NCBI GenBank assembly: GCA_000697335.1
Contig: JNEM01008732.1
Coordinates: 1 to 40,297, forward strand
DNA: 40,297 nucleotides
DNA from: Conidiobolus incongruus B7586
Lineage: Eukaryota
Direction: 5' to 3'
Shown here: piece by piece, positions 1-40,297 of the stretch
How positions within the stretch are numbered: position 1 is the first letter of the stretch
Layout: each line of letters opens with the position of its first letter
Position numbers and translations under genes: made by a program
The notes under the pieces: model-generated
Database searches by the model: none
What the model was told of the DNA's origin: nothing
What the model saw: only the letters and a program-made list of their open reading frames with translations

Positions 1-9
1 TTTTCTCAG

Positions 10-1518
10 ATTTTTGATGCCTATACCAACTTTGAAGAGTCTGTATTGGCTTCCGATATGGAGAAACAACAACTCATAGAGGAAGATCCAAATGCCAATA
101 TTGACTTTGATACCAGTTTACTTGATTTAAGACTTTTGAGATTTGAAAAATTAATGGACAGAAGACCTTTCTTACTCAACAAAGTGTTATTACGTCAAAA
201 TCCTCACAATGTTAAAGAATGGCGCAATCGTGTCAATTTATATAAGAATGCTAATATGATCGATAAGGCCATCGAAACATTTGTTGAAGCGATTAATACC
301 ATTCATCCTCGCAAAGTCACTGGCAACGACTTACCACTACTATGGCAAGACTTTGCCAAATTCTACGAAGAAAATGGCGACTTGAATCAAGCTCGTGAAG
401 TTTTTGAAAAGGCTGTTCAAGCTCCATACCGCAATATTGAAGATCTGGTTAATACATGGACCTTCTACGTCGAATTGGAGTTAAGACACGCTAACTTAGA
501 ACAAGCTGCCGCATTGCTTGGAAGGGCTTTGTCACCTCCAACCAATTTCCGTCAAATCGATTTCAAGGACGACAAGGTCCCGGTGCAGAACCGTCTGTTC
601 AAATCCATCAAACTGTGGTCCCTTTACGCTGATTTACAAGAAAGTTTGGGTAAAATGGATGCCACTCGCGCTGTTTACGATAAAATTTTAGAGCTCAAGA
701 TTGCCACTTTGAAAACTATTGTTAATTATGCGAATTATCTTGAAGAAAATAGATACTTTGAAGATTCATTCAAAGTTTATGAACGAGGCCTCGCTCTATT
801 CTCATATCCTGTCGCTTTCGAAATTTGGAACATTTACTTGACCAAATTTTTGAAGCGTTATCAAGGTACTAAACTCGAACGGGCCAGAGATCTTTTCGAG
901 CAAGCTTTGGATCAATGTCCTGCACAGTACGCTAAGCCCATCTATTTATTATATGGTAAAATGGAAGAAGATTATGGCAGCGCTCGTCAAGCTTTAAGAA
1001 TCTACGACAGGGCAACCAAATCCGTGGGAGAAAAGGACCGTTACGACATGTACAAATTCTACATTGCTAAAGCTGGAAATTCTCTTGGACTTGCAGCTAC
1101 GCGTGAAATATACCAAAGAGCCGTGGAAACGTTGCCGGATCGCCAAGCGCGCGACATGTGTCTCGAATTCGCGGATCTCGAGCGCAAACTTGGGGAAATC
1201 GATCGCGCACGCGCGCTTTACGGCCACTGCTCGCAATTCTGCGATCCCCGCACTGATAGCCAATTCTGGGAAATTTGGAAAGATTTCGAAATTGCTCATG
1301 GCATTGAGGAAACTTATAAGGAAATGTTACGAATTAAGAGATCCGTAGAAACCAAATTTAATACGAGTATCGAATTCTTATCGGGTCAGGTTGGTAAACA
1401 AAGTGATAATTCTTCGGTCACTCCTGGGTTTGTAAAATCTAAATTGCAGAAAATTGAAGGAACTGTCAAGTTGGAGGAGGAACCAAAGGTTTCCAATCCT
1501 GACGAAATTGATATTTAA
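10..1518 (+). CDS. SYF1: Pre-mRNA splicing factor SYF1/XAB2 (HAT/TPR repeats), final long exon; 5' end lies outside the window
   Basis: Acceptor ttttctcag at 1-9, then in-frame IFDAYTNFEES...; motifs FEKLMDRRPFLLNKVLLRQNPHNVKEW, KLERARDLFEQAL, ERKLGEIDRARALY, ETYKEMLRIKRSV and C-terminal NPDEIDI are typical of Syf1/XAB2. Confidence 0.95.
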   Translation: MFDAYTNFEESVLASDMEKQQLIEEDPNANIDFDTSLLDLRLLRFEKLMDRRPFLLNKVLLRQNPHNVKEWRNRVNLYKNANMIDKAIETFVEAINTIHPRKVTGNDLPLLWQDFAKFYEENGDLNQAREVFEKAVQAPYRNIEDLVNTWTFYVELELRHANLEQAAALLGRALSPPTNFRQIDFKDDKVPVQNRLFKSIKLWSLYADLQESLGKMDATRAVYDKILELKIATLKTIVNYANYLEENRYFEDSFKVYERGLALFSYPVAFEIWNIYLTKFLKRYQGTKLERARDLFEQALDQCPAQYAKPIYLLYGKMEEDYGSARQALRIYDRATKSVGEKDRYDMYKFYIAKAGNSLGLAATREIYQRAVETLPDRQARDMCLEFADLERKLGEIDRARALYGHCSQFCDPRTDSQFWEIWKDFEIAHGIEETYKEMLRIKRSVETKFNTSIEFLSGQVGKQSDNSSVTPGFVKSKLQKIEGTVKLEEEPKVSNPDEIDI

Positions 1519-2929
1519 AGCATATAATTTAAACATAAATCATTTGAATTAGTTTGAATTTCAACATTAAAAACTACAAATTATTAATTTTTATATAAAT
1601 ATCATCTTGCATAATTAATACCATTTATCTTATCTTTAAAGCTAATTAAACTGGTAAATAAAAAAATAATTCAAATAAGAATGTTAATTATTTTTGAAAT
1701 AATTCTTAATTATATTATATAATATTTTTTTAGTTAAGATACAAAATTATTATTTAAAACTTATAAATATATGTATATTTTTCGACATCTTATATTGATG
1801 AAAATATCAAATACTAAAAATTATTTAAAATTCATTATTAAAATATTTATATATAGATTTTTTTTACTAGTTTTTAATTATTAACTTTTCATCAAGTTTT
1901 AAAAAATTAAATGTTTTATCAATTATAATACTATAACTATTCATTGATAGTATAAATTTATTTTATTAAAAAACCAGGGATAAAATATAGTTGAATTTAA
2001 TACAATACAATTAGTAATGATTATTTTTATATAATTTATATTAAATATTTTATTTTATTATTCTAGATTTATTGCCATTAGTTTAATATCATTCAATACT
2101 TTTTATAATTTGTCAATTATTATAAGTCTAAAATTTACCTATTAATATAAAAAAAAGTTAAATATGAATAAATTTGTATATTATGAATTTATTTTATTAT
2201 ACTCAATTATAACATTTGAATTCATATACCAAAAATTAAAATGATTTAATAATTACAAAAAAATCCTATTTAAAAAAGATTTAAGGAAATAATGATAAAA
2301 TCATAAGTAAAATAAGATATTAAATTTGATTAAAATAAAGCTGTTCTTATAATTTATATTGATTATAAGAATTCTTATCACTATTTGATCAATGATTAGA
2401 TCAATTATCACTTGGGACAAATATATTTGGATATTATTATGTAATTATATTTATTTTGAAATAATATAACACTAATCACATTAATATCATGTTTAATCAA
2501 ATATACATATTTATATGTTTTTATTTCCAATATAGAAAAAAAGACAAATATCATTACATACTCTTGTATATTGGGATAATGATGGAAAAGTTAAAATCAT
2601 GTAAATTTTAAGTGGTATTAAGTTTTACCTAGTATTTAATATTTAGTTATATTTTTAAATAAAAAAACAATATCTAAAATTAATAAAAAATCAAAATATA
2701 TTTTATAAAAATCTATTCAAATCTTAAGAATAAAATTTTAAAATAATAAATTTAATATTAATAAAAGAAAATAATATTTGAGAATAAAATAATTGGAGAT
2801 ATTGAGTTAGAACTTAATTCAAATACTTTCTATTCTAAACTTTAATAAATTATAATATATAAAAGATTCTTTTTGAAGTTATCATTATTTACAAAAATAA
2901 GCTCTTATATTATTTAATTAATCTTTTTA

Positions 2930-3950
2930 AATATATATTTAAAAATGAATTAATAAAGCTTAAATTCCTTAATCCAAATATTGAAAAAAATAACTTAACT
3001 AAGGAGCTTAAAATATCTGTTTTAATATTAAAAATTGATTAATAAAAAAGTTATAATTGAGATTTAATAAAAATAAAGTGAAAAATTATTAAGAGTTAAA
3101 AATAGCTAGAAGGATAAAATTTATTTTTATTTTTAAATAAAAGTAAATCTTAATAATATGGTTTAAGATTTTAAAGAAAAATACAATTAATATGTTTTTA
3201 AGGTTATTATGGATAATATGTATTTAATGAATGAATAATCAAAAGCCAAATATTAAAATATCAAATCTTTTAAAGATAAATACCAACAAGTATTAGTAAA
3301 ACTTTGTAATATTCAATATATAATAAAAAATAATTCCTTGAAAATTTATAATATTATATTTTTTATATATAATAAATTATAATTTTTAAAATATAAATAA
3401 ATAAAATAAATTTTAATTATTTATTTATTTAATATATTGAAAAAATAATATTGACTATATGATTTATTATAAGGATATATTAATTAAAGGAATTATGTTA
3501 TTATTAAAAATTAGTTATAATTATTAATTTCAAAAAAATTAAGTTGGATGAACTTTATGTTGAAATTTTACTATTATTATCAAAAAAATAATAAAAAGGC
3601 TTCTAAATAAAAAAAATTAAAAAATCCTGGCCTTTGAGTTTAGTATAAAAACTCTAATAATAAACTACTCTTATAATTTATTATTTGTTAATAAAATATT
3701 AGGATAATTTATTGTCTTTATTTTGTTTATAAGTTAAAAAGTTACTAGCCTTAAAAAGAAATTTATTAAAATAATTTTTATAAAATAAGAAAAAAAAAGT
3801 TTAGAAGGTGAAAATTAAGTTTAAGAACTTTATAAATATGATGCAAAGAAACTTGTTAAATAGATTTTTAAACAGTATGGCATAATTTTTTAAGAGTTAA
3901 AAAATGATGAAAAACTGTTAAATAAATTCAAAATAAATATGAAAAAAATT
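2930..3950 (+). mobile_element. Possible highly degenerate DNA-transposon relic (HTH-like N-terminus; family unassigned)
   Basis: Extremely AT-rich but coding-like: KNELIKLKFLNPNIEKNNLTKELKISVLILK from 2941 (HTH-like), then ILIIWFK and IKSFKDKY fragments reminiscent of pogo/Tc5 DNA-binding domains after G->A/C->T change; many stops; no TIR identified. Confidence 0.3.
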
Positions 3951-4905
3951 TGTTGAAATATTCTCAATATAGAATAAACAAAGCTTTCTTATCAAAAAAA
4001 GGGAATACCTATGACACAAGGCAATTATTAGTGAAAAATAATACACATGTAAAATATGCAATAATTATATGTATTTGCATATATAACTCAGATAAAACAA
4101 GACTTAAATGACTTTAATATCATATAAAGAAAGATCAAACCATCAATATTACTAGAAACATAGTTCTTTGCTATCTAACAGTCAATTAAGCTAGCCTTCA
4201 AGGATTGACGTTGAAGCTTACCCCCTTAGAGCCTTTGAACTCAATGCAGGTCTTGGACAAGAGTGATCGAATTTGATCAACTTTGGATAATTTTGATTAT
4301 AAGCAAAAGATCTATGTATTTTTTTTAATTAATAAGAAACATTCATTATTTTGAAAATTTTTTATTAAATATTTTTATTAATATTGATCTATAAAGTTAT
4401 TAATTTATGAAAATATTCTAAATATATATAGTAAATTAAAACTACTCCAGATGACTCGAAAAGTTGATTCTTATTGATAAAATTTACATTATCTTAAAAG
4501 GAACGATTATCATAATATATCTCATCAATATTAGGATTCTTTAGTAAGTTATAGAAAATGAGTTTATCATAACAAATATTGTGTTTTGATTATTATTCTA
4601 TAAGAAATACAAATCGGACCTTAAAGTAAATTGAAATTTTTTAGAAACAAAATATTTGTATATGAATATATGGCCACATTGACTTTTCTTCAGACTTTGA
4701 CCATATAGTCTTAAGACTTTAAAATTTTGTTTAAATTAATATTAAATTATAAAACAATCTGTTTAAGTTAATATTTGATATTCAAATTTAGTAAATATTC
4801 ATTTCGAGTTTTTATTTAAATCCATTAATTTTCAAGTGATCAAAAACTCAAGTATACAAAAATAATTAATAACAAGTAGGTTTAAAATTAATTTATTCTA
4901 GTGAT

Positions 4906-4908
<3 letters not shown>

Positions 4909-4937
<29 letters not shown>
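4909..4937. repeat. (AT)n microsatellite
   Basis: Perfect AT dinucleotide run. Confidence 0.95.
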
Positions 4938-5124
4938 CTAATATGATACAATACAGCATCTTAATTTTTTCTTTATATTTCTAAATTAATTATCAATGGG
5001 TAAATAGTAATTATTAAAATAATTTAAAATAATAATATTTGAATATAATGGAAATGAGGTGTTAATACTGATCAGAAAAAAAATCAATAGAATTTGAAGT
5101 TTCTGACTATGTCAATAAAACTAT

Positions 5125-6066
5125 ATGGGGTATTTGGGTGGTATCTCGTCTGGTGTCAACAAATTAGCTGTGGGTCACCCTTTTGATACGTAAGAAACTT
5201 ATGAATTGTGATTAACCTATTTGACTGAATTTGGTTTAGTGTTAAAGTTAGACTCCAGACAGAAGGTTATAATGGGAGGTTTATCTCACCTATACGGTGC
5301 TTGATGAGTACAGTAAGGAAGGGAGCTATGTTTGCAGTTTATAAGGGTGCTACATCCCCTCTCTTTGGTTGGGCTTTGATCGATTCTTGCTAAGTGGGCA
5401 TTTACAATATGCTTAAAATCCAAATCGCAAATTTGAAAGGGCAAACTGTTGATGTATGAGATATAGAGACATTGTCATAGCTGGGTGGAGTGGTGGAGTA
5501 GTGTCAGCTATCGTTGCTACACCTGCTGAACAGGTAAATATTAATATGATGATTCAATATTTGCGATAATAATAACAACATACATAATAGATCAAAGCAA
5601 AACTTCAAGTTTAATATGACGCGACCACCAAGCTCTATAGTGGACCCATTGACTGCGCCAAAAAACCGATCCAAAACAGAGGTATCACGGCATTGTGATC
5701 GGGCTGGGAGTCTACCATTCTATTCAGAAGTTTTTTTGGGTGTTTTGGCACACATATTTTCTAACAAAGAAAATACTTCAAAGTACCTTAGTGGATGCTT
5801 CGTGGCATCTCTTCTTAGCTGGTGGCGTGGCTGCAACATCATTTTGGATATGCTCATTCTCTTTTGATATGGTGAAAAATCGAATTATGGCTCAACCAGA
5901 AGCTAAGCCTCTGAAATATCTATACTTTGGCGCTTGCTTCAAATACATCTATCGCACAGAAGGCCTCAAAAGTTTTTACAGAGGATTCACGCCATGCTTA
6001 CTCAGATCTTTCCCCTCTAATGGCACTACTCTAATGGTATATGAAGGATTTATGAGTTTTCAATAA
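5125..6066 (+). pseudogene. Mitochondrial carrier family (SLC25; Ymc1/carnitine-ornithine carrier-like) pseudogene with two introns
   Basis: Spliced translation gives MGYLGGISSGVNKLAVGHPFDT|VKVRLQ, ATPAEQ|IKAKLQV*YD and FSFDMVKNRIM...FYRGFTPCLLRSFP (three Px[D/E]xxKxR-type carrier repeats); premature stops at 5391 (TAA), 5612 (TAA) and 5696 (TGA), plus frameshifts near 5455 and in the T-run near 5730. Confidence 0.88.
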
Positions 6067-8499
6067 TTTATTAAATAATCCATATCCTATTATTCTAATA
6101 ATATAAAATCAAATATTTTTCATATATCTAATTTTTATATTGAATTATAATTTTTTTCTTATAATTTTATATTAAAATATTTATTAAATATTATATATTA
6201 TATAAAATACAGTTTAAAAATGATTAAATAAAAATTATTTTTATTTTTAATTAAACAATCATAATATTTAATAGATTTTTTTTAATATTATATTTTTTAT
6301 TGATTTATTTTTAACAATTAGTGAATTTCAGATTAAAAAATAATACACATTTGTGGTCATCAATTGCTTTATATGGATAGTTCAAATATTCTCATTTTAA
6401 ATCAGATAATTGAGATGTTCAAACATTAAATGCAGGATAGTTGGTTGTAAATATTTAAATACCTTAAAATTTATTTTAGTCAATTATGAAACGATTAGGC
6501 TAATTATAACTGATAGATATTAATATTAGCATTTTTATGATATTATCTTTGAGTGTTTTATTAAGTTTTATTAATATTGATTTTGACTAGTCTTTTAAAA
6601 TATAAAATAAGAAAGTTCACTTTTTGAAAGTGAGCATTAAGGGATGGTTATTAAATTCATAAATCACTTGATAATCAATAATTTTTTGCACATATTCGTC
6701 AGTTTTGCTATTAACATCACCTTCAATATTGTGGTTTGTAATGATTAAAACATTCAAGTAATAATGGATATTGATAATTTATGATTAAATTTTGGAAAAA
6801 TTCTAATAATAACTTGACTGTATTAAATTTCAAACTATTAACTCTGCTTTTTAGATGTTAAACGCAATTTATGATTTCAAAATTATTAGGACTTGGTATT
6901 TTACGTAGAATCAGCTTTTGAGGCTTATCTTGAGAAAAGATATATTTTTTAAGTTGAATATTGAATATTATATATTAGAAAACTATACTTGATACTATAA
7001 AAATCTATTACAGTTTATTTTCATGTATTTGTAATGATCAACTTATAATCAATATTATGATTGGATTGAAATTAGCGGTATTTAATCAACAAATAAAAAT
7101 ATAATATGTGTCAATGTGAGAATAAAAAAATATATAATTCTTATAAAAGATTTAACGAATCAAGTTAATAGCAAGTATTGAATGCAAAGTATCTTAATGA
7201 AAAATAATATGATAAATAGTATAAAGTTTAAATGATATTAAAAGCAATAAAATGAGTTGAAATAAATTTCTTGGAGTATGTTCAAGTGACTTGTATTGAT
7301 GAAAATAATATTAAAATAAATAAATTGATAATTCAGGTATTTAAATCTATTTTGACTCAATAATTCAAAAATTAAGCTAAGTAACATTTTTAGGGTTCTA
7401 TAATGTTATGGTTTGATATAAACAATTTTGAGATTTATGGAATTTATAATAAATAGTACGATATTATCTATAAATTATATTCGTAACTTTCTAAGAACCT
7501 TTGCTGACAATTATTAATTGAATTTTTTTTAATTGAATTCACTTAATTTAATTGGTTTATGACTAAATTAAGATTTTTTTTAATTGAGAGTTGGTTGGAG
7601 AGATGATTTCATTGATTCAATGATTCTTCATTAGTAAAATTAGACTTAGATATATGAAAATTGAATATATTAAGTATTATAATTCATTGTCTTTTATTAT
7701 ATTTTAATGAATATTAATCAAATATTGTTAAATAAACATTATATATTTTTCATTATTGGTAAATGTTTTAAATAGATAAGAGTATTCAAGTTATAAATTT
7801 CAAGTAATTTTGAGTCAATATTGATATTTCTAAATGAGGAAGTTAACGCTTACAAAGGAGATCGAATACAGTAATCAGTGCTCAATAGGTATTCTTGGTT
7901 AAGTAAAGTTGTGGAGTTGAGTAGCTAAAGCAAATGGATGTTTGACTCAGCATTTCAAGTGATAAGATGGCTCAAGACAAATATTGAGTAGTGCGGATTG
8001 ATTGTAAACTAATTTCAAATTCAAATGAAACATCTTTCAATTTATTCAATAAATGCACTTGGAATTCCTCATGACAGTTGCGAATATTTCCCATATCCAG
8101 TTATGATTTCTACCATCAGTTATTAATCATCACTCTTCTAAACATTGATTATATGTTATTTCTTCCCTCTGCTTGATATAACATACAAGTTGAAGGTTCC
8201 AAACTACCCTCAGCTATCGTCTTTATCTTATCCCTTTTGAAAACTCCCTGACTTAACAGTTTAAACAATAATTCAATCCTTTTTTGTTCCCTCTTTTTTG
8301 ATTTTTGGTTTTGTTTGCAAATTGTCATCATTTCAATATTACTTAAATAATATCTAAAAACTATTTGACACTACGCTAACAATAATATACGACTTGTAAC
8401 TCTTTCTTGTGTAATATTTTGAGTTTCAACTTATTCTATTTACTCTTCAATCAACTGGTTAAATTTGTATCCTTTCTTTAATTTGCCCGACAGGCTAAC

Positions 8500-11400
8500 A
8501 TGGTTCCTAATTCCACTGCCTTGTTGAATGAACTATCTTCCAGTGGTAGGAAGCATAGTCAGGTACTTGAACTAAATTATTCTTTCATTCTGCTCGGTTT
8601 TTAATATTTGATATATTTGCTACGTAGCTTTATAATGAGAATATTTCTGAAAATGGCCAAAATGGTGTTCCTTCATCAAATTCTACTCACTCATTAACAT
8701 CTTCATCTACTTTGGATTATCAAAAATCTCATGAAGTAAGTCTATTACCATAATCATTTAAGTATCACACTAATAAATTATTAGGAATTAAGTGGTTCCA
8801 CTCCTCAGCCTATTTATCCCTACATTCAGGGAATGAATCTTTCCTCACTTTCGAAAACCGACTTTCATAGATCAAATGGCTCTTTGAAAGCTCACAGCTC
8901 TGGTAAGTTCTTTTTACTATTATTAAAGAAAAAAAAATCAATTTTATTGATCTTTTATATAGACTGTATGCATGGAATATTAGGCAATGATATTTGGAGT
9001 AATAACCCATCGGTATTTTATTCCACTATCATTTTTTTATTTCCTTTTAACTAATTTCTTAATAGAATGTCCATTCCAAAGCTTCTACCCCTGAAGAAGA
9101 AGACTGGACTCCTCTCTATCGATCCAATAATAATAATAATAATATTATGAGTCGTCCTAATAAGAGTTTTGTAGATTTATTACAGCAGGTATATATAGCT
9201 CAATATTATAAATTTATTTTATTTATTCTTTTTAGAATGTTTCACGTTCTCCTTCTCCTAATTTCCTTCCTACTCTATCTCATAGAAAGTCAGCTGCTTC
9301 CCTCAACTCTCACTCTCCTTCCGAACCAAGATTGCGCTCTAATGTTAAGTCTTATAGCAATTTGGATCTTTCTGCTCCAGAATATGTTCCAAGAGGATAT
9401 TCTACCGAAAATCCCGGATTTATTGGTTCCAAAAAACCTTCTTTTAGTGAGCATACTCTTGATGGTTTACACAACTTTAAAAGACGTATGTCTCCGCCTT
9501 CTCGTGCTTCTTCCTTCTCAAGTGGTTTCAGTATGAATAACAACCAAAATATTCTTAACATTGATGATCCAACCAACTCTCTTCATAATCTTCATCTTGA
9601 TGACGACGATACCTTCCATGCTGAACCTGAAGATACCCTTGACCGCGATGACCTCTACTCTAGCTTTGTTTCTATGAAGGTAATTATACATTTTAAATTT
9701 GTCAATTATTTATTTATTTTTATATTATAGAAACCTGAAATTGGGCGTCATAATTCTTTATTAGATATGACTATTTCGCCCCGTGTAGCTGCTGCCTATA
9801 ATAGTCCTTTCATGGATCGTAAGTGTTTTTTAAGATTTTTGTGACTTTGATATTTATTATATATTTAGGTCCTCGAATTCCATTACGTAGCAGTAATTCT
9901 GGTATGTATACTTGCTAACTCTATATTTTTCCTCTATTTATTATTTTATAATTGAGCAAACACTAACCTCAGTATTTAGTTAATGACTTGGCCCGGCAAT
10001 ACCATATGAACGATCCTTTGAATCCACATACTCCTCAAAGAAGTGGGAGTTTTTTTGGAGCTCCTCCAGGAAGATTTCCTTTTGAATCTCGTGATAGATT
10101 GAACCAATTCCCAAGGCAACCTGATATTATACTTGAGCAAACTGGAGGTCGTAATTTTGCTTCAAGTATGAGCTATGTAGAACCTAGCATGATTCCGAAT
10201 GTTTCTCAAACTTCCAACTACTCTGAACCCAGACTTCGTCATCAAGCTTCTCAAGGCTTCAATACCACCCAATATGGTTCTCCTACTATCTCACGTCTCG
10301 GGACTTATGGTTTGTCACCTAAGCCTTCAATGGAATTCAACCAGCATTTCACAGCATCTAAATCTGTTGACAGCCCTAGTCAAAATAACAATATTAATGT
10401 TACTCCTCGCAGTTCCCTTCTTGAAGAGTTTAGAACAAATAAGAACAGAAAATATGAACTTTCCGATATTGCAGGAAATGTTGTAGAATTTAGTGGGGAC
10501 CAACATGGTTCTAGATTCATTCAGCAGAAACTAGAGACTGCTACCGATGAGCAAAAACAAAAAACTTTTGACGAAATACTTCCTCATAGCTTAACTTTGA
10601 TGACTGATGTTTTTGGCAACTATGTTATTCAAAAGTTTTTTGAGCATGGTACTCAAAAACATCGTGACATTTTAGCTGCTCAAATGGAACCACATATCCT
10701 TTCTCTATCCCTTCAAATGTATGGCTGTCGAGTTGTTCAAAAGGCATTGGAGCATGTCCCTCCTCCACAACAAGCCAGAATGGTTAAAAAACTTGAAGGC
10801 CATGTTCTTAAATGTATCAAAGATCAAAATGGTAATCATGTCATTCAAAAAGCCATTGAACGTGTAGACCCCTCTCAAATTCAATTTATTATTTCTGCCT
10901 TCAGTGGTCAAGTGTTCGGATTGGCTACCCATCCATATGGATGCCGAGTTATTCAGCGTATATTTGAACACTGCTCAGAGACTATGACCAGACCAATTTT
11001 GGAAGAACTTCACAGATATACACAAACTCTGGTACAGGATCAATACGGAAACTATGTCATTCAGCACGTTTTGGAAATGGGTCTCCCTATTGATCGCACT
11101 CTGATTGTAAATAAAATTAAAGGACAAGTCCTCCAAATGAGTCGTCACAAATTTGCTAGCAATGTCGTCGAAAAATGTATCGCCTACGGAAGCAAGGAAG
11201 ACAGACAAGTTATCATCCAAGAGGTTATTCAACCTCGAGGCGATGGGTAAGTGTTATTATGAGACTTATATGACTTTGGCTAACTTTAAAATAGATGCGC
11301 ATTAGTAGCAATGATGAAGGACCAATTTGCTAACTATGTTGTCCAAAAAATGTTAGATGTTGTTGACGAAGATCAAAAAGAGCTATTAATTCAAAAAATC

Positions 11401-11600
11401 AAACCTCATTTGGCTTTATTAAAGAAGTACACTTATGGAAAGCATTTAATTGCCAGCAAAATTTCCAACTTTGGTAGGTATTTAATATATGTTTGTATTT
11501 TCATATTACTGATCGTTTAATAGAAAATGAAAAATCTACTTCAACCACTTATGACAATATCTGTAACAACGAAGACTCGTTACACTCCTCCCCTAAATAA
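8500..11600 (+). CDS. Pumilio/PUF-family RNA-binding protein (Puf3/Pum type), multi-exon
   Basis: Eight PUF repeats with canonical recognition motifs SRFIQ, NYVIQ, CRVVQ, NHVIQ, CRVIQ, NYVIQ, SNVVE, NYVVQ and the terminal KKYTYGKH; Ser/Asn-rich N-terminal exons link by GT-AG introns from ATG 8500 (MVPNSTALL...); last exon ends TAA 11598-11600. The N-terminal exon structure is inferred. Confidence 0.92.
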
Positions 11601-12639
11601 GCGATTAATTTTTGAAAATTATTTATTTTTCAAGAATCTTGTACAGAAATTACATTCTAGTTTCTTAGAGACTACAGTGTTGATTTAGTATATTTGTTTT
11701 GATTATTAATTGTATAGATCCTTTTATATCCAAAAATTATTTCTTGAGACAGCATTCAACCTCCTTCCCCCTCCTTCTTTATAAGTCATTAGTTGTTAAC
11801 TTTCCTTTCAAAAACCTACACCTATCTTTGTTTATTTACACTAAAAACGCTATCTCAATAAAAAGTACATATTGATCTTTTATTTAAATACTATTCCTTA
11901 TAATTTCTGTATTTACTAAGCATTATTATGAATTCCTTATTAAATTACAAGCTGTTCAATCAAAATTAGAATATTTCACGTATTATGCTGGAGATAGCAT
12001 ATACATATATAACTTTTTTGGAATATGCAATAGAATATTTTAAATATTAAATTTACTAATTAAGATTAATCATTTTTATTCATCATTTTTCAAATTTATT
12101 GTTATTTGTTATTTCAAGTTAATTGAAAATCTACAATTCATTTATTTAAAATGAATAAAAATATTATTGAATATTGAATAAAATATTTGCTACTCATAAT
12201 TAATAAAAAAATCGTTTATTTCAGTCAAAATATTTTATATATTGCAATAAAGCTTAAAGATGCTTAATTTCAATTATGTCAAAACCATCATTTTTAAGTA
12301 TATGTGTTAACTATTTACAAATGTATTAATTCAACAAAATAATTATTTAATTCAGATACCAAATTGCCAATAATGAAATAGATTCTAATCATTATATATT
12401 GATTTATTATATTGTATTTATGAGTATATATAAACATTTTCAATTGAGTTTGAATAAATTTAATTAATATTTTATTATAATAGAATGTAAATTATTAATC
12501 AATTAAATGAATAAGATATTGTATATATCTATTGAGAATATATATTTGTTATCAATATTAATAAAAAAATGATAAAATGATATCGAACGACCTGCAATGT
12601 TTATTATAAATAGATAGCATATATCATTTAATTAAGAAA

Positions 12640-14378
12640 TTAACAAGTCATTCTCATTAATACTGCATCCAACTTTTGCAATAAGATATCTGCATGTTTT
12701 TTAGTAAAGATCAGAGCAGGTCTCAGACGAACTGAGCATTCACCACATCCAGCAATATTGATGCCACTATTTATCAATTTGTTTACAACTTTATCTCTCA
12801 TCCTCTGGTTAGGGAGGTCAAAAGCTAAAAATAAACCTTGACCTCTTGCATTCATTACGAATGGATAAGTCTTAGATATTACCTCCAATCCATTCAATAA
12901 ATGTTTTCCAGTTTCGCGTGCGTTAGTTAAAAGGTCCGATTTGTGGATTTCGTCAACAATTGCAATACTTTGGATTAAACGAACAGGATCGCCTAGCCAA
13001 GTATTAAAGTTTCTCCAACTTTGGGGAGGTCTCATTTCTAAATTATGGAAAAATCCAGCTGATTGAATTTTCTTTGAAAAGGTTACAAAATCAGGAGGTG
13101 ATGATAAGTTCCATGCTTCATGTGCCCACATCTGGCCAGTGGGACCCCCTCCAGTTTGAACCTCATCAACTATGAATGCAATATCATGGGCTTTAGTTAA
13201 TTCACGAAGTCCTTGGAAAAAGCTATGAGGAGCATAATTATCACCTCCTTCACTTTGAATGGGTTCGACGATAACTGCAGCAACTGGATATGGATAGGTT
13301 TTAATAATTTCAGCAGTTTCTTTCAAAGATTGCTGTACAGCAATTTCATTTTCTTTTTGATTCAAATGGAGTGGATATTTAACTTTAGGAAATGGTGCCT
13401 ATAATTAAATATTAATTAATGATAGTAAGTAATGCTAATTAATATAAAATTACTTGAGGCCAATTGAATGAGGGAATGTCAATCTTATGAAGATATTTAG
13501 TACGAGTAGTGGACAATGTACCAAGTGTACGACCATGGAATCCTTTCTTGAAACTAAGAACTGACAGATGTGGAGACCCAGGAGGTTGATTCTCCATACA
13601 TGATTCAATTTCCTCAGTAGTAAAATTAGAAGGATCAAATCTTCTCTTTTGTTTATATTTCATAAATGCAGCTTTGAAAGCTAGCTCATTGGCACTACTA
13701 CCACATAGAGCTAAAATACGCTTAGATTGTGAATATTTACATTAATTGAAATATTATTTACTTGGAAAGATTTGGTTTAATCCTTTAGGTGCTGTTTTAG
13801 TAAGAAATTCATTCAAGAGATTGCCCCATTCCTTGGGAGGATGAACGCCTAAACAAGATCTATTTGCCAAATAATCCTTAATTAATGGTTGATTCACTAA
13901 ATCGGTCATAGCAGGATGGTTATATCCCAATGGAATAGATGAGATCATACAGTAAGCATCTAATAACTTTAATGCTTAATGTTAGTCGACAATTCTGATA
14001 ATAATTAAATACAAAGACATATTATGTTAATGTCTTACCATATTCCCATCAACATCAGCCAAATAATTACCAGTTGATTTGTTTAAGTCTAATTTAATAT
14101 TTGATTAATATTATTATAGAATGATTATTATTATCATTGCTACCTGTAAAAAATGAAACAGCTCTGGGATCTTGATAGTTATCAAGCTCTTTTTTCATTT
14201 GTAAAGACTTGGGTCCAGGGATAGACGTGCTAACGATGGGTTCATTTGGTTCATAAAGTTGCAAGTGCTTCGAAACCGTTTGAAAACCTCTTAATTGATA
14301 TTTATTGATGTGATGAATATATTCACAAGATTTGTTAATTGCTAAATTTGGTTGCTTGATTAAACTTAATCTGACCAT
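12640..14378 (-). CDS. UGA1: 4-aminobutyrate aminotransferase (GABA transaminase), multi-exon, probable mitochondrial presequence
   Basis: Motifs SSIPLGYNHP, SFKKGFHGRTLGTLSTTR, IVEPIQSEGGD, IVDEVQTGGG, FSKK (PLP lysine), FNTWLGDP; basic N-terminal extension MVRLSLIKQ...LRGFQT. Confidence 0.93.
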
Positions 14379-15767
14379 AGTTCCTTTCAGATAGCTCTCA
14401 ATTATAATGTTCAGTAAATATCTTTGTATTCTTTGAAACGTGACTGATATTTTTATTGATTTGGTATTTTTTTAAATGGACAAGATCCTTTATATACCAA
14501 ATAAATTTCTAAAATTAGAATTAAAGAAAATTAACTGGATCAATGATATATAAAATGGAATTACTTTATCTATTATTTACAATCTTAAAGCATTTAAGTT
14601 CAATTGAATGGTGTAAATAACTTTATAAAGAAATATTATGATTGAATTATTTGTTGCAATGTTTGACTATATTGAAATAATTGTACTGTAATGGACATAT
14701 GGGTAATTTTGGAGGTTTAATTTGGGATTAGAATAATGATAAAACGTCATCAGAAAATGTATATGATCATATGAACAAATTATAAATCAAACCATTAATA
14801 TTTCTTTATTACAATCCATTTGAAAAATTAGATAATAAATCAGAATGTCACAGTTTTATTCAAAACAGATTAAATAAGGTAAATATAAATGTAAAACATA
14901 TTTCATATTGTTAAAATATCTGACACTTGTGAAATTTTCATGTATCAATCTAAATATTTGACGTTATTTCTGATTTTAAAAATATTTATAAATATAAGGA
15001 ATATTCTTAAATTTATCAAATAAATAGTATATTGGTATCAATTTATTAAAATTACAAAGATATCCATTCTTCCTAAAACATATTATTGGTCATGAAAATA
15101 AATTGATAAATATAAAGAGTTGATTTTATGTAAATATCATATTTGCATAGTTTGTGTTTATGTTTCCAGTATTTGTTACAATGCACTATATAATTTCCAT
15201 ATTATACATCAAAGCACAAAACCTTCAATTTAACTTACAATCATTAAATTTTTATATGAAAACCTAATTCGTGATCTTAGCTAATAAAATATTCAATGTA
15301 TCTTGGATTTCAAAATAATGTTTAATTCAAAATTGAGGGAAATGTTCTATTGTAAACTGTGTTGAAATAGAATAAATTTATATATTTTTATTCTACATAA
15401 CTTGAAAATATATCATAAGGATGTATTTAAGAATAGTTATAACCATTTTTATACCAATATCAAATATGGATGAAAATATATTAAGTATTCAGTTTTTTCA
15501 ATATTATTGATGTTCATATAACAAAAGAATTTGGATATTAATCATTATTCAATACCATTGGATTGGGAGTATTTTATGTATTGATTTTTGTAAATTAATT
15601 AACTAGTTCTTATTATATTATAACTTATTTGCAATTTTTTTACCAATACTCTATTCATTTTCAAAAAAGCCAAAATAATTCAGTTTTACACTAAAATTTT
15701 ACAAGATTAATAAAATCTATTTAAATCAGATGATATTTCACTATTAAAAATACTCTTTTTTATAAAT

Positions 15768-17057
15768 ATATTACTCTGTATTTTTAATAATAGGAATTTT
15801 TTGTGATTCAAAATAAATAAATAATTTAATATATAATATATAAAAATAAATATATAATATAGATTTAATAGTTTTTTTATTATTAATAACTTTTTGTTAT
15901 ACTTTTAACAAAGATTTAATACTTAAAAAATAATTCTTTTTATTAAAAACTAAAATTTGATGTTTTACAAACTAATTAAATTTTCTTATAGAAATTTTCT
16001 TTCTTGTAAACTAGTTTTTTAATTATCTAAAGTAATTATAATTATATAAGTTATAATCTAAAGAGTATACTAAATATAGTAGTTTTTTCTAATTATTTTT
16101 AATTAAAAAATTTTTTAAAGCTTTAAATTTATGTATTTTATAATTATCATGTAAAATAATAAGTTTTCTTAATTTATATTAAGAACACTAATTAAAAATA
16201 TTTTTATTTAAAAAAAATAATATAAAGTTTAATATTAATTAATTTTCTTTTAAAAACTAAATAAAAATAGTATATACTATTATAATTTATTATAATAATT
16301 AACATTTATTTATTAATAAAATATTTATTTAAAGGGATTTATAGAAAAAATTAATTTAACTTAATTTAACATTTTAATTTGTATTTTAATAAAAGATTAT
16401 ACATAGGGATTTAAGATTTATTAATTATAATTATTCTTTATAAAAACTTAAATTTTTAATAATATTTTAGTAAGTTTTATTTAATAATAATTACTTTAAT
16501 TTTTTTTAAACTTTATTTAAATTATAAGGTATTTATTTTATATTTTTATTTATTAATTTGAGTTTAAATTTTAATATATATAAAATACTTGTAAAACTAA
16601 TATTAAAGTACTTAGATAATTTTTTAACTAAAATAAAAAGGTGATTTTTAATATATTTTTTTACTTTATTAATAATTAAAAGAATAATAATTAAAGTTAG
16701 TTTTTTTAAATTTTAATTAGTTTTAAATAATTTCTTTTTTAATTTTAAAGTAATTTACCTAGTAATAAATTGTTAATTTAAATAATACTTTATTATTAAA
16801 AGTTGCTTATAAATTTTAAATAATTTTAAAGGATTTATAGTTAGGTTTTATTAATACTAAAATAAAAAACTTTTGATGATTACTATTTAGTTTAAATATA
16901 ATTAAATTAAAAAAAATATTATATATATATATATATATATATTAAAAATATATAATTTCCTATTAACTTTGTATATATTTATTTATTTCAAACTAATAAT
17001 ATGTTTGAAAAATCAAAAATTAAAAAATTTCCCATTACTTTAAATTTAAGGTAATAT
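15768..17057 (-). mobile_element. Full-length mariner (Tc1/mariner, DD34D) element, hypermutated C->T/G->A, dead
   Basis: Minus-strand translation ~16899-15860: FNNKVLFKLTIYY*VNYFK (HTH), K*IPYNL (=WIPHDL/WVPHEL motif, 16518-16538), RIIIINKS*IPMYN (=RIVTxDESWI), IILHDNYKIH, LLYLVYSLDYNLYNY (=LPHPxYSPDxxPxDY) and SIKSLLKV*QKVINN; exactly 34 codons between D2 (16146-16148) and D3 (16041-16043); imperfect 35-bp TIRs at 15768-15802 and 17023-17057 (26/35 identical); total length ~1290 bp. Confidence 0.92.
16920..16942. repeat. (TA)n microsatellite inside the mariner 5' non-coding region
   Basis: Perfect TA run. Confidence 0.9.
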
Positions 17058-18221
17058 TATAATAATGCTTAAGCATTTAAAATTTATATTGTTAATTAAT
17101 TTAAAAATCAAAGAAAATTATAATAAATTTACATTTTACATTTTGTATATTCAGATGTGAATTTATATTTGTTTGATTAATTTAATTATATTTGTTTTAA
17201 ATAGCTTGTTTATTATTATAATAATGAATTATTAAGCATATTTTCATATTTTTTATCTTAATAAATATATGAAAATTTTATTATTATATGGATTAGTTTA
17301 TATGAGTTTATTAATAAGTCAAATATTTAAAAAATGATTATTTTCAACTTAGTATTAATTGGAAATAGTTATATCAAGCTTATATTGAAATTGAGTATAT
17401 TATAACATGTGATATATATACTCTATCACCTCTCATTGATATAAATTAAAATAATTTTTTAAAGTATTATAACTTTAATAATAATAATAATAATAATAAT
17501 ATTTAATTCATTAAATTTATTGATTAAAACAAGGAAATCTTAGAAGTTTGTTGAGATAATTTGTTCGCTATCTAAATGACTTGAGTCAAATACAAGTCAG
17601 TAATATAATTTTGTAGACTTCACAATTTTTTCCAGCTGATCAAAAATTGACCGACACAAAAGACATTAAAACAATATCCGTATATTTATTTATATTTTTT
17701 GTAGTATTTTAAAGAATTTATTTTCTATAAAATCATTTCATTATCAGAAATCTAACATATTTAATGGGGCAAACTTCTCAGTGAATGAAAAAACATGTTT
17801 AAGATAATTTGGGTCACCATAAATGTGAAAAAGTGTGCAATTAAAATTATTCACACGTAGCAATTTTAATAAAACCAAATTATTTAAACTAACTTGGTAT
17901 AGCTTAAATTTTTTTATTAAAACATTGCATCATTCTTGCGCAATTTTTTTAAAGATTGATCCAAACTATCTTAAAAAAGGTATATACTGATAACAATTGT
18001 AATTAATAATCAAATATCCCATAATAGTAAAATTTAAAGATACCATGATAAATCTTTGTTACAGATTAGAATTCAAACGTCATTAATCAATGTATAATTA
18101 ATTATATTTAACTTATTTTCATATCACTAAAATATTATTTAAAATCGTTTAAAATTATTATCAATTAAACATTTAATCATTATTAAATATACCTTTTAGT
18201 TGTTTTTAATTTTAATTGAGT

Positions 18222-21200
18222 ATGACAGATAAAAATTTCCATTTAACAGACGAACAATATAAACAAATCGAAGAGAATAGAAAGAAAGCTTTAGAAAGGA
18301 AATATCAAACTCAATCAGGCTCTAATACTAAGGTTACGAGCCCTTTTTTCAGTGTCAATCAGTCCAATTCAAACAACAGTCCTTTAACAGCCGAACAATT
18401 GCAAATGATTGAAGAAAGGAGAAAACAGGCTTTAGAAAGACAGGCCAAGTCAAAGGGTTCAACTACAAAAACTTCCATTCAAAAGTCTATTTTGCACTAT
18501 TTTAAACCCCATGATACTCCTACTAAGTCCAACTCACCAGTATCCAATACTACACCTACAAAGCCCTCAGCCCAATCCAACTGTACGCAATCAAACCACA
18601 AAGTAGAACCTAGTTCTTCTATTACACCATCATCAAACTCACAATTCCAAAAACCCGCACTAGTCCACAATGAAGATACGGTATTTTAATCCATACCAAT
18701 TTGTAAAATATATATTTATACTAACAATGAAAATAGAAAATGGATGTCGATTTGGAAGATAATATTCCATTATCCACAACGAGTCGCAGAGCAAAAAGAA
18801 CAATTAATTACGATGGAAATGAAAGTGATTCTGATGATGGTATGCTATTAATCATCAACACACAAATAATTTTATGCTAACCCAATTTAATCAAGGTTCT
18901 AATCCACAATCTCTTAAAAAGAAATATAAAAATGATGATGAATTTCAAATTGATGAAGAGAGTAATATAGTGAGTATATAACTAATTACAATATTGCTAA
19001 CTATGCATTTAGCATTATCTTTCATGAATGAAATTGATTTCAATGATAACTTTTTGGAGGATGAAAAACCTAAATCTAAGCCTAAGTCTATGTCAACTCC
19101 TACTAAAACTTTTACCAGCAATTCTCAGTTTAGCGCTGGTTGGTTAGATGTAATATTTTATGAATTATCCTTATTTAGTAATGTGTTTACTTATTGGCTT
19201 CTTTAGAGTTTCAAATCTGCTGAAAAATCCAAATCTAACTCTGAACCAACAAAAGTCGTAGCTACTAATACTCAATCTAAGGTAATAAGATTAAATTCTT
19301 ATTAAAAATTGATCATTAAACATCAATTTTTTCAAAGATAAACTTTGGATTGTCAAGTAGCCAAAAAACTGGAAGTAATGAGAAAAATGAAGAACGCTAC
19401 CCATGGTTGGTTGATGTCAGAGATGCCAATGGCCGTCGTCCATCAGATCCTGAATACGATTCACGCACCCTTTTTATCCCAGATGCAGCCTACCGAAAGT
19501 TTACACCTTTCGAAAAGCAGTTTTGGGACATTAAAAAAGAAAATTACAATACTGTTATCTTCTTCAAAAAGGGAAAGTTTTATGAATTATACGAAAATGA
19601 CGCGGATATCGGTCATCAAAAATTCGATTTAAAGTTGACTGATCGTGTTAATATGAGAATGGTTGGAGTTCCAGAAACTTCACTTGATTTCTGGGCTTCT
19701 AAATTCATTGCCATTGGATATAAAGTTGGTAAGGTTGAACAAATGGAAACTGCTGTTGGTAAATCTATTAGGGAAAGGGATACAGCTTCGAAGGTACAGA
19801 ATTTATTACATTATCCTTCTATAATATTTAATGACTTGATTCTTGTATTTTTAGAAAAACAATGTCATTGAACGTAAATTGACTACCATTTTAAGTGCCA
19901 GTACCTTGGTTGATCTCGGATTATTGACCAGTGATATGGCTGTTTATTGTATGGCTATAAAGGTATAATTATGAAGTGATTTGTTTTCATAGAATTCTCA
20001 CTCAGAATGTTAGGAACAAATCAATCCCAATGGATCAGGTGGTAAATTTGGTATTGCTTTCGTTGATGCGGCAGCTGCAGAGTTCCATTTGGCTTCTTTG
20101 GGAGATGATGAGAATTTCACCAAATTTGAAACTTTAATTCTACAGGTTCAACCCACTGAAATTATTTATGCTAAAGTAATATCATCTTATTCATGTTAAT
20201 TTAATTCGTATTTAATCAATGTTCTGTTTAGGGATCTCTCAGTTTGAATACCTTAAGATGTTTAAGAAATAATTGTCCCAATTTAACCATGTAATATTAT
20301 ATTTTATTAAAAATTCAATTTTATATTAATCCTTGATTTAGGACACCTATTACTCCAAACAAAGAATTTTGGGATGCCAATAGAACCATTGAAGAATTTG
20401 AAAAAATGAATTATTTTGGAGATGATAGAGGTAATTCTTAGCATAATTAATTTAATTTTTATATTAACTTGAGTAATCAGACCAATGGCCCACTTCCTTC
20501 CTTGAATATATGAATGACGAATTGGTCATGTCAGCTTTGGGTGGTTTAACATGGCATTTAAGATATGTAAGTATTCTAATCATTCTTAAACTACAAATAT
20601 TCTCATATTTTTTTAGCTCAAACTTGATAAAGACCTATTATCCGTTAAAAATCTGAAAACATTTGATCCTGTAAAGAGCTTCGATACTCTGGTATTAGAT
20701 GGTCCTACTCTTAGTAATTTAGAAGTTTTAGCCAATAATATTGACGGAAGTAATGAGGGAACAGTCCATCAGCTGTTGAATCATTGTCTTAGTCCCTTTG
20801 GTATTATAAAATTTAATCATTCAATATTACCTATTTTTAACATACTATATATAGGTAAACGTAAATTTAGAAATTGGTTATGCCATCCGTTAAAAGATAT
20901 CGAGAAAATCAACGAAAGACTTGATGCTATTGAAGATATCGACAGATTGTACGAATTACAGAGTATTGGTACCAGACTTAGTAACTTCCCTGATTTGGAA
21001 CGTTTAATCACTAGAATCCACTCCAATTCCATTAAAGTCAAAGATTTCTTGAGTGTATTAAAGGGATTCGATGAAGCAATGGTAATCTATTTTATATTAG
21101 TTTAATTTCATTTTTCTTATCAAGTTTAGAAATTATTTGAAGAAATGAAATTACTTCAATCCCAATTCAAGTCCAAGTTGTTAATTCAGCTTTGTGAGAA

Positions 21201-23061
21201 TTTTCCTGATTTGGCTCAAAGATTGTATTATTTTGAACATGCATTTGATCACGATTTAGCTGCTAAAGAAGGTAAATATATATTACATTTTGTCATTCCA
21301 ATATCTAATTTTAATTACATAGGTGTAGTTATTCCTGCTCCTGGCTCGGATGAAGCATACGATCAAGCTCATCAAGCTGTTATTGATATTGAAAATGAAT
21401 TCGAACAATATCTATCTCAAATTAAATCTAAGTTGAAGTAAGTATATCAATCCAATCCTTTTACCTTACTAAACAATATTTTAGATGTCCTTCTATTGAA
21501 TATAAACATATCGGTAAAGATATTTATCAATTAGAAATACCTGCTTCAAAACAAGTTCCTAATGATTTTATTAAACATGGTCAAACTCAGGTAATTTTAA
21601 TAATTTTATTTATTAATAAATTTTTATATCGTATATTCCAATCAATAGAAAGTAAAGAGGTATTATACGCCTACTCTAGAAAACATGATCAAACGGTATA
21701 ACGAAGCAAAAGAGATTAAATCGAATGCAACAGCTACAGTATTAAATCGACTATGCCAAGCCTTTGATAGAGATTACCAGCAATGGTCCAAGATGGTCAG
21801 TTATTTGGCTACACTTGATTGTATCTTTTCATTGGCCAAGAGTAAATCTCTAATGGGAGGTAATTAATTTATCAATATTAAACATCAACTCATTAACTTT
21901 TTTATTAGAGCCTTGCGTTCGCCCTCAATTCTTCAATGAATCTAAGAGCTTTTTAGAAGTCAAAGATTTGAGACATCCTTGTGTCGTATCACAGTAATTA
22001 CCCCTATAGATTTCATTTATACTAGTGATTAATTTGGTTTTAGAGGAAAAGTGGACTACATTCCCAATGATACTTCTTTAGGAGGAAAGGAACCAGAAAT
22101 GATTTTGTTAACAGGTCCTAACATGGGTGGTAAATCCACCTTACTTCGTCAAGTAATTGTTATATTTTAAAAAATGAATATTATTTGTTAATCCCTATTA
22201 AATTAGACTTGTGTTGCTGTAATCATGGCACAATTAGGATGTTTCGTTCCTGCAAGTTCTTGTAAATTAACTATTTTTGATAGAATTTTCACAAGAATTG
22301 GTAATTTAAATATACTATTTATTCATATTATATTCAATTTACTCAACTCTTTTAGGTGCGAATGACAATATACTGGCTGGTCAATCTACTTTCATGGTAG
22401 AATTAAGTGAGACTGCTAAAATTTTAAAGGAAGCTACAAGTCGTTCTTTGGTGATTTTAGATGAATTGGGCAGAGGAACAAGTACTTTTGACGGGTAAGT
22501 TTATTTAGAGTTAATTCGACATATCTATATATAATTAATATTTATCCTGATAGATATGCAATCGCTTTTTCAGTACTTCACTATCTAACTACTCAAGTTC
22601 ATTGCTTGGGATTATTCTCTACTCATTACGGTATGTTAACAGAGGAAATGAAGGATCAACCCAACATTTCAATTAAACATATGAAATGCTTGGCTAATCC
22701 TAATCAAAGAGAAGTTACATTTTTATATAAATTAACACCAGGAGCTTGTCCTAAGGTATTATTAAAATTCGCTTTATATAATATAATATATTAATTATTA
22801 ATTTTAGAGTTATGGTATGAACGTTGCCAGTATGGCAGGAATACCCGAAAATGTAAATATATTTACGCTCTACATTTCTCAATAATACTAACATTCTATT
22901 ACATTCAGATTATTGTTAACGCGGAATTAGCAGCACAACAATTTGAAAAAGATCATCAAATTATAGTAGAAAATACCAATTTATCTGATGGTCAAAATGA
23001 GTATCAATTAAGTTTAATTGAAAAATCAAATTTTGCAAATTTAATGAGAAACTTATTATAA
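18222..23061 (+). CDS. MSH6: DNA mismatch repair protein MSH6, highly intron-rich
   Basis: PIP box [33 protein letters not shown] (Phe-X-Glu mismatch motif); Walker [49 protein letters not shown]; exons joined by many ~50-nt GT-AG introns; stop TAA 23059-23061. Confidence 0.95.
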
Positions 23062-23080
23062 TATATATATATATATATAT
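23061..23080. repeat. (AT)n microsatellite immediately after the MSH6 stop
   Basis: Perfect AT run. Confidence 0.9.
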
Positions 23081-23694
23081 TTATTAATAAATTCGCTTAG
23101 GAAATTAATCATTTTAAAAATATTATTTGAAGTTCATTTTTATATACTTTTATATTATACAACAATATAAAGTTATTTTTATTTGAGGCTTATTTATCTA
23201 AATGAATATTAATCAATCTATAAAAAATTCAATTGTTTATTATAGAATAATTTTTTATCACTTTAAAATGCTAGAGTATTAACAAATATTTTAATTAATA
23301 CTTTTTATATATTTAATTCATCATCAATTAATATAAAATTTAATATATTATTGTAGAATAATTAGAAATTTGAAATAATTAATTTATCTCTTTTAATTTG
23401 TTAAAAATATATTAAAAATTGCTTAGAAAAATAATTATTTCATTAATATTGGTATTGATATTTTTTTTTTCAGATTGAATAAATTGATAAAAATGAAATT
23501 TAAAATATAGTTTTTATTTAAAAATTAAAATATCTCAATTAAATAATTGAATCAAAACCCATAACTAAAAAATTGAGTTAACTTATTAGAAAAATCAGCA
23601 ATATAATAAAAAGTGGTCTCAATAATTTATTAATTATACTTCATTATTTAATCATTAATATTTTTTTACTCATTTCCAGTAAAAAATTATAGAT

Positions 23695-24213
23695 ATGATA
23701 GGTAAAGAAGAAGAAGAGAGAGAGCAATTTCAAGTTAGCTTAGTCAAAGTAACCAGTGAAAATATAATGAAGTTAAAGAGGTTAAACAGTTTATTATTTC
23801 CCGTAACATATGGTGAAAAGTTTTATAAAAGACTATTGAATTTGGAGAGTGAAGCTTATTTAGCTTATTTGGATGAAAAATGCATTGGAGCGATTTGTTT
23901 TCGAAAGGAAGTTATCCCTACAGACCTCGATATTAAAGAAGATGAGAGAAAATATCAACTATACATTATGACACTTGGGGTTTTGTCAGTGTATCGTCAG
24001 AGTGGTGTAGGCTCTGCGCTCTTGGACAAAGTGCTGGAGGTGGGGATGGAGGACCCTTCAGTGACGAGTGTAAATTTACACGTACAAGTGAATAACCAAG
24101 TAGCAATAGATTTTTATAAAAAATTCGGGTTTAAAATATCGCATATTTGTCATAATTATTACGTTAGATTGGATCCTGCTGATGCTTATGTATTATATAA
24201 AAAATTAAATTAG
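23695..24213 (+). CDS. NAA50: N-terminal acetyltransferase E subunit NAA50/Nat5/San (GNAT)
   Basis: LKRLNSLLFPVTYGEKFY, LYIMTLGVLSVYRQSGVGS, LHVQVNNQVAIDFYKKFGF, NYYVRLDPADAYVL. Confidence 0.9.
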   Translation: MIGKEEEEREQFQVSLVKVTSENIMKLKRLNSLLFPVTYGEKFYKRLLNLESEAYLAYLDEKCIGAICFRKEVIPTDLDIKEDERKYQLYIMTLGVLSVYRQSGVGSALLDKVLEVGMEDPSVTSVNLHVQVNNQVAIDFYKKFGFKISHICHNYYVRLDPADAYVLYKKLN

Positions 24214-24840
24214 TCTGCTTTTTTTTATTTTAAATTAGTAATATAATATTTATTACTCAATTTATTTGGAATGTATTTTCTTTATTAATCAACCTATTAA
24301 CATTAAAATTAATTTTGATAAATAATCAGTTTTTCTTAAAAATAAGCAAAAATATGTATTATTGGTACTGTTGGTACTATTTTGTATAAATATGTTTATC
24401 AGTTTTAATTATTAAATAATATAAAAATACCCACACCAACTAATAGCATTATATCATTAATGCCTATATAATTCGAAAAATATTTTTAATACTCAATTTA
24501 TGATAACCAAAAATTCGCTCTTATATTTTTAGGTCATTAAAATTATCAAGTATTCTCTTCAATACTATAACTGTTTATTTTTGAGTATGATAATTATCAT
24601 GTTTTCCATTTATTGCTACTTAAATACTGATCAAAATTTAAGATTTTCAGTGATTAATTTTAATGTGTTATGTTCCTAATATTTATACATATATCACCAA
24701 GTTTTAGAATATTCATACTTGTATTGAGCTATTCAAAATTTTATTATTTACAGGCATTTCCACTAATTGATATATAAACTGTAGCTTTGAGTATCCCTTT
24801 TTTGTTTATTTTAGGCTTGATAATAAAATTTTGAGCTTCA

Positions 24841-24866
24841 ATATATATATATATATATATATATAT
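24841..24866. repeat. (AT)n microsatellite
   Basis: Perfect AT run. Confidence 0.95.
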
Positions 24867-25272
24867 TAAATTTCAAATATTTTAATAATAAGAATACTTT
24901 GAATTAGAGTGATTGCACAATTAACATGCATATTTCAATCAAAAAATTCAGTTTGAAATTAATCAGAAAAATAAAAATATGAATTCAATGGTACTTTGAA
25001 ATAATTTATTATAAAATAAAACTTGTTAATAAAAGTTTATGTATTACGCTGTATCAATGCTTTTGCTTTTACAAAAGCATTTGTTTCTTTTCAATAATAT
25101 TGGTAAATAGTAAGCAAAATTAACCTAATCAGAATAAAAAGTATCAAAATTTTAATATCTTAAAATATTACATAGGGAATTTATAGTTCATATTAACTAC
25201 TATATCATAAATATTATGAACTTTAAGAAAAATCACTTATCATTTAATTTAATAATTAAATATTAAATCAAG

Positions 25273-25751
25273 ATGGCTAGATCTTATTCATGCAAACGAA
25301 AGGATAAACCAGAAATCAAGTAACCACTTTTCGAAGTTGACAAAGTCAAGCAACAAGAGCCAAAGTCACAACTTCCCAAAACTAAAAATGCTGAAAAACT
25401 AGCTCAGAAGGAGAAGCGAATTAAACTTTAGAAACAGTAGCGGAAAGCTGAAATGTCACCAAGAAGAGACAAGCTTCTGAACTGGGTGTTACTGAATAAC
25501 AAGCAAATAATAAACCTTCTAATAAAACTAAATAAGCTAAAAATCAACAAAGTCAACAAGCTATTTACGATTCTACAAAGATTAAACAATTGTAGAAATA
25601 TGCTGAATCTGAAAACAAAAATCAAGGCCATGTCAAATTACAAGGATAAATGCCTGAATCAACTGAAACCCAAGCCGAATCAACTCAATAGGCTAACCAT
25701 TTCAAATAACCAGTCTTTAAAACACCACATCAATCAATTTATTTGATGTAA
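25273..25751 (+). pseudogene. Degenerate K/E/Q-rich coding relic, possibly related to the HAS1 N-terminus
   Basis: Starts GATGGCTAGATCT, identical to the HAS1 start; translation MARSYSCKRKDKPEIK*...KKRQASEL...PESTETQAESTQ* with one frameshift near 25452 and nine internal TAA/TAG stops. Confidence 0.5.
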
Positions 25752-26471
25752 TTCAAATTTTTAGTTTTAAATATTCAAATTGATTAGGCTGTCAAATTTA
25801 AGATAATTAGTCAAAATAAGTAACAATAATCAACATGTATTATTCACATTGCTATAGTTTATTTTTATATAAATGCTGAAGATTCATTTAATTGTTATTA
25901 TTTCACAAAATTTAAACTTTTAGCTGATAATCCATGAAAGATTGAAAAATTATTTGTAAAAGGCTTTAAATATCCTTGTAACATTTATATTAATTAAATA
26001 GAGAATATTTAAATTGCATATCATGATTCTGTTTAAATGCTCACATTTGGTAACTTTATTCGTATATTTGTAAATATTATTATTTGGTAGTAAAAATTAT
26101 CAATTGTGTATTATTAACTAATTAGTAATTTCACTAATTTTGACAATTGATTGCCAAAAATGAAATCAAATTTGAAATATTCAAAAAATATAATAATTTC
26201 ATATATGAAGTTTTTGTCAAATTTTTGAGTTTAATTTTCGATTAGTTTCTATCAAAAACTCTTCTACTAATATTAAAATCTTTCAATTAAATTTTTGATA
26301 GATTGAAAATTTGAATTTTTAGTGAAATGATTTGGTTATTGATTAATCCCATAATTATTTAAATGGTTGGATATGGATTAAATTTTTAAATTTGATTCAT
26401 TCAAATTTTTTTGTGTTGATTAAAAGATTAAATATATTAAATAATCCTTTATTAATTAACCCAAAAAAACG

Positions 26472-28148
26472 ATGGCTAGATCTAGAAAGCACGCACGTGC
26501 TGGTAAAAAGAGACCAGTTTCTGAAATTGAAGAAAATAAAGAGGAAGAAATTAATAATGAACTCGAAATTGAAACCCAAGAACAACATGTTGAATCAACT
26601 GAATCTGAAATAAATGAAACTGAAGCTGTTGAAGATAAAGTCGAAGAAAAGGAAACTGAATCTTCTCAAAAGATTAATGGCAATGACAAGCCTTTGCCTA
26701 CCTCAACCACTCCTAAAGATGATTTAAATCTTGATTTTGCTTCCCTCGATATTTCCGAAAATACTTTGAAGGCTATTAAAGAAATTGGGTTCACTAAGAT
26801 GACCGAAGTTCAAGCTCGTACTATTCCAGCCTCCCTCTCAGGACGCGATGTTTTGGGTGCTGCTAAGACTGGTTCTGGTAAAACTGTTGCCTTCTTATTG
26901 CCTGCTATCGAGCTTTTGTACAAATTAAAATTTAAGCCTAGAAACGGAACTGGTATTATTATCATTTCCCCCACTAGAGAACTTGCTTTACAAATCTTTG
27001 GTGTTGCTAAGGAACTTCTCGCTCATCACTCCCAAACTTTTGGTATTGTTATGGGTGGTGCCAATCGTCGTGCTGAAGCAGACAAGTTATCTAAGGGTGT
27101 CAATCTTTTAGTCGCTACTCCCGGTCGTCTTTTAGATCATTTACAAAATACTCAGGGCTTCAACTTCAAAAATCTTAAAGCTTTGATTATTGACGAAGCT
27201 GATCGTATTTTGGAATGTGGTTTCGAAGATGAAATGAAACAAATTATCAAAATTTTGCCCAAAGAACGTCAAACTATGCTATTCTCTGCTACTCAAACCA
27301 CCAAGGTCGAAGATTTAGCTAGAATTTCCCTGAAGAAAGGGCCATTGTATATTAATGTCGATCAAAACAAAGAATCCTCCACTGCTGAAGGTTTAGAACA
27401 AGGCTATGTTGTCTGTGAGTCTGATAAGCGTTTCTTACTTTTGTTTACTTTTTTAAAAAAGAACTTGAAGAAGAAAGTTATCGTTTTCTTTTCCTCTTGT
27501 AACTCTGTCAAATACTATGCCGAGTTACTAAACTATATTGACGTCCCTGTCTTGGATCTTCACGGAAAACAAAAACAACAAAAGCGTACCAGCACGTTCT
27601 TCGAATTCATGAATGCTGAAACTGGTATCCTTTTATGCACAGATGTCGCCGCTCGTGGCTTAGATATTCCCGCTGTCGATTGGATTATCCAATACGATCC
27701 TCCTGATGATCCTAGAGATTACATTCACCGTGTCGGACGTACCGCCAGAGCTGGTAGCAAGGGTAAGTCCTTACTCTTCCTACTTCCCAGCGAATTAGGT
27801 TTCTTGAGATACTTGAAGCACGCCAAGGTTCCTTTGAACGAATACCAATTCCCGCCCAGCAAGATCATCAACGTACAATCTCAATTGGAAAAATTGATCG
27901 AAAAGAACTACTACCTCAACCAATCCGCCAAGAACGGTTTCCGATCCTACTTACAATCCTACGCTTCCTACGCTCTCAAGAAGATCTTCGACGTCAACGA
28001 ATTGGATCTCAAGAAGGTTGCCAAGGCCTATGGGTTCCCAGTCCCTCCTAAGGTCAATATTTCCATTGGCTCTAAAGAATCCGAAGAACTCGAAGAGAAG
28101 GCCCCAGGAAAGAAACCATTCAATCCTAATAAGAAGATTCGTCGTTAA
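26472..28148 (+). CDS. HAS1: ATP-dependent RNA helicase HAS1/DDX18 (intronless)
   Basis: [35 protein letters not shown] plus Has1-specific KFKPRNGTG and [20 protein letters not shown]. Confidence 0.97.
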
Positions 28149-28666
28149 TTTCATTAATTTTGTTATAGACTTCATTAGATATACCCTTGTAACCAATCAT
28201 TTTTAAACTAATCCATTAAAGTTTTTTAATATTATTTTTTTATCATTTAATCATATTTATATACTTATTTTTATTAATGATTTATTTAAATTTTTAACAT
28301 ATTTAAAATTAGATTATTTAAAAAATATTTTGAATCATTGATATTTGAACAATAATTAATGATTTTACTCCCAACTAATATAATTTTATTTAATTATTCT
28401 TTTAAATATTTTTATATTAAATTTATGTTTTAATATTCAAAGTATATCATTTAAAAGTTATCATAACTTTTCAAATTATATTTCTTAAATTCTACAGATT
28501 TATGATTTCAATTGAACCATAATTTGCATTTTGATAAAATTTAAGATTTAAACAATCGATAATAGGTAATTCAGAGTAAAACATACTCATTTAACAATTA
28601 TTGGTTATAAATTTTATTTATAAATATTAAAATATATTTAAATTATTATATTTATTAAATTATTTA

Positions 28667-31600
28667 ATGAACCGTAAATTAGTAGAGGATGCATTGGCAA
28701 ATCGTCAAAATGTAGCAATTTTGATTCAATTAGTAAGTATTATCTTAATTGAATTTTATATATGACTAATATACATTAGTTAGCTCACATTTTCACTAAA
28801 TATAATATTATAAAATTAAATGAATTGACAAATTCTCAAATATATAATTTTTTAGAAGATTTGAACTCTTTAATAATACAGTATTCGAGTAGTATAAAAT
28901 ATTTACCACCTTCGAGAATTGAACTAATTATTAGAATTCTTGATAATTTGATCAAATTAAAAATTGAGGGGGATCAAGGAAGTTTAAATAAGCTTCTTAC
29001 ATCTCTAAATTTATGTTATTCACATTATCCAACTGTGCAGCTTCAGCCCGATTTGAATTTTGAACAGGTGGAGATTTTGATTACTGTGTGGTTTGATAGA
29101 TCGGCAACTTCGAAAGGCGTCAAATGGAATGAAGATGTTTTGTATGGGATTACGAGTACGATATTACTCATTTTCACAACTGGAGGGTCTGTATTACAGA
29201 ACAAAATTATGTCTAGTCTTAAATTGAATATACTTGGAACTATTTACTACCATTGTCTGATGATAATACTGGAAGAATCGTATCTAAAACTACGATTAGC
29301 TTGTCTAAATTTGATTTATGAATTTGTAAAATTGAACCAAGATCCCAAAATGGTTCAAAACGTGTTCCCAGGCGTTGTTGGCAATTTAGTTAAATTGATC
29401 ACTAGAGACTTAGTCAAAGAATCGAGACAAGTGCTGATTTTGGGTATGAAAATCCTTATCGAATTCGTTCCAAAGGGATTAATCTGCACAAAAGTAGAGG
29501 GATTCAAATTGTTACAGAGTGCAACGGGTCAAAAGGTAAGCTGGGTCGAGACGAAGGAACCATTAGAAGGCTACAATTTCAAATCGCACGAATTGGTCGA
29601 CAATTCATTTCAGCATCTTGTACCCCTTCGATCCCATTCCGACGACCAAGTTCAACGACTACTGATTGAGTTGTCTTTGAAGATTCTGGAAAAGTGTCAA
29701 CATCCTCCCATTACATCCAAATCTATTAATATTCCCTTAGAAAACCTTATTTATTATGTGGGTAAACATATTTCTACCTGGAATTATAATACAGCAATTC
29801 AACTCAGTTGGTTTACCAATTGGTACGATTCCCAGGGTGACGACTTCAAACAACAGCTAAGATTAGAGTCTGAAACCATATTCAAATCGATTTTCGAGAA
29901 ATTTCAAATCAAGCTCAGGACAAGGCCAGATGATGAAAAGCACCAACTCATTTATGGATTACTAGGATGTTTAACGCTCTTTGGAGATCAAATTCAATCT
30001 TATATCTCCTTTAACGATTTCTTACTCACGCTTTGTAGATGGCTCAAATTATCAGATGAGATGGTTACTGAGGTGCAAGAAACCACTACTGATTTAATTT
30101 ATCAAGATAATTCCAAAATAGATAATGAGTTGCATCGTATACTGTTACCTCACCTAAGTTACATTCAAACTGTGGAAACTCTTGAGCTACTATCCAAGCT
30201 TATTAATTTAATCGGTTACTTAGGAGATTTATCAAATTTAGCAAGAGCATGCTTAGATGTTTACGCTTCAGCTAATTTAACTTCATTCAAAATTCCCTCG
30301 CTATTTATTATATTAAAATTAATGCAAGGAAATAGATATAATGTTGAATTACCTTTCAATTCCAATCACTCTAATGAAGCTGAACATATTGAGCTATTAG
30401 AACTGGCTATTTTGGATCAAATTAATGCTATTGAAAGTCCCGACAATTACCTGGGTCTTTATATCCAACTCCATATTTATTGGAATACAATCGATCACCA
30501 TTCTGACCAATTTCGTGAGCATTTGAGCACGCATTTATATCCCATTCTCTCCAAATTGACCCACTCCAATCCTCAGCTGACAAACTTTGCTCTCCGCTGT
30601 CTAAATTTCATTAAAGAGAAATATGGATACCCCGATCTAAAAGAGATCTGTTTAGATAATTTGAATTTCTTGTTTAACATCGTTTCGGATCATCTATATG
30701 AAATCGAATCAAAGGGAATTGAAGCATGTCATGTACTGAGAGGTCTTTTACAGTTAATTCCTGATAAGTCATTAAGTTTATTGGATGGAATCCTTGATCA
30801 ATTACTCGATGGATTAAATATTAATAGATTTAATGATAAAGTAGTCCAGGAACTTTTACAAGTTGTCCAAGTAGTTGCAAAAGAAGCTATAGTGTTGGAA
30901 TCACGAAATTCTAGTTCAAAATCAATCGAACAAAATTCATCGTTGAATCAAATTTCCAATGGTGATAATGATTTAAATTTAAGTAATTACATGAATTGTT
31001 CTGAGCCTATGAAAAAACTACTAAAAGAGTTAGATGATATTTACCACATTCAAAAAGTCAACCAGCCTTTGATTGAAGAATTAGATGACGAATCACATGA
31101 AGAAAATATTCCCCAAATGCCAGAGGAAGTTAATACCAAGCCTAACAAATATCAAGAATTCTGTTTAAGATTATTAAAACCTGTACAGTACTTTTTATCC
31201 TCAGATAATTCTCAACATCGATTACAATGTCTCAATATACTGGGTACCATCTTTAAATTTGCTTCATCTGAGACTCCATTCTTAAACGAAATCCATCATT
31301 TCTGGCCCTCACTAGTCCAACGACTCAAAGATCATGAACCATCCGTTGCGATTGAATCTATTTATATCATGAGCCAAATCGTAGTACCCCATCACGATTT
31401 CCTAATGAGTCGCATTAACGACGACGTAGTATCTATACTTCTTAGTCAATTCAACCAAATTAAATCCAAGTTACCATCCAGCAACGAATACTCTCAAACC
31501 TACAAATTGCTCGCATCATCCCTCAAACTCACAAATGCAATTATAAAGACGAAAAGCTTGCCCAATTTCCGAGTTAGAGATCTTATCCTACCCATTATGG

Positions 31601-31872
31601 ATATTGGATCTAACCTATTGGCCAATGTTAATCTATCCCAACTTACAATTCAAGATGTCAACAACCAATCTGGTAGTCTCTTGGACATATTATATCAAAT
31701 TCAATCCAATTTAAGCACTGTAAAATCCAACGTCTATATTTATCATTATTTAAAACTCAAGTATCACGCTAAGTTACTGATGTTGGAGGATTTAGATCTG
31801 AAGTTGATTGAAGTTAATGCTGAGGTTTCTGGACTTGAAAATCAGTTGAATATTATGACAATTTCTAATTAA
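28667..31872 (+). CDS. TTI1: TELO2-interacting protein 1 (TTT complex subunit TTI1), HEAT/ARM-repeat protein
   Basis: ~1050 aa helical protein with VFPGVVGNLVK, LYPILSKL, LDNLNFLFNIVS and FLNEIHHFWPSLVQRL motifs typical of Tti1; short first exon from ATG 28667 with a gtaagt...cattag intron joined in frame to the 28825 ORF. Confidence 0.78.
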
Positions 31873-32177
31873 TTAAAATTCTTATTTATCAACGCCTATT
31901 AAATCGATTTTTCAATGATATCAAACCATCTTTATAATGAATATAATTAAATTGAATGGATATAATTTTCTATCAGTTATTTAGTTAAATTACAGTTGAG
32001 GAATATTACTAGGATTATGAATAAATGTTATAATTTTTATTCCTATTTATTTTAATTTTTTTATCAAACTTGGATTAATAAAATTTGTTAAATTATGTTT
32101 TAATTTTGATAAAATTCATTATATTTCATATAAAAACCCAATACTTTACCCAAAAATAATAAATATAATTATATAAT

Positions 32178-32468
32178 ATGACTTTCTTATCATCAAAAAC
32201 ATATGGTTTATATGCCATATTTACAGCTTTATATCAATCGTTGGTTACCAATTCAAAAGATCAAGAATCTACAAGTTCCCAAATAGTTCTTAGAAAGAGA
32301 TGTTACGGAGGTTGGGCACCTTCCTATCTCAATACCTTTGGCAAAGGTTATATCGATTTGGATAATTTCGAACGTAATGTTGAGGCTGTAACATATTGTG
32401 AAGATACCAATATAAACAAAGTAGATGATTATAACCTTTATTTTAATATCAATGCTGAGTTATTATAA
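32178..32468 (+). CDS. Small hypothetical, possibly secreted pre-pro-protein (96 aa)
   Basis: GC-richer ORF in AT-rich surroundings; weakly hydrophobic N-terminus, dibasic LRKR site, then CYGGWAPSY...YC. Confidence 0.6.
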   Translation: MTFLSSKTYGLYAIFTALYQSLVTNSKDQESTSSQIVLRKRCYGGWAPSYLNTFGKGYIDLDNFERNVEAVTYCEDTNINKVDDYNLYFNINAELL

Positions 32469-33640
32469 AAATTTAGATTGAATAAAATATTTTCAAACAT
32501 ATATTATTATATTAAAGGAACTTACTATTTAAATAAAATCTTTGGAATTTTTTAAAAGAATCTTAATTTTATTACCTTCAAAAATTTTGAGAAAAAATTT
32601 TTTAACCAAATATATTTGAAAATTGTGTTATAAAGTTAATATTAATATATTATATTCAATATAAATTATGTTATATTATAAAAGTTTAATACTATGGCTT
32701 ATTATTAAAATGTAATCTATCTAATCAGCTACAACCAATTTAAAATACTTAATCTTTTATATTGCTTATTAGATAATTACGTTCGGAATTCAAAATTGAA
32801 TTCTAAAATCTATAAATTTTAATTAATATAGAATAAAAAGAAATTTAATAGTTGGATAATTATAGAGCTTGTCAATAAAATTTATACATATTAATTATGA
32901 GAAACGGTGTAATAATTGAATAATATTCGCTTTCGATGAATCAATTTTAATAGTCCTACTATTCCTTTAAAAGTTATCAAATCATTTTAGGTTTAGTATA
33001 TTATTAATTGATTCCTAAATTTGACTCCATGTCCGTTAATTGATCTAATTGATTATTCTCATTAAATTGATGGACATTTTAATTAATTGAAATACTATTA
33101 TACATAATGCTATTTTTATTTTAGAATTTGATTTGAAAAGTTAAAAAATGCTTATGAATATGATTATTTATATGCTTTCATAATCATTCTGATAATTACA
33201 TCGATATAATAATAAAAAAGTTTTCGATTTCATAATTAACAGTACTCCAAGTGGTTATCCACCAAATGATTAATATTCAATTGGGGAATTTGAAGAAAAA
33301 GGTAAGGATTGGCATTTGATAAATCGACTCAAAAGGAATGAATCTCAACTGAATCATTAACTTGCGGAGATAAGAATGTCTCTAATGGCAATTCCCGGTA
33401 CTCATCAAATAAGAGTTGAGCTAAGTTCAAACTCTAGTGAAGATATCATCCTCCACCTCCAATTAACCTAAAACTTTCCATATTTTGACCAATTCTTGGC
33501 CCTCGACTTCAGGACTTTAAATTCGAGTTAAATCATTTAGCCCAATTCGGAACTTGTGGAGTGTCGATTATAAATATTGAAAAGATACCATCATTACACT
33601 TCACACTATTTGTTCGTCCTTAGATTATATTAAAGTTAGA

Positions 33641-34303
33641 ATGAAGTTCAATTTATTGCAATTGATTCTTCTAGTCAATTCTGCATTCAGTAACTCTGTC
33701 ACTGATCTCAATGCACTGTGTCAAGCTTCGTGTCCGGGTGTCAAAAAATCCGAATCATGCACCAAAACCTGCATGCAGACTGGAGGATATGGCAATCCAC
33801 CTCCAGACCCTGATGCAATGAAAGCATGCGGGAACGACTACCACTGCTGTACCAAGGTAAGTCGAAGATGGCTTGGATATTCCGAGGAGCAAGTCAATTA
33901 TCTTAGCGATTTCGATAAGATCGTTGAAGTGTGTCAGGATCGATTGGATCATATAGAGCCCAAGTGCACGAAAGATTGCGAAGCTCAGGAGCTGCCCATC
34001 TATAGGAAATGCATTTCAGAATTAACTCAAACATCCGAAAATGCTTGGAATGATATTTATACCTGCGAAAACAACTGTATGAATGGAAAAGGCAATTTCA
34101 ACGAAGTGAGAGATTGTACATTTAACTGCAATCTCAGTATGTATAAATCTCTTAAAACCAGCGCTGCCGTTTCCGAAAAGCAGAATGGAGCAGCAGCAGC
34201 CGCTGGAGGAACTTCAGCAGCGTTTTCCATCCATTCAAAAGCCTTTACAAATCACAACCTCTTGATGGGGTTAGTTATTGGAGGACTGGTTATAATAGTT
34301 TAA
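33641..34303 (+). CDS. Secreted cysteine-rich, probably GPI-anchored surface protein (220 aa)
   Basis: Signal peptide MKFNLLQLILLVNSAFS; 15 Cys including five CxxxC pairs; small-residue omega region (GAAAAAGGTSAA) and a hydrophobic C-terminal tail. Confidence 0.85.
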   Translation: MKFNLLQLILLVNSAFSNSVTDLNALCQASCPGVKKSESCTKTCMQTGGYGNPPPDPDAMKACGNDYHCCTKVSRRWLGYSEEQVNYLSDFDKIVEVCQDRLDHIEPKCTKDCEAQELPIYRKCISELTQTSENAWNDIYTCENNCMNGKGNFNEVRDCTFNCNLSMYKSLKTSAAVSEKQNGAAAAAGGTSAAFSIHSKAFTNHNLLMGLVIGGLVIIV

Positions 34304-35624
34304 TTTTTCATCAAAATTTAGTTTTAAAATATATCTATATAGTTTTTTAATAAATATTCATAATTAATTTTATGAACGATATAGTGCTGTTGATAATTAA
34401 TATGCTTATACTCTGGATGATAAAAACTAATTTGAGTGTTAATCATCAAATTTTATAATGTCATTGGTATTTCACAATAAATTTTATATATATTAAACTT
34501 TGGAGAAAAGAAACAATCAAATAGTAAAGATATAGATCAAAAGGGCATAGTTTTATTTCTAGGGTATAAAGGACTTGTATAATACAGTTATAAACATGAT
34601 ATAATTAAATTTAATATAATAATTCTATGATCCTTGAGTGGTTTGAAATTTTGTCTAATTGTTTAGAAAATTCTTTCTTCTAAATTGTAAAATCAATACA
34701 ATAATACTTGCTTGAACTGTAAAAACACTATATATGTATTTGGATCTTAAAAATATATAGAAAAATAATTATGTTATGAGAATAATATGAAATTCTCAAT
34801 TTTCATTTCATTTGATATTTCTAAGTAAAATTTGAAATCAGAGTCATTAAAAATACATTCAGAATTTTTCATATTTAACATATTATACTTTGTAATATTA
34901 GTTAAAGATATTAACTCTAGTTAGTTGACGAATAAACAATCTTGAAAAAAAGATTGATAGAATGGTCTATATTATAGTTAATAATGAAAATTGGAAAACG
35001 TTATCAGATTGCTGATTAAATATTTTTATAACATAATGAATGTTTTTCAAATTAATAAAAATGCGATAAATTACCATTACAATCATCATTTAATTAATAT
35101 GGCTTCATAGTATTTGAATAATTTATTAGTATCAATCAATGGTTTTTGATAAGTTATTCAATTTAATAGCATCTTAGTTCTCCAAAGGATTTAGCTTGAA
35201 GTAGTTAGTAATTGAAAGAAACACATTTTAAAATTTAGTGTAGAATCAATATTGTTAATTACAATATTAGCCTTGATCATTTTAAACCGGTTAAAAATTT
35301 TGATTTTTGTAATTTTTAATCATTATTTGATTATTTATAGGGTATAACATTATTATTAAATATATGTTATCAAAAAAATTCTCATGTAAAATACAATGAA
35401 TTTAATATGAAAATATTTAATAAAATTAACTCAGGAATTGATTAATATCTAAATTATTATAACCATAAATCAACATATGCGAGGAATGCAACATATATTA
35501 CTTATTCTATAAAAAGTTAAACCCTATAATTAATAATTCAACAATATTACTAAAATTATTTATAAAATTAATAAATATTATGATTTAATCATTAAATCAC
35601 GAAAACAATTACTATTCAAAAAAA

Positions 35625-36209
35625 TTAAAAATATACTATAATTGCACCTTCGTTACCTATCTGATATTCATGTCTGAGATTTTGCTCAGTTAAATATCTC
35701 TCGACAGATGATTTAATTTTAGCAAGATTATTGGTAGAATGGCTGCCTCTGCCTACAATAATACATAATGTATCTCCTCTATTCACTATCCTTAGTCTCT
35801 CTCGCACTCTCTCTAGAGCCTCCTTAACGTATAAACCATGTAAATCTATCCCATTATTAGTGCATCCTTCGTTCTTGATTTCCAAGATAAGTTGGGCAGC
35901 TTCCTGGTTAGCTCTATCTTGAAGCATACCAAAATGCTTACTCTCATCAGAAAGGGTCTTAGCCGATCGCTTATCACCCCTTTGGTAAGCGCTCTGGGAA
36001 CTTTGACTGCACTCTTTGTGCTTTTCAGAGTATTCAAGAGCCTGACGCCTCAACTCTTCCACCTTAGCCCCATTCTTACTAGCTTTTCCAGTAGCATTGG
36101 GGAAAGCGTTAGGCTAATGATAATTTCGGTAGTACTGATTTGGATTATAATTGTTTACATTGGAATCATTTTCCAATACTTCTTTAATACAAGAAAGAAA
36201 AATCCCCAT
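35625..36209 (-). CDS. DUF1771 + Smr (small MutS-related) domain protein, two exons
   Basis: SQSAYQRGDKRSAKTLS (DUF1771-like), IDLHGLYVKEA, IIVGRGSHS and NEGAIIV (Smr); ATG at 36209 (MGIFLSC...), 45-nt intron 36114-36158 (GTAAAC...TACTACC...CATTAG). Confidence 0.9.
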
Positions 36210-37064
36210 GATTAAAGTATTAAACAATGTGAATGAGAATTTTTCTTTTCGGTTTATCAATCTATATGAATTTTATATGAAAAGTGTGTTGAAGTTTGAG
36301 ACACTATGTGAATAAAAATTCATGTACTGATATTTTTTTGAAGCTGTGCACTTTATATTAATTATATTTGTATTTTATATCTATCAATGTAATGATATTG
36401 ACTTGATTTTCAACTTTATATTTGGTATTATAGTATTTTTCACATTGCTTCAAATCAATTTCAGTTTAAATTAACCAATATTATCATAATAAATATTCTG
36501 ACTTTTCTAAATTTGAAAATAGTGCACCGCATTCTTCCAAATATTATTATTATAAATCTGTTAAAAATAACTCGAATATCAAAAAAATTTAATATTAATT
36601 TATTCAATCAACGTTGATAAAATTATTCTTGGATAAAAGTCTATTCAATAAGTCCAAGATGGATTAATAGTATTTATATAATATTACAATTTATGAATAG
36701 ATATTAAAAATTCTAGCTTGTCAATCATATTCAACCTTTCACAATTTGAAAATATTTTTAATCATATCAAAATTTATTAATATTTAGAGAATTTGTGTTT
36801 TAGAAATAATGATATAAAGACTAAATATCATATATGTTTGCCATTGAAAATATAATTATGTCCAAATAGTATTACTACTTATCACTTTACAATTATTAAA
36901 ATGTGAATAAATTCCATGTGCTTACTAAATTAAAATAGGGTTAATTAAATTAATACGTCATTAGTTTTTATGAACAAATTAAAATTTTATGTGAATTGGA
37001 GAAAATGATCAATGCAAAGCATTTCTGTTAAGTTTAATTCATTTATAATTATAATATCAAAGTA

Positions 37065-37883
37065 ATGACCCTAGGTAATCCATATGACTTTCACCAAGAT
37101 GAAGAACAATACAATTCAGTTGAACTTTCCCCTGAAAGAGATTTAGATAGTCCAAATTTTCTCCAAGTCGATTCAAATTCAACATCATTTACACTAATTA
37201 CAGAGCCAAACATAAATCCTTTAAATAATTTAGGTCAGAATGGAGATGTTGATCCTACAAGGAACATTTCTAATCAAGCGAAAGATTCCGACAATATATC
37301 AAATTTAACTTTAAATCCAAATGACGATTTCGAAGACACTAACAACATTTCAAGAGATCTAAGTCAACTAAACACTTCAGAAATATTTTCAGAGATTACA
37401 GACCTTTCTAATACGACTATCACTTGGGAAAATTTCAATAGAGGCATTAACGCTTCTGATTTTTCAGATAAACCAGGCAAAGTTGAATCGAGTCCCTGTA
37501 AAGGGGTTGAGATGGAATCAAAAAATATAGATAAGTCTTTTACTAACAAACCAGAAGATCAATGTGATGTTCTGCAGATTAAACCCTTCACTGACGAAGC
37601 CACTAGAGAGAATTTAGTTGAAGACCAAAGCGAAAGCAATGCTAATACAACACCAACCAAAGTCAATATAAATTCAAATCATCATTCAGAATCAAAAAGC
37701 TCCCCACATAATATTAGTTCAACAAGCTCCAAGGTTACTCAAGCAACCGAAAATAATAATAATGCTACTCAAACAGATCATAACAATGAATTGTCAGATG
37801 ATCATAATATATCATGCTCTAGAGATACCCAAACTCTCCCAACAAAACGGCAAAAGGTGAATCGGGATCAGTTAACCAAATAA
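37065..37883 (+). CDS. Hypothetical low-complexity N/S/T/D-rich protein (272 aa)
   Basis: Long open frame with coding-like composition; no recognisable domain; C-terminal PTKRQK resembles an NLS. Confidence 0.7.
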   Translation: MTLGNPYDFHQDEEQYNSVELSPERDLDSPNFLQVDSNSTSFTLITEPNINPLNNLGQNGDVDPTRNISNQAKDSDNISNLTLNPNDDFEDTNNISRDLSQLNTSEIFSEITDLSNTTITWENFNRGINASDFSDKPGKVESSPCKGVEMESKNIDKSFTNKPEDQCDVLQIKPFTDEATRENLVEDQSESNANTTPTKVNINSNHHSESKSSPHNISSTSSKVTQATENNNNATQTDHNNELSDDHNISCSRDTQTLPTKRQKVNRDQLTK

Positions 37884-38252
37884 TACACTAATTCACATTA
37901 AATCAAATTTTTTAAAATAATTATCACCTTTTCAATATATCAATGGATAATCTCATGTGACTAATTATATTTGATTGAATTAATTGAAATGAGAAAAAAT
38001 TACGACTACAAGCAATTACAGTATTTTCAAAAGGATTATTGAGCAATTTTACTCGTCGTTGAAAAAAATATAAATATCAAAATTTACTTAGATGACTATG
38101 TATTGATACTTGATTAAATTGTATTTTACATGAATAGATAAAAAATAGTAAAAGGATATTCTTTTTGTTTCAGTGTAAATTACACTAAACTAAAAACATT
38201 TTACATCTTATCAATGAAATTCATGGAATTAATAACAGAAAATACACATATA

Positions 38253-39203
38253 TTAATGAGTAAAAATATTTCTGAATATTCTCTTACATCGAGCTTGAAT
38301 TTTCACCATCAACAACATGAATTCATTGTTAACTTCAGGTTGAAATGTAATCGTTACGAGTGGGTTAAGAGTCATAGTTGCATGAACTAAAATAAATGTT
38401 ATCGCATCGATAATAGGCGTTCTTTGATATCCAATTGCATATTTTAAGATAAAAGTAACATATGATATACTGAGATTAGCATTATATACAAAGAACACCA
38501 TAATTATTTGTGCGATTAGCTTGAGTTTTTGGTTTTTAATAATTTTTAATAAATCATTATCCCCACTTATGATAGCGTCTTGTTTCGTCCTGTTAAGATG
38601 CTTATTAGCAACCCATCCAATTGAAAAGTAGCAAAATGTGGTGATCCAACATGGTATCATGAAGAATAAAGAGATTAAAATTGCCATAATTGAAGAAATA
38701 TAATTCCGTTTAGTAAACGGAAGGCAGGAAATTTTTGACACAGATGGGAGTCCATCATTAATAATCCAGCCATATAAAAAAATTCCAGTAGAAGGTGAAT
38801 TAGCCACAATAAAAACAAACAACCAGAATCGTAAGCTCTTTTGAGTTTTATAGCATACTATTAAAAACCTCAGGACTGACAAAATAGCAACAGTAGTAAT
38901 TTCAACTCTAGTTAGACAAAGAATAAAAAATGAGAAAAATTGACACCTGAAATTATCTTCCTCTAACCATAAGTAACCATTTATTAATTTTCCGACTGTT
39001 AGTGCAGTCAATACTTGTCCAGCAAACAATTCAATAAAACAAAACATTAATATTAGCTTAATTTCTGTTGATTTGATATTGCACTTTTGGATCAAGATAT
39101 AAATTATGAATACGTTTAATATTAAAATGATTATACCCATCACCAAAGATATGATATTAACCAAAAATTTGATAAAATTTAAATCATTAAAATAGAAATC
39201 CAT
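38253..39203 (-). CDS. Rhodopsin-like (class A-type) 7TM G protein-coupled receptor, intronless
   Basis: Seven hydrophobic segments; TM1 LILNVFI, TM3 C...LSVLRFLIVC (DRY-equivalent), ECL2 Cys (SCLPF), TM5 CYFSI, TM7 LNPLV; likely start MDFYFND at 39203. Confidence 0.85.
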   Translation of the reverse strand: MDFYFNDLNFIKFLVNIISLVMGIIILILNVFIIYILIQKCNIKSTEIKLILMFCFIELFAGQVLTALTVGKLINGYLWLEEDNFRCQFFSFFILCLTRVEITTVAILSVLRFLIVCYKTQKSLRFWLFVFIVANSPSTGIFLYGWIINDGLPSVSKISCLPFTKRNYISSIMAILISLFFMIPCWITTFCYFSIGWVANKHLNRTKQDAIISGDNDLLKIIKNQKLKLIAQIIMVFFVYNANLSISYVTFILKYAIGYQRTPIIDAITFILVHATMTLNPLVTITFQPEVNNEFMLLMVKIQARCKRIFRNIFTH

Positions 39204-39979
39204 TATTTGATATAAATAATTGTAAAGCAACAGTTATATTGCTATTCTGGTTTGAAATTTATTTATACACACTACAGTTTCAAATTAAGACCATTGTTTG
39301 ACGTTTGAATTCGTTAGCCATTTTGAATTATTGACTGTTTTACTAATTTCATTCACATCTAAATAAGGAAGTGGAGAACTGAAATGGCCAATTGCAGTGA
39401 GTTAACGTGATCACTTCTCGCAAATATTATGATACTTTGTCAACCAATTATTCTCAGTATCATAATATAAGATCTTTTAATCTGAAAAGTTCATCAAATT
39501 GTACTTTGACTTCTAAAATATAATCAAAGTTATTAAAGGTTAGTAAATTTTATTTATTTATATTATATAAACAGTTTAAAATCTTTTAAGAAATGTTTTT
39601 TAACTTATCTACTCTAGTAATTTAAGACAGTTGGATAACTAAATGATGAAATTATTCATAAGTTGCTAATACTCACTAATACACCCTAGCAAAAATGTTT
39701 GAGAAAGAGTTGGCTAATATTACAACCAATTAGAATTCTGTGGCAAACTCATAATTTGAACTCTACTAAACCTAGTAGATTATTTATAGATTAGTGAAAT
39801 AGATATAAGATAAATAATAATTTAACTCTGATAATTATAATAATATATTATTATTTATAGTTATTAAGATAATTTTTATTTTGTATTTGTGGAATTTAGT
39901 TAAAAAAATGATATTATTAATATAGGTTATTATCTTTATCTTTATCTATTTTTTATTTTTTATTCAAATATACTAATTA

Positions 39980-40297
39980 TTTAATCTTTAGATATATAAT
40001 AACTTTTATATTTTTAAACAAGTTCTTATCTTTTAATTTAGCTATATATCCCTTTTTCATAAAAATATTTTATTATTTTAATAAATTTTAAGAATTCAAC
40101 CTCTATTTATTTAAAATTTGAATAATACTTTTTAAAATGTTTTAAAAAATAAAAATCACTAAGTATAAAATTAAGAGAATATATTAAATATAAAAATCAT
40201 TTAAATTAATTATAAGTATAAAATATATAAAGGTTTAATTATTATATATAGATTTATATTATTATGATAATAATATATTAATTTAAATATTTATTTT
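39980..40297 (-). mobile_element. 3' part of a second hypermutated mariner (DD34D) element, truncated by the window end
   Basis: Minus strand: YYHNNINLYI (=HDNAxPHT), LYLIYSLNFILSDFYFLKHFKK (=PHPxYSPDLAPSDFxLF) and FYEKGIYS*IKR*ELV (=FYxxGIxxLxxRWxxV); D2-D3 distance 106 nt (35 codons plus a 1-nt slip). Confidence 0.85.

Follow-up and report, generated by a model that had tools for sequence, protein, structure and literature searches.

Genes and features of the locus

The window, i.e. the whole stretch of 40,297 nucleotides that was analysed, contains an AT-rich element flanked by two genes that are read away from it, one for a class III aminotransferase (12640-14471, minus strand), the other for a MutS-domain mismatch-repair protein (18216-22800, plus strand). 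Further along lie a HAS1 helicase gene, a 240-aa cysteine-rich frame (33581-34303), hydrophobic at both ends and without a match in Pfam, whose product is possibly a surface-anchored protein, and an intronless gene for a rhodopsin-family 7TM receptor (38253-39233; PF00001, E 1e-8). The features on which the following sections draw are:

15768..17057, minus strand: full-length DD34D mariner relic (~1.29 kb, 10% GC, 0 CpG, positive RIP indices)
15768..15803, plus strand: probable 3' terminal inverted repeat arm (TA at 15769-15770; 26/36 identity to the other arm)
17022..17057, minus strand: probable 5' terminal inverted repeat arm (TA at 17055-17056)
15870..16890, minus strand: decayed transposase coding region (~340 codons, four frame pieces)
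16420..16422, minus strand: catalytic D1 position (now AAT; 100% of the relatives have D at this column)
16146..16148, minus strand: catalytic D2 (GAT intact, LHDN motif)
16041..16043, minus strand: catalytic D3 position (now AAT; D2-D3 spacing of 34 residues)
26475..28148, plus strand: HAS1 helicase gene (host marker and normal-composition control)
39987..40205, minus strand: candidate second hypermutated mariner, C-terminal part, from a subfamily other than that of the first (YSPDLAPSDF type; the remainder would lie beyond the window end)

HAS1 lies 9.4 kb from the element and has a GC content of 40% and a CpG o/e of 0.90. Its product is identical to the Conidiobolus coronatus NRRL 28638 protein at 438 of 448 positions, and in a single-marker tree that took in 22 of its 120 matches it falls in a Conidiobolus clade (100/99), itself nested in Entomophthorales at 100/99. 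Ascomycete names are absent among the 120 matches listed. Judged from this gene, the host is an entomophthoralean of the Conidiobolus lineage, close but not identical to NRRL 28638, in line with the first-pass annotation, which had placed it outside Dikarya and proposed a HAS1 phylogeny as the check. A Pezizomycotina host is ruled out by the same placement. A metagenome scan with the aminotransferase exon returned six distant loci (41-52% identity), none of them an orthologous site, and a word search of sequencing runs listed no RNA runs.

A mariner transposase readable through C>T changes

The element has a GC content of 10.0% (129/1290), compared to 20.0% and 18.4% in its flanks, contains no CpG across its 1290 nt, and is devoid of stop-to-stop frames of at least 100 aa. 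We aligned this DNA, by a frameshift-aware codon model, to a profile of 20 mariner transposases. The model that allows C>T and G>A changes scores 240 bits over 341 steps (16890-15870), compared to 28 bits with transversions (at most 30 when C>A/G>T is allowed), a comparison in which the transition model holds a slight advantage because the profile members were chosen, as the top scorers among 109 proteins, by transition-aware score. A mutation-free model gives 16 bits, the wrong strand 16.5, and 20 shuffles 16.4 ± 1.8 (maximum 19.3). A direction-agnostic alignment to a 15-sequence profile, which overlaps the first, follows the same path and yields the same estimates. Three one-base slips occur along this path (near 16706, 16499, and 16220), all of which coincide with runs of 7-8 T or A; a codon is also absent near 15989.

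The D,D34D triad and the positions of the W-I-P and Y-S-x-D motifs align, as expected for a DD34D mariner. At 64 columns, at least 75% of the relatives share the same residue; of these columns, 25 are intact, 32 are reachable by C>T/G>A alone, and 7 require some other change; all six conserved Trp codons are now TAA or TAG. We thus recover what had been read from the letters alone, namely a ~90% AT block without open reading frames, which aligns codon by codon with a mariner transposase over ~350 aa and whose lost motifs (including D1 and D3) are restored largely by reversing transitions, with the missing codon as an addition.

Database searches agree with this identity. The C-terminal minus-strand piece, with X at stops, matches only SETMAR or Mos1 in the PDB (5/5 matches, E 0.014-0.34); read through its stops, it finds 10 matches among 1.8 billion representative proteins, and the nine that were retrieved are all mariner transposases or fragments, the mariner matches starting from E 6e-8. 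The top match P0125 (23 stretches) was left out as a probable low-complexity match. Pfam identified none of four element pieces as transposase, a scan of viral contigs with the mariner alignment yielded 0/21 candidates, and three homologue searches returned neither an intact close relative nor a fungal-named member. For the best single relative, C>T/G>A changes are enough to reach 150 of the 263 codons aligned. The element shares with the DD34D mariners Mos1 and SETMAR/Hsmar1 the D,D34D spacing, the WVPH-like and YSPD motifs, and, judged from its probable ends, a length of ~1.29 kb and TA flanks. Unlike them, it belongs to a divergent group with the motifs IAIDESW and YSPDxNPxDYN, in which the named members found here come from Neodiprion sawflies, and its gene is dead.

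Mariners are typically ~1.3 kb long, with short terminal inverted repeats and a TA duplication. The two terminal arms of the element, 1.29 kb apart, are identical at 26 of 36 positions and match at 31 of 36 in a purine/pyrimidine alphabet, with TA on both sides, although TA is common anyway in 90% AT DNA. Alone, the arms are not significant (p = 0.064, 6.4% of 500 null pairs scoring equally high), yet they agree with mariner length and position and are probable termini. The 512 inverted-repeat pairs returned by a repeat finder are mostly chance in DNA of this composition. A (TA)n microsatellite occupies 16918-16942 in the 5' untranslated part of the element, and a similar run is found near 4910-4937.

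Mutation spectrum

The maximum-likelihood estimate over 339 codons, with an ancestor inferred from distant proteins, is that 0.77 (0.73-0.81) of the ancestral C:G pairs underwent C>T; the upper bound is 0.01 for both C>A and T>A, and 0.025 for T>C. The second, overlapping profile with the direction-agnostic alignment gives 0.75-0.79 for C>T and bounds of 0.015 for both C>A and T>A, and 0.03 for T>C. This corresponds to ~1.5 hits per C, compared to at most 0.03 for other substitution classes. A C:G>T:A rate far above all other changes, as in canonical RIP, is thus what we observe (0.77 vs at most 0.015-0.03). The claim of the first-pass annotation, a massive C:G>T:A change in one direction that affects both strands and non-CpG contexts, is borne out, other classes staying at or below 1-3%.

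We applied the same estimator to held-out simulations (4 proteins, 4 scenarios, and 5 replicates). For drift-like spectra, it returns on average 0.04-0.17 for C>A and 0.04-0.08 for T>C. Drift would therefore have been noticed, as simulations with transversions return them on average, even if the minimum for C>A was 0 in one scenario. The drift simulations end at 16-20% GC, compared to 10% in the element.

Two features suggest some age. Four indel events are found in ~1 kb, and the ten mismatches between the terminal arms comprise five transitions and five transversions; the latter appear to exceed what a background of at most 1.5% predicts, unless the arms were imperfect originally.

Sequence context of the lost cytosines

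The converted fraction depends on the 3' neighbour and is 1.0 for CpG, 0.83-0.90 for CpA, 0.65-0.79 for CpT, and 0.28-0.56 for CpC, where the CpG value is indistinguishable from a CpG-poor ancestor and all rates depend on the codon prior that was assumed, given the distance of the closest intact relative. Four context rates outperform a single rate (2dLL 39-46). A 5' A reduces conversion about twofold (ApC vs TpC, CpC, and GpC; 2dLL about 27), and the strand difference is small, with a factor of 1.3-1.4. The raw counts of residual CpA:CpT agree with the modelled rates: they are 21:73 in the element core, 244:142 in the flanks (p about 1e-12), and 1304:940 in pooled intergenic DNA (p = 7e-12). 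Therefore, the context is broad, as first proposed, though ranked (CpG > CpA > CpT > CpC) and halved by a 5' A rather than flat. CpA leads the non-CpG contexts, even if CpT and CpC are also lost and CpG is gone; saturation flattens such preferences. These rates also dispose of deamination restricted to CpG, which is insufficient because it would remove just one of the two pairs of each CpG, and 65-90% of CpA and CpT were lost.

The sparing of ApC relative to TpC, CpC, and GpC, together with pure C>T on both strands, is what an AID/APOBEC-type cytidine deaminase, acting on transposon DNA independently of methylation, might leave. Uracil repair, however, tends to yield C>G or C>A by-products, both absent from the element, and the strong 3'-neighbour effect and small strand bias also argue against such an enzyme, which we consider very unlikely.

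Confinement to transposon relics

RIP indices were computed in 500-nt sliding windows, and only 4 of 160 pass both thresholds. They span 15751-17000 and have composite indices of +0.71 to +0.97. The next-highest values, +0.35 and +0.40, come from the final two sliding windows of the contig, over the second relic; elsewhere, only three are positive, by just 0.02-0.19. A change-point analysis likewise places a CpA/TpG-poor segment at 15810-16970, within the element, with low GC extending rightward to about 17530. The element is AT-richer than all five intergenic stretches tested (p 1e-12 to 0.019) and therefore overshoots the local background rather than decaying towards it.

Ordinary neutral decay under AT-biased mutation, an alternative raised in the first-pass annotation itself, would draw on the 14-20% GC of the intergenic DNA. 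It is contradicted by this overshoot, by the reversal of the intergenic CpA:CpT ratio in the element, and by the near-nil transversions and T>C changes, which simulated drift produces; we reject it as scarcely credible. The same ratio speaks against the earlier suggestion that the process builds AT-rich intergenic DNA in general, the pooled intergenic value being on the opposite side of unity from that of the core. As for the neighbouring genes, they did keep their C and G, as had been stated (exon GC 29-40%), but their CpG is not uniformly kept, with o/e values from 0.33 to 0.90.

The near flanks of the element are CpG-poor, with 1 and 0 CpG per 500 nt, as though CpG methylation had spread past its ends. 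In the intervals 15300-15767 and 17058-17500, CpG is absent and CpA/TpG are plentiful.

A second mariner, at the end of the window, appears to carry the same signature more weakly. It scores 39.3 bits under the transition model, compared to 17.8 under the transversion model and a maximum of 22.4 in 100 nulls; with the second profile, it scores 31.6 bits against a null maximum of 20.2, on only 22 codons. Its C>T estimate is 0.81, with wide bounds given these 22 codons, and the surrounding 39900-40297 has 10.1% GC, no CpG, and a CpA:CpT of 10:25. With the first profile, its tile scores 35.6 bits and three GC-richer gene tiles score up to 39.1, so we treat this relic as supporting and not decisive. 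The adjoining 39500-39800 shows CpT above CpA, no CpG, and 15-29% GC, which is possibly leakage or another element.

The 1.3-kb stretch at 2600-3900 (13.6% GC, 0 CpG, CpA:CpT 57:96, plus strand rich in purines) resembles a third relic that is less saturated than the others. It has no match in Pfam, in the PDB (two frames of 2500-4100), or to the mariner profiles, and Pfam searches on the second relic and six frames of 2500-4100 gave 0/7 matches. The purine/pyrimidine 3-periodicity is powerless, even on the known element. Altogether, the signature is restricted to ~3 kb of the 40 kb, comprising the two transposon relics and one further stretch.

The distribution of the signature also bears on an element hypermutated in an ascomycete and imported dead, or a chimeric contig. 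Tc1/mariner transfer between fungi is reported to be frequent (bioRxiv 2025.06.16.659975), and the homologue searches gave no close intact relative that would point to a donor. Nevertheless, the signature occurs in two unrelated mariners 23 kb apart, and CpG loss reaches into the host flanks. In addition, four runs of one sample contain 85-87% of the sampled words of 13100-23000, although these may be the source data and not independent. We find import or chimerism highly improbable.

Comparison with known hypermutation systems

RIP, which depends on RID/Masc1 in Neurospora crassa and other Pezizomycotina, shares with the element C:G>T:A changes limited to transposon DNA, on both strands and with few indels, CpA as main non-CpG target, and a positive composite index. 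Unlike RIP, the element resides in an Entomophthorales host, has no CpG, and has heavily lost CpT and CpC. The Dim2 mutator of Zymoseptoria tritici, reported to act without a sexual cycle (PMC8016269), has in common the dominance of C>T in transposon DNA and the preference for CpA among non-CpG sites. That study gives over 98% of changes at CpA, with CpG spared; the element, with 0 CpG in 1290 nt and its CpT and CpC lost, does not show this near-exclusive CpA pattern. The TpCpG/CpG hypermutation of Pucciniomycotina (PMC3318451; PMC4352252) is likewise a C>T excess outside Ascomycota without RID, with CpG on top. As far as these sources describe them, the Pucciniomycotina signatures are CpG-only, whereas the lost cytosines of the element are mostly non-CpG, with conversion at 28-90%. 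The context of the element matches none of these three signatures exactly, and it is RIP-like in outcome.

The closest precedent is the index signal of Zoophthora radicans and other Entomophthoraceae, in the same fungal order and with the same proposal (PMC11105155). By the composite index, RIP reaches 24.2% in Z. radicans and lies at 2.4-5.7% for three relatives, and the authors argue, with caveats, that RIP may act in Entomophthorales (PMC11105155). In its accessible part, that study uses dinucleotide indices only and reports no value for C. coronatus; our spectrum was gauged on conserved codons, in the Conidiobolus lineage. Novelty is therefore below what was first claimed, since RIP in Entomophthorales had already been argued from indices; the part that stands is the alignment-based spectrum, none having been found for Conidiobolus in the literature searched, where most subscription papers are outside coverage.

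Evidence on both sides also exists for true RIP, i.e. a premeiotic process triggered by homology pairing and dependent on an enzyme of the RID/Masc1 type, which Entomophthorales would have either inherited from an ancestor or acquired. Among non-CpG contexts, CpA ranks first and CpT second, as reported in Magnaporthe, Botrytis, and Sclerotinia (PMC4352252), indices are positive only at the element and the second relic (apart from the three marginal sliding windows), and the Z. radicans index value points in the same direction. However, CpG is wholly gone and CpC is also struck. RID was not found in the Entomophthorales lineage, according to the accessible parts of PMC5751038 and PMC11105155, the candidates of the latter study being 12-14% identical to RID. 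We judge true RIP improbable. To us, the element is a real and unusually clean example of a transposon hypermutated in a RIP-like manner in a host outside Dikarya.

A proposed methyltransferase-coupled mutator as the best explanation

The explanation that we favour, at about an even chance, is that a transposon-targeted C-to-T mutator, probably linked to a cytosine methyltransferase, converted ~77% of the C:G pairs of the mariner. The element would have been silenced after insertion, and an enzyme of the DNMT1/DIM-2 family would then have acted on the silenced chromatin, turning cytosine into thymine at a rate at least 50 times the background. Repeated rounds might have followed until near saturation, as with Dim2 during mitosis in Zymoseptoria, and the new A/T runs might then have slipped (or were misassembled). 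Targeting to repeats is suggested by the two transposon relics compared to the surrounding unique DNA. The CpG-poor near flanks match the prediction from methylation.

In Z. tritici, a functional dim2 is reported to raise the number of mitotic mutations more than tenfold, with C>T making up over 95% (PMC8016269). Entomophthorales are reported to carry PF00145 genes (PMC11105155), and Dim-2 to occur in early-diverging fungi (PMC7862722). The accessible supplements of PMC11105155 gave no match for PF00145 and the two orthogroups, and nothing was found in the literature on Conidiobolus DNMT classes. Counting against the mutator are the CpA specificity of the Z. tritici enzyme, compared to the broad spectrum of the element, the transversions between the terminal arms, and the age suggested by the four indel events.

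The main competitor is passive decay, in which dense methylation in all contexts and spontaneous 5mC deamination drained the cytosines over a long time. It needs no new enzyme activity, it accounts for CpG being the first to vanish and for CpG-poor near flanks, and the four indel events and arm transversions suggest the age that it calls for. Spontaneous mCpG decay, however, gives about a 10-20-fold excess, and the element would require near-complete non-CpG methylation with an excess of at least 50-fold over all other substitutions. In early-diverging fungi (Phycomyces, Linderina), 5mC is reported to be located in repeats, but to be scarce in Zoopagomycota (PMC11258239). We hold passive decay to be unlikely, though worth serious attention.

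Implications for early-diverging fungi

RIP-like mutagenesis outside Dikarya is contested in print. The argument from indices in Entomophthorales (PMC11105155) stands against a survey of 1,239 genomes, which reports RIP-like signatures as unique to ascomycetes and scores C. coronatus as no_rip (PMC12543289, 2025). According to the accessible text of that survey, the annotated repeats of C. coronatus are not enriched in AT-rich 4-mers (0.87-1.03), which we count against a mutator, and it gives no repeat pair of at least 1 kb above 95% identity; this dearth of similar pairs could be due to mutation or to assembly collapse. To this debate, the locus adds a spectrum that is anchored on codons and independent of indices.

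We tentatively hypothesize, with slightly less than even confidence, that an active transposon mutator independent of RID operates in a Zoopagomycota fungus, with a broad context of its own (CpG > CpA > CpT > CpC, ApC spared), and is efficient enough for its victims to escape repeat annotation, k-mer surveys thus scoring the lineage as RIP-free. Indeed, saturated relics may escape repeat-based surveys. The question becomes testable in a culturable lineage with small genomes, compared to the repeat-filled Entomophthoraceae genomes of 0.5-1 Gb. If this reading is true, the lineage would possess a transposon-destroying mutator of a kind proven so far only in ascomycetes, and repeat-directed mutagenesis would either be older than Dikarya or have arisen once more.

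What the first reader, a model, noticed from the sequence alone, without database searches (positions are those of the whole stretch)
18243..18503. MSH6 N-terminus carries two tandem RPA32-binding motifs, a MIP-like box and a PIP box
Seen: exon 1 encodes [20 protein letters not shown] (18243-18302), VTSPFF (~18333-18350), [20 protein letters not shown] (18384-18443) and QKSILHYF (18480-18503), and splices in frame into the MSH6 body. Known: LTEEQxxxIExNRxxALxRR is the RPA32 C-terminal-binding helix of SMARCAL1/TIPIN/UNG2/XPA; SP[Y/F]F resembles MLH1-interacting (MIP) boxes; QxxIxxYF is the usual MSH6 PCNA-binding PIP box. Characterised MSH6 N-termini have PIP with or without PWWP/Tudor, not RPA motifs. 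Inference: this MutS-alpha may be recruited directly to RPA-coated ssDNA, an apparently undescribed architecture. It is notable in a genome producing many G:T/G:U mismatches in repeats.
Basis: partly seen in the sequence, partly recalled or inferred. Interest (0 to 1): 0.7.

Follow-up and report, generated by a model that had tools for sequence, protein, structure and literature searches.

The report
Twin RPA-docking helices on fungal MSH6
The mismatch-repair protein MSH6 of this early-branching fungus starts with two copies of the short helix that other repair proteins use to dock on the single-strand-DNA protein RPA, followed by the usual PCNA-clamp motif, so it likely has a second tether to replicating DNA.

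Summary
Observation confirmed. Exon 1 (18222-18680) splices in frame into a 1203-aa MSH6, colinear with annotated Conidiobolus coronatus Msh6, which has the same helix-TSPFF-helix-PIP N-terminus. The window's first 100 residues alone hit the SMARCAL1 peptide of PDB 4MQV first (14/20 identical), and a profile built only from MSH6 N-termini retrieves SMARCAL1, TIPIN/Swi3 and XPA/Rad14. Helix 1 keeps both residues matching UNG2 N77/R84; helix 2 has Arg for the Asn. The helix is in 6 of 120 MSH6 hits (6 of 58 with a PIP box): five zoopagomycete-type and one chytrid. Only the Conidiobolus type has two. These arose by tandem duplication, and the 'MIP' box sits in register with the PIP box, so it may be a drifted PIP copy. 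Binding is untested: no RPA32 or MLH1 sequence and no RNA run was available. The closest design is UNG2's PIP plus RPA helix. None of my paper searches showed an MSH6 RPA motif; this scan noted one before in two other genomes. The G:T/G:U rationale has no support in the window. New variant of a known kind, 0.55.

The parts
18222..23061 (+). MSH6 gene, 24 exons, 1203 aa (modelled)
   Evidence: open spliced frame; MutS_I E 5.7e-27 on exon 6; 80% identity to C. coronatus Msh6 body
18222..18680 (+). exon 1, aa 1-153, carries all four motifs
   Evidence: colinear with P0002/P0001 N-termini; no indel in second haplotype
18243..18302 (+). RPA32C-binding-type helix 1 (aa 8-27), near-consensus
   Evidence: 14/20 identical to the 4MQV SMARCAL1 peptide, E 0.038; 35.5 bits; helix 10-30 in model
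18327..18350 (+). box 1 (aa 36-43): fits MIP consensus Sx(Y/F)F and lies in register with the PIP box
   Evidence: consensus from PMC8324060; 5/6 identical in C. coronatus; register
18384..18443 (+). RPA32C-binding-type helix 2 (aa 55-74), Arg in place of the motif Asn
   Evidence: 20.6 bits; 57-nt direct repeat of helix 1, 75% identical, spacing 141 nt; helix 57-76 in model
18480..18503 (+). canonical PIP box (aa 87-94)
   Evidence: same pattern in 58 of 120 MSH6 hits
18681..18736 (+). intron 1, phase 0, links exon 1 to the MSH6 body
   Evidence: GT-AG, branch-like site, length like the other 22 introns; 6-nt indel of second haplotype inside it
19338..19793 (+). exon 6, MutS domain I with F361-x-E363

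Best explanation
This MSH6 begins with two tandem SMARCAL1/TIPIN/XPA-type helices and a PIP box, which likely bind the RPA32 winged-helix domain and PCNA and would tether MutS-alpha at primer-template junctions, as UNG2's N-terminal tail does. Shown: the motifs, their place in one MSH6 reading frame, their conservation in C. coronatus, a single copy in other zoopagomycete MSH6 proteins and one chytrid, and the duplication. Inferred: (1) each helix folds on the acidic face of RPA32C, helix 1 more tightly than helix 2; (2) two helices give avidity on adjacent RPA molecules; (3) RPA plus PCNA binding concentrates MutS-alpha on newly made DNA beside RPA-coated gaps (lagging strand, excision gaps, recombination intermediates); (4) box 1 is the PIP of the duplicated helix-PIP unit that drifted into the MIP consensus and may or may not bind Mlh1.
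For: Top PDB hit of the window's own first 100 aa is the SMARCAL1 chain of 4MQV, which PMC11387677 names as the RPA32C-SMARCAL1 complex. The MSH6-only profile A1 gives three significant single-stretch PDB hits: SMARCAL1 E 5.5e-7, TIPIN 2.1e-5, Rad14 7.3e-4. Of 69 database hits, 28 are SNF2/HARP, 9 XPA, 5 Swi3, 6 the MSH6 seeds, 1 Pol-delta OB and 20 unlabelled, 7 of these with a partial HARP match. Helix 1 has Asn and Arg seven apart, like UNG2 N77 and R84, which PMC8053108 says are needed for RPA2-WH binding (the register is my inference). Motifs are better kept than linkers against C. coronatus: 13/20, 5/6, 10/20, 5/8 versus 4/10, 2/11, 5/12. In a 7-row zoopagomycete clade (SH-aLRT 96), 5 of 5 proteins with a PIP-containing N-terminus carry the helix. 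The model shows free helices with no folded domain, pTM 0.26. Fungal XPA/Rad14 proteins, including zoopagomycete Spiromyces P0158, carry the same helix.
Against: Helix 2 has Arg at the Asn position in this genome (Asn in C. coronatus) and scores 15 bits lower. Tieghemiomyces P0010 scores only 7.6 bits on the non-MSH6 profile. 52 of 58 PIP-bearing MSH6 hits and 80 of 80 metagenome MSH6 loci show no helix, so it is dispensable for MSH6 in most fungi sampled. Three Smittium (zoopagomycete) proteins with a PIP box lack it. Sx(F/Y)F arises in 10.6% of shuffles, and S-x-aromatic-aromatic occurs in 4 of the 56 other PIP-bearing N-termini, as chance would give. The profile also sums weak matches on TAL repeats (at most about 5 bits each), so whole-protein scores overrate repeats.
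Confidence: 0.78

Rival explanations
1. Only helix 1 binds RPA; helix 2 and box 1 are leftovers of a tandem duplication of the helix-PIP unit with no new function (no avidity, no MLH1 site).
For: 57-nt direct repeat with in-frame spacing. One 12-nt gap aligns box 1 on the PIP box. C. coronatus box 1 still starts with Gln. Helix-start-to-box-end distance is 35-36 aa for unit 1, against 38-42 in single-copy Tieghemiomyces and Dispira. Helix 2 lost the Asn here.
Against: Both helices and TSPFF are kept between species whose linkers have diverged. A basic residue may be tolerated at that position: PMC9407234 lists Lys31 among XPA's binding residues (register recalled, not tested).
Confidence: 0.35
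2. Box 1 is a true MIP box, so the tail is a four-way hub (RPA, RPA, Mlh1, PCNA), switchable by CDK phosphorylation of the Ser-Pro as in FAN1.
For: Exact fit to Sx(Y/F)F, nearly the FAN1 SPYF box, whose S126 is a CDK site (PMC8324060). It is the only such motif in the 1203 aa. 5/6 conserved amid 4/10 and 2/11 linkers.
Against: 10.6% chance rate. Absent from the four single-helix MSH6 N-termini. Conservation is seen in one closely related lineage only, P0001 and P0002 being near-identical.
Confidence: 0.35
3. The helices are generic charged helices (spacer, nuclear-localisation or DNA-binding segments) that resemble the RPA motif by composition.
For: E/K/R/Q-rich helices are common; 94 of 139 new library hits had no Pfam label.
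Against: Position-specific match (14/20 to SMARCAL1); shuffles of the same composition reach at most 4.6 bits; 36 of the 45 labelled library hits and 42 of the 43 labelled non-seed database hits are SMARCAL1-like, TIPIN/Swi3 or XPA.
Confidence: 0.1
4. Exon 1 is a separate small gene (155-aa ORF ending at 18689) and MSH6 starts at the ATG at 18740.
For: An in-frame stop follows the donor, and exon 2 holds an ATG.
Against: P0002 and P0001 carry the same segment in one chain with MutS domains. Without exon 1 this MSH6 would have no PIP box. Intron 1 looks like the other 22. Four further annotated MSH6 proteins have helix and PIP in one chain.
Confidence: 0.03

Closest known systems
SMARCAL1 N-terminal RPA32C-binding motif (PDB 4MQV chain B); also TIPIN/Swi3 and XPA/Rad14
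   Same: About 20-residue helix at the extreme N-terminus of a flexible tail; 14/20 identity for helix 1; tandem copies occur in many SMARCAL1-like proteins.
   Different: The carrier is a MutS-family mismatch sensor. The seven RPA2-WH binders named in the passages of PMC8053108 include no MutS protein.
UNG2 N-terminal domain (PCNA- and RPA-binding tail)
   Same: A disordered tail that combines PCNA and RPA tethers on a post-replicative repair enzyme; both are needed for localisation at stalled forks (abstract of PMC13292882).
   Different: Order is helix then PIP here (PIP then helix in UNG2, recalled); two helices here; the cargo acts on mismatches in duplex DNA, not on uracil.
Canonical fungal MSH6 (PIP box only) and PWWP/Tudor-fused MSH6 of animals and plants
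   Same: MutS I-V body, F-x-E motif, N-terminal PIP box.
   Different: 52 of 58 PIP-bearing hits lack the helix. The MSH6 domain survey bioRxiv 10.1101/2024.10.15.618488 reports PWWP, Tudor and ESCO fusions and never mentions RPA or PIP in its main text.
FAN1/EXO1/BLM MIP box
   Same: Sx(Y/F)F with a proline at x, as in FAN1.
   Different: Lies in register with a PIP box of a duplicated unit; binding untested; pattern frequent by chance.

Membership tests
MSH6 | MutS domains I-V in one chain, nested among MSH6 orthologues | tested here: met
   MutS_I scanned on the window; 721/904 identity to P0002, which has all five domains; sister to it in trees, support 100
MSH6 | F-x-E mismatch-binding motif and Walker A motif (features recalled) | tested here: met
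   F361-Y-E363 and GPNMGGKS near aa 982 in the modelled protein
MSH6 | N-terminal PIP box Qxx[ILM]xx[FY][FY] | tested here: met
   aa 87-94; 0.7% by chance
RPA32C-binding motif (SMARCAL1/TIPIN/XPA/UNG2) | sequence match to solved or characterised motifs | tested here: met
RPA32C-binding motif (SMARCAL1/TIPIN/XPA/UNG2) | Asn and Arg matching UNG2 N77 and R84, helix 1 | tested here: met
   Asn19 and Arg26, seven apart; register inferred
RPA32C-binding motif (SMARCAL1/TIPIN/XPA/UNG2) | Asn and Arg matching UNG2 N77 and R84, helix 2 | tested here: inconclusive
   Arg66 replaces the Asn, Arg73 kept; C. coronatus has Asn and Lys
RPA32C-binding motif (SMARCAL1/TIPIN/XPA/UNG2) | helix within a flexible tail, outside a folded domain | tested here: met
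   single-sequence model: helices 10-30 and 57-76 (block pLDDT up to 96 and 93), linkers 54-58, pTM 0.26
RPA32C-binding motif (SMARCAL1/TIPIN/XPA/UNG2) | physical binding to the RPA32 winged-helix domain | not testable with these tools
MIP box | Sx(Y/F)F consensus | tested here: met
   aa 40-43; consensus from PMC8324060
MIP box | conserved across orthologues beyond chance | tested here: inconclusive
   kept in P0001/P0002 only; 10.6% chance rate
MIP box | binding to the MLH1 C-terminal domain | not testable with these tools

The most novel reading that the evidence does not exclude
MutS-alpha of zoopagomycete fungi has a PCNA-independent route to the fork through RPA32C, and in Conidiobolus a duplication of the helix-PIP cassette turned the spare PIP into a CDK-switchable MLH1 site, making one 95-residue tail a hub for RPA, PCNA and MutL-alpha. 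If the patchy spread reflects loss, the RPA helix was ancestral in fungal MSH6 and the yeast models study a reduced form.
Probability: 0.25. Interest if true: 0.78.

Novelty: new variant of a known kind. Interest (0 to 1): 0.55.

Why it matters
Mismatch repair must find errors just behind the fork. The known tethers on MSH6 are the PIP box and, in some lineages, histone readers. A natural RPA32C-binding module would be a third tether and the first direct MutS-RPA32C contact among the RPA partners listed in the papers I read. It can be tested cheaply: peptides against RPA32C, and a graft onto a PIP-less yeast Msh6 to ask whether RPA can replace PCNA as the coupling factor. Twenty-residue motifs are invisible to Pfam-based surveys and 62 of 120 database MSH6 hits lack the PIP-bearing N-terminus, so the feature is probably under-counted. 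The same helix on several other repair-type proteins shows it is a mobile motif, which tempers the surprise.

Tried and rejected
No RNA holder was listed; the runs laid were DNA contigs, so splicing was not seen. The second lay did not place the divergent haplotype, so its exon-1 substitutions could not be read. No whole genome is held, and family searches for RPA32C and Mlh1_C in the records behind my loci were not possible; no complex was predicted, so there is no verdict on binding. A word-based search with exon 1 alone found nothing, not even P0002, so such blanks are weak. ESM Atlas gave no usable hit. Pfam has no family for the helix; only sub-threshold DUF matches. TAL-repeat hits in the PDB profile search were rejected as sums of stretches of about 5 bits or less. 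The library search returned no new MutS-domain carrier among its best 150; three helix-plus-PIP fragments (P0241, P0244, P0319) look like MSH6 first exons but lack a MutS domain and were not counted; P0183 is weaker still. Trees cannot tell gain from loss: 3 changes on the 41-row FastTree tree, 2 on the 22-row IQ-TREE tree, and the long-branched Smittium moves between them. A repeat-deamination rationale was looked for and not found in the window. Feldkamp 2014 (PMC4020579) was not held.

Full report
Observation. The four peptides translate at the stated coordinates in one frame from the ATG at 18222. Placing 23 GT-AG introns of 47-61 nt gives one open frame of 1203 aa ending at 23061 (a first attempt with two wrong donors failed). 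Intron 1 (18681-18736) is phase 0, 56 nt, 18% GC, with a branch-like site 16 nt from the acceptor. No genome and no RNA run were available, so linkage rests on homology and variation. The best named hit of the MutS I exon is Conidiobolus coronatus Msh6, P0002, 79%. Its annotated N-terminus, and that of unnamed P0001, has the same helix-TSPFF-helix-PIP order, and the alignment runs straight across the exon 1/2 junction. DNA contigs of the likely source sample hold a second copy about 86% identical; of 11 listed indel rows, 3 lie upstream and 8 of 8 inside the gene fall in modelled introns.

What the helices are. The window's first 100 residues, searched alone against 177,635 PDB sequences, hit the 26-residue SMARCAL1 chain of 4MQV first, E 0.038, 14 of 20 identical. 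This test is independent of my profile. I then aligned the two window units with six MSH6 stretches (A1). In the PDB, A1 gave three significant single-stretch hits, SMARCAL1, TIPIN and Rad14; 28 higher-ranked rows were TAL repeats summing stretches of about 5 bits or less. Among 7989 scored database candidates it gave 69 hits: 28 SNF2/HARP, 9 XPA, 5 Swi3, 1 Pol-delta OB, the 6 MSH6 seeds, and 20 unlabelled, of which 7 show a partial HARP match. In the 1.84-billion library 505 proteins reached E 0.001; I scanned the 139 new ones among the best 150: 26 SNF2/HARP, 8 Swi3, 2 XPA, 9 other, 94 unlabelled, none with a MutS domain. A reverse profile from 32 non-MSH6 carriers scored helix 1 at 35.5 bits and helix 2 at 20.6, against 4.6 for the best of 2000 shuffles. 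That test is partly circular: the 32 were first found with A1, and my pattern forced an Asn. A single-sequence model shows two free helices and no folded domain. PMC8053108 names UNG2 N77 and R84 as needed for binding. By my register helix 1 has both; helix 2 has Arg for the Asn in this genome but Asn in C. coronatus.

Distribution. The helix is in 6 of 120 MSH6 hits, all among the 58 with a PIP box before MutS I: P0001 and P0002 (two copies), Tieghemiomyces, Dispira, Syncephalis and the chytrid Polychytrium (one copy each). Tieghemiomyces scores weakly on the reverse profile, 7.6 bits. None of 80 metagenome MSH6 loci shows it in six frames; some are cut short upstream and I did not assign their taxa. 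The 120 are the best of 2170 hits and the named ones are all fungi, so animals, plants and protists were not surveyed directly. On a 22-row tree of the MutS body, the window groups with C. coronatus (100) in a 7-row zoopagomycete clade (96), where 5 of 5 PIP-bearing N-termini have the helix and two models lack the PIP region. Polychytrium sits among chytrids. Smittium lacks the helix and has a long, unstable branch. The fewest changes are 2 on this tree and 3 on a 41-row tree. Gain and loss cannot be told apart.

The duplication and box 1. The two helices are a 57-nt direct repeat, 75% identical, 141 nt apart. Aligning the two units needs one 12-nt gap and puts box 1 on the PIP box; C. coronatus box 1 still begins with Gln, and the helix-to-box distance matches single-copy relatives. 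So the unit that duplicated was probably helix plus PIP. Box 1 fits the MIP consensus Sx(Y/F)F and resembles FAN1's SPYF, a CDK-regulated MLH1 site, and it is 5/6 conserved between linkers at 4/10 and 2/11. But the pattern appears in 10.6% of shuffles and a looser one in 4 of 56 other N-termini. I put a working MIP at about 0.35.

Mechanism. Shown: anatomy, family membership by sequence, conservation, duplication. From the papers read: such motifs bind an acidic surface of RPA32C and recruit XPA to damage, and UNG2 needs both PCNA and RPA binding to localise at stalled forks. Inferred: this MSH6 uses the same dual tether to hold MutS-alpha where PCNA and RPA meet, with two helices adding avidity. 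Binding was not tested, as no RPA32 or MLH1 sequence could be obtained. Confidence 0.78 that at least helix 1 binds RPA32C.

CpG observed/expected is 0.74 over the window. Of 40 direct-repeat families the 20 shown, and of 171 inverted pairs the 25 shown, are AT-rich low-complexity matches apart from the helix repeat. Nothing here supports the remark.

Literature. Searches for an MSH6 RPA motif: MSH6 + RPA32 + RPA-binding motif, 0 papers; RPA32C + MSH6, 0; RPA2 winged-helix + UNG + MSH6, 2, listing only; a five-term Msh6/N-terminal/PCNA/RPA search, 36, of which 25 seen as listing; Msh6 + Rfa2 + mismatch repair, 19, of which 18 seen as listing. No listed title concerns such a motif. Read as passages: bioRxiv 10.1101/2024.10.15.618488 (no occurrence of RPA or PIP in the main text), PMC8210275 (no occurrence of MSH or MutS), PMC8324060, PMC11387677, PMC9407234, PMC8053108. 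Abstract only: PMC13292882. Listing only: PMC8424649. The supplement of PMC8053108, with its alignment of WH binders, could not be read, and the preprint's supplements were not seen; either could bear on novelty. Most subscription journals are not searched. Earlier notes of this scan report one such helix in MSH6 of two other genomes and one in a LINE protein; a sequence look-up found none like this window. These are unchecked leads, found after my reading was formed.

Verdict. A real, conserved feature: a known mobile RPA32C-binding motif on a carrier for which my searches found no description, doubled in the Conidiobolus lineage together with its PIP box. New variant of a known kind; interest 0.55.

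Noticed in passing
window 18007-19072, run contigs: A second copy about 86% identical (118 differences in 832 nt) at similar depth (43.5 versus 52) lies over the gene in the same sample, suggesting two divergent haplotypes or a hybrid.
   Followed up: partly
P0179, P0236, P0204, P0272, P0290, P0224, P0258, P0225: The same helix, often repeated, sits on proteins with a Pol-delta OB domain, HHH_8, GRF zinc finger, HTH_40 or RING domain: possible further RPA32C clients.
   Followed up: no
P0241, P0244, P0319, P0183: Unnamed fragments with helix followed by a PIP or PIP-like box, probably first exons of further MSH6 genes; P0241 matches Syncephalis MSH6 over 213 aa, E 1e-20.
   Followed up: partly
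P0121-P0137: SMARCAL1-like proteins with 3 to 8 copies of the helix, some labelled as diatom.
   Followed up: no
P0001-P0120: 62 of 120 MSH6 hits have no PIP box before MutS I; many are fragments or look like gene models missing exon 1.
   Followed up: partly
P0037: Bifiguratus MSH6 entry of 1679 aa also lists PF00587 and PF02403 (seryl-tRNA-synthetase-type domains, name recalled), probably two merged genes.
   Followed up: no
window 5653-39233: Ordinary neighbours: mitochondrial carrier, PUF protein, class-III aminotransferase, GNAT acetyltransferase (23683-24213), SPB4-like DEAD helicase, TTI1 in one 1030-codon frame, DUF1771-Smr protein, 7tm_1 receptor.
   Followed up: no
window 33581-34303 and 37038-37883: Two orphan ORFs: a cysteine-rich one with hydrophobic ends (looks secreted or anchored) and a low-complexity S/N/D/T-rich one; no Pfam match above cut-off.
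   Followed up: no
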